A stretch of 63,945 bases of DNA, the filler included, from Globobulimina sp. (Eukaryota): assembly GCA_003354225.1 (NCBI GenBank). It is 41 parts of 41 records of this genome, joined end to end, with 100 filler letters (N's around TTAATTAATTAA, not from the genome) between each part and the next. Parts side by side here need not be neighbours in the genome. Positions count along the whole stretch, not along the records: positions 20,318 to 21,779 come from PIVH01016291.1; 40 more parts are not named here. One strand, given 5' to 3'. The notes beneath the pieces are model-generated. The model did no database searches and had not been told where the DNA came from. It saw nothing but the letters and a program-made list of their open reading frames with translations. The translations under genes were made by a program, and so were the position numbers. Position 1 is the first letter of the stretch. Each line of letters opens with the position of its first letter. Shown here piece by piece: positions 1 through 63,945 of the stretch.

Positions 1-1
1 G

Positions 2-691
2 TTGCCAGATGAAGCAGAAGCTCTTGATAAGAAATGGAAAGAATTTTATTCAGGAACCATAGCAAAATTCCATCGAAACAGAGCGAAATTTATATTTTTA
101 GGGATTTTGGCAAAGAGTTATCAAGTGAAGAAAATTGAAAATAAACAATTTGGATATTGGTACAAAGACGAAGATGATGGTATGATACCAAAATGTGATT
201 CAGTTTATGCAGATTTTTCTATTAATTTTGGTTTAACGTACAATGAATCGACAGTTAATTTAAAATTATCCGCAATATTTAATAACAGAGCATATGCATT
301 GTTCGACGACAACTTTGCAACAAAAGATTGGACCATAAAATTAATTTTATTAGAACAAGATTTAAAAAATTTATGGATGGATTTTTTTGGTAAATTACCC
401 TATAAAATATTTGAAAAATGTGATGAGAATAAAACGAATATAATACCAATCATTTATGGTTATGTGTTTTATTCAAAAACAACATTTATTGATGATATTT
501 ATTTATATAAAAATGGGGAAATCAATGAGACAAATTGTGGTTTATTGGATGCATTTATTGATATAAATTTAGAAGATGGTAACTTGCATATTGCAGAGTA
601 TATTGATATTTTGTTACAATGGTTTCTATCTCAGGACGCTACAAATTATAGAAAAACCTATGTTAAAACGGAAATGATTTGGCAAAATTGA
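2..691 (+). CDS. Hypothetical protein, 5'-truncated
   Basis: 229-codon open frame in AT-rich DNA; no recognised motif. Confidence 0.55.
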   Translation: MPDEAEALDKKWKEFYSGTIAKFHRNRAKFIFLGILAKSYQVKKIENKQFGYWYKDEDDGMIPKCDSVYADFSINFGLTYNESTVNLKLSAIFNNRAYALFDDNFATKDWTIKLILLEQDLKNLWMDFFGKLPYKIFEKCDENKTNIIPIIYGYVFYSKTTFIDDIYLYKNGEINETNCGLLDAFIDINLEDGNLHIAEYIDILLQWFLSQDATNYRKTYVKTEMIWQN

Positions 692-1076
692 CTGATAAAC
701 AATTAAAGTTTAACTATTTGTAAATTATGTAATTATTTTTCTGTTTTCACTATTTTGTATTATAATTTTTCATTTAATGCATGTGTACTGGTTTGGTTTC
801 CGTGGCGGACAAAACGGAACTATGATATCACAAACATAAGGAATCATTAATATATCATTGCTATGACTTTGTGTTCTGATATGCGATGAATATCTCTGAT
901 TTGTTTACTGATTTTTTTATTATAGTAATATATGCAGAGCCATTCGCCTCTTTCATTTACACATTGAATGAGAATATACCTCAAAAAATGACCCTATTTA
1001 GTAATAAAACTTTTTCATCAGGACTGTAATTTTTTGACTAAACGAAGAAGATAAAATAAATAAACTAAAAAAGCAT

Positions 1077-1463
1077 TTATAACTGCAAAACAGAAGAAAT
1101 GCATTGCCAATATTTGTTGTAATTAGCACCTTTATTTGGTGTTATTTTAGCATTGTTAACAGCGTCATTAGTTTTGTCAATCAAATACGGAGTTTGTTTG
1201 CCTTCAATGACGATACATATTTCATCATTGTCTTCAAATTGAAATACTTGCTTTATTTTACCATTTTTTATACCAACACAGGTCATATTTCTTTGCGGAA
1301 AGAAATATCTCCATTTATTCTCTTCAAAATGATGAGTCGCAATTTTTGATTTTAAATCAAATTTCATCTCAATTGGATATTTTGTTGTGTCACTGTACAT
1401 TTTGTGAATTATATCAATTAAATCTTTACAAAATCGAACAACTTTTTGGGACTTGTTATTGTT
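1077..1463 (-). CDS. Hypothetical protein C-terminus, 5'-truncated
   Basis: Frame stays open from the contig edge (NNNKSQKVVRFCKDLIDIIHKMYS...) to the stop at 1077. Confidence 0.45.
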   Translation of the reverse strand, partial: NNNKSQKVVRFCKDLIDIIHKMYSDTTKYPIEMKFDLKSKIATHHFEENKWRYFFPQRNMTCVGIKNGKIKQVFQFEDNDEICIVIEGKQTPYLIDKTNDAVNNAKITPNKGANYNKYWQCISSVLQL

Positions 1464-1563
1464 NNNNNNNNNNNNNNNNNNNNNNNNNNNNNNNNNNNNN
1501 NNNNNNNTTAATTAATTAANNNNNNNNNNNNNNNNNNNNNNNNNNNNNNNNNNNNNNNNNNNN
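1464..1563. other. Artificial contig linker (first of 40 identical ones, spaced about 1561-1563 bp apart)
   Basis: 44 N + TTAATTAATTAA (stops in all six frames) + 44 N, recurring through 62385-62484; the flanking sequences are unrelated. Confidence 0.99.
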
Positions 1564-1998
1564 ACTCAAATTATTAGCATCTATATGGACATGCAAACCA
1601 CACGAAACATTAAAATAAGCATTTAATGGGATTGCGGAGAATATATTGCAAATTTCATTTATATTACATATGGTTTCCTGGTCATAAGATAGTTTTGGAG
1701 AAACAAGTTCAAATCCGAATGCATTGCCATTTTTTGAATCAATTTGTATGGTAATATCTTGTCTAATGTCCCATTCATTGAATAGCAATATATCCTGATT
1801 GGTTTCATAAAGATAGCAATATAAATCATCATGATTTTTCATAATACTTTCTTTATTTTGTTGGGGCAGTATCATTTCAATTTCAATGCCAAAATTTCGA
1901 CATAATGCAGCATTGTGATGTGAGATTCTTTTTTGCGATAACGACAATGCTAATTTCCGTAAGAAATACTTTTTCGTAAAGTTTCTGCAGTATTGCAT
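1564..1998 (-). CDS. Putative amidoligase (Amidoligase_2 / COOH-NH2 ligase type 2), 3'-truncated
   Basis: Motifs FGIEIE, FELVSPKL and NVSCGLHVHID in the family order. Confidence 0.8.
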
Positions 1999-2191
1999 TG
2001 TTTGACAATTATGAGAGGTCCGTTGTCCATAAGTGTTCCATTTTTTCTATCCATATTTCAAGTCTTGGAGTTACAAATGTTAACGTTAACGTACTGGCGC
2101 TATGACACAAAATTACAAAAAAAAGAGTTCAGTTAATTTTATTTTTAAAATTATTAAATATAAATAATAAAATAAGCACAAAAAAAATGCG

Positions 2192-3026
2192 TTACTTTGG
2201 CACACAAAAATATTGAGGTGATGAGGGAGTTAAACCGCAAACAACAGGTTTAATAAACTCCCACACATTGCTGCCAGTAATACTTCCGATATCACCCACA
2301 AATAACCACACGGATAAACCCGTTAATAAATATTTCCGATTCTCCTTTGTTAAATTATGATCCATAAACCATGTACTCGATGAATATATTAATCCATTCG
2401 CCAATGTAATACAGGCTGTGGCCAATAAAGCAACGATTGGTATTTTGCTCATACAGCCAACCATTCCAATTACTGAGAAAAATAAAAAGTAATATGGTTT
2501 CGCAGATAATTCAAAGTAATATACAATTTTTCTGCCACTTACATCGCCAACAAATTGACATAAATTTAACAAACAGAAAAATACGTTTTGATTCACCATC
2601 CATTTGCCATCAGATAACATTCCAAATAATGGGAACTTATCTCCATCGTAAATATATTGATTGATGGCAGTGTTATAACTCAAACAAAACATATTAAGCA
2701 TCAAAGAGATGCAATACCAACAAAGATTTGGTAGCCATCTTTTCCAACATCGCAAATGATTTGAAAATTCTTTAAATGATTGTTGATGATCATATGTTCT
2801 TGGCACAGGGATTCGGAATAAAAATAGAAATATGGATAAAAAACAACAACAAAAAACTGTAATATAAATATACAAAATATCTAAATTAGTTAATGCCATA
2901 AACGCGTATCCACCAACGGTAATTGTGACGAATCCAACCGACATTCCCACTGTGTTTGTACATAAATTATAGTTGTAAACAACAAAAAAAATAAATAAAT
3001 ATTTATGTAACTCATTCCCCATAATT
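2192..3026 (-). CDS. CLN3/battenin-like multi-pass membrane protein, C-terminal part
   Basis: Several TM helices; FVGDVSGRK, ANGLIY and WLFVGDIGSITGSN resemble protist battenin-like MFS proteins. Confidence 0.65.
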
Positions 3027-3126
3027 NNNNNNNNNNNNNNNNNNNNNNNNNNNNNNNNNNNNNNNNNNNNTTAATTAATTAANNNNNNNNNNNNNNNNNN
3101 NNNNNNNNNNNNNNNNNNNNNNNNNN

Positions 3127-3554
3127 GATAAAATTCGACAATTTCTTATATTTTCTTTATTTATAAATAATTGTTTTAGCGCATTTATTTTTATTTTATA
3201 CTCATTATTTTTACTTTTATTATTATGATAAATTATAATTTTTTTAGATTCAATAAATTTTAAATTATTTGCTTTGTTACACGGAATTTGAGATAATTTT
3301 TCAATTTTATTCAAATCATCAATTTTATCAATATTTAAATTGATTGAATTATAAATACACAATTCATTGAATTCATTATTTTTTCGAACATCAATCAATA
3401 AATAATATTTTGAAAATGGCGAAGTTTGTAATGCATTGTAAACATATGTTATATCACAATCATTGTAATTCCTCTCCAATTTTGTACTCTTTTTTTTGTT
3501 CTTTTTATTGTTCAGAGATTGTAACTCGTTTAAAAGACCTCCGAGATTTGCCAT
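3127..3554 (-). CDS. Rhodanese-like domain protein, 3'-truncated
   Basis: YLLIDVRKNNEFNELCIYNSINL...KKIIIY...CRIL matches the rhodanese-homology pattern. Confidence 0.7.
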
Positions 3555-3860
3555 GCAAATTGTTAAAAGAATTCGAAGAGGAAGAACTCCACAAAAACAT
3601 GAAAATCAGTTTAATTTTTTTCCCTTAGAAAATAGATTTTTACGATAAAACAAAAATGCCTATTGTTTACAATACAGACAACAAAATACCAGAAAACACG
3701 ACAAGAAAATTAGCATAACCCCCTACCCGACATGGTAAATTTCCCACCCCCTTAGTATCCAAAAAACGTGGCTGAGATTTCCATTAACAATCAACAAACT
3801 ATCATTTTGATTGCAATTGCATCCAAAAACCAAACAAAGTGCATCAAATATTAATCTTCT

Positions 3861-4478
3861 ATGACGAACGTATTAAGTTACTCCAAATATATATTCTTCC
3901 ATATTCCCAAAAACAGCCACTACAATATAACTACAGACAAATTTCTTGACATTATCATTATCATCATCAGTTTTCACATATTATGTTCAATACATTGTCA
4001 ATCATCAAGTCCTGAGTTGATATCGGCATCATCGAGTAGTAGCGATGAATTGTCATTGAATTTGGATATTTGCGATTGTTTGACGGTAACATTGACATCA
4101 ATACATCCGTATGTTGATAATCCAAATACATTCTGTTACACATACGATATACAGCGCAAATACACGACAAACGCATGTGATTTGCCATTGCGTAACATAC
4201 TATTATCAATTTGTAATAATGATGACATGGATGACTTAAAACATATTTATGATTCAATTGTTGATTTTTATCCAACAACACTCTCATTATCCATCTATGA
4301 CAATGACAATGACATTATTGGACTGTCGATATCTATATCGATACCGATTGAAGAGAATACCATATTTACTTTGTGTCTAAATGACATATATAACACTCAG
4401 ACTGCAAAAAAAGTAAAACTGCAACATGAGATATGTAGTGTTGATAATAATAATAATGGTCTTCCCTGTATTAGTTAA
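3861..4478 (+). CDS. Hypothetical, probably secreted Cys-containing protein (first exon)
   Basis: Hydrophobic segment, then a Ser tract and Cys-containing region; frame ends near a GT donor-like site. Confidence 0.45.
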   Translation: MTNVLSYSKYIFFHIPKNSHYNITTDKFLDIIIIIISFHILCSIHCQSSSPELISASSSSSDELSLNLDICDCLTVTLTSIHPYVDNPNTFCYTYDIQRKYTTNACDLPLRNILLSICNNDDMDDLKHIYDSIVDFYPTTLSLSIYDNDNDIIGLSISISIPIEENTIFTLCLNDIYNTQTAKKVKLQHEICSVDNNNNGLPCIS

Positions 4479-4690
4479 GAACAGTTTGTTCGTATCGTTT
4501 CTGAAAACATTAATAATTTATATAATACATTTAATTAATAATTAATTGCAAAGGTAATATCACCACAAAAAAGCCGACATTACCACCATNNNNNNNNNNN
4601 NNNNNNNNNNNNNNNNNNNNNNNNNNNNNNNNNTTAATTAATTAANNNNNNNNNNNNNNNNNNNNNNNNNNNNNNNNNNNNNNNNNNNNA

Positions 4691-5758
4691 GTGAAAGTAA
4701 AAGTATTAAAAAAACAAAATGATACAGATTTGCAACGGAGAGCTGCTTTTATGAATAGTTATTCATTCGGAGTTATTATGAAACAGTTATCAGATACAAA
4801 TAAGAGGAATCAAACTGAAATTTATGTTCAATCATTGTTTGATGAAAATATTACGCTCCGATTAAAACCAAAATATTTAGAAAGAATTGGTAAAATTTAT
4901 ATTCATAATACATCAGATTTTGATGTCTCTATGCTTTCAGATCTGATGAATAAATTATTGGCTGATCCATCCAACAAAGTTATGTATTTACCATCGGTTC
5001 GTTCTTTTAATTTTAACGCAAATGTATCTGCGCTGAAAACCATTACATTGCCAACATCATCGTATGAATACAACGAGCTTTCAATGAATATGGCATCGGC
5101 ACTTTTTGCCTGCGGCAACACAGTGCTCCCAATGATGCAAAATTTGAATACAGTGCAAATAATAAAATTTATGACCAATTTGCATTTTATTTGTGACGCA
5201 AGAATAATGAATCAAACAATCAAACAAATGCATGAATTACAAGGACGTGATTCGAAAATGAGAAGGGATATATCCAAAATACAGGATGTTTATCAGACGA
5301 ATTATATGAGAATGCTCAATGCAAACAATAAATCTATGGATATTTTGCAACAACAATCAACTGAGTATGCTCGTGTTACGTTGGGACATTTGTTGGTTTG
5401 TAAAACAAGAAGAAATATAGCATTCTGGAAGGCGCTTTTGATGGAAATAAGTGAGGTCTATAAGGTTACAACACGGATATCTGATGCTATCCGGCCTCAA
5501 CGCGTACGGCGCAATAAAACTCCGCTAGAATGTTGGAAACAGTTAATTATATCGGATATATTGGAAAATTATTTGTTGAGGACCAATAATCAGCAGTTAA
5601 ATTTGCATGTAATCACTCAAAATATTGAGGTTTCGCTGTTACTTATCCCAAACATAGCTGCCCAGTTACATTATGTGTGGAATATGAGCACGAGTCACCT
5701 CAGGCTCACGGCGACTGACATTATGCGAAAATTGATTCATGTAATACCTTATAAATGA
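4691..5758 (+). CDS. Hypothetical protein, 5'-truncated
   Basis: 355-codon ORF, no recognised motif. Confidence 0.6.
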   Translation: MKVKVLKKQNDTDLQRRAAFMNSYSFGVIMKQLSDTNKRNQTEIYVQSLFDENITLRLKPKYLERIGKIYIHNTSDFDVSMLSDLMNKLLADPSNKVMYLPSVRSFNFNANVSALKTITLPTSSYEYNELSMNMASALFACGNTVLPMMQNLNTVQIIKFMTNLHFICDARIMNQTIKQMHELQGRDSKMRRDISKIQDVYQTNYMRMLNANNKSMDILQQQSTEYARVTLGHLLVCKTRRNIAFWKALLMEISEVYKVTTRISDAIRPQRVRRNKTPLECWKQLIISDILENYLLRTNNQQLNLHVITQNIEVSLLLIPNIAAQLHYVWNMSTSHLRLTATDIMRKLIHVIPYK

Positions 5759-6152
5759 CTACTACTGGAATCAGATTTTTTGCAGAGATCATGTTTTTCG
5801 TAACAATGCTTCTATTTACAATCTGCTACATTGTGATTACAACATATTCCTTTGTATTGCCATCATTTCCTGTGGGTTCGCCATTTACCAATTCAAATGA
5901 TATGAATCCAAATTCAGCGAAAATTACACAGTGGTTAGAAGGCCAAGGTGGTTGGAATTCAAATGACAAATTCCAAGTCGATGAAGGTATAATTGTATTA
6001 ACAGCAATGAGAAAACAAGTCTTGTTGCATTTTCACCGGATTCTGGTTATTATAAACCAGATTGCAATACCAAAGTGACACGAGTCCCAATACCAACTGA
6101 AGGCGGTTTAGAAGCCTCTCCAACGTGGAAATCAGCTGCAAAAGTTGTAATG
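5755..6152 (+). pseudogene. Secreted protein with bacterial-like N-terminus, frameshifted at about 6008
   Basis: Signal-like segment, WLEGQGGWNSNDKFQVD; after a 1-nt shift the frame continues EKTSLVAFSPDSGYYKPDCNTKVTRVPIPTEGGLEA. Confidence 0.45.
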
Positions 6153-6393
6153 NNNNNNNNNNNNNNNNNNNNNNNNNNNNNNNNNNNNNNNNNNNNTTAA
6201 TTAATTAANNNNNNNNNNNNNNNNNNNNNNNNNNNNNNNNNNNNNNNNNNNNATAGGGTTATATTATAAGAGCAGATTAGGGAATACAAAAATATACTAT
6301 ATTATTATTATAATGGTAAAAAGCTCAAACTTTACCAAAAAAAATAAAAAAATGAAATCAATCTTTTTTGTGATGTGGATATTTCTCTTTTAA

Positions 6394-7365
6394 CTACTCT
6401 TGATATAATTTAATTTGTTTATCATATCCCAGTTCCTGAACAATTGGTCTTTTTGCTTTTAAATGTTTATAAATATCTTCTGGTGTTTTCTTTGCATCTT
6501 TGAATGCATATTTGTATAAATAACAACCTGTAATAAATGGTGATCGATGCGCACCGGCCAGACAATGAATAATTATGTTTCCTTTTTGCAAAAATAAATC
6601 TATTTCGTCGATCATTGCATCCAAATATTCCATTTTATTCATTTTAATTTCTATATTTTTATTTTCATTTTCGTCCTCATTCGATTTATCTTCATCGGAA
6701 TCTCCAACCGGTTTATAAATATATTTATTGTTCCATTTCCAACTCGCAACGTTAAAGATTCTCTCAATTACTTTTGTCTCTGTTGTTAATCGTGAAACAT
6801 TCTTTTGTTGACAGCAATTAAATACATATAATATTTTAAATTGTTTTATAAAATTTACCGTTGGAATGGGTCCCAAATATAATTGATGTCCTCCATATAT
6901 TCCCATTGGTGTATACCTGGATAATACAGAGCGTAATGGCGATAATATCAATGTATCAGTCTTATTTATTCGTGAATTAATTGATACGGATTCATCAAAA
7001 TAACATGACTTATCAAAAATATTCTGATTGGTATCAATATTCAATAAACCAACATTAATTGATTCATATTTTTGTACCTTTTCAATGATTTTATAAAGAT
7101 CATAATAAACATACGAACCATTTGCTTCTTGACACCATTCTAAAAAAATTCGACTCTCACGAGATTTAATGACATTTAATAGTTGTTGGACACTTTCAAA
7201 TTGTTTTGTTGCTAAACCGTCGGAATGGAATATCAATGTATTGTCTTTTTTTTCATGCTCAATATGGAGAAATCCATATTGCGTTCTGATTCCTATATTA
7301 TCACCGTACCATCGCTGGGTTTCGTAATCTGTCGAATCAGACTTCTGTCGCCAAGAAGCTGCCAT
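6394..7365 (-). CDS. Dual-specificity protein phosphatase
   Basis: IIIHCLAGAHRSPFITGCYL (HCx5R P-loop); upstream QLYLG; downstream HLKAKRPIV; likely ATG at 7365. Confidence 0.9.
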   Translation of the reverse strand: MAASWRQKSDSTDYETQRWYGDNIGIRTQYGFLHIEHEKKDNTLIFHSDGLATKQFESVQQLLNVIKSRESRIFLEWCQEANGSYVYYDLYKIIEKVQKYESINVGLLNIDTNQNIFDKSCYFDESVSINSRINKTDTLILSPLRSVLSRYTPMGIYGGHQLYLGPIPTVNFIKQFKILYVFNCCQQKNVSRLTTETKVIERIFNVASWKWNNKYIYKPVGDSDEDKSNEDENENKNIEIKMNKMEYLDAMIDEIDLFLQKGNIIIHCLAGAHRSPFITGCYLYKYAFKDAKKTPEDIYKHLKAKRPIVQELGYDKQIKLYQE

Positions 7366-7439
7366 GTTTCCAAGTAGAGAATCAATATTTTGCCACATAT
7401 CCAAATATATATAGCTTGGCCTACTCAAACATACTTAAG

Positions 7440-7715
7440 ATGTCCTACAAAATAGCTGTATTGTCTGCATTTATAGTCGCATTGAATAGCGATTGCTATT
7501 TACATTATTTTCGAGGTTCAAACAATCGATTAAATGAAGCATCAGCCAACAGAAACAACGCAAATCGTTTATTTGATTCACAAAACAACAATCGTGGTGG
7601 ATATAACTGTTGCGATTTAGATTCTGAAGAAGGATTTGACGGCGCCGATTGGATGGCCACTGCATCGGAAATGTATGACTGGCGACGTATATATTCCAAT
7701 ACCGAAACCCCACTA
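7440..7715 (+). CDS. DD3-3-like secreted protein, N-terminus
   Basis: Signal peptide followed by YLHYFRGSNNRLNEASANRNNANRLFDSQNNNRGGYN, the conserved DD3-3 N-terminal block. Confidence 0.85.
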
Positions 7716-7815
7716 NNNNNNNNNNNNNNNNNNNNNNNNNNNNNNNNNNNNNNNNNNNNTTAATTAATTAANNNNNNNNNNNNNNNNNNNNNNNNNNNNN
7801 NNNNNNNNNNNNNNN

Positions 7816-8563
7816 ACGCACATAATTTCAAAAAAACAATGCATTTCCCAGAATAACTCTGTGTGTCGCCGTCAGGGTACAATGCAATGCACCACATATT
7901 ATCAAACATATTGCTTTCGAATCGTTTCCCATTATACGCGTTTTTGGCGGCAATCAATGTTTTTTTATCCAATTTCCACATTAATGTGCTCGTTTTTATC
8001 CATTTAGATTTATAGTTATATAATATACGATTGTTTGTGTTGAGTGTATGGGTTAATATGATTTTTAATATTTTTATGTGAGCCACAAATATTAATTGCT
8101 TCAAATTTGATTCTTTGATTTCTTTCAATCGTAAGGTGTTTTTGGACCATCCGTAGGATTCGCCATTGTTGTTATATCTGTCTATATTCATAGAACTCGA
8201 TTTTGTTTGCGGTGATTGGATGCTTCTGTTTATTATAATGCTTTTCCATGATGGTGGCAATTTTATTAATTGGAGACAAACATCAAAGGAATCAATTCTG
8301 TCTTCACTCCATCCGTTTGGATATATCACCATTTTCCAAATCACATCGCCAATTTGAAATACATCTGATTCAAATTTCTGTTTATTGGTGGCATGGAATA
8401 TTTTTTTAACTAATGTATGGTCATTTATCTGCCATTTATATGATCCTTCTCTATCTGACATGATTACTACACTGAAGTGTCTGTGATTTGAGTGATTATT
8501 TATGGATCGTTTGTTATCAAGGAAAAGTTCTTCAAAAGTTACAAAGTTACACTCCATCAACAA
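7816..8563 (-). CDS. Tandem MATH/TRAF-domain protein, 3'-truncated
   Basis: YKWQI...FESDVFQIGDVIWKMVIYPNG...YGW, then a second unit FESNMFDNMWCIALYPDG. Confidence 0.85.
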
Positions 8564-8704
8564 CCGATATGGAACTATTTTGTATTTTACATTTAAATCC
8601 GATACCAGAAAATGTAGGAAATTTCATTCCAATGATAATCTATATAGATTTTTAAGATTTAATTTACGATCAAAGTAATTGGATGCAATTAATATCATAT
8701 AAAT

Positions 8705-9091
8705 TCATGATATAGTTTGTCGAGTATATCTTAACCATTTTTTATGAGATGGTCTTGCCACATCTTCTGGATTCCAGTCATGTAATTGCCAAAGAAAATA
8801 ATCTCTGCTCAGCCAATACATGATCCATAATGGTGGCACATATAACAATGTGGTGTAACAAAACTTAACACCAAATGCACTGATCCAAAATATCAATGGT
8901 TGAACAAGTCCCGATGTCCTAACAGTTGTCAATTTTGAGCCTGGCGAGCCTTGCAATGCCAAGAAAGATGTCCATGTTAATCCAACTCCTGAAAAGAAAT
9001 ATGTCATTCCAGCACATTGACGAAGCACAGGTCGTTCCGCTAGCACAGCTTCATCAAATACTGACCACAGTCGCTTAAGTATTCGTGACAT
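8705..9091 (-). CDS. Small hypothetical membrane protein
   Basis: Complete 128-aa ORF with two hydrophobic segments. Confidence 0.55.
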   Translation of the reverse strand: MSRILKRLWSVFDEAVLAERPVLRQCAGMTYFFSGVGLTWTSFLALQGSPGSKLTTVRTSGLVQPLIFWISAFGVKFCYTTLLYVPPLWIMYWLSRDYFLWQLHDWNPEDVARPSHKKWLRYTRQTIS

Positions 9092-9378
9092 GTATTTGAC
9101 TAAAGTAAAAACTGTGTAATTGAGTGGCTTAAGAGCATCCGGTCTTCAGCGTCAGATTTTTATTGGGGTAAGGTGTAAGCAAACAGTTTCTGGTGACTGA
9201 TAATAGTATATTATTCATGTTCAACTTTTTCGTTTCGAGATAAGTAACGTGTTTCCGAAAACACAGTTTTTGGTCGAGNNNNNNNNNNNNNNNNNNNNNN
9301 NNNNNNNNNNNNNNNNNNNNNNTTAATTAATTAANNNNNNNNNNNNNNNNNNNNNNNNNNNNNNNNNNNNNNNNNNNN

Positions 9379-10221
9379 CTTTGTCATATTATCTGTAGTC
9401 GGATTGTCATCTCGCCGCAATTGATCAACATCAGGTATGATTGAGTCGAATTCACCATCTCTTTTGTCTCTATCTCTTTGCAGTTTTTTGCAATCCAAGC
9501 GCTTTAAGTCTAGATCAGCAATCTTGATTTTTGCAAATTCATCCAATGAATAAAGCTTTTCTTTCTTATCTTTAATATATTTATTCATCCATTGTGATGT
9601 GTCATTATTATTGCTGTCTAGAGATGGCTGATCATGAGATGCAAAGTTCTTGCGTTTCTCATTATATTTCTTCATTTGTAGCGTTGAAGATCTGTACTTT
9701 GTGTTTTTGATTGGTTTGAAGATTAACGTTGATGTGGAACAATAACTACGCATAGTTCCCGGAGCACGCAGCTTCGCAGAATACGGTCTTTGATTTCGCA
9801 GTTTGTTGTGGTTTGACTTTAGTTTTTTAGTGGTTTTATGCATATTGGATACGGATTGACTTTTCTTTAATGGAGCGGAATTTGGTCGGATTCGTTTTTG
9901 TTGCAACCTGATGCATTTGTTTGCAATTTGTTTACTGTTTTTGTAAAAAGTCCTTGATCTCAAAGTACTGCAGGCAGTTAAGGGTCGTTTTAGCTTTTTC
10001 CTGTTGGTTTTTGAGTGCGGTATTGTAACATTTTGGTTTTGCTTAGATAGTATATGGTAATTTTTGAGTATGGTTGGTGCCAAAACACCGTTGACCGTTA
10101 TTTGATTGTTTGCTGATGTTTTGTTTGCAGTGTGTTGATATTCAATATCAGGCCTGCAAAGTGACGATGCATTGTACACATCTTCAAGTATCTGATATAA
10201 AACACTTGTATTGTCATTCAT
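9379..10221 (-). CDS. Hypothetical basic, disordered protein with RPxS/TA motifs
   Basis: Long ORF with RPLTA, RPNSA and RPYSA. Confidence 0.55.
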
Positions 10222-10442
10222 ATTTGTATAATGTGATACTTGCAGTTCATATAATTATGAGTTGATCGCGAGTTCATATGGCATTTCTAATTTGAACGGT
10301 GTAGTGATGACATTAATATCGATCGATCGAAGTTAAAGAAAACTGAATGGTCATATGCTTGATTTAGATTGTTGATAAAGGATATTGAGTTGTTATTTGG
10401 GTATGTAAATCTTAGCAACCGTATATTTGTTTTTTTTGTACC

Positions 10443-10841
10443 ATGGCAAATTCAAACGTCTTAGTAGATCTAGAAATGGCCTCCAAAGGCGGTGCTGTTA
10501 TACCAATACACTACGGAGCCCAAACAACAGTTAAACGCAAGAAGATGGACAAATTTAAACGTAAGAAACCTTCGCAACAATCAATGACCAACATACAAAA
10601 TGCAAAAGTTGAACGCCAAGAGCAATTGCAAAATAAGAAAATCTTATATGCCGCAAAACGAGGATATTCAATCCTATTATTAGTCACAGTGTTGCTTTTA
10701 GGCGTATTATCCCTATACGTGATCAAAATCAATGACACCTTATCCCATTATTTATACAATGGCACCACCGGTTGCATCATCTCATTGATTCTAATGGTTC
10801 CCATATTTTTATTATTCAGATTCGTAGAGAAAAAAATCATC
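10443..10841 (+). CDS. Hypothetical membrane protein, N-terminus
   Basis: ATG in AccATGG context; two TM segments; open to the contig edge. Confidence 0.55.
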
Positions 10842-10941
10842 NNNNNNNNNNNNNNNNNNNNNNNNNNNNNNNNNNNNNNNNNNNNTTAATTAATTAANNN
10901 NNNNNNNNNNNNNNNNNNNNNNNNNNNNNNNNNNNNNNNNN

Positions 10942-12404
10942 TAGATAAGTAGATTAACAAATTCTCACTTAAATTGCCCAACATGTTATTGGACTATTAT
11001 ATGGTTCAGTATGTTTTTGGTGCCGATGCGCGATATCCGTATTCCGAAGAGGAAGCTCAACACGTTTTTGGATGAGATTATTGCGTTTACGCTCATGTAT
11101 AAGGAGCCGGATGACGAGATATTGGACAGTATCTTTGAGCCAATTGGCCGAATGGATTAGGTTGTGTCGGAGGGGTTGATTGAGCGCTTGTTTTTGGCTG
11201 CGTTTTGGTGTGATGCCACGCCGCAATCTGAGAACGATAGCGGTTACAATAAGTGGAAGGTGGAGAAGTTGCAGAGTTTCTATTTCCATGCACCGATTTT
11301 ACATTTGTTGTCTGTGATTTATACGAATAAACAAATCATGAATTACGACTATTCCACCAATACATTCCATCATCCTTCCAACGAATTCGCCATTGGTTTG
11401 GATAAAGTTATTGTGGCCACCGTGTATTTAGTGGACAATAAACAGTTACAACAACGCGAGAAATCGTTTGAGAACATTTTATATTTATTGATTTTAATGA
11501 AACAGTTTTTTTATTTCTATCGCAGTGAAGAGCCGAAATTCAAATTCCATCCATTTTTGGATGTCCCCGGCATGAAAAATGCCGACTTGCAGGGGAATGA
11601 CAGTCGGAATCACCACAATAATAATCGTGTATTGTTGATGAAGAAACCGAGGCCATTGTCCAATATGCGAATGCGAGCCAATCTGTTGGAGTTTATCCAG
11701 ATTCATATGAGTCCGATACCGAAGCGGATCCGCAAACTGTTGCGGAAATTGGAGGAGAATGCGGTCAATGAGTTGATTGAAAACAAGAAACATAACAAAA
11801 ACATGCTCTATGGCGATCACAGCGAGCTAACCGACGAAGTGCGGAAGAAAAAAAAGTACCAGCAATTGAAATATCTACACAACAGCATCGAGATTGCATT
11901 GGCCGAATGCATATTAGGTCTGATCGAACTGGGTCCCATCGGCGAGAAAACCTTAGAAATGGCGCTGTTGAAAGAGCTGGAAAAGTATATCTGCCATCAA
12001 ACGAACAAGAAATTGAAATCCATTGCACAGTGGGGCATGAATGCGGTATTCAAGCACAACTCGCATTTATTGGAGCATTTCATACAACAGTCGTGTAAGT
12101 TACATTTGTATTATAACGAATTCGTGGTCGGCTCACAAAATACCATTCAATCGGGAGCCTCCAAGAACAGAAATGATAAGAACATCACACTGATATCGCT
12201 GGCGTATCTGACCAGTTTGGTGAGTAACTTCCAAAGCAATTTGAACCATACTTTGAACCCGATATCCGCACTGGTTTTGTGTATGTTGCATCAATGTTCG
12301 CCGCATCAACAGGCCAGGAATTTGGCGCTGACCTTAGCCAAATGCATGGCGGAAATGGCGGATTGTAGCCGCAAAAACGGCAAGAAAAAGAAACGCAACA
12401 ATCA
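10942..12404 (+). CDS. Fragment of a large alpha-helical protein, possibly Furry/Mor2/Tao3-like
   Basis: 430-codon ORF; LLEHFIQQSC...AYLTSLV...LVLCMLHQCSPHQQARNLALTL resembles the Furry mid-region by recall only. Confidence 0.35.
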
Positions 12405-12504
12405 NNNNNNNNNNNNNNNNNNNNNNNNNNNNNNNNNNNNNNNNNNNNTTAATTAATTAANNNNNNNNNNNNNNNNNNNNNNNNNNNNNNNNNNNNNNNN
12501 NNNN

Positions 12505-13890
12505 TTTCAAAATCTATGAATGCTTCATTTGTAATTTGCTCCAATTCGAATTTCCTCGCATTTGCAATAGCCACCGTATCATTTGGGTTTGTAAAATATA
12601 GATCGATGTGATGTCCAGCATCCTCAATCACAATACTTGGTAATGATTCACTCAAATTCTTAGTAATACCGGCGCCTTTCCATGGATCTAACTCGCCATT
12701 CGAAAAAACAATGTTTGAAATTCCACCGATTCCAATATCCCAACCACCCCAATTAATACTTAACCAATCTGGTTGTGGCCACGTCCCATATCTGGCATGG
12801 CAACTTTGCACATATTGATCTAAATTGAACGGATTATCCCAAAACATATCATCAACTCCGGTCGAACTATGCGGCCGAACAATTTCTGTGCAAGTAAAAT
12901 ATCCCCAACTTATTCCAGCATCCGCCTCTGCATCAAATGCAACATCAATTCCGGCATTATAACAACTTACATCCCCCGTATAATTATAATAAACGCCTGC
13001 ACTCAAACCAGCCGCATTCAATAAGTCCATATATTCCTCATTGGAGTAGTTTCTATTCAAATAATTATTACATCCAATCTTTAATGGAAATGGTGGCAAA
13101 TATCCCTTACGGATAACTTCCTTCGGACATCATAAATATAGCACTGCTAATCCATGACCTTAATTGTGTTAATTTAAAATAATATGCTTAGCGGTTTCTA
13201 TAATTGATGTAGATACAAATGGGCAAAGCATATTATTTCGAGTTTACCTTAAGCCCATGGCAGAATTTGCACTATTGGGCACATTGCATAATCTTAAACC
13301 AGTTTTGAGATCTTGTCTCCCTGCGGCAGTTTGATGATAATTAATATGGCAATCAATTCAAATGTTTGATGATAATTAATATGGCAAACATCATTATTTA
13401 TATGCCCTGCTTTTGTACAATCATAGGTCTCGATCTTTGCCGCATAATTTGTAATTAATGGTGGGTTCAATCCTGGAGAGGCTAAGATCGGTGCTGATGC
13501 TGCAATGCACCCATCCATTGAAGCAGGATATTTCATTCTAAACCATGAACATAATTGGCCGCCATAAGAACCACCAAATCCAATTACTGGCGAATCCCAT
13601 GAATTCCACTCAAGCTTAAGATTTCGAATCATCACTGCAAAATCACCCAATGCTTGATCAGGAATTGCATAATAAATATAGTTATGATCATTATCCATTG
13701 TGTTGTTCAGCAAACACCAAAATAGCACCAAAATCATCTGCATTTTCCCACATTAAACCTGTAGCATTGACATACAATTCAACATTTGCTTCGTTTCCGG
13801 TATAAAAAAAAATAGTGTTATTTGGTCTCCATTGTGCTCCTGAAAAGATAAAATATCTCTGTTGATATGTTGTTTGACCGTTTAATGCCG
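12505..13890 (-). pseudogene. Lysosomal Pro-X carboxypeptidase (peptidase S28) with three frame-disrupting lesions
   Basis: IFFYTGNEA, GGSYGG, AASAPI, NIVFSNGELDPW and GHHIDL motifs; HRYYG block missing at about 13703; further lesions at about 13330-13352 and 13108; intron 13159-13247. Confidence 0.85.
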
Positions 13891-14067
13891 GCCTGCAATG
13901 TTTTTGTTTTAAAAGTATAGACAAAAGCTTAATGGCGAGAAGTTTGCAAAAGACAAATTACAAACAANNNNNNNNNNNNNNNNNNNNNNNNNNNNNNNNN
14001 NNNNNNNNNNNTTAATTAATTAANNNNNNNNNNNNNNNNNNNNNNNNNNNNNNNNNNNNNNNNNNNN

Positions 14068-15530
14068 CTCCATTGCGCCAACAATATCGCCTCCACCTAC
14101 CATTGCACCAACACCACAGACACTCACTACCACTGAAGCTGTGCCTGTGGTGACCTGCCCGCCATGTACCACTAGTTCATCTACCATTGATTGCTCAATA
14201 TGTCCCACCGCAGAGCCTGTGCCAGTGCCATGTACTACAGCTACCAGTACAGAACAGCCGTGTCCTACATTTATATGTGAATGCCCTGATATAACATCTG
14301 AGCCATGTCCCACAGACGATATATGGGATATTTTCACCACCGAAATGTGTCCACCTTGCGGGACAGAACCAGCTAATATATCCACCACAACCCCATTCTC
14401 AACAACGTTATACCCAAAAACGAGCGAAAGTGAACAACCATGCAGTACGGAAACAAAAATTGTATACGTAAATATAAGTTGTCCCGAAGCAACACCATGT
14501 CCTACATTCAACATTGATACCACTGCTCTACCCACACCGACACCGGTTACCATAATCAATGACGATTGCGAGTTTTGTTTGGGTGAATGTGGCATGATAT
14601 ACCCGGACCAACCTACAGCAGCACCTACAACAGCACCCACTGCAGTTACTACCACCGCACCACCGCTTGAACCCAAAAAAAACACAAATTACTGTTAAGT
14701 AATTAAAAATATTGCGTTTACATATTCATTTCTGTTGTATGATGCAACAATACAGCTATCTTTATGGAGCTTAAGGTAAAATACGATGACGTCGATGATC
14801 TATGTCCCTCTGATGATGTATTTGCTGATTACTTATTAGAATTATCGACGTGTCAGGTATTTGACAAAGAATCGACATATTGTGTCATAGAAGCCATTAC
14901 TACGGAGTCTATCATTTATGCTGCAGCTACCTCACAAAGACGGTTGATTTATGACACCGAGGATGGCTTTGTCATCTATATAGCTATGCAAATATTAGCA
15001 AACGACGACACAGATTTAGCAGACATTGAGCGGCAAATCAACACACAGACGTTTGCAGCGGATGTGGAGTACAGATGGCAGTCAAATGCGGCAAACGCGC
15101 AGCGCAGAATCGTTGTTGTATTCACAGAAGATAATAATACACGCGATCCAGTGCTTATTGCTGATGTTAAACCGACAGAGGGTAAGTTTAACTTAACCGA
15201 GACTTTACTGATTGTCATTGGAGTCGGTGTGATTTTGATCGGTATGATATTGTGTGTATGGTGGTGCAGCAAGAAAAATAAGAAATATGCGAAGCAATCT
15301 GATCAACATTCTGAAGGGATGACTGATGTAGAAACGCATGAGGAACAGGAGGAGATTGAGGAGAATGACGAGGAAAATGTAAGTTCATTGGAACAGATAC
15401 CATCCCACGTTTATCAAGAGATTGATAACAATGTTAATCATATCAGCAATGGTCAGGGCGATGGCGCAGAAAATGTATTGCTTGGAGTGGATATCGACGA
15501 TGATGAGAATGTCAGACATAATGTGATTGA
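14068..15530 (+). CDS. Mucin-like Cys/Pro/Thr-rich single-pass membrane protein
   Basis: ORFs 14141-14698 and 14764-15582 are joined in frame by a GT-AG intron at 14694-14755 (62 nt); TM segment LLIVIGVGVILIGMILCVWWC. Confidence 0.75.
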
Positions 15531-16448
15531 NNNNNNNNNNNNNNNNNNNNNNNNNNNNNNNNNNNNNNNNNNNNTTAATTAATTAANNNNNNNNNNNNNN
15601 NNNNNNNNNNNNNNNNNNNNNNNNNNNNNNGTAACTGTAATTGATAGTAAACTTATCTCTTTATGTTTTACCATGACTTAACTACTAAAAGATAGTATGC
15701 TCAAGTACGACCAGAGATAACTTTAAAATCCTATGTATGCAGCAACACTTCGTATTGATGGTCTATGGTACTGTATCATGATGCCATATGATGGTAAAAT
15801 GTCAATGACATATGATATATGATGTTGGTAGCGAATAACGAATGGTATTGGATGCTCTTCGAAGCTTGGGCACGAATGCTCTTGTGTTGTTTTGTGTTAA
15901 CCTCCTTCCATACATCCTATATTAAAATTCAAAACCAAAATAGAAACACAAATACAATTACAAAACACGAATTTACAACACATACATGCAATGAGATTCA
16001 AGAATTTTTTTTTTAAAAATACTGTACATACTGGGCTGTGCATGTGGAAAGTTATTACACAAAAATACTACATAAACAACAAAAACATAAGAATGACTTT
16101 GGTTAAACAGTATGTTTTAATTTGATGGAATGTGATGGTATGTACTGTAATATTAATGTAGAATTACATGAATATGTAATCCCTCCCCTGTCATATCCCT
16201 ATTGATGGAATTTACATGCATACATTGATTTCGAACAAAAATACGTGCCAGTACGCCGACACGCGTAATTGAGAATATGGAGAAAAGAGCGTGCCTATGC
16301 TTTAGAATAGGAGGGCAGTTTAGATGCACTAGCAACGAAATAGAAACTTGATTGCCGCTGTGATGAATGAATGGACGAGCCACTGACGCACAGAACCGAT
16401 AGTAAGGTTTTACAACAAAACAGGTTGCCCTCCGCCACAAAAAAGGTT

Positions 16449-17093
16449 AACACATGATAAAATATAGGCACAGTGCACACACAGAAACACCGTAGTATTT
16501 TGTTCGTTACGGAACACATTGTTGCTCGATGTATGGAGATGTATGTATGCTGGATGTCATAAAGATTGGTACTTATACAGGGGGGTCAAGATAGAATTTT
16601 GTTCTTTCACTGTGTCATACAGTACTTCATACAATACCATACAGTCATAATTCACAACAAAACATTTGGATTAAAAATCATTCATTCTGTACATACAACA
16701 ACAAGAAGGGAAAGAACTCTGGGGTTTTATTTTTAGTTAGGTTGCACCTCCCAAATGGCTAAAAAGGTATTCACACACACACATAAAAAACATTCATTCA
16801 TTAAACAATGTGGTATTCTCTGTGGGTGTGTACAGAGTACAGTTCTAATAATATATATTTTCAATTTAATAACCACATTTTTGATGGTACACAAAAGTCA
16901 TTTTAACATCCAAAATCACTCAAACGATTCGTTCATTCATACAGGAGAAATCCTATTTTTAAATAATGACCATGGGTGGAGAGACAGTCCTTTTTACATA
17001 CATCTCCATACATCGAGCAACAATGTGTTCCGTAACGAACAAAATACTACGGTGTTTCTGTGTGTGCACTGTGCCTATATTTTATCATGTGTT
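16449..17093. repeat. Perfect 99-bp inverted repeat (16449-16547 / 16995-17093)
   Basis: The second arm is the exact reverse complement and runs off the contig end. Confidence 0.95.
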
Positions 17094-17330
17094 NNNNNNN
17101 NNNNNNNNNNNNNNNNNNNNNNNNNNNNNNNNNNNNNTTAATTAATTAANNNNNNNNNNNNNNNNNNNNNNNNNNNNNNNNNNNNNNNNNNNNCTTAATT
17201 CAAATGAAAAAAAGTTTAATTTCAAAATTAAACAAATTAAACAACAATGAGCAACAAAAAAAAAGCAGGGAAATTACAAAAGAAAAAAAAACATAGAAAA
17301 TTAATTAATATTTGACAGCTTACATTTATG

Positions 17331-18649
17331 TTATGTCAATCCGGCTCGTTCCAACGACCAATTAATGATCATAGTCTGTACGTCGTTGAACACCTTTTCA
17401 ATTTGATCCTTATTCGTGGCATTCGTGACATGCGTAAAGATCGACCTCGCCTGATTCCTATTGGTGTTCGTAAATACCTCTTTGATATAAGTCAATGAGG
17501 CTTGCGAGTCATTGGGCGGTCCGTCATAGCTCTCGAACACCGGCGCCACACTGATCGACACAGCCGCTATTTTATCATAGTACAAATCCGACTTATTCAA
17601 GAACAAAATGAATGGAATATCCTGGAACCACTCGCTGTTGACTTGTTCGTCAAAGACCTCAATGGAAACTCCCATCGCATTCTCCTCGTCTTCGAAGGTC
17701 AACTCGTCATAACACGACAAACTCACTACGAATATCACCGACGTCACGGCACTAAAAAAATGGATCCATTTCCTGCGCTCATTGCGCTGTCCGCCGACAT
17801 CGCATATCTTGAACTTATGGTTTTTTATCAAAAAATTCTTCTCTTGCATTCCTATATAAGTAAGCATTAAAAGCGTCATTCCCCAGTTTCAAACTGCAAA
17901 AAAGAAGCAACCTATGCCATTTTCGCCAGTTTCAGACTGAAACGCAACAAATTGGGGCAGTTTGAAACTGAGAAAAGGTGCATCAAAATGTACGCAAAAT
18001 CGCACATCCAACCTGTAGTCCTATATCGCACCATTATTAAGTCAGTGTCAGTCGGCACATAATCGGAACCCGTCACGCGGTCCAAGTCGCGATAGAAATA
18101 CTCGCTGGAATCCGGCACGCAAATCTCGTTCCGGATGGCGTACATGGATTGGATCACGGTGTTGCACCATAATTGTTTTAAATTGTCGATCATTTTGTCG
18201 CTTAATTTCTGGCTGTTTCTGATGGATAATACGGACTCCGCTGCGTCTTTGACAGCATCTTCATTGTCATCGGTTGGATTATAGGATTGGCTTTGTTTTG
18301 TTTCGTCGTTTTCGTCGTCGGACTCTTCGTCGTAGCCATAGTCGTATAGCTTATATTTGGCATATAATTCGGGATCGCGTTCCCAATATTCCTCGCAGCG
18401 GGAAATCAAGGTTTTCATCGACTCGATCAATTGTTCATGGATTTGCTTTTGAAATAAGAGCCTCTGCCGGGCGGGGAAGCCTTGACCGTGGATATATTCT
18501 AATTGCTTGAATAAGGTGGACTTGCCGCTGCCGCCTGCGCCTAATAACAACAACTTAATCTCGGATTGGCTGACTTGGTTTGATTTCTCTAAATCGCGTT
18601 GGACTTCACGATCTTTCGGGTCTGCCGGCGCTACACAACAACCAACCAT
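17331..18649 (-). CDS. Heterotrimeric G-protein alpha subunit, two exons (intron 17852-18012)
   Basis: GAGGSGKST, RYRTTG, DVGGQRNERRKW, FLNKSD and TNAT motifs; the splice restores the frame. Confidence 0.97.
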
Positions 18650-18780
18650 GACGCANNNNNNNNNNNNNNNNNNNNNNNNNNNNNNNNNNNNNNNNNNNNT
18701 TAATTAATTAANNNNNNNNNNNNNNNNNNNNNNNNNNNNNNNNNNNNNNNNNNNNATCAGGCTTAATTCAATTTGTAGAC

Positions 18781-19340
18781 TGCACACCCGATGTTACAGA
18801 AACCGTGTAACCGCTTACCAATTATTTTGTATCTGGATTACAAAAGGATTTTAATGACGGCAGCACAACAATTGGAGGTATTTTTACAGCCACCAATAGA
18901 CAAATTGATGATGAACATTTAAATTATTTACATACTAAAGCATATACTGGAGGAATTGATCTTGATCACTATATGTTTGATAATAAATATGAAATTGAAG
19001 GTGCTTTTTCGTTTTCAAATGTGTACGGTTCTGAGGAAGCTATCTTAGAAACTCAAACCAGTTCTCGTCATTACTTTCAACGACCCGCAAAACATTTAAG
19101 CATTGATTCTACGGCAACTAATCTAGAAGGTTTTTCCCATAAATTAGCTTTCTCAATGATTAGAGGTGAACATTGGAGGTGGTCGCTTGGCGAATGGGCA
19201 TTTTCTCCGGGATTTGAAGCAAATGATCTAGGTTTTAATAGACAATCCGATTCACAAGTTGGATTTATATGGGCACAATACCGACAAGACGATCCCGGCA
19301 AATATATTCGTAGTCATCGCACCAATTTTAATTTAGGAGC
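18781..19340 (+). pseudogene. Bacterial DUF5916-like outer-membrane protein fragment
   Basis: ETV*PLTNYFVSGLQKDFN, AYTGGID, GSEEAILETQTSSRHYFQRP and SPGFEANDLGF; in-frame TAA at 18808-18810. Confidence 0.7.
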
Positions 19341-20217
19341 TGCAGTAAAATCCAAACGGAAGACCTTGGACGATTTGGAGAGCAAAGCTGAATTATTGGA
19401 GCCGGCGCGGAAAGCTAAACTGCTCAAGTTTGAGTTCCCCGACGTTGGGCAGTTGGAGGAATATGTCTGTTTAATGGAGGACGTCTCCTTTAAGTACCCC
19501 AATATGGACAAGATGTTGTTGTGTAATATCGACTTGCAGTTAGACACGGATTCGAGGATAGGGATGATTGGCGCCAATGGCGTGGGGAAGTCGACCATCG
19601 TGAAATTGATATTGAATAAGTTGGAGCCGTTGGAAGGCGAATGTAAATGCAATCGGCAGGCGAGAATCGCGCTATTTACGCAATACCACATCGACCAATT
19701 GAATTTGGAGCAGTCGGCAGTGGAGTTTCTGTGCGAGCGGTTCGCCAATGACTCGGATATGAAGCAACATAAAGATAAGACTGGCTATGCGCGGCGGAGA
19801 TTGGGCCGCTTTAAGTTGACTGGAAAGCAGCATACACAGAAAATGAAGTATTTGTCCGGCGGTCAGAAGTCGCGGGTGGCCTTTTGCGTGGCGACGTGGA
19901 TCAAGCCGCACTTTTTGATTATGGACGAACCGACCAACCATTTGGATATGGAGACCATTGATTCGTTGATTGAAGCGATCAAATCCTTTCCCGGCGGCTG
20001 TTTGGTGATATCTCACGATCAGCATTTTTTGCAGCAAGCGGCCAATGAATATTGGGCAGTGACGCCAGAAGCCATTAAAGCGTTTAACTCGTTTGAAAAT
20101 GCCAAAGAATTTGCATTGAAGTCGAGGTTGGATCAATTGAATGCTTTGGATGAGGAGGAACAGGTTAATGAGGAGGAGCAAAAGAAAAATTATGCCAATA
20201 AGAAAAAGAAAGGGAAA
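19341..20217 (+). CDS. ABC-F family protein, linker and second ATPase domain
   Basis: GANGVGKST, LSGGQKSRVAF, MDEPTNHLD and ISHD motifs; no TM domain. Confidence 0.95.
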
Positions 20218-20341
20218 NNNNNNNNNNNNNNNNNNNNNNNNNNNNNNNNNNNNNNNNNNNNTTAATTAATTAANNNNNNNNNNNNNNNNNNNNNNNNNNN
20301 NNNNNNNNNNNNNNNNNTATATTAACGACAGAAACGATACG

Positions 20342-20641
20342 ATGAGTTGGTTTAAGGTAAAATCACAAAATCAAACAAGAAGAATTAGATTCGACCAGGA
20401 ATCATTAGGTAATTACGAAGCATTTAAAAATCGGATTATTGAAAAATTTGATTTCGCCGTAGTTATTCGTCTGGAATACAAATTGAATGGTGATAATGAT
20501 AAAATTATTATCGATAACGAACAAGATTTTGTAGAATTGATGCAAGATGCACTAATTCTCATTGATTGCTTTATTGTAAATCGCGAAGACGAAGAAGAAA
20601 AAAGAAATGATTTGGTGCCATTTGAAAGAAATAATAATTAA
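20342..20641 (+). CDS. PB1 domain, in frame with the downstream Gag ORF
   Basis: FKVK..QTRRIRF...F...I.EKF...IRLEYK..GDNDKIIIDNEQDF, i.e. basic beta1 Lys plus OPCA-like acidic motif. Confidence 0.7.
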   Translation: MSWFKVKSQNQTRRIRFDQESLGNYEAFKNRIIEKFDFAVVIRLEYKLNGDNDKIIIDNEQDFVELMQDALILIDCFIVNREDEEEKRNDLVPFERNNN

Positions 20642-21779
20642 AATCGAAACTCTGCGCATCATATTCGTAATACATTGGCAAAATTAGCCATAACTAGTAT
20701 ACCATTTAAATTTAATGGTAAAGAGAGTGAAAATATCAATCACTTTAAATTAAGAATAAATAAATATTGCGAAAACAATGAAATTGATAATGGAATATTA
20801 TTGAAACTGTTATTAAATGGTAAAGTTTTAGGCGAATCTGCCTATACATATTTACAACAAAAGGATTTAGATCTCAATGTATTAGATGCCGATAATGATA
20901 AATTAGCATTAGTTTGGGATACATTAATTGCGCGATATGGTAAATTAAATCAAGTAATTCATTACAAACGAAGAATACAACAAAGTAAACAAGGAAGTGT
21001 TTCTATTAAACGACATTTAGAGCACTTTAAAGAAGTATGTCAAAACTTGTCGATTGAGATAAAAATACAGCAATCGAACGGTTTTATTTATCAAAATATG
21101 GACGAATATGAAATCGCGGAATGTTTTATAAAAGGATTAAAATTAGATATTCGATCAAGAGTTATTGATAAAGCTGTACATATTCATAATACTCCAGCTA
21201 TTAATATGCAACAATTAGAAGATATTTTAGCCAAATTCATTGAGCAAGAAAATTATTTAGCTGCAGTTACGAATACGCGACGCGAAGATATCAATGTTAT
21301 ATCACAAAACGAAGAAATTAATGAGTTAAAAGTGCAAATAAACGCACTTAATAATCAGATTCAAGGTAGATTTCAAGGACAAGGACCACGTAATTATGGT
21401 AATCGTGGCAGCGGTTTTCGTGGCGGTGGTTATCGTGGAGGTAATCGTAGCGGTGCTCATCGTGGAGGTAATCGTGGCGGTGCTAATCGTCCCGGATATA
21501 AACCGAAATGCAAACATGGCAAAGAATGTCATTATGGGTTAAAATGTAAGTTTTATCACTTCGCAGATCATATTGAAGCATTTAAAAAGCGAAAACCAGA
21601 CAGATTTACGTCGCATATTAATAATATAAACAACATTAATGTACAAGAAACAGATAGCAATATCCAAGAAACGGAGACAGAATCCGTAGTTATTCAAAAT
21701 GTTGAAGATCCATTTAAATTATGCGAAGATACCGAGGAAGAAAATGACTCGGATTTTTATTAGACCCAAGTACGTCTAT
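20642..21779 (+). mobile_element. gag: Ty3/Gypsy-type Gag (capsid, coiled coil, RGG tract, CCCH zinc finger)
   Basis: PFKFNGKESENINHF, LGESAYTY, KQGSVSI..HL..F and FIKGLKLDIR capsid motifs; RGG repeats; C-x5-C-x5-C-x3-H; TAG at 21761-21763. Confidence 0.8.
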
Positions 21780-21879
21780 NNNNNNNNNNNNNNNNNNNNN
21801 NNNNNNNNNNNNNNNNNNNNNNNTTAATTAATTAANNNNNNNNNNNNNNNNNNNNNNNNNNNNNNNNNNNNNNNNNNNN

Positions 21880-23149
21880 ATGATGACCTTTTTTACCCGC
21901 CCTTTCTCGATCTGATGGCGAAAATGGAGGCGCCGTTGCTGGGCATTTTGGTCGGCGCTGCAGTGGGTCTATGTGTGTTAAGTGTGTATCTCACTGCATA
22001 TTGAATGGTATCGTATGCTTCCGTCGTAATCCCGCCACCAGTCACTAATACAATGGTCCCTGCATCATCCAAATAGCCGTCATTCACAAATTCGTACGTC
22101 TCTACACCGGCGGACATGACTGCCGTGATCAGAGCCACATTCTCCTCATCCGCCGCAGTCACATAATTCCATATAACTGAATTCTGAGCCACCACACCGC
22201 CTTCTCGTTGACCGCCGACACACTCAAAGGTCTCCTCTGCGTAGGGCGACGTGAAGCATTTGGTATACATTCGAGATTTGGTCCCTCCTAAGAGGGTATC
22301 GAAATTATGTACGAGTATATTTGTCCAGGAATCCGCGAGTATATCATAGGTGTCAACGCCCGGGACGCCGACGGCTTGGTTGCGACCGCCGGCTAAATAG
22401 ATCTCACTGCCAACTTTGTTCGGTGCACAGGCAGCATAGAAACGGCCTGCAGTTGGACCTGTGATAGGAGTTTGCCTTTTTTTATGTGTATTTTTGTTGC
22501 GAATTTGCGTATATGGATGGTAGAGACTTAACGATGACGATGCAGTGTCGTATGATACAGCTTCCGTGGAAAATGTGCTGACGTAGACCCCGGAGAGAGT
22601 GTACATTGTTTCATTCACAGCTGTGACACAGGGATAGCGGGTCGCGATTGAATAATTTGTGGTGGATGGAAAGTCAGTGTCTGCAGCGAATAATGGAGTG
22701 GTTGGGGATAGATCCAACCGATAAATCCAATCAGGCGAAAAAGAACTGAGTGAGCTAGTGGTGGAGGCATAGGGTCCTACAATATATAAATATTGACCAA
22801 TGACAACACTACATTGCCCTTCACAAATGAACTCATTATTGGTGGAATCGCCATAAGCGGGTGGTGCGACTGTGAGTAGCTCCCAGTCATTTTGTAGTAA
22901 AGTTGAGACGACATCATCTTTTGCTCCATTTAAGGCGAATTTCGCTGATAAAGGCAGTTTCCAGAATTGATCATTCCATGTACCGCTTGATGCGTTTCTA
23001 CCTCCAAATACATATAAATCGTCTTGATATATAGCAGTTATGTGTTGCATTAGATTCGTTGGTAATGTTATGCCAAGAGTTTTGTATGCATTTTCTTGGG
23101 CATTTACTCTTGATAGTGTTAAGAGAAAGAAGGAGGTAATCATCATCAT
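21880..23149 (-). CDS. Secreted kelch-repeat protein
   Basis: Signal peptide MMMITSFFLLTLSRVNA; LYVFGG, LYIVG, IYLAGG and VLVTGG repeats; PTAAPT stalk; probable in-frame intron 22476-22532. Confidence 0.8.
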
Positions 23150-23441
23150 GTTTTTGATTGTTTTTGTTTTCAGTAGCTCACTTAACTGGGAGTTTCTGTG
23201 AAAACCTTTCAATCTCATTTATTTTTTGAAACATAATTCATTTTAAACTTTTGAAGTAAAGAGGAAGTGATCACCATCTTCGTGTGTGCGAGGATAATGT
23301 ATACAGTTTCACACGAATTCATGTTTCAAATTTTTCATGTTNNNNNNNNNNNNNNNNNNNNNNNNNNNNNNNNNNNNNNNNNNNNTTAATTAATTAANNN
23401 NNNNNNNNNNNNNNNNNNNNNNNNNNNNNNNNNNNNNNNNN

Positions 23442-24404
23442 TTAGCTGTTAATTTTTTTAAGTCAGCAATAGGTATAAATCCGGTTCAATCAATGGTTAT
23501 TTTATCGAAACTCAATTGGTTCAATAAATCTTCGTGGATTCCAGCACCATTCGATTATACATTCGCACCAATTTCAGAGTTGCTGACAGCAGACTACTTT
23601 CCTGGAAAAAGAGATATTGCCCAAATACGGAGTAATTACTTAAGAGCGTTAACTACAATGTGGAGCTCTGTATATTGTCCAATGTGCCATGAACATGAGC
23701 CGGATCTGACTACTCCGCCAATAGTAACAGGTTACAATCAGAGCACACCAGACATGAACGGTGATATTAATGTAAAATGCGGCGAAAAGTCTGTGATATT
23801 AAATTGTGGGATTAAAACGGGAGTAGTTAATGGGGAATTTGATAAATTTTGGTCAGTTTATCCAAAGTCAAATACAGAATGTAGTGGCAATGATAGATTC
23901 AACGCCACTGTTTTTGCGTCGTGCAGTGCAACATCAGTCAATAGTAATTATATATTGACACAAAATTTTACCAGTAAGGAGGCTCATGTATCAATTCAAT
24001 GCAAATCAGATGACGCAATATCTGGATGTGGCATGATACCATATCGTTCAGGTAGCACTGATTGGGATTTTCAAAAAGCTGTATATCCTTCATCGGGGAA
24101 TGAATGTTATTGTAAACATAAATATGGAGGGGAATGTTTTGCTGTTTGTTCAAAAACTATTGAATTTAAAGAGACCCAATCAGTGGAGAGTTCTGGTGGT
24201 TTGAGTGTGCTAACTTGTGGTACAAACCCTCATAATAAGGATAGTTATTATAATATGTTTGCATGTGGTATTCAATTGATTGGAACAACAATGCCGGCAA
24301 AATTAACGCCACAGTTCTATGTGAATAATTATTATCAATGTACAGGGTACAGTCAACAGCCATATATATTGTGGGCCACATGTGGTGTTTTTGCGGGGAC
24401 TTAA
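23442..24404 (+). CDS. Perforin-like protein: MACPF C-terminal signature plus three Cys-rich modules, 5'-truncated
   Basis: W..S..PAPFDYTFAPISELL...IRSNYLRAL; three repeats of the form C...(N/G/A)CG...VYP...C...AxC. Confidence 0.55.
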   Translation, partial: LAVNFFKSAIGINPVQSMVILSKLNWFNKSSWIPAPFDYTFAPISELLTADYFPGKRDIAQIRSNYLRALTTMWSSVYCPMCHEHEPDLTTPPIVTGYNQSTPDMNGDINVKCGEKSVILNCGIKTGVVNGEFDKFWSVYPKSNTECSGNDRFNATVFASCSATSVNSNYILTQNFTSKEAHVSIQCKSDDAISGCGMIPYRSGSTDWDFQKAVYPSSGNECYCKHKYGGECFAVCSKTIEFKETQSVESSGGLSVLTCGTNPHNKDSYYNMFACGIQLIGTTMPAKLTPQFYVNNYYQCTGYSQQPYILWATCGVFAGT

Positions 24405-24474
24405 TATATATTTTATTGTCTGTGTTTTTAATAATTAATTTAAGTATTACATAAACATTACAGTACTCAAACAT

Positions 24475-24903
24475 TCAATGATAAGCTGTGTTGTCTTGGC
24501 CTTCTTTATGTTCTTCCATAGGATGATCATTTTGATTTTCCTTTGCGTCGTCTTGTATATTACCAATTGCAACCAATTTTTGCTTTTTATCTACAATATG
24601 TTTTCGCTTTTTAATAAAAATAATGCACGAAACAACAACAAGTACAAGTAATATCGCACCCGCAATAAAAATTATCACCCAAAACGTATCCGATGATGAA
24701 CTGGAGATATCTGCCATTTCAATGATCTTATATGCCAATGATGTACCTTTTTTTGCGTTAATCTCTCCGCCTAATACATAAATATAAGAATTATTTATCA
24801 ACATCATTGGATATGCTTTTTTATGTATCATTCTTTCAGCAATGCATTTATCTGAATTTATGTCATATATATCAGTGATGTTGTAATACAAAGTTGCTGA
24901 ATA
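24475..24903 (-). CDS. Kelch-repeat single-pass membrane protein, C-terminus
   Basis: YIYVLGG repeat, TM helix and basic stop-transfer segment. Confidence 0.7.
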   Translation of the reverse strand, partial: YSATLYYNITDIYDINSDKCIAERMIHKKAYPMMLINNSYIYVLGGEINAKKGTSLAYKIIEMADISSSSSDTFWVIIFIAGAILLVLVVVSCIIFIKKRKHIVDKKQKLVAIGNIQDDAKENQNDHPMEEHKEGQDNTAYH

Positions 24904-25003
24904 NNNNNNNNNNNNNNNNNNNNNNNNNNNNNNNNNNNNNNNNNNNNTTAATTAATTAANNNNNNNNNNNNNNNNNNNNNNNNNNNNNNNNNNNNNNNNN
25001 NNN

Positions 25004-26201
25004 ATTATTGCAAAGAGAATTACAGGCCATTCATTAAAAAACATGCCATGTCTGAACTGGATATTTGGGCCAAATACAGTTCTCTGATGAATAATGAAGT
25101 TGGGCACCTTCAATTGCGTTATTTATTGGCATTAATATTTTATTGCAACTATAGCTCATTGCAGTGTGAATTCAGCAAAACGTACAGAGTGAATCCGGGA
25201 AATCATTCCGAATATTATCATATGGGGAAATATATCAAAATAGCAGTGATTATATTCGGTGAAGATTGTGGAGAAGGTAAAGACCGTAAAGTATCAAAGT
25301 TCTATCATGGCATCGGGGAAAGATTACTATTTCGACATTATGGAATGGATTGGCATAATTACATTCGAGTGAATGGTCCTCTGTCCACCTCAGTTTGTCT
25401 GGAGGTGGCAGTAAATTTTGCAAATGATAATAATGGAATCATTCTGCAGTTTGAAGGAAATGCCGCCAAAGCAAAATATTTCTCATGTGCCTGGATGTCC
25501 GATTTTGCAAATGAGAAAGAACATTTATTCATACAGATGAATTATCATAAGACGATAGCATTAGGCTTGTTCATTTCAAATATAATTGACGCGAAATTGG
25601 GAATAGAATACCAAACGATCTCTCTTGCTCTACGCAGCATGGATAAATTAATGGTCTGGGAAGATATTGAGGAAATCGCGGAATCTGAAATATGTCTTAT
25701 CAGTGCCATTATATTGGTGATAGATTGTCAAAATACGTGGAGACATGTCAAGAATTTAAATCTTTGACGAAATATGCCAGACATATGTGTGATCAGTACT
25801 TTAATAACAAAAAATATATATATTTTGACATTGAAAATGTGAGTACAAAGTATAAAAAAAACTTCACAGTTTTATTTTGCAGAAATTATACATGGCTCAA
25901 TATGGATGTGATCAGGCAATTATTCTTAAATACAGAGGATATAGTTATTAAAATATGTAAAGATGAGTTACATGAATACGATATGCATAATTGTAAGCAG
26001 CATATGCTGGATTATCTTAAATGTGCTAGTATAACGATTTTAATCCCAAATCAACAGATGATCCAACACATTTTAACTGAATATACTGAGTTTTGTAGAA
26101 ATGGGGGATTACTGTTATCAGCAGGAAGTACCATCAGATTGTCTCCTATTACATATCAGTGTGGAAGGAGTAATGGAACAGTATTATTATATGTTTTGTA
26201 G
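25004..26201 (+). pseudogene. ADP-ribosyltransferase-fold protein, frameshift at about 25711
   Basis: FYHG (25300-25311), STS (25384-25392), VAVNF and SDFANEKEHLF (E-x-E at 25513-25521); continues in ORF 25692-26201. Confidence 0.65.
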
Positions 26202-26331
26202 AGTTGAGTACGTATTGAAATGCAGCTCAACTAAATCGAAGGATGTGATGGACATATTGGTTATCAAATGTTCAACAATCGGCAATCAAATACAGTAATC
26301 GTATTCTATTAACCTTTGCTGATATAATGCT

Positions 26332-26465
26332 TTTATCCCCTTGGGAAAAGCGATTTTTTGAGCTTCCCATGGGTTTTGTTTACTTAATATGGAACTAGTT
26401 CGATTTATCCCCTTGGGAAAAGCGATTTTTTGAGCTTCCCATGGGTTTTGTTTACTTACTATGGA
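26332..26465. repeat. 72-bp tandem repeat, about 1.9 copies to the contig end
   Basis: tttatccccttgggaaaagcgattttttgagcttcccatggg... starts at 26332 and 26404. Confidence 0.95.
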
Positions 26466-26879
26466 NNNNNNNNNNNNNNNNNNNNNNNNNNNNNNNNNNN
26501 NNNNNNNNNTTAATTAATTAANNNNNNNNNNNNNNNNNNNNNNNNNNNNNNNNNNNNNNNNNNNNGGCGAACAAAATGATTGGTTTCTAGTTCTTTCGAT
26601 CTTTCCCTCAGCTCGTTTTTTTTTGCCTAAATGTCTTCCTCTTGATTGTCGTCTGCGTGTAACGTTTATGAATAAATATGAATTAGATGAATTATCGCCG
26701 TACACGTTATGGTTTTGGTGGTTTTGGTTTGGTTGCTGCATTGGTCTATTGACTGTTGCAGTAAAAGTTAAGTTAAGTTTAAAAGAAAACACTCCTTCAA
26801 CATCTTTATACTTAAAATCATGTCGCCGTCATACTCAAGCTAGAAATTATTTAATGATAACATGCGATGTAATAATCCC

Positions 26880-27780
26880 CTTTAATATCACATCAATCCC
26901 CTCGGTGTATTGGGAGATGAAAGCAATTCGTTTATCACTATCCCACTGTCAGACATGATAAGTAAATATATATTTTTCGTTTTGTTCACTTGGTTGGTGA
27001 CTCCGTGTTTGTCAGGCGATTTTTGGTCTGTCATTGTAAGATCGTTCGAGTCATACAACCTTCGTATTACTGTTCACTTGGTTGGTGGCGTCCGTGTTTG
27101 GCAGTCAATTTTTAGTCTGTCATTGTAGTCATCGTTAGAGCCAATACATCCTTAATACTGATCCGGTGGCATTCGTGGTCGCGTGTTGTGATAATTTAAT
27201 TATTGCATGTTATATCGCTTGACGTAAGATCGTAAAATGACACGACAGTAAGTGACACAGTTTACACTTCACAGTTTTATCTAATATTTAATAATCTATC
27301 TGTTGCAATTGTTAATATACGTATATTTACATTACATTCCATTACATTACATAGGTATATTAACTATATTTGGATGGATATCACCACATTTGTCGGTCAT
27401 CGTAATCCATGAGATGACAGCAATCCATTTTATGAAAGGGCACAATCGATCAATCCTTAATGATAAGTAAATATATATTTTTTCGTTTTGTTGACTTGGT
27501 TGCTGGCTCCGTGTTTGGCAGACATTTTTTGGTCTGTCATTGTAATGATCGTTTGAGTCAATACAGCCTTCATAGTTAATTAATAATAACTGCACTTGGT
27601 TGGTGGCTCCGTGGGTTGAGAGACAATTTTTAGTCTGTCACTGTAATCATCGTTAGCAGTCAATACAACCTTAATACTGATCCGTGGCATTCGTGCTCGT
27701 GTGTTGCAATATAAATAAATTATTGCATGTAATATCACTGAGGTAAGATCGTAAAATGACACGACAGTAAGTGACTGAGA
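26880..27780. repeat. Diverged ~505-bp tandem duplication with internal ~85-100-bp subunits
   Basis: gataagtaaatatatatttt...gtaagatcgtaaaatgacacgacagtaagtgac occurs twice; acttggttg..g..tccgtg...tttt(a/g)gtctgtca occurs four times. Confidence 0.9.
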
Positions 27781-28368
27781 CTGAGGCAGTATATACAGTA
27801 TCTATTATATATTAATAATTATATTATCTATCTATGGTGACTCATATATATATTATGTCATTTACATAGGTACATAATGAATGGATTGATTATGGTGAAG
27901 CGGTTTAACATCAGACATTAAAAGCAGATCAAGCAAATATACAAATTGAGAAAACAATATGCGATCATTGCGATGTATTGTTATAAAGAAGGCAATTAAA
28001 GGAAATTACATATTATGTTTTTGATGCNNNNNNNNNNNNNNNNNNNNNNNNNNNNNNNNNNNNNNNNNNNNTTAATTAATTAANNNNNNNNNNNNNNNNN
28101 NNNNNNNNNNNNNNNNNNNNNNNNNNNATATTCCTCATACATTTTAACTTGCAGCATTGACTGCAACCTCGTATTGATCAGTTATTCATTTTTACTTCTT
28201 TTGCAAATGGTGTTGAAAATATATTGCAAATCTCATCCATTAATTTTGTAAATTCAGATATTAATCCAATTACGATTGCCTTTTTTTAGAGATACTAAAA
28301 ATAATACTAAATTTATTTACGAAAAAAAAAACAAAAACAAAAAAAAAAAACACACTTTAATTAATTAA

Positions 28369-28827
28369 TTAATTATCTTCCTCACTATCATCTAAATAAT
28401 GATATTTTCTTTCTTGCTCTTCATGTTTTGGTTTTTTACTCGCTTTTTGATGTTTATTTATGCGACATTGAATAGCCCATCGATTCCTTTTAAACATCTT
28501 GGATAATTTATTCAATTTTGCTTGATTTTTGTAGTGATACTCTTGAGTTTTGTTCATCCAATTTTTCAATTTTTCATCATCACGATGTGTCCAATGTTTA
28601 TGTTGATTTGAGAATTTGACTGTTTTCTTTTTGTTGTTTTTTCTTTGCTGCCACGCTTTATGTGTAATCTTTATTTTGCGCTTTGATAACTTTCTGCTGT
28701 AAATGAGAATGAAATTATTGTAAATGTGTACAACATGAAAAATCAAACATTTGGCTAGATAATTTTCGACGTCTTTTTCGTTTTTTGAGTGGACGATTTT
28801 GTTGATTTGTTCTCGACATTGTAACAC
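28369..28827 (-). CDS. Small basic protein with Myb/SANT-like helix-turn-helix
   Basis: WTHRDDEKL...LSKMFKRNRWAIQCRI; the true start or upstream exon is uncertain. Confidence 0.55.
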   Translation of the reverse strand: MLQCREQINKIVHSKNEKDVENYLAKCLIFHVVHIYNNFILIYSRKLSKRKIKITHKAWQQRKNNKKKTVKFSNQHKHWTHRDDEKLKNWMNKTQEYHYKNQAKLNKLSKMFKRNRWAIQCRINKHQKASKKPKHEEQERKYHYLDDSEEDN

Positions 28828-28870
28828 TTTAATTTAATTCGAAAAAACTTTAGCTTTGTGTACAGTCAAA

Positions 28871-29515
28871 ATGGATCACTCGAATAGCAGCTACAGCCAG
28901 CCACCATTTATGCAACCTCAACCACCTAATACTGGACATGGCCACTGGAACAGCGGCTACAGCCAGCCACCATTTATGCAACCTCAACCATTTAATAATG
29001 AATATGGCCACTCGAATAGTCAGCCACCATTTATGCAACCTCAACCATTTAATAATGAATATGGCCACTCGAATAGCCAGCCACCATTTGTGCAACCTCA
29101 ACCATTTAATAATGAATATGGTCACTGGAATAGCTACAGTCAGCCACCATTTATGCAACCTCAACCATTTAATAATGAATATGGTCACTCGAATAGCTTC
29201 AGCCAGCCACCATCTCCAATGCCGCACAAACAAATGCTGCAATATCGAAACTCCTATAGCGGCTACAGCCAGCCACCATCTCCAATGCCGCACAAACAAA
29301 TGCAGCAAAATCAAATGCCGCAAAATCCAATGCCGCAATATCCAATGCCACCGCGAAATTTACAAACTATTTTACAGGAACCTATATTACAATCTCAGCA
29401 TTCATTCAGGCAAAACAAGAATATTAGCTGCAAAGCTCAGAGATGGGATCCCAAAAAGACAGGTCTAAACTATAATTATCCTTGCACTCAATATATATAT
29501 ATATATACACTTTAG
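28871..29515 (+). CDS. Gln/Pro/Asn-rich tandem-repeat protein
   Basis: Five copies of SQPPFMQPQP(FNNEYGH) in 57-63-nt frame-preserving units, plus two copies of SQPPSPMPHKQM. Confidence 0.6.
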   Translation: MDHSNSSYSQPPFMQPQPPNTGHGHWNSGYSQPPFMQPQPFNNEYGHSNSQPPFMQPQPFNNEYGHSNSQPPFVQPQPFNNEYGHWNSYSQPPFMQPQPFNNEYGHSNSFSQPPSPMPHKQMLQYRNSYSGYSQPPSPMPHKQMQQNQMPQNPMPQYPMPPRNLQTILQEPILQSQHSFRQNKNISCKAQRWDPKKTGLNYNYPCTQYIYIYTL

Positions 29516-30229
29516 AATAGGACATGTTTGAAACACTGCAAATTTGCGGATAATAATATATAGATGGTGGTATAAATCTATGTTGTGGCNNNNNNNNNNN
29601 NNNNNNNNNNNNNNNNNNNNNNNNNNNNNNNNNTTAATTAATTAANNNNNNNNNNNNNNNNNNNNNNNNNNNNNNNNNNNNNNNNNNNNATGATTTTTAA
29701 TTATTTTTCATAGTCATACATAATTCATTATCTCGGACGAGATCCCCTTTATTTCATAAATCATATCTGAATATATGACTCTGCGTCTTATAGGAGTTAA
29801 CCCTGTATATTAATTTGAACAGGAAAATTCATTTGCTATGTAATTGTTATTAATATCATATTATAATTAAATTCTTATTTTTTAAAAACATATACAAAGT
29901 GTGATCATATGGTAGCATTTGTTGTAGATATTAATTAAGAAGATTGAATATCATTTGATTTTATTCAGTATTATTATCATTTTATTTGTTCGACAATATT
30001 ATTATTTCATTCAACATTATTATTTCATTAAGAGTTTTCTGCGTGGAATAATGAAATTATATTAAGTAAGTCACACATTCTAAATGTTATCATTATCGTT
30101 ATTGTGTTTTAATGACTGGTAATGAAAACATGTGTTTTAATGACTGAGTACTGCTGCTTTGATATACTTCATATTCATTTATATTCATTCATAATATCAA
30201 CACGCAATAATATAAAATTATAATATTTC

Positions 30230-30502
30230 TGATATCAATTTACTGCATATAAAATACATAATAACTAACTTTTCAATTTATCACAATTGTCGGGGATATT
30301 GATGGCGTATTTTATTCACAATATCAACATTATTTTTCATTATTTTATTGTCAAATTGTGTGTGATATTGATGGGTGATTTCATCATAAGATCAATATTA
30401 TTTTCTATCATTTTTATTATCAATTTGTTGGTGGTATTGATGGATAATTCCATCATAATATAAACATTATTTTCTATCAGTTTCTTTGCAAATTGTGGGT
30501 GA
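30230..30502. repeat. Degenerate ~70-bp tandem repeat in a non-coding AT-rich contig
   Basis: ttgt..g.g.tattgatgg...at.aacattattttt/c recurs about three times. Confidence 0.75.
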
Positions 30503-31048
30503 AATCTTATTATTTAACATTTTATTTTCAAAGCTATACTTGAAACCAGGGCAGTTGATATATGTTACCGTCGTCGTTGACAAAGTCGAACACGAATCCA
30601 CAATAGCCGTTGCTTGGATAACATTTAACGAAAATACCAAAAAGGAAAGACATTAATTAATGCATGTAGATGCAATTCAATTCATTTATTCATTCATTTA
30701 TTCAATTGGATTGTAAACGTGTAAATTAATCAAATTTAAGGCATTCAAGACATAAATAATGCTTTAATCGATTTATTTCTTTCCATATTCAAGCAAATGT
30801 TTTGAAACTCAGTTAACAAATTTTTATTCAATCAATTGGATTGTAAATGTATACGTAACTTTGTTCATTGTTATCTCTGCTGTACCCATTTTATATCTCA
30901 TGATAAATAAAAATTAAAGCAGCAAAAACAAACCATAATGAACAACACAAACACAACAATAAAAATACACTGAAATCACTTGATTGACACAACGCAAAGC
31001 TCATAACTTTTTTGGCTGAATTGATTGAATATCAAAGGATAAACAAAA

Positions 31049-31151
31049 AGAATTATAGAAACGTTTTCGAGTCATTATAAATCCGAGAATTATAGAAACG
31101 TTTTCGGGGCATTATAAATCCGAGAATTATAGAAACGTTTTCGGGGCATTA
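31049..31151. repeat. 37-bp tandem repeat, about 2.8 copies to the contig end
   Basis: agaattatagaaacgttttcggggcattataaatccg head to tail, no spacers. Confidence 0.95.
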
Positions 31152-31486
31152 NNNNNNNNNNNNNNNNNNNNNNNNNNNNNNNNNNNNNNNNNNNNTTAAT
31201 TAATTAANNNNNNNNNNNNNNNNNNNNNNNNNNNNNNNNNNNNNNNNNNNNTCGAAACGTTTCAGTGATGGTTTTGCATTCGTGGTTTTGTAATAGCCTT
31301 CGTTGGTTTTGCATTCGTGGTGAATGAGAAGCATATGAGAGCAGAAACGAAAATATATAGTAAGTAAACCGAGTCCGAGTGTCAGGTTTAGGAAATGTTC
31401 GATCAGAGGGGCTTCTTTTGCCAATGTTCATTTTGTCAAGAAAAAAGTATAAAGTTTACATGCATGCAATGAGTTCGTAAAAAATG

Positions 31487-32449
31487 TCAGTTTTCCAACA
31501 CATCGATATCGGAAATCCGATAAATTTTGAATCCTTTTCTTGTTCGCACCTCAGCAAACGTGAAATTCTGCTCTGTCAAAAATTGAGTCATGTTGCTATC
31601 AGAATAGACTCTAATTTTTAATTCATTTTGAAATCCAATCTTTCTGCGTACAACTTCTTTCCATAAAAACGAAGCAGGACGTAATACATATTTAATTTGT
31701 AAGTTTGTAAAGTGATCCAAATGCAACGGGTAATCCGTGTTATCTTTAAATACGCCCATTTTACCTGAAATATTGAGAAGAATTTCATTGACTACACTCC
31801 GAGCATTCTCATCCATGGCAGAATTCAATAATAAATCACAAATGCCACTCAATAAAAGAACTGCGTGATCTGACGAATCTAATAATGTCTCAATAACGTT
31901 ATGATAAACATTACGGCTCTGATGGCTTGGAAATAAGTCAGCAAATTGAACATAATGCATTGCTGTTAATATTTGCTGATCAGCTATTTTGAACATCAAT
32001 AAACGACGAATTGAATTTTCTAAATAACGCATCGAAATTATTGTATTATTAGGTTTGGAAAGTATTGATTTGTAAAAGTAATATTTATCGAAATGATTGA
32101 ACCACTCCCATATATCATTAGACTCCTTAATAGGAACAATTTTGTAATCTCGTACTAGCTGATTCCAAATGGAAGGGATTGCATTGATTTTAGACTCTTG
32201 AAGGCATTTTTTTAACAAAATATCGAGTGTCTTGGCATCGGTTGCGTGCATTATTGAAGACATAATAGAAACATGTTGGATGGCTTCATCAAATCTCATC
32301 CCAGATATAATGTTATTGCAGTAAGAGTCGCTGATTGATTCATTTGTTGATGCGACAATGTATGGGAATAAAATTGCCAAACTGAGCAAAAGGCTTAACC
32401 TGCCAGGCGAGGATACAAAAATAGAATAGTTATTGACAAATGTCATCAT
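31487..32449 (-). CDS. Hypothetical protein with a PPR-like helical repeat
   Basis: Complete 320-aa ORF; TLDILLKKCLQESKINAIPSIWNQLVRDYKIVP fits one PPR-like motif. Confidence 0.4.
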   Translation of the reverse strand: MMTFVNNYSIFVSSPGRLSLLLSLAILFPYIVASTNESISDSYCNNIISGMRFDEAIQHVSIMSSIMHATDAKTLDILLKKCLQESKINAIPSIWNQLVRDYKIVPIKESNDIWEWFNHFDKYYFYKSILSKPNNTIISMRYLENSIRRLLMFKIADQQILTAMHYVQFADLFPSHQSRNVYHNVIETLLDSSDHAVLLLSGICDLLLNSAMDENARSVVNEILLNISGKMGVFKDNTDYPLHLDHFTNLQIKYVLRPASFLWKEVVRRKIGFQNELKIRVYSDSNMTQFLTEQNFTFAEVRTRKGFKIYRISDIDVLEN

Positions 32450-32813
32450 GCTATTTCCGATAAATTCAATGATTTGTTAAAAAAAACATCACAACTTTGT
32501 TTATCAAGAATTCTGTCTTTTCATTTTCATAGCTAGGTCCCAATTTATATTGCAGGAATGTAAGAAAAACCTCTTACGCGGACGAACGGCGAACGTTATA
32601 ACATATGTACTTAACTGACTAACGTGTTTTTGTTTTTTTTCAAAGGATGTGTTCGTCTTGTTACTTTGAGAACCTAGCCCTATATAGTATGTACTACTAG
32701 CATCAATGAAACANNNNNNNNNNNNNNNNNNNNNNNNNNNNNNNNNNNNNNNNNNNNTTAATTAATTAANNNNNNNNNNNNNNNNNNNNNNNNNNNNNNN
32801 NNNNNNNNNNNNN

Positions 32814-34275
32814 ATGCTCTCTCTGTCTCTGTATCTGCTTTGCTTTGCATTGATGGATCTGCTGGCGCAAATGGCTCATGAACAAGGAGTACCTGCCTTC
32901 CATCAACAGACACAAAAGGCACTTTGATCAATACATCATCAATACATTTGAGATCACACAATTTCCCCACCCCTTTGACATCTTGACTGATTCTGAGATC
33001 ACCCTCTTCAACTTGTGTCACACTCCTTTGATCCATATGAACTTGATGATTTGCTAAATCAAGGCCACCAACAACAATATTCTGACATCGGTCAGACATG
33101 TCATGGCTACCTTGACCAGCATGATCGAAAATTGGCACTTTCCTTGACACTTCAATATAACACATGTGATCACTCAAATCCACCATCACTTCTGACACCA
33201 TTATGACTTTGTTCACACAGTCAATTTTCAATGGCAATAATGATCGTTCACACATAATTGGTTGTTTCTCAGCAATAATATGATCCATTTGAAAATCAAA
33301 CCAAAATGCCATTTGATGATGCTTCACATCCAGTATGATTGACTTGTACAGTTTCTCTGGTTGATGTCCATTCATTAGTGACACTTTACACATGATGCCA
33401 TTTTTGCTGTAAATAGGCAGACAATCAAGTACTATTTGTCCACATAAACTCTGTTCTTTTGAGCCATGATTCACATCAGTATCAGTTTCAACTTCATCAT
33501 GCACCACTGGAACATGGTTTTTCGAAACCGTCACAGGATGAGCACAACTTGAATTCACAATTGATGGTGTCGTTGAATAACATGATGGGACTTCCAGCAC
33601 ACAGAGTCGATGCATCACATTAGCTGGTCTTGTCCTTCTTGATGGAAATTTTCCCTTCGACCCTGGATCAACTACTCTCATTTGTGTTCGAGCTGCTTGC
33701 ACATTAGCTTGTCTCCTAACCAGATTGTCATACCGTCGCTTGGCTGCTTGATATTTTTCATCACTCAATGCATAATTTGGATCTGGTGGATGATCCAATA
33801 GCCAAGTTTCCCATTCATCACCAATCAAGAACGTATCAGCTCTACATACTCCTCCAGAAGTGTAATCATTTTGCAGGAATTCACAGGATGTCCGATGAGA
33901 TGCATGTGAAGAATGAAATGACTCATCATGTTGTTGATCATCATCATCATTTGAATCACCAATACCGCTCCTGCTTCCATCATGTCCCCCAACTCTGCCT
34001 GTTTGTCCATCTACACTATCTTCATCTGAGTTCCTGTCATGATCCCTTATGTGTCTCTCATGAGCAGCATGTCCAGCGTTTGCGCCGATTTGCTCCCCAT
34101 GAAATACAGTTCCCTCAAAAACGTTGCTTCGTAACAATGCATCCATTCGTTGAATCTGTTTGAACAGCTGTGGAAAGGAATGGACAGGCTTTTCATTTCG
34201 AATTTCATATAATCGCAGTAACTCTGGATTCAATCCACCTTTGAATGCATGTATCAACAAATAACCATACTCGTA
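32814..34275 (-). mobile_element. LTR-retrotransposon-like polyprotein fragment (Gag C-terminus to degenerate protease-like region)
   Basis: LIHAFKGGLNPEL...SFPQLFKQIQRMD resembles the capsid end; NIVVGGLDLANHQVHMD resembles the retropepsin ILGxDxL motif; no intact DTG. Confidence 0.5.
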
Positions 34276-34375
34276 NNNNNNNNNNNNNNNNNNNNNNNNN
34301 NNNNNNNNNNNNNNNNNNNTTAATTAATTAANNNNNNNNNNNNNNNNNNNNNNNNNNNNNNNNNNNNNNNNNNNN

Positions 34376-35252
34376 GGATACGTATGCAATATGGATAGAT
34401 AGATATTTTTGGATGGTTTTATATCTTTTCTTGTTTATCATACCAACAATTTCATTAAAAAAAATGGATTCACTGAAGTATACCTCTGCATTTGCCTTAT
34501 TTTGTTTTGTGGCCATTATGATTATGGTCATATTGTATTGGAGCGTGGAGTCATTCGATGCCTGCCATTCATTTGAAAGCGATACCTGCCATCATGGAAT
34601 CACAGCATTTCCCAGCGATTGGAAGGAATTCTTTAGAACTGCTCCAATATTTATATTTGCCTATGAGTGTCATACTAATTTATGGCCGATAAGGAATGAA
34701 ATAAAAGTACCAACCATCACACGGTTGACCCGCGTCTCCATAAATACAGTGGTTTTTTGTACGACAATCTATGCTGTGATTGGATATGCGGGTTATCTGA
34801 CATACGGAGACCAGGTTGATGGCAATATTTTGAATAATTATCCACAGACAAGATTAGTGGGAATTATTCGGGTGGGATTGGCATTTGCTATAACTTTTTC
34901 ATATCCGTTGGTTAGTTATCCGGCGCGGGAATGTTTCAGTACTTTGCTCTTTGGAGTTGAACCAAGCAAATTAAAATGGTATACATATTATGGGGGCACA
35001 TATCTTATGGCCGTGGCAAGTATTATTGCGGCGATTGCATTGGACGATTTAGAAATTGTTTTATCTTTAATTGGATCTATTGGTGGTACGTCTGTTGTAT
35101 TTATATTGCCGGGTTTGTTTTATTACTGTTTGAGGGATCATCCGTTATTAAAAGACACTCCGTTTCATTCATTCAAAACTAAGTCATGCATTGTACTCAT
35201 CACAGTTGGGATAATAATTGGAATTGTTGGTGTTGTCTTGCATATTATATAA
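34376..35252 (+). CDS. Amino acid transporter (Aa_trans / SLC38-AVT family), C-terminal part
   Basis: MDSLKYTS, PIFIFAYECHTN, GYLTYG, SYPLVSYPAR and FILPGLFY motifs. Confidence 0.93.
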
Positions 35253-35617
35253 GTTATTCTTTATTCTAATTTTTTGTCATATATTTGTAATTATTATTAG
35301 ATTTAACACAAAGCTCAGTGACAGTCAGTCTGTACAAAACTCAGTGGCTCAGTGCTAAATGGCACCTGATTATCTCCGCGGCCACGTTTATACGATCCAT
35401 TCAATTGGAGGTAATATACACCCCATATCATGCACGGTAAAGATTATGTCGTGTAAACAATGTTGACAAAGCCGCGTAATTATATATAAATCAATGACGA
35501 CAAATATCGCAACAAATTAACTGAATTAAGCAAGTCATCAAAATCAAATTAAATGAAAGATCGAATTTACAAAATATTCTACAAACTTAAAATATAAATA
35601 TATCAGCGCATTCACAT

Positions 35618-35837
35618 TCAGATCGAGAAATTATTAGCAATCAAAAGAATGCGAATTAGCACACAATGGAGCACACACTCGGCCGCACGCTCTGTACTCC
35701 GGGTCACCAACAAAATAAGCGGCCACAATAGCCACACCAACCAACGCATATAAAACGGCAGTTCCTCGATTTTGAATATACTCGTGAAACATAATCCAGT
35801 ATGCACACTGCTACAATCAATGTAAATAAGCCCACAA
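35618..35837 (-). CDS. Short-chain dehydrogenase/reductase C-terminal fragment
   Basis: VHTGLCFTSI...LVTRSTERAAECVLHC resembles the HPGxVxT...KSxxxGA segment. Confidence 0.45.
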
Positions 35838-36109
35838 NNNNNNNNNNNNNNNNNNNNNNNNNNNNNNNNNNNNNNNNNNNNTTAATTAATTAANNNNNNN
35901 NNNNNNNNNNNNNNNNNNNNNNNNNNNNNNNNNNNNNATATAGCGATAATCTTTTTATATACCACTATTACAATAAGTGTAATGAATGATGATGTCAATT
36001 GTTTCGTTGGTCCTTGGTGTTTCTCATAAGGACTTAGTTTATAATCTTAAAAGGCCTTTTGCAAAACGGATGGTTCTGGTTGCAACCCGGTGGGCATAAT
36101 AGGGGAAAA

Positions 36110-37128
36110 GAAATTTACCCGATTCGACAATATTAAGATCAAAGATAAATGATTTCATTAAATCATACAACACAAAAATATTTAATTTAACATCACAATT
36201 ATCCGAATTAAATAGACGGAAAAATGAAAAAAATAAAAAATGGTCAGAGCTGAATGAAAACTGCAGAAAATATAGAAATAAAACAAACAATTTAGAAAAC
36301 ATTATAAAATCACAACGCGAATCATTCAAAAAAATATTACACGAAAAAGATGCATCATTAAGCAAATCAAATAAAGAATTGGCAGTTTTGTCAGGTTTAA
36401 ATGGCACAAATGATCAAGAAAAAGCTGCCAAATTCTTATTTGAAACATTAAATAAATACATTTCAGAAAACGATACATATAAAATTAATGCTGAATCATT
36501 GCAAACATCCTTACAAATGAAAATACAAAAAATACAAGAATTACAAGAGACATTGTCACATAAAAATGATAATGATAATCATAATAACAATATACAATTA
36601 TTACAACAGGAATTAATAGAGGAACGTCAACATTATGGCGCTGAAAGAATATCCAAATTAGAAAAAATGTTATTTGAACAGCAGACAAGTTTAGCACAAA
36701 AAACGCAGTGTTTAGCAAATTTACAAGATGAAAATAGAAAATTATCAGAAAAAACACCTTTAAACGAAGTCGAAACAATCGAATTTCTGTCAAAACAACT
36801 TCACGATAAAGATCAACATGTAAATAAGTTGCAGAATATCATTGAAGCACAAACAATTAAAATACGCGAATTAAATATGATTGAACAAACATTAAGAAAT
36901 CAAACCTCTTCCCATCAGAATGAAATAAAGCAAATAAATGAAAAACATCAAAGAGTAAATAACATTTTAGGAAATATGAAAAACATCAAAAATATTAACA
37001 TCCCGATTGATTCAACCAACTCATTATATAACACACAAAAAAGTGATCATACATATTATGACGATAATGTCGAGTGGAAAAATCAAATTGTTGATCATGA
37101 CATTGATATTTCTGTTTCGAACGATTAA
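36110..37128 (+). CDS. Coiled-coil protein (exon boundary uncertain)
   Basis: Long heptad-rich Q/E/K/L frame including ORF 36379-37128. Confidence 0.65.
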
Positions 37129-37499
37129 CTTTATAATTTAAACGATGACTTGTTTGTATATGAAATATTCCAATGTTTGTATAATGAAATTGTGATGCGA
37201 TCCAATTAAACGATATATTCAGATAGCCACTGAATATTTTCCTTGCGTTTCACAAACGTGTTAATGGCATACAGGGGGTTATCTATCTGAATTTCATATC
37301 ACGCAAATTTTACTCTCTTAATAATTAAAAACTGTATTGTAAAAATTGTTTAAGTATTTTTTTTTTACAATGGCTCATCATTACATGTATTTATCATCTN
37401 NNNNNNNNNNNNNNNNNNNNNNNNNNNNNNNNNNNNNNNNNNNTTAATTAATTAANNNNNNNNNNNNNNNNNNNNNNNNNNNNNNNNNNNNNNNNNNNN

Positions 37500-37571
<72 letters not shown>

Positions 37572-37755
37572 AGAGAAAAATGAAAATATAATAAGAAACA
37601 GAGAATAAGAACACAATGATTAATATTATATTTACACTAAAGCACAATGGCTTATATTTACACTAAATGATTAATATTATTATATTTAAATTATTATTAT
37701 ATAGGTGACCTCAAACAAACAGAGTCATGCATTGCATTTATTATTATTTATATAA

Positions 37756-38958
37756 TTACACTACAAATACAAAAAGACCAACAATAATAATACTAAATGC
37801 AACTGAATAACATGGTGTATCACTACCAAGCATTGAATGAGTTGGTGCAGTTGTCGGCGTAGATGTGGTTGGACTATCCGTAGGATGTACAGTTGGACTC
37901 TCTGTATTTTCCGTTGGTTGCTCAGTAGTTGGACTCTCTGTAATTTCTGTCGGTGCAGATGTGCTTGGAGCTGCGGTCGGATATGCTGTTGTTGGCGGGG
38001 TTGGCGCCGCTGATGGTTCGCGTGTTGATGGTTCGCGTGTTGATGGTTCGCGTGTTGTCGGTTCGCGTGTTGTCACCATTTCACCATTACAACTAATTTC
38101 ATAATACCAATATTTTTGATTCGCATTGCAACCATTTATAATAACTTGTGTGTGTGTGGCTGCCCCCAAACAATCCATATTTTCATATGTTTGGATTGAT
38201 ACTGTATCGCCTTGTTCATTGCAGGTAAATTTAGTATAATTGCCGTCATTTACATAACACGAATCAGTAACAATCATGTTTTCCAAAGGTACATCTGAAT
38301 GATCACAATTTAATGGCCCGCCCGCGGTAAAATTTAATGGCAAATATACTATCACAGATGCATATGTACAGACAGTATTTGCACCACATTCAAACGATGA
38401 GGCATTCACTGGATATGTGTTTATGGCGGACGGATTTGATGAATCTGAACAAGTGCTGCTTTCATTATATGCTTTAAAAAATACAGACCCACCATCTGCT
38501 GAGCACATAAATTTGCCGGAATCATACGAGTCAAAAAAACTAACTTAAATTGTTATTTATATACTTTCCCGTACTTTGGTTCGGAGGGTTTACTTTTTAG
38601 ATTCCTATGGTAATGGTAATCTACACAAACCAAAGTAGGGAGTCTTAGGGACTAGGGATTAGTTTTTAGATTATCCTCGCACATCAGGGAGATAGTTATA
38701 AAAATACATAGGATCTAAAACTAATCCCTCCGAACCAATCTACAGGGAAAGTATATATTATTATTTATTTATAAAGATGGAAAGAAATGTACTAGTACCA
38801 CTTTCACAGACTCCAATTGGCTTTGGGACGCGCCAGCTCACTGTTTGTGATGATGATGGTCCCCCAAATGATACGGTGGGTGAATCTACTTTATTACATA
38901 TACTTTTACCATATTTATTTAGTGCACATAACGAAATTAATAAACCCAACCAATACAT
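37756..38958 (-). CDS. Secreted Cys-rich surface protein with Pro/Thr stalk and GPI-like tail, two exons
   Basis: Signal-peptide exon 38793-38958 splices in frame through predicted intron 38544-38792; TREPS/PT repeats; hydrophobic C-terminus. Confidence 0.75.
38564..38751. mobile_element. MITE-like element with ~45-bp imperfect TIRs, flanked by TA, inside an intron
   Basis: TA-ctttccc..ttggttcggaggg..ttttagat.cctatg pairs with cataggatctaaaa..ccctccgaaccaa..gggaaag-TA. Confidence 0.8.
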
Positions 38959-39061
38959 GTTNNNNNNNNNNNNNNNNNNNNNNNNNNNNNNNNNNNNNNN
39001 NNNNNTTAATTAATTAANNNNNNNNNNNNNNNNNNNNNNNNNNNNNNNNNNNNNNNNNNNN

Positions 39062-39506
39062 GTCGGCGATTAAGACGCAAGGCGGTGGGCTGTAAGGCCG
39101 GGGCCATGCCGCTGTCATCAATATAGCCTAAATCAGCGATATCAGCGAAATCGGGCCGTTGCTCTAGTGCTTCTTGCAGGGATTCCTTGCGTGTATGATA
39201 TGTGTTGTCTATGTGTTTATGTGTATTGCTGTCTGCATCGTCGTCGTTTAAGGGTAATATGTTTTTGTTTTGTAAGTCTGCCATGGATGAGCGATGTGCT
39301 AATTTGTGATTTAATTTGGATGCGACTGAATGCAAAGAGGCTGCTAATTCACTGTCGTCGAGTATACCGCGTTGGGCTAAGACACTGATGGATAGACGAG
39401 AGAGTAGACTTTCTTCCAATTGGTTCGATCTTTGCCGGAATTCCCAACGATCCAATGGTATAAAATCAACGCACCAAGTATTAATTAACCCTTCTGAATC
39501 TGACAT
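39062..39506 (-). CDS. RPEL-repeat (G-actin-binding) protein, 3'-truncated
   Basis: LLSRLSISVLAQRGIL, KLAHRSSMADLQNKNIL and LEQRPDFADIADLGYI repeats. Confidence 0.8.
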
Positions 39507-39580
39507 AAAGTCTATAAACAAAAGCACATGCAAAAGCACGATGTTTTTGTCAAGAGGTTGAAAGTTTTAATAGAATTGTA

Positions 39581-40523
39581 ATGATAATGGAAAGTAGATC
39601 TATAATGGTTGCGTTTGGTTTGTTATTAATGGAATTAATTTCCGCTTCAGCTCGAGCTCCAAACATTGTATTTATTTTAATGGACGATGTTGGATGGAAT
39701 GATATGAGTTTTATAGATAATGGCGGTGTCTATCCGACACCAAATATTGCTAATTTATTTTCAGAGTCCATCAGTTTAGAGAGGCATTATTCTGCTTTGA
39801 TGTGCAGTCCATCGCGATCACAATTTATAACCGGAAGGTATGCGTTCAAGATGGGTTTTGGTAAAATGTTACCGTGGGATTATACAGAAATTGGTGGCCT
39901 TCCCATTGGTCAACCGACCGTTGCAAATTGGTTACAGACGATTGGCGGATATAAAACTTACGCTGTTGGTAAATGGCATATGGGCTACGCCATTGATGCG
40001 TTTACGCCAACGAATCGTGGCTTTGATCATTTTTATGGCTTTTATCAAGGCGCCATCGAGTATGACACATTGAAGTATATAGATATTGAATTTGGTGATA
40101 GTTCGCATTATGATTTCTTCGAAGATGAAGAAGAATGTGTTTCTTTGATAGATTCGTCAAAGGATTATAATTTTAATACTATGGATTTATTCAGAGATAA
40201 AATATTTGAATATGTTGATGAGAATATTGATAATGGCAATGTTGATCCATTTTTCATATTTGCTGCATTGCAAACAATGCATCTTCCATTGGCTAAGATT
40301 TCTGAGTATGAGCAACAATGCAAAGAGATACTCGGATATGAAGCAGCTGGAAACGTCATCGAGCTCGAAAAAACAAGATATTGTACAAATATATTCTACA
40401 CAGATGCTATTATTGGTGATATAATAAGTAAATTGAAAGAGAATAACGATTTGTGGTCGAATACATTGGTAATATTTTCGACTGACAATGGAGGAGATAT
40501 AGAAAAGGGAGGATGCAATTATC
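39581..40523 (+). CDS. Arylsulfatase B-like sulfatase (family S1), 3'-truncated
   Basis: Signal peptide; PNIVFILMDDVG, CSPSRSQFITGRY, GKWHMG and STDNGG motifs. Confidence 0.96.
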
Positions 40524-41020
40524 NNNNNNNNNNNNNNNNNNNNNNNNNNNNNNNNNNNNNNNNNNNNTTAATTAATTAANNNNNNNNNNNNNNNNNNNNN
40601 NNNNNNNNNNNNNNNNNNNNNNNAAATCATAATAAGGAAATGTTTGATATTGATATGAATGTCACATCGAATGCATATATATATTCGGATAATACTTTCC
40701 AAGCACCTGAATTATTTCAATTTGAGCAATTATTGACCTCCTCGCAAGTTTGTGCCATTCATATTCCGTCATCACAAAACATGATGAAATGTATAAATGC
40801 GTTTTTTGATTCATGGATTCGGAGTTTTATTTGTTTACAGATAAAACGCAGTGTTATGATTCTTAACATTAAAAAGTGTTTCTATTTTTACTAACTTATT
40901 TTATCTTCAGTTCACTTTACTTCACTCTCCTCTTTCAATCCTCTAATTTACTTTGTCTGCAGATTGCAAACAGCAAATCGAGCAGCAAACCGAGCAGCAA
41001 ACCATTGATTTTGTATCCAT

Positions 41021-42055
41021 ATGGCGGTATCGTTAACAGTATTAGAATTTGATGCATTTGCAACGAAGGTTGATAGTGATCCCAAACTATTCTTTGTATC
41101 GCCGTCGTTAATGAAACAACCATTGAAGGACCCGTCTGCAGCGCCTATCAAATGGTTTAAAGAGGATTATGAACAAATTATTCATTATGTGAAGAACAAT
41201 AAATTTGTATACATTATCCCAACACAATCATCATCGTATCAGGCCGTGTTGGATCGATTGAAGACCAAACACGCAGCGGCAAAAAGAAGAAAACGTACCG
41301 ACGCAGCACGCCCTGTTAAAGAATTATTGGCATCATTTTGTCGACAAGTGCCGGTATCAACGGTATCGTTGTTCCGCAAATCCAGAGACTGGGTTAATTA
41401 TAAAAAGTTGATCCTGCAATATGACATTGTATCTTCTCCGTTTCTTGTGTCTGTACCAAAACCAAATAAGAACAAAAATACAAACAATAATTCTGACGAT
41501 ACACAAACTGACAACAACAACAATTCTACGACTACCATTACTGCAGAAGGTGAAGCTGTCACCATCGACCAAGCATTTACATTATCACAACAGCCGTATT
41601 TCGAGGTAACTGGCTCTAAATCGTTGCAGTCCCAAACGAACACCATCGATGATGATGGTTTGGACAATAAAGAGTCAGATAAAACTGAAATCGATGCAGA
41701 TAATCCTACTCCGACTGCAACTCGTAGTGTCCAGCAACGATTTGTAAATCCGCAAACCTCGCAAATCTCGCGCACCATCAATACAAATACACACCAAACT
41801 GAACAGCAAATCTATACAACCGAGGCATCACAGTATATTATTAATGAGTTACCAGATCATTCCCCGTTGGATTTGAATGTCGATCCATTTGCTGTGTCTC
41901 CCGTCGATGAATTTGATCCCATCGCCAAAGTCAATACGTATTTGGCAAAGAATGTAACGTATACGATATTACCTTATACAACAATAGATTTTGTGGTGAA
42001 ATCCCATACAAATTATTCAATTTTCATGATTCTCAAAAATCATTTGATGCCATAA
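41021..42055 (+). CDS. Hypothetical protein
   Basis: 344-aa ORF with NLS-like KRRKR and Thr/Asn-rich linker. Confidence 0.55.
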   Translation: MAVSLTVLEFDAFATKVDSDPKLFFVSPSLMKQPLKDPSAAPIKWFKEDYEQIIHYVKNNKFVYIIPTQSSSYQAVLDRLKTKHAAAKRRKRTDAARPVKELLASFCRQVPVSTVSLFRKSRDWVNYKKLILQYDIVSSPFLVSVPKPNKNKNTNNNSDDTQTDNNNNSTTTITAEGEAVTIDQAFTLSQQPYFEVTGSKSLQSQTNTIDDDGLDNKESDKTEIDADNPTPTATRSVQQRFVNPQTSQISRTINTNTHQTEQQIYTTEASQYIINELPDHSPLDLNVDPFAVSPVDEFDPIAKVNTYLAKNVTYTILPYTTIDFVVKSHTNYSIFMILKNHLMP

Positions 42056-42369
42056 TTTTACCTGGAAATAAATTTAAAATGATGANNNNNNNNNNNNNNN
42101 NNNNNNNNNNNNNNNNNNNNNNNNNNNNNTTAATTAATTAANNNNNNNNNNNNNNNNNNNNNNNNNNNNNNNNNNNNNNNNNNNNTGTGTTTGTAAATGT
42201 TGCTGTTGTTGTCCTCGCAATGGTCAATTGAAAGCTCAATTGGTATAGTATGGAAGTGTGGACTTATAGAATTGTTCAATACGCGTATAATGTTTTAGTA
42301 CTAGAAATAAACTTAACTTTTTTAGAGTTTTTATATTTTAGGCATGGTATCTGGCTTGTTCTGTTTGCA

Positions 42370-43227
42370 ATGTCCATGAAACGAAAGCTAACAGCTGCAA
42401 TAGAACCAACACCCAAGAAACAAAAGGTCGAAGATGTAGATACAATTGATTCAATATTAACATATCTCGAGCAAAATATGGATTATACAACGAGAGCAAT
42501 ATCGGAAATCAAATTCAGCAAAATGCATTTTCAATTAAATGAAATGTTTCAACAACTGACAGCACATAGAGAGGAAAATTATTTTGAAGAAAATATTCAT
42601 GCCTATGCAACATGGCTAGATATTCCCGTTGATTTCAAAAAGATGTTTTGTTCATATTTAGCAGGCGGAATATTTGGTGAAAAGCCAGATGAATATTATA
42701 GTCATAATAATACAATATTTTTCGACGAAAGCAAATTAATGGAGGAACATAAGAGAATAATAAATTGTGAGGAGATTGATTATGATAATTTTGGATATTT
42801 TCCGTTTGTAAATTGGAGAAACAAACAAAGCAGAAAACCATTGATATTTACAAACTTCATCACCATTGGATTTGAGGGTGAATATGATTATATATTTATT
42901 GATTGCACAATGAAAGAATCAGTATTATCCAAAGCATTGATGGAAAGTGATATGTTTGAAAAGTGTGTGAATGATATGGGAAATGTTATAAATGTATTGA
43001 TGAATATGATATTGCCACCTCTTCCAATGCGAAATAGTAACGGAGCTGTTTGGGTTTATGCATATCCGCATCCACAATGGACACTAATATCACCCACTTT
43101 TTATGGGTATTTGCAAAAACAAAAAAATAAATTGCAGAATGATTTGACCAGTTACACAGATCCGGATGTGTTTGTAAATGATTTTTGTGGCATACCTTTG
43201 AGTCGCATTAATTACAAAATAAAATAG
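42370..43227 (+). CDS. SMI1/KNR4 (SUKH)-like domain protein
   Basis: IPVDFKKM...GG, ITIG...YIFIDC and GAVWVY...LISPTFYGYL; N-terminal NLS-like KRK..PKKQK. Confidence 0.55.
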   Translation: MSMKRKLTAAIEPTPKKQKVEDVDTIDSILTYLEQNMDYTTRAISEIKFSKMHFQLNEMFQQLTAHREENYFEENIHAYATWLDIPVDFKKMFCSYLAGGIFGEKPDEYYSHNNTIFFDESKLMEEHKRIINCEEIDYDNFGYFPFVNWRNKQSRKPLIFTNFITIGFEGEYDYIFIDCTMKESVLSKALMESDMFEKCVNDMGNVINVLMNMILPPLPMRNSNGAVWVYAYPHPQWTLISPTFYGYLQKQKNKLQNDLTSYTDPDVFVNDFCGIPLSRINYKIK

Positions 43228-43877
43228 GTTTTCGTTATCTAACAACAAGAATGCAATACAATAATGGCGCTGTTATTTTAAGATGGAGGGATTTTAATCA
43301 TAATTTGATTCCATTCCTCGAGACTTTATTATTTATTAGCGACAGCGACTGGGATCCCCTATCTCCGAGTTCGTGCGGATGCCATACATTGCTGAAATGT
43401 CAATATTTAATATTTCCAAATCCTTTAACAATGAAAATAGCGTCAAAATCATGGGACAAAATGGATACCATCCAAAAAACAGGCAGACCGTTAAAATATA
43501 GAAATACATCAAACACGTGTTTCTATCCAGTTGAGTTGAGTTGAGACCATGTCTTCGTCATGGTCGGTCCGTAAGTGTTGTACAATAGCAATGCGCTGCT
43601 ATTGTTCCTGTCGCAGTCCTAGTTCCTGCTCGTGCCGGTGTCCTAATNNNNNNNNNNNNNNNNNNNNNNNNNNNNNNNNNNNNNNNNNNNNTTAATTAAT
43701 TAANNNNNNNNNNNNNNNNNNNNNNNNNNNNNNNNNNNNNNNNNNNNCAACAATAACGTAGTCAAAAACGTTTGAACTCATGATTTGAAAGTAGACTTAG
43801 GAGAGCTAAAGTTTTTTTTATACAACATTTATTTATGCTGTTTTTTATCTTGTACTCCACTAAAACATTATAGTTAA

Positions 43878-45105
43878 ATGATGATGATATCCATCCCAAC
43901 TGATCCCCTCGGTTGGTTTTTCACAGCATTAGGTACGTTAGAAAATATGTTCAGACATTATACAATGTCCCAACCAACTACATGCAACACAGATGTACTC
44001 GTTGTAATTTTAGCAGCTATATTGCCAATATGCAAGGCAGATTTATCGATAGCAAAATTTTCCGACGTTGGTTTGCGAAATATTCGGTTACCAAAATGCC
44101 TCGGCTGGTTCCACAATGAATATGGATATCGCACGCAGGGCTTTTTTATGTACGCAGTTTGTGGTGTTACATACATTATAGTTTCGTTTGTAGCATCGCA
44201 TTTATTACATGATGATGAGAAATGGCATCATAAATATCCTCTATATTTTTGGACTGCACTGTTAACGTTTTCTGTCCATGAATTCAAACGTTGCATCGAA
44301 GTGTTATGTATTCATCAGTACTCTCATAATAAAATGCATTTTGGTTCAGGACTATTGGCGACTTATTCATATTTTTTAATGGGATTAACAATGAGTTATG
44401 GCAATGTTACAAACAATTTATCAGCTCAGCAATTACATAATCGCAGTATAATTTATATTGGATTAGTTGTTTGGTTCATTGGTGAAATTGGTAACGGAGC
44501 ATGCCATATTTATTTAGGTAAATACACTTATTTTATGTTACATTTCATGTGAAAAATGTCTCGGTTACCAAAATGTATGAAATTAATATTGTTGGGTTTC
44601 AAGCTGACATGATCAGAGTAAGTGACTTTAAGGTTTTCAAGCTGAGATGATCAAAAATGAAGGCATGCTTAACCCAACATAAATTTCATCCATTTTAATG
44701 AAATGTAATCATATTTTTGTGTTGTTGATATAAGCACATGCAAGAAAAAAGATTGGTGATACAGGATATATTTCATTGAGACATTTACCGTTAATATTTA
44801 GAATATTTATTTCCCCGAATATGTTATTTGAATTAGTAATATGGAGTGGATATAACATTATAATGCGTGAATTAAATTCGTTAATCCTTTTAGTAGCAAT
44901 GATGGTTTATGTTATCCCGCGAGTTTATAAAACTAAAAAGTGGTATGAATCACATCCAGATGGTACTGTTGATATAGTTGACACAATTGAGACATTTGAT
45001 GATGATCATGATGTCATTGGTACTTTAAATTTTGACAATAAGAGACGTAGCAAAGATGGTGTTTCATTTCATACTTCAAGGCAATCCACACTAATTATAC
45101 AATAA
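43878..45105 (+). CDS. Steroid 5-alpha-reductase / enoyl-CoA reductase family protein, two exons (intron 44518-44734)
   Basis: HEFKRCIEVLCIHQYS, GEIGNGACHIYL and SPNMLFELVIW motifs; the splice restores the frame. Confidence 0.88.
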
Positions 45106-45309
45106 TGATTTATTTGTATATTATTTACATTATCTCCGCACTTTTTCATTGCCAACACGGTCACGCTCCCACAACATTATCAAAAATGTTACTAGGTTTT
45201 TTTCACTCANNNNNNNNNNNNNNNNNNNNNNNNNNNNNNNNNNNNNNNNNNNNTTAATTAATTAANNNNNNNNNNNNNNNNNNNNNNNNNNNNNNNNNNN
45301 NNNNNNNNN

Positions 45310-46429
45310 AATGATTTCTGTAATGACATGCTTTGCTGTTTTAAGAACATATTTGTTATATTTCGATCACGAATATGAACATATTCTATCCACAAAAAAA
45401 TGGCAAATATTAATTGACCCATCCGTTGAAAACACAAATTGGTTTTTGGTCAACAGACACAAAAAATATGGAAACGATATTTATGTGATCAAATATGTGT
45501 TATTGCCATCATTGTTTATTTTTTGCGTTGTATTTATAATAATACGTTTTGTATTTAGTCACAACAATGAGTCTATTGCATGGATTGTTGATTTTTCATT
45601 TGCTGCGCTAAGCATAGTGATAGGTATCATTGTTGCCTCTATTTTTTGGAGGAAATACCCCAGTTTTCGTGATACATTATTGATTCGAAAAGAAATGACA
45701 AACATTCTCAAACTTATGTGTTTCTCTGTTGTTTCTGTCATGATAACAGTGGTTGTATTCATTGCATCTCATTTTGCTGTAAATGTAGCATTGTTAAGCA
45801 TGGTATTTATGCAATTAATATTTTCTGCATATTTATGGTTGATGATTATGTATGGCCAGACACTCAAAATTAAAACAAACAAAAATGGCAAAAATTATAT
45901 TTCATGGCATAAAATTGTTGCTTCCAAAGAAGGGTTCGAAAGTTTTGCTAATTTTTTGGAAAATGAATTTTCAGCGGAAAACATATTATTTGTCACAGAA
46001 TATGTACAGTTAAAGAATGCTATGATGCTTAATTCAATATTATATGAGAAAATTATAAATGAATTAGAATTAAAATATGCTTTAGATTTGCCAGACTCGT
46101 TGCCATTATCATTGATTACAAAAGAATTTGAAGAAAATATAAAAAGAAAACATATGGACTCTGATTTGGATGAAATTTGTTTTATTGCAATGAATAAAAT
46201 ATTCACTAAGTATATCGATCCATCGCAGGCTGTTTTAGAGGTTAATATTTCATCACAAGTCCGATATAGTTTGGTGAAATCATTTAAAAACGACAAAATA
46301 GAAAAAACATTGGAAATTGTATTGCCTTTTTTGGAGGAAGCAGTTGTTCAAATTTCTGTTCTAATGAATGATTCGAATTCGCGATTTAGGCAAAAAACTG
46401 TATTTCGTGAACTACAAGCTTTAAATTGA
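45310..46429 (+). CDS. Multi-TM (7TM-type) RGS protein, 5'-truncated
   Basis: Four to five TM helices, then the RGS box FANFLENEFSAENILF...KYIDPSQAVLEVNISS...LMNDSNSRF. Confidence 0.88.
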
Positions 46430-46504
46430 AAATCTCTTTGTGTAATGTAAAGTATTTATTTTTTCATATAATTAATTAATACGTATTATATTGTACCACG
46501 TGTA

Positions 46505-46771
46505 TTAACTAACACCATTTATGAGTTGAGATATTTGTAACAGTTTGTTTGCTTCGTCCAGCATTCCATTATGATAATATATTTGATACAAAGTACTATA
46601 ACAATTCGTAAACATTGGATCCATCAAAATACATTTAATATAATTTTCAATTGCATTTTGAATATCGCCTTCATATAAATACCCATTGCCAACAAAATAA
46701 TGCCCAACAGCGCCACCACCATTTTTCCTAAACTCTGTAACATCATTACCGTTGGATTCGCTTTTAACTTC
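46505..46771 (-). CDS. TPR-containing protein C-terminus (not in the ORF track)
   Basis: GHYFVGNGYLYEGDIQNAIENYYKCILMDPMFTNCYSTLYQIY is a TPR motif; open from the contig edge to TAA at 46505. Confidence 0.7.
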   Translation of the reverse strand, partial: EVKSESNGNDVTEFRKNGGGAVGHYFVGNGYLYEGDIQNAIENYIKCILMDPMFTNCYSTLYQIYYHNGMLDEANKLLQISQLINGVS

Positions 46772-46871
46772 NNNNNNNNNNNNNNNNNNNNNNNNNNNNN
46801 NNNNNNNNNNNNNNNTTAATTAATTAANNNNNNNNNNNNNNNNNNNNNNNNNNNNNNNNNNNNNNNNNNNN

Positions 46872-48310
46872 TCTACATCGAGTCGCTTGATATTGAAATA
46901 AAAAAAATTTATGATTTAGTTAATAAAAAACGGCAAATAAGTTAATGTGATGAAATACACGCATGTATATGATGCTATTGGCGCTAAATCGGGGTTATGT
47001 GTAGTTTGAGTAGCAGTAGCGATATTGATATCAATTGGGGATTTTGTAGGCGTAAACGTAGGTTCTGTTATTTCCCCAAAAGCAATTTCCACTCTGCTAT
47101 ATGGCCATCCATAAATATTATTTTGTCCACTCCCTGTATTTAGCATATAATTATTGGAAAATATTGGTTGCTGTTTAAATGAAAATCCCTGATCACCAAT
47201 AATACCAACACCTGATCCAGAATATAAACATCCACCTTCCATCTGAGCATAATTTGAGATAAACGAGACACTCCCATTAAAGGTTGCAAATGATTTGCCA
47301 TCAGCTGCTATACATCCACCTGATTCTAATGCATAATTATTGCTAAATGTTGTATCAATAAATGTTGGATCACAATCAAAGTCAAGATAGATTGCACCAC
47401 CTTTTTTGGCACATGAATTGCTATCAAATTTGCATGATTTACAAATAAAATTACATTCTACATCAGCAGATATCGCACCTCCTCTCATCACTGCCCTATT
47501 CCCTAAAAAAGCCACATTGATAAATGTTGGTGATTTATTAATGCCACTCCCTCCTTGCAATCCAATGCAATACACAGCACCGCCTTTTCCAGCACTAAAT
47601 AGTTTATAAAAGATGCTATTTACAATTAACAGTTATTGTTGTACTATTCGAATAAATACCAGCTCCGGGATTAGTTGCAGTCGATGACAACACTTCATTC
47701 ACAGATATTGAATTTGCTAATCGCCGTCTATTAGCCACACCACTTCCAGCTGCGATAAAAAGAAAACCATCCAACAATGTATTATCTGCTGCAGTGATTA
47801 TTTGATTACATTGAACTGAGATGGGAGTTATCGCAACTTGGCATGATAGATAAGTTGGATTATCTCGCCAATTTCTGCCCTGCCGATTACTTTCTGTTCC
47901 ATCAAAACCTCCATACATTCGAATATTCTCATATAAAGAAAATGAGCTTTCAATATTCACAGTTTGACCAATACGTTGTTTCCAATCTGGAATTGTCGTC
48001 GGAATATATGTTCCTTTAAAGTATGTAATTTGTGCTGCTGTTGTAGATATTATTCAGAAACAGCAAATTGTTGTACATTCTCTGCTGTTTCTGAATAATA
48101 TCTGTCATATTAAAGGTGAATTTTATTTCAATTACCTTGTTTAACCCATATTTCTCCTCCAATACTCTTCAAATCCTCCAAACATGCTTGAATATCATTA
48201 TACGCGGAGGACCAGGAAGTACCATCTTTAATGGTATTAATATTATCAATATCAACAAAACATAAACTATCAGAAATATTAAATGGATACAGATCAATCT
48301 CTGTTTGCAT
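46872..48310 (-). CDS. Bacterial-type right-handed beta-helix (pectin-lyase fold / Pmp-like repeats) protein, with one intron and one frameshift
   Basis: DGTSWSSAYNDIQ, EIWVKQG|TYIP (intron 48014-48135), MYGGFDGTE..R..RNW..NPTYLS, FxxN...GGAI repeats; frameshift within 47616-47632. Confidence 0.8.
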
Positions 48311-48433
48311 AGTATTCCATACAGATCAATCTCNNNNNNNNNNNNNNNNNNNNNNNNNNNNNNNNNNNNNNNNNNNNTTAATTAATTAANNNNNNNNNNN
48401 NNNNNNNNNNNNNNNNNNNNNNNNNNNNNNNNN

Positions 48434-49722
48434 GTCACCTTTTTTTCATCAAGCTCATCCAATATGTTATCGATAGTTTGTTCGGACACATTGGTGAAAG
48501 CAAAGGCTGTGTTTTCGGACGCCATTTTGAAAATAGTCTTGAAGTAAAAAACATAAATGACTGTATGGATGCTAGGGAGCAAGAAATTGACATACTAATC
48601 GATTCTATGATTGATGGCAATTTATTTTCCAATCAAGATGAGCAGAAACAAGAAACTGCCATCAAATCACTGAAATTAATGCTCCAAAACGAGGACTGCA
48701 GAAAGCATGTATTCCAATGGAGATTATACAATGTGGAAGCATTTGAAACTTTATTTGAAAAAGTATTGGAATGGAACAATTCAAAGATATCAAAAATATT
48801 ATTTGAAGAAAATATTCAAGAAACAATCAATGCGCAATGCAGACGAGCAACGCAAGGATGTACTGGTTCGAGTTTAAAATGTTGGAATCCAATCCATTGT
48901 TTCGTGCAAGCTAAGAACTATGAAATGGTAGAATATATATTGTCGAATGGAGGATGTGTCAATTTATATACTTTGTATCACGGAAGAAGTAACCACCGAT
49001 TTCCATCCTTTTCTGCATCGTATAAAAAAACTGCATTGCTTCTTGCTGTTGGTAATGATGACTGTGATATGGTTAAAATACTTTGTAATGATAAAAATAA
49101 GAAAATTAAATGCAATGTTAATTTATTTGAAGAGTATTTCATGAGAAATGAATGGAACATTTATTTACAAACTCCTTTATGCGTTGCAATTGAATTTGGT
49201 TATATTGACATTATAAAATTACTGATTATCAAAGGCGCGCAGTATTGGATTCCAATTAAATTTGTGTACAAACTGAATGAGGATTATTTAGATGACGATG
49301 AGGATGGATATTTGTTGCAAAGTTTAAATATGAAATGGCTGTCAAGCATAAAAAATAGATACAATGAGAATATCAATGATTTTAAGTCTGCTTTTATTGA
49401 TTACAGGGAAATGGAATTTAAATTGTTTAAGAATGAAGTTGATATAAAATATTATGATGATGTATATGATCATGAACATTATACAAAATATGAACATGAA
49501 CTGGTACACGATTTGAATGGATCTGAATTGTTGAAATTATCAAACCTAAATTGTTCAAAAATTAGTGAAATTGAGGAAATATTTAAGCAAACTTGGTACC
49601 CACAATTGATAGATTTATATCCTAGCAAAATACAAGAATCTATAAAAGTTATCATCAAATATTTTGAGGATAAATATTTCCCAAATCCAGTTACTAACAT
49701 TATCTTGAACTATTTCCTTTGA
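48434..49722 (+). CDS. Ankyrin-repeat protein
   Basis: NYEMVEYILSNGGCVN, TALLLAVGNDDCDMVKIL and TPLCVAIEFGYIDIIKLLIIKGA. Confidence 0.9.
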
Positions 49723-49996
49723 ATGCATAAATTCTTAATCGTTAAAAAATGAATTGAACATACGGTAAAGTTAAAAAATGAATACCCCCCCTCATTCATT
49801 TTGATTAAATTACTGTTCGGCAATACTAATACTATTTATAAAAAAAATTATCATAGATAAAAAATTATCATTCATTTTGATTAAATTATACTAATNNNNN
49901 NNNNNNNNNNNNNNNNNNNNNNNNNNNNNNNNNNNNNNNTTAATTAATTAANNNNNNNNNNNNNNNNNNNNNNNNNNNNNNNNNNNNNNNNNNNNA

Positions 49997-51457
49997 AATG
50001 CGCAAACACCACACCATTCGTTTGGATTTAGGTTTTATTATCATGACTATTTTAAAAATAATGAAAACACCAAAGAAATGATACCCGGTGGTTTTGGCTT
50101 ACAAGATTTTGGAAATACAGCAATAAATCAAATGTTCACATTTAAAGAGTGGTATATTGCTCCGAAATATAAAGATATCAAAGAAGAAATATTAAACAGT
50201 ATACAGCATAAATTAACCATGCTGCAGTATGGCAATACATTGATGAAAGCGACTCTGAAACACAATGCATTGAAGAAAAGTCTTCGAGGAGCAGTAGCAA
50301 TATGGGAGAAAGTGTATGAAATACCGCAAGGTTCTCCAATTACATTACATCATATATTGGCAGTGTTGTTGTATACGAATAATCCCGCATTAGCCTGTCA
50401 ATTCGGCAAATCTTATCGTCAATTATCAGTGTCAGAAACGTGTGATTCACTGAAAAAAAGACACTGTTCATATGCACATTGGGCGAAATTGTTGCGTGAA
50501 ACGGTGGATTGTTGGGGAACATTTTTGGAGCAAGCGGAGTTTGAACATTTTTATCATGGAATTTCCTGCCATTTGTTATTTGCAAAACTTAATGAAAGGT
50601 TTGCTGCGCCCATGTCAGTGACATTACACTTTTCAACTGCAACGATGTTAAGTAATGAAGCAAGTGACAATGGGATTGTTGTTACCTTTGACAATAATCA
50701 GAAGCCAGCTTTATTCTTCGACTGTGTTCCTTGGAGTGATTATCCGGGAGAAATGGAGATGCTTTTTGTCGGTGGATTGACACTGTTGCAAATAGCTGGA
50801 TTGAGTGCCACTGGTAAGACAATCGCTAAATATGATCGATATATTAAAAGCGTTCAGATATTCCAAGCTGTATTGGTGAATGCACAGACGTTATCAGAGC
50901 AAATATCGCCTGTTCAACGGAAGTTAATTGCTGCATTGATTGATACTGTGCTACCCAATGAAAGCAAGGAGGAAAGAGAGGAAATTGAACCAATTCCAAT
51001 GTACATTCAATCATTATTTAAAAACTTATTGAGTAAAATCGGACGTGTTACCATTGATATTGATAGATTGAGTAAACATAAATGTTATGTTGGTAAATGT
51101 AGTGGTGCTCAGTATGGAGGTAAATTATTGTCACATTTTTATTTGACAGAAAAGAAACATCAAATAAAATGGAATGTGTTGGAAAACTTATTTCCTTCCT
51201 TATGGACCATTCATATTTCGCGTTCAGCTAAAATGTCTTCTACATTGAGCGGATTTAAGTTTGTAAAGTCAATAAAGATTACGAAAGAATTATTAAAAAC
51301 AATATTAACACATCTATCTCATGCAAGAAATGATTGGGGGTGGATTGATATCCATTTCCCAACAAACACAAAAAAGCAACTTAATCAATTGATTGATGCT
51401 CATCAAGCCTCGTTCAATAAGACAAAATTTAAATTATTAGTTAAAAAATCAAATAAT
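49997..51457 (+). CDS. ADP-ribosyltransferase-fold protein, paralogue of 25004-26201
   Basis: ILAVLLYTN..L...F.KSYR, FYHGI, APMSVT, NGIVV and WSDYPGEMEMLF; frame open across the whole contig. Confidence 0.65.
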
Positions 51458-51557
51458 NNNNNNNNNNNNNNNNNNNNNNNNNNNNNNNNNNNNNNNNNNN
51501 NTTAATTAATTAANNNNNNNNNNNNNNNNNNNNNNNNNNNNNNNNNNNNNNNNNNNN

Positions 51558-53018
51558 TATGATATACTTACTTGTAACGAAAGTGCAGTATGATTAAAAT
51601 TCATTTTATCAATGTTATATGCACAAAACGAGCCAGTTTGTGTCCACGGAGCTGTACATGCAATGCCTGTTGCTCCAGTATAGGTTGCTACTGTTTTTAT
51701 GTTATTGTTCAGCGTGATTTCAAATTGAATAGTATCGCCATCGAGTAATGAATTATCACTGATATAGAATACAGTTAAAATATCCACTAATTCATGAGGT
51801 GGAACATTATTATAACTGACACTCACAGCGGTTGTTGCAATGGAATCAAATGCGCCATGGACCATATCCCCATCTACAAACAGTGTGTTACTATCGCTCC
51901 ATAATGCTAACTGAGATGGATTGGTGGCATTTTCACAGAAATCTAAGGGATACTTCCAATCCAATGCACAATATTCTAGTCCAATACCGCGTATTTTACA
52001 ACTAGTCTCTGTGGAGGAAGCCAATAATATCTGTAACGTATCATTCGCAGTGAATAAACCTGGCCATGAACAGCTAAAATCAATACTTGCATTGTTAGTT
52101 AATTTACTTTTGACCGTAGCAGTGGTTTGCTGCGTTAATATATCAAATACAAATATAACCAACGGATCAATATCAACATCTAAACCATGCGGCCAGATGA
52201 TATTGTTGCTATCATAGCTTATATTGGAGGCTGGGTCGGGATATATATCAAAGATATTGGCAGTACGGCTTATATTACTTAACGTACTGCCACACGGCGG
52301 ATAAAATGCAACCGTTTTTGGCTGGAAATAAATAGATACGAATTGATGTGAATCTCGCAGTGTAATAATTTCGTTTTTACATCCAATATTTGAGTCAGTG
52401 CGCACCGTAATTTTAAGTGAGGACTGAGAGGCAGTTTGCATGTCGACGTAGGTAGAAGACGCTAATAACCATTCGGATTTTTTCTTTGTATTTGCATAAA
52501 AAGAATACATATAACCACCATACCCATTGGCATAAAAATATTGCACTTGCGAATTAGTTATGATTTCGTTCAATTTTAGAAAATCGCTCAATTCTAAATC
52601 ATAAGAAGGGCAACCGACGTATACAAAATCTGTAGGGGATGGTGTTGGTGCCAATGTAGTTAATGACAATGCATTTGAATGTGTATCGCTTGCAGTCTCA
52701 TTACTTTGTGATGTATCAATGCATAAATTATTATGTCCATAATACAATTTGCTACTGCCAGTGTCTACATTTTCAAATTTTAATATAATTTCATTCAGAT
52801 TCACATTATTTACAGTAAAAGAATAGTCTGCTCTGCAAATTAAGCTTTGCGCAGTGATTTTATTATCAATCGAGGTGCCAGATATAGCATCATATGCAAT
52901 TGGTGTCGGACAATGGCTGCTGTTATGATAAAATGTCTTGACATGAGAATTACCATTAAAAGAGAATGATATTTTTCTGGTGGCAGTTCCATCCGTATTT
53001 ATGGTGTAAAATGAGAAA
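51558..53018 (-). CDS. Fragment of a large, probably extracellular hypothetical protein
   Basis: >430-codon Ser/Thr/Asn-rich frame with a PTPSPT linker. Confidence 0.6.
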
Positions 53019-53394
53019 NNNNNNNNNNNNNNNNNNNNNNNNNNNNNNNNNNNNNNNNNNNNTTAATTAATTAANNNNNNNNNNNNNNNNNNNNNNNNNN
53101 NNNNNNNNNNNNNNNNNNACACAATTAACAAACGATTTGGTTGATTCAATAATATCTGAACATAATTCCGATTGTTCTGGTGTAATAATTCTCACTTTGC
53201 CATTCTCATCAAAAGATATCGAAGCTGCCATATTTTTTTAAGCTTAAATTGCAAGTCCACACAATGTCACATCACAAAAAAAACTCAACATTCGCCAACG
53301 TTCCATTTGCTGGTACGTTGAGTCAATATCCATCCATTTATTATGTATAATAATTAATATCCACACATATCTGATCTACATAGAGAGCAACGGT

Positions 53395-54267
53395 TTGGAT
53401 GATTTCATTGGTTTCAGTGTCGAAGAAACCAATTTAAAGCAAGAAATAATTGCATTACAAGACATAGTTTATGAGAAAGATAAAATAATTCGAATATTAC
53501 GTACCGAAAACGACGCATTAAAAAACCAATTACGATCCAAACGAGCAAGCAAATCCAGCACCGCTTCTGACACAGCCTCAGATCACAACAATTTAAGTGT
53601 AGCAAACCTAAAATCTGTCAAACTGCAATCGCCGACCTCACAAACCACGGAAGGTTCAGCCTTATTTTCCAAGACCTTCTCACAGACTTTGCCCATGAAA
53701 ATGAAAAGTAATCGAAACAGCCATTTGACCAAAAGCGCCGATGACGAGTTAAAGCATCAAATCAGTGCCTCGTTAAATAATTTCTTGGATACATTGGATT
53801 TTAAATTCAAAGAGGACGACGAGGATATGATGAGTGCGGTGGTGGAGAATACCGAAGATAATGAAGATGAGATATATGTCATCCATCCGCCAAATGTCAT
53901 GGATATTGATGGCAATTTGCCGCAATTACGGAGGTCTTCGCTGACTGAGGAAGAACAGCAACAAATGGAGTTGCAGGCAGTCAATGACATGAAATCAAAG
54001 ACTAAGAATGCAAATAATCAGTATATAGCCACTACGCCGTATAATAATGTCATATTTAATGATTCGTCCGTTAATAATATGAATATGAATATAATTAATC
54101 ATCATAACCATCAGGAGCTGGATCAGCAAGTCATTTGGTTCAAAAATGAGATTATTGGCTTACAAAACGAAATTCAACGGATGAAACTGACGAAAATTGA
54201 ATTGATCATTACCGCTTCGAATGAAATAAATCATTTAAGAAATATTATACGGACACATACAAAGTGA
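53395..54267 (+). CDS. Hypothetical coiled-coil protein
   Basis: 290-aa ORF with terminal heptad segments; start uncertain. Confidence 0.6.
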   Translation: MDDFIGFSVEETNLKQEIIALQDIVYEKDKIIRILRTENDALKNQLRSKRASKSSTASDTASDHNNLSVANLKSVKLQSPTSQTTEGSALFSKTFSQTLPMKMKSNRNSHLTKSADDELKHQISASLNNFLDTLDFKFKEDDEDMMSAVVENTEDNEDEIYVIHPPNVMDIDGNLPQLRRSSLTEEEQQQMELQAVNDMKSKTKNANNQYIATTPYNNVIFNDSSVNNMNMNIINHHNHQELDQQVIWFKNEIIGLQNEIQRMKLTKIELIITASNEINHLRNIIRTHTK

Positions 54268-54679
54268 TCGATGCCAAATAAATCAAATTATTGTAATATT
54301 GTAATTTGTGCAAGGATATATATTATAAACTGTAGAAATCGTTTTTTGTTTTAATATTTATTTTTTTGTATAAACATGTGTTGTTTTGTTGTTGTTTTAT
54401 CGAGCAAATATGAGCAATTTTAGAGTAATTCCACAACACAAGACAACGGATTGAAAATTTTTAAGTAGAGTTATTTTGGTTTTTGAGCACAAGACATGCC
54501 ATGAATTTCTCCGTCGTCCGGTTCAGCGCGAACCACCATATGATTGATAGGATCGGCAATGTTATTTTGAAATTGATTGNNNNNNNNNNNNNNNNNNNNN
54601 NNNNNNNNNNNNNNNNNNNNNNNTTAATTAATTAANNNNNNNNNNNNNNNNNNNNNNNNNNNNNNNNNNNNNNNNNNNN

Positions 54680-54800
54680 CAAAACTTCTGGCCTTCGGCC
54701 AGAGATCACTCCTAATGCACGAAATTATGGTTCAGAACACCGATTTTCCCAAAACTTATGGCCTTCGGCCAGAAATCACTCCTAATGCATCAAATTATGC
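54680..54800. repeat. ~70-bp tandem repeat carrying a GGCC-TTCG-GCC hairpin
   Basis: caaaactt(c/a)tggccttcggccaga(g/a)atcactcctaatgca occurs twice. Confidence 0.9.
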
Positions 54801-55703
54801 TTTCAGCTTTATTATGCTTTTTGGTGGTTTCGCTCTCTCGGACCTCAAGCAGACAGTACATACATGACTCATATTAGATGGTTAAATAAAGAAGATAAAC
54901 AAGGCAAACAAACAATTTTAAAAATCAGGGAACTTTGGTTTGGAATCGGGGAAAAGTCAGGGAATTTAGGTTTCGGATTTGCGCAAGAACCCTGATATTA
55001 CTTCGTGCCCTTTGGTTATATAGTTAAATAGCAAAGATGCTAATTTCGTACAGTAATTGTGCATTAAAATTTTTAAGGGGTTGACGTGACGCTGCCGCGT
55101 CAAGCCAGATTTATTTGAATCATTGATCGATTGAAGCAACAAAGTGGGAAAGTTTGTATTAAATCAATAGGGTTCAGTTCAGTTACCGCAATATTTGAAG
55201 TTACGGTGTTACTGGTCAGACAGCAATGTGTACCTACCCCTTTATTGCTTTACATATTTTACCTACCCCTTTATTGCCCGACAGCTTTATTGCTTCACTC
55301 GGAAGCAACATACAGTATTGTGTAGTAGCTATAGCTAGCAAACAGTTTCTTGAAATATCATGACTTGGCAGGGCACAAACCCACCGCACTCACTCACTAT
55401 AAATAAATTTATTACAGCTATTAATGTTGTCAGTTCGATGAATGTTACAACGAGGATGGAAAAGGAATTAGAAAATTTGTTGGCCTATTACAAGCAACAT
55501 TTCCCCGTACTCTGGGTTGTCTGGTTGATAATATCTGACCTCTGCAAATTGATAATTCCTGCCCACAGATTGAATATGTCAAAGGTATGTAGGCACCATA
55601 AAAGTTTTTCGATATTTTCAAAACATTAACTTAACATAACATCATAACAATGCAGGCAAAGGTCGAGCAAAATATGTCGCATCGAAATTTTTTGAGACAA
55701 TAA

Positions 55704-55821
55704 TTAGAGTCAACCTGACCCGACCCCAGCCCTTTGTAAACCCGACCCGACCCGCCTCTCAAAATTATGACCCGAAACCCGAACTTGAGTCGGGCGGGTC
55801 AGGTCAAAAGTTTCAACTCTG
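55704..55821. mobile_element. Non-autonomous DNA-transposon remnant with ACCCGA subterminal motifs
   Basis: Clustered acccga motifs; acctgacccg...cgggtcaggt inverted pair. Confidence 0.45.
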
Positions 55822-56240
55822 ATAGTGATTATAAGCCTGTAAATAACAAGCTATCCAAAAATTTTGAAAATATTCCAAAAGAACTATTATTTTATAACTT
55901 GTTAGTTTCGGCCTCAATTGTGGACAATATGAAACATAAACTAAACGGGCCACCGAAAAATAACGAATACAACAGTGAGTGGATTAGAGTAAACGCCTAA
56001 TTGTTTTGTTAGAAAACTTTGTACATAGGTATATCGGGCCGCGCGCGATAGCGCGCGCAGCCCTTTAATATTTCAACCCCACCTGTTGTGGCTATACTGA
56101 GAGACAATATGCTAATCACAATTAAACCGCTAGGCCAATTNNNNNNNNNNNNNNNNNNNNNNNNNNNNNNNNNNNNNNNNNNNNTTAATTAATTAANNNN
56201 NNNNNNNNNNNNNNNNNNNNNNNNNNNNNNNNNNNNNNNN

Positions 56241-56802
56241 AAATAATTTCATATCTCCCATATCATTGGCTATTATTGACAGCAATGCCAATCGCACAAA
56301 TACATTAAATGAGGAGGAAAAGAAAGAAAATGCCCATGCATTTAATATCAAATATAAAAACAAGAAGAAACGTAAAAAAAGATTGGGATTATCAATTGAT
56401 ATCCATTGGATGTACGAATACAGTCGACATTTATTTGTAAAATATATTGATAGGGACGCGGATTTATCCATAAATGTATCACATTGCGTTCGTAAACCGT
56501 TATGGGATGTATTTAGTAAAGAGTTCAGCGATGAAGCCTTCCAAAAGATAATGTTGACCCATCATAAGGCATTGAATAAAATACATTTATCACCAAATGA
56601 TGAAATAATGTTAATTCAAACATATTTATATCATGCTTTTGATATCGCATTTGATGCTGTTTGGAAATTATTAAAACGTGATACTTTTTTTAGATTTCAA
56701 AAAACAAAGCAATATCAAATCCTTTGTAAAGACATTAATGCTGAAAAATTACAGGGACAGAGAGATCAAAATGAGAGAATATTCAATCAGTATGCGGAAT
56801 GA
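56241..56802 (+). CDS. RGS domain protein, C-terminus
   Basis: LFVKYIDRDADLSINVS...AFDIAFDAVWKLLKRDTFFRF. Confidence 0.85.
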
Positions 56803-56962
56803 TGATGAGATTCCATGAGAACGAATTGAAAACTGCTTAAATTATTAAATAAGTCTTTTTTTTTGATGAAGAACTGGTACTTTTTCTGTTTGATGAAGAA
56901 TGTAATTTTGTGTAAATTAAACTTACTAAGAATTAAAAAACATTGTATTACTCCCATCGATC

Positions 56963-57701
56963 ATGTCACTATTAAAGCAGACACACCTTCTACAATTGAT
57001 TAAGTTAAAACTGCTCCAATCATATAGATACTCTTTGTAGACACATGTATATATTTGCAACGAACAGAGGTATCAACGTCCATAATCTAGTTTCCATAAT
57101 TCGGATTGCAGAAACTGCAGAACGTTATGAAGATAGTTTAGTAATTGAACCATAAACAAAGTTGTTCTTCATTCCCCTGCCTACTGCTACTAAATCTAAA
57201 CAGTGTGCTATTTGGTGAAACATTTAGTTATGTTAACATCTGAGAATAATGTTGATTTGGATGTGGAGCAACAAAATTTGTTTTCCGTTGCATTCAAAAA
57301 TGTGGTTGGATCAAAGCGAGCTTCCTGGTGTGATATACATGCATATAATATTAATATATAAGGACAATCCAACAAATATTATATTTAAATAGGAGAACAT
57401 TAGCTGGATCTGTAGACATTGCTGATGTTGACAGCAAATTAATAAACGGATATAAGAATATTATCGCAAACGAAATAGAAATTTTGTGTTTAGGCGTAAT
57501 CAATCTGTTGGAAAGTCATTTAATTAAAAACAATACAAATCATTTCTATTACAAAATGACTGCTGATTATTATCGATATTTATCAGAGGTTTCTGAGAAT
57601 GCAGAATATAAAAATAAATGTGAATATTATTATGATAAAGCCATGGGATGTTTGAATGAATTGGCGTTTACTCATCCAACGCGATTAGGTATGTCGTTAA
57701 G
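56963..57701 (+). CDS. Divergent 14-3-3 protein, multi-exon, 3'-truncated
   Basis: [11 protein letters not shown] (intron 57136-57203), [19 protein letters not shown] (intron 57328-57392), [22 protein letters not shown]; possible first intron 57004-57067. Confidence 0.93.
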
Positions 57702-57801
57702 NNNNNNNNNNNNNNNNNNNNNNNNNNNNNNNNNNNNNNNNNNNNTTAATTAATTAANNNNNNNNNNNNNNNNNNNNNNNNNNNNNNNNNNNNNNNNNNN
57801 N

Positions 57802-59262
57802 AGATATAGCCGATTATATGTTGGATATGGACCAGGCGTTTTGGAAATATTCGGCTAAATCTTGGCGGGAAATTGAGAAATTATTGGGGGCAAAATTACC
57901 GTTCCCGCAGCACAAATATGATACACCAAAAATAAAAATAGATGATAAAAAAGAAGATGATAAAAAAGAAGATGATGAACAGCAAAATGACAAAAATAAT
58001 ATTGAAAATAGCCTACAATGTCCACTTTGCGGTAAAATGGTTGAGTTTGGACAAGTGATGAATGAGCATGTCAATAAATGTCTGGACAACGTGATCCATG
58101 TTCTGGATGAACAGAAGCAAGAGGCTGAAAACAAAAATATAATCACTGCACATTTACATTCTGTGAAATCAACTAAAAAAATGTTAGGTATAAACACTAT
58201 GACCACTGAATTAGCAAAAGATGGATTGACTCAAATCATTGATGAAATAAAAGAAGAGAAAAAAGAATGTCAGAACGATGAGTTTGGATTTAAATATGCA
58301 GTGCCTTTGCCTGATGCAAATAACAATAACATTGAGCTTAAACAACCAGATCGAAATGATATATATTTAGATGAATATATTTATGACAAAGATTTTGATC
58401 AACATGGTATTTTATATGCGTTGGGCACCTCATTCCATCAGGAATCGTATGTAAATCCACATAATTCTGGTTTAGTCAATGTCAAAGTGTATAAAGTTAA
58501 AAAAGATTCGGCAGATATTCGACATATTGTCGGTAGAGATGCAGTGAAATGTTACACTGAGGATGTTGCCAATGCCTGGTTCAGCATTGATTTTAAAGAT
58601 TTCTTCATCTGCCCATCCGTGTATACCTTGCGTCATTATAACGCGCATGATATCAATGCTCTGCGCAGTTGGGAGTTTCAAGGCTCTCACGATGGGATGC
58701 AATGGAATGTAATCAAAGCGCATGAAAATGATCAACATTTGAATAAAAAATCCAAGAGTCATAGTTGGGAGGTTTCCGGCAGTTCATATTATAATAAGTT
58801 TAGGATACAAATGACCCAGAAAAATGATAATGGCTGTTGGAATTTGTGTTGTTCTGGCTTTGAAATCTATGGTACATTGCGCTTAAAGAAATGTTATACG
58901 AATCACAAAACACCATTTGATACAAACGGCATATTGTATAATCTGGGCAAATTATTTGACACCAATCCAAATTGGAAGAATCCGGTGGATATTGTCATTA
59001 ATAAACAGACATTAATTCAGTTGGAGAGTACTAAAATGCTGCATGATTCACAGGCAAATAAATATTTGATCGGCAGAGAGTTGACCCGCTGTATTACTAT
59101 GCAAACAGCGCAACCCTATTTTTGTCTTAATTTTAATCAGTTACAAATTGAAGCAACACATTATTCATTGCGACATTATAACTCTTTATCTTCTGAATGT
59201 CTCAGGAATTGGGTATTTGAAGCAAGCAATGATGATGATGAGGATGACTGGATAATCTTATC
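57802..59262 (+). CDS. Protein with UBZ-type zinc finger and tandem HECTD1-like discoidin (F5/8 type C) domains
   Basis: CPLC...NEHVNKC; two copies of FD.xGILY.LG...NP...Y(T/S)LRHY...LR(S/N)W.F. Confidence 0.8.
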
Positions 59263-59376
59263 NNNNNNNNNNNNNNNNNNNNNNNNNNNNNNNNNNNNNN
59301 NNNNNNTTAATTAATTAANNNNNNNNNNNNNNNNNNNNNNNNNNNNNNNNNNNNNNNNNNNNTCTACTCAAAAAAA

Positions 59377-63945: not shown

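Follow-up and report, generated by a model that had tools for sequence, protein, structure and literature searches.

The window analysed here is a stretch of 63,945 nt from the Globobulimina sp. assembly GCA_003354225.1 and consists of 41 contigs of 1461–1463 nt each (GC content 26–44%), ordered by size and joined via N44-TTAATTAATTAA-N44 spacers. The contigs are unrelated to one another. Position 21779 is therefore the real end of a contig, and genes lying next to it in the window say nothing about the genomic context of the contig considered below, the gag contig. It carries a gene on the + strand with flanks of 24 nt on the 5′ side and 16 nt on the 3′ side. The contig and its features are as follows.

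20318–21779, + strand: gag contig, 1462 nt, 31% GC, with artificial N/TTAATTAATTAA spacers on either side
20342–20344, + strand: start codon; relatives likewise begin MS.. at the aligned position
20342–20587, + strand: PB1 domain, residues 1–82, predicted beta-grasp fold, pLDDT above 90
20588–20662, + strand: Asn-rich linker, unconserved, low pLDDT
20639–20641, + strand: in-frame TAA inside the linker, context AAT TAA AAT
20663–21301, + strand: two-lobed retroelement capsid (predicted), residues 108–320, pLDDT above 90
21302–21376, + strand: long helix after the capsid in the model, where helices end at residue 344
21398–21490, + strand: RGG/RG tract, residues 353–383, predicted to be disordered
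21509–21559, + strand: single zinc finger of the form C-x5-C-x5-C-x3-H, residues 390–406, sequence CKHGKECHYGLKCKFYH
21560–21760, + strand: acidic tail, disordered, ending in ..DSDFY; a C-terminal D/N-F is common to relatives
21761–21763, + strand: TAG, by its position the ordinary gag stop
21764–21779, + strand: 3′ flank after the TAG, 16 nt (TQVRL) to the contig end, too short for interpretation

All parts of the gene share frame 1 of the contig, which opens with the ATG at 20342, is interrupted once by the TAA at 20639–20641 (..ERNNN*NRNSAHH..) and closes with the TAG at 21761–21763. The encoded order is PB1, Asn-rich linker with the TAA, two-lobed capsid, RGG tract, CCCH finger and acidic tail. 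Frame 1 contains 2 stops in 487 codons, compared with 28–65 in the remaining five frames and with a mean of 42.6 (minimum 23) in 2000 shuffles of the contig. Downstream of the TAA, no in-frame ATG occurs before 21098 (residue 253), midway through the capsid domain. The initial annotation, made from the sequence alone, had described a PB1 and a capsid ORF in one frame separated by a single TAA, with no ATG upstream of or within the N-terminal capsid motifs, a nucleocapsid consisting of an RGG tract and a C-x5-C-x5-C-x3-H finger without a CCHC knuckle, and a TAG followed by TQVRL up to the contig edge; each element of this layout was recovered at the positions listed above. The window copy contains one CCCH finger and no CCHC zinc knuckle.

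The remaining contigs of the window are eukaryotic and carry genes for G-alpha, RGS, BBS7, dual-specificity phosphatase, MATH and amino-acid transporter proteins. The G-alpha gene (17334–18649, − strand) is 70–86% identical to transcripts of relatives, the best named ones being from the foraminifera Ammonia sp. (70%) and Reticulomyxa filosa. It is composed of two exons separated by a GT-AG intron of ~160 nt at about 18012–17852, and this intron indicates that the window contigs are genomic DNA. The contig at 18756–20217 has a single open frame of 469 aa (18811–20217, + strand) in which a bacterial-type DUF5916 segment (residues 1–206, E 1e-11) is followed by an ABC ATPase domain (residues 239–376), an arrangement that may reflect either a chimeric assembly or an uncommon fusion. 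Another contig starts with 36 A (37500–37535) followed by T's, possibly because its end is of low complexity or because the tract resembles poly(A). Finally, on a eukaryote-like contig, the open frame at 46919–47632 (− strand) contains Chlam_PMP repeats, which are those of the polymorphic membrane proteins of Chlamydia.

For structural analysis of the gag product, the read-through window protein, with X at the stop, was modelled with AlphaFold from an alignment of 43 sequences. The model has a mean pLDDT of 80.4, with values above 90 over residues 1–80 and 120–310. Foldseek comparison of the model with the PDB gave no match at E ≤ 0.001 (the best were 0.013 for the capsid and 0.033 for PB1), which we attribute to the query being a multidomain model. 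In a PDB sequence search with the window's own parts, nothing significant was found for either PB1 or the capsid.

The N-terminal ORF of the window scores 19.9 bits (E 7e-4) against Pfam PB1 (PF00564), below the gathering cutoff of 23.6, and its relative P0003 scores 25.4 bits, above this cutoff. The modelled domain has the beta-grasp PB1 fold, and its Foldseek matches in the PDB are MEKK3, Par6/aPKC, ARF5, NBR1 and p40/p67phox, with TM scores by target of 0.55–0.73, probabilities of about 1.0 and E values of 0.03–0.1. The same result was obtained for another relative, P0018; thus, the absence of any PB1 fold match, which the initial annotation had named as an outcome that would speak against it, is not what the models of these two proteins show. 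An HMM built from three PB1 segments of the family finds 12 further family members. It also recovers each of the six canonical PB1 repeats in P0072, which is RWP-RK/NLP-like and has a Pfam PB1 score of 255 bits.

The window domain thereby shares its beta-grasp fold with the PB1 scaffolds (p62/SQSTM1, NBR1, Par6/aPKC, MEKK2/3, ARF and Aux/IAA, NLP), including the NLP-like P0072, whose six repeats the family HMM recognises. It differs from all of these in being fused to a retroelement capsid and in having an OPCA-type motif that, by eye, is partly Asn. Front-to-back PB1 binding involves basic residues of beta1/beta2 and the acidic OPCA motif. On inspection by eye, the window domain contains the basic residues K5/K7 and R13/R14/R16 in beta1/beta2, and in the segment Y46-KLNGDNDKIIIDNEQDF some acidic positions are kept and others are Asn. 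With the basic face retained and the acidic one partly substituted, self-polymerisation via a PB1 domain of the window type may be regarded as plausible.

The region that follows the linker has, in the predicted model, the two-lobed fold of retroviral-type capsids. Its Foldseek matches in the PDB are the Copia capsid 8vvw (E 0.013, probability 1.00), BLV CA, dArc1, Arc and MLV CA, and the best named match in the BFVD library of viral structures is an endogenous-retrovirus Gag (E 8e-4). The window protein has no match to Pfam Retrotrans_gag (PF03732, cutoff 24.1 bits). In the nucleocapsid, the finger of the family profile is closest to that of ZC3H12A/C (Regnase), with E 1e-4 over a match of ~25 residues. 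The window protein shares the C-x5-C-x5-C-x3-H spacing with Regnase-1/ZC3H12A and differs from it by having no NYN nuclease domain. The domain names given in the initial annotation are therefore upheld by relatives, profiles and predicted folds, but not by the Pfam scores of the window protein itself, which are below the cutoff for PB1 and absent for Retrotrans_gag.

A word-index search with the window protein identified three relatives (P0003–P0005). P0003 is a protein of 495 aa, 38% identical to the Gag part of the window protein, that combines PB1 and the capsid core in a single open frame and has a sub-cutoff match to Retrotrans_gag. A profile search covering 1.84 billion representatives returned 83 proteins at E ≤ 1e-3, 35 of them at E ≤ 1e-10, and a word-index search with the 43-sequence alignment returned 4. 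At E ≤ 0.05, Retrotrans_gag matches 14 of the 43 aligned members, PB1 three, zf-CCCH five and zf-CCHC four; two relatives, P0010 (30.0 bits) and P0011 (26.2 bits), exceed the Retrotrans_gag cutoff of 24.1. In P0003, P0005, P0007, P0009, P0010 and others, PB1, capsid and finger are encoded in one uninterrupted frame. The possibility raised at the outset that sibling Gags never carry the PB1 segment is answered by these proteins. Together, the sequence comparisons and the predicted folds confirm that PB1 and Gag form one gene and that the fusion is conserved.

Several relatives extend beyond the architecture of the window protein. CCHC knuckles are present in P0018, P0028, P0030, P0037 and P0073. 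In P0018, the PB1 and capsid folds are followed by two CCHC knuckles and then by a region that aligns with a protease-like segment of P0047. The latter, a protein of 1550 aa, aligns with columns 23–311 of the family profile at 98.9% probability; this part is followed by a tract rich in RG, by a motif that by eye reads DSG, and by matches to RVT_1 (21.9 bits, below cutoff) and RT_RNaseH (57 bits). Its closest solved relatives are the Ty3 RT/RNase H and Ty3 Gag-Pol (4ol8, 7q5b), and no integrase was detected in it. P0043, a relative with CCCH fingers, shares the pol region of P0047 (29% identity over 557 columns, E 1e-67). The nucleocapsid part is plastic across the family, comprising CCCH fingers only, CCHC knuckles only, both (P0028, P0030) or RGG only (P0047), and the RGG tract is located before or after the finger, depending on the family member. 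In P0027, P0033, P0037, P0041 and P0073, an N-terminal extension of 250–310 aa, rather than a short PB1 domain, precedes the capsid.

The Retrotrans_gag matches, the CCHC knuckles, the pol regions of P0047 and P0043 and the predicted capsid fold identify the family, at the level of sequence and model, as retroelement Gag. The claim that a retroelement Gag carries PB1 at the matrix position held up in the same comparisons: relatives are fused in the same way, the folds match, and P0047 and P0043 run into protease-like sequence and a reverse transcriptase. A distant relative, P0055, has a sub-cutoff match to PNMA, and the neighbours found in the ESM Atlas are Gag, PNMA and CCHC clusters with scores ≤ 0.90, which serve as leads only. 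The three closest relatives are single-sequence clusters represented by one contig each (12.9 kb for P0003, 5.7 kb for P0005 and 3.2 kb for P0004), which is unlike a high-copy element. Searches of the 41-contig window by tblastn and blastn revealed neither a second gag copy nor a pol related to that of P0047 or P0043, and two scans of bacterial and archaeal genome contigs revealed no relatives.

We compared the two in-frame stops of the window copy with the corresponding positions of the family. At the C-terminus, an exact [D/N/H/G]-F ending is found in 12 of the 85 relatives retrieved, and in another four a single residue follows the F, similarly to the DFY of the window protein. An acidic or polar residue followed by Phe is present at the C-termini of P0003–P0010, P0019, P0028, P0029, P0033 and P0035. 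The match of the family profile to the fused P0047 runs out near residue 464, where the sequence reads ..KDIF (by eye) and the frame continues into pol. As a matter of speculation, the conserved C-terminal D-F might represent the Gag/Pol border, a protease site or a binding motif. Because the TAG coincides with the C-terminus of the family, it is, judging by these sequences, the ordinary end of gag.

The TAA is located in the unconserved linker, which is open at this site in every full-length relative; when P0009, P0007 and P0047 are compared with the gag contig by tBLASTn, their alignments run straight across it. Splicing was considered as a way of removing the TAA and was rejected. No frame-preserving intron would remove it without the loss of conserved sequence: none of the 25 candidate GT..AG pairs ends before 20687, and all 25 delete the conserved AKLAIT..FKFNGK motif. 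Given an open linker in the relatives and the lack of support for an intron or another genetic code, the TAA most likely arose by nonsense mutation of a single copy or stems from an error in sequencing. The proposal that in-frame stops at both domain borders constitute a recoding design is thus not supported, with one stop at the normal C-terminus and the other at a site open in all relatives. For the TAA, the initial annotation had left the choice between a regulatory stop and decay; the open linker argues against the former, and decay, or alternatively a sequencing error, is the most likely outcome. It had also stated that a sense codon in other copies would dismiss readthrough and confirm the fusion, and this is the state of the linker in all full-length relatives.

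The possibility that the TAA is read through by design, yielding free PB1 and, more rarely, PB1-Gag, nonetheless deserves consideration, as retroelements are known to use stop readthrough. It would account for a single stop in an otherwise clean frame and for a downstream part with no usable start before residue 253, and there is a mild RNA structure 3′ of the TAA: the segment 20636–20760 folds with z −2.4, and 3 of 200 shuffles fold as well. However, its stem starts 26 nt after the stop (stems 20662–20760), and the stimulatory stem of a readthrough stop is expected about 8 nt after it. With an A after the TAA, the stop is in a context that favours termination most strongly and is not known to correspond to any leaky motif, and the stop is absent from the open linker of the relatives. 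A design of this kind is accordingly improbable. In MLV-type gag-pol readthrough, an in-frame stop likewise lies within the coding region of a retroelement, but the window stop is located in the PB1-capsid linker and not at the gag-pol border, and its TAA-A is neither conserved among relatives nor next to a structure. If TAA were a sense codon, under a genetic code that is alternative or depends on context, both parts would fall in a single frame of 481 codons. Under the standard code, however, four other contigs are open over 486–487 codons and the G-alpha gene on another contig reads correctly; reading TAA as sense lengthens most frames of the window only modestly, CAA occurs 25 times in the gag gene against a single TAA, and the TAG stands at a conserved protein end. 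We rejected this very unlikely option for lack of support. That the assembly wrongly joined a PB1 gene to a Gag gene is even harder to credit: assembly chimeras may exist in this data set, as suggested by the contig that joins DUF5916 and ABC ATPase, but the identical PB1-capsid architecture occurs in independent relatives from other sources, and the alignments cross the PB1-capsid junction.

The alternative that bears on the whole gene rather than on its stop is domestication, in which a PB1-capsid-CCCH RNA-binding protein would be kept by the host and would no longer be mobile. Such a history would fit a gag frame that stands alone with a C-terminus conserved in at least 12 relatives, the single-member clusters of the closest relatives on single contigs of 3.2–12.9 kb, and a host-type CCCH finger in place of the retroelement knuckle; moreover, the domesticated Gags Arc and PNMA2 are among the fold matches. 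Yet in LTR elements with two frames, it is normal for gag to have a frame of its own that stops where pol begins, and the window copy contains a premature stop. The family is also diverse (35 representatives at E ≤ 1e-10), with varied fingers and N-termini and with Gag-Pol forms, as is typical of mobile elements, and we consider domestication rather unlikely on balance. The resemblance of the window gene to the domesticated Gags (Arc/dArc, PNMA2, PEG10/RTL) consists in a stand-alone gag frame and the capsid fold, with Arc, dArc1/2 and PNMA2 among the fold matches. The difference is that the window family still includes Gag-Pol forms. To our knowledge, no PB1 domain occurs in any of these domesticated Gags.

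The reading that we prefer, with a rough probability of 0.7, is that the gene is the gag of a Ty3/gypsy-like LTR-retrotransposon with the organisation PB1-capsid-RGG-CCCH-acidic tail. This reading builds on four observations: the way the domains fold in the models, a fusion that is conserved, a family that is kin to Gag-Pol polyproteins, and a TAG that stands at a conserved C-terminus. We further infer that the TAA is a point mutation disabling the window copy or a base-calling error, that PB1 oligomerises or docks, and that the RGG tract and the CCCH finger bind RNA. Similarly to Ty3/gypsy (Metaviridae) Gag, the family has a two-lobed capsid followed by a nucleic-acid-binding zinc finger and includes relatives with Retrotrans_gag matches and CCHC knuckles, and the P0047 pol is closest to the RT/RNase H of Ty3. 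It differs from Ty3/gypsy Gag in the PB1 domain at the N-terminus and, in the window copy, in having one CCCH finger and an RGG tract and no CCHC knuckle. As no pol, LTR or target-site duplication is visible for the window copy on its short contig, the case for its being a mobile element comes from the relatives.

In a Gag of this organisation, PB1 would occupy the position of the retroviral matrix. Most likely, it would raise the local concentration of Gag for particle assembly, either because PB1 domains contact one another or because they dock to a PB1 protein of the host; the shell would be formed by the lobes of the capsid, and the RGG tract and the CCCH finger would bind RNA. More tentatively, the family might constitute a so far undescribed retroelement clade of foraminifera, perhaps shared with other protists, for which the captured PB1 domain was selected as a functional replacement of the matrix. 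Such a domain would nucleate particles by polymerising Gag front-to-back, or it would dock Gag onto PB1 scaffolds of the host, for example autophagy receptors, with CCCH and RGG taking over the role of CCHC in RNA packaging. This fuller scenario is possible rather than probable.

The PB1-Gag fusion is real and new as an architecture, and the stop codons are ordinary. The initial annotation knew of no description of such a fusion, and the full-text literature that we searched, which lies largely outside subscription journals, likewise yielded no description of PB1 in a retroelement Gag or of foraminiferal retroelements of this kind. The stops, at first the more eye-catching feature of the locus, thus turn out to be its unremarkable part. 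Gag proteins are built from a small set of well-known modules. A conserved PB1 domain at the N-terminus of Gag would represent a new route to gather capsid subunits or to plug them into host scaffolds, and the family would show that the nucleocapsid part can exchange CCHC for CCCH and RGG. The gene also provides a first glimpse of the mobile elements of foraminifera, a phylum with very little genome data.
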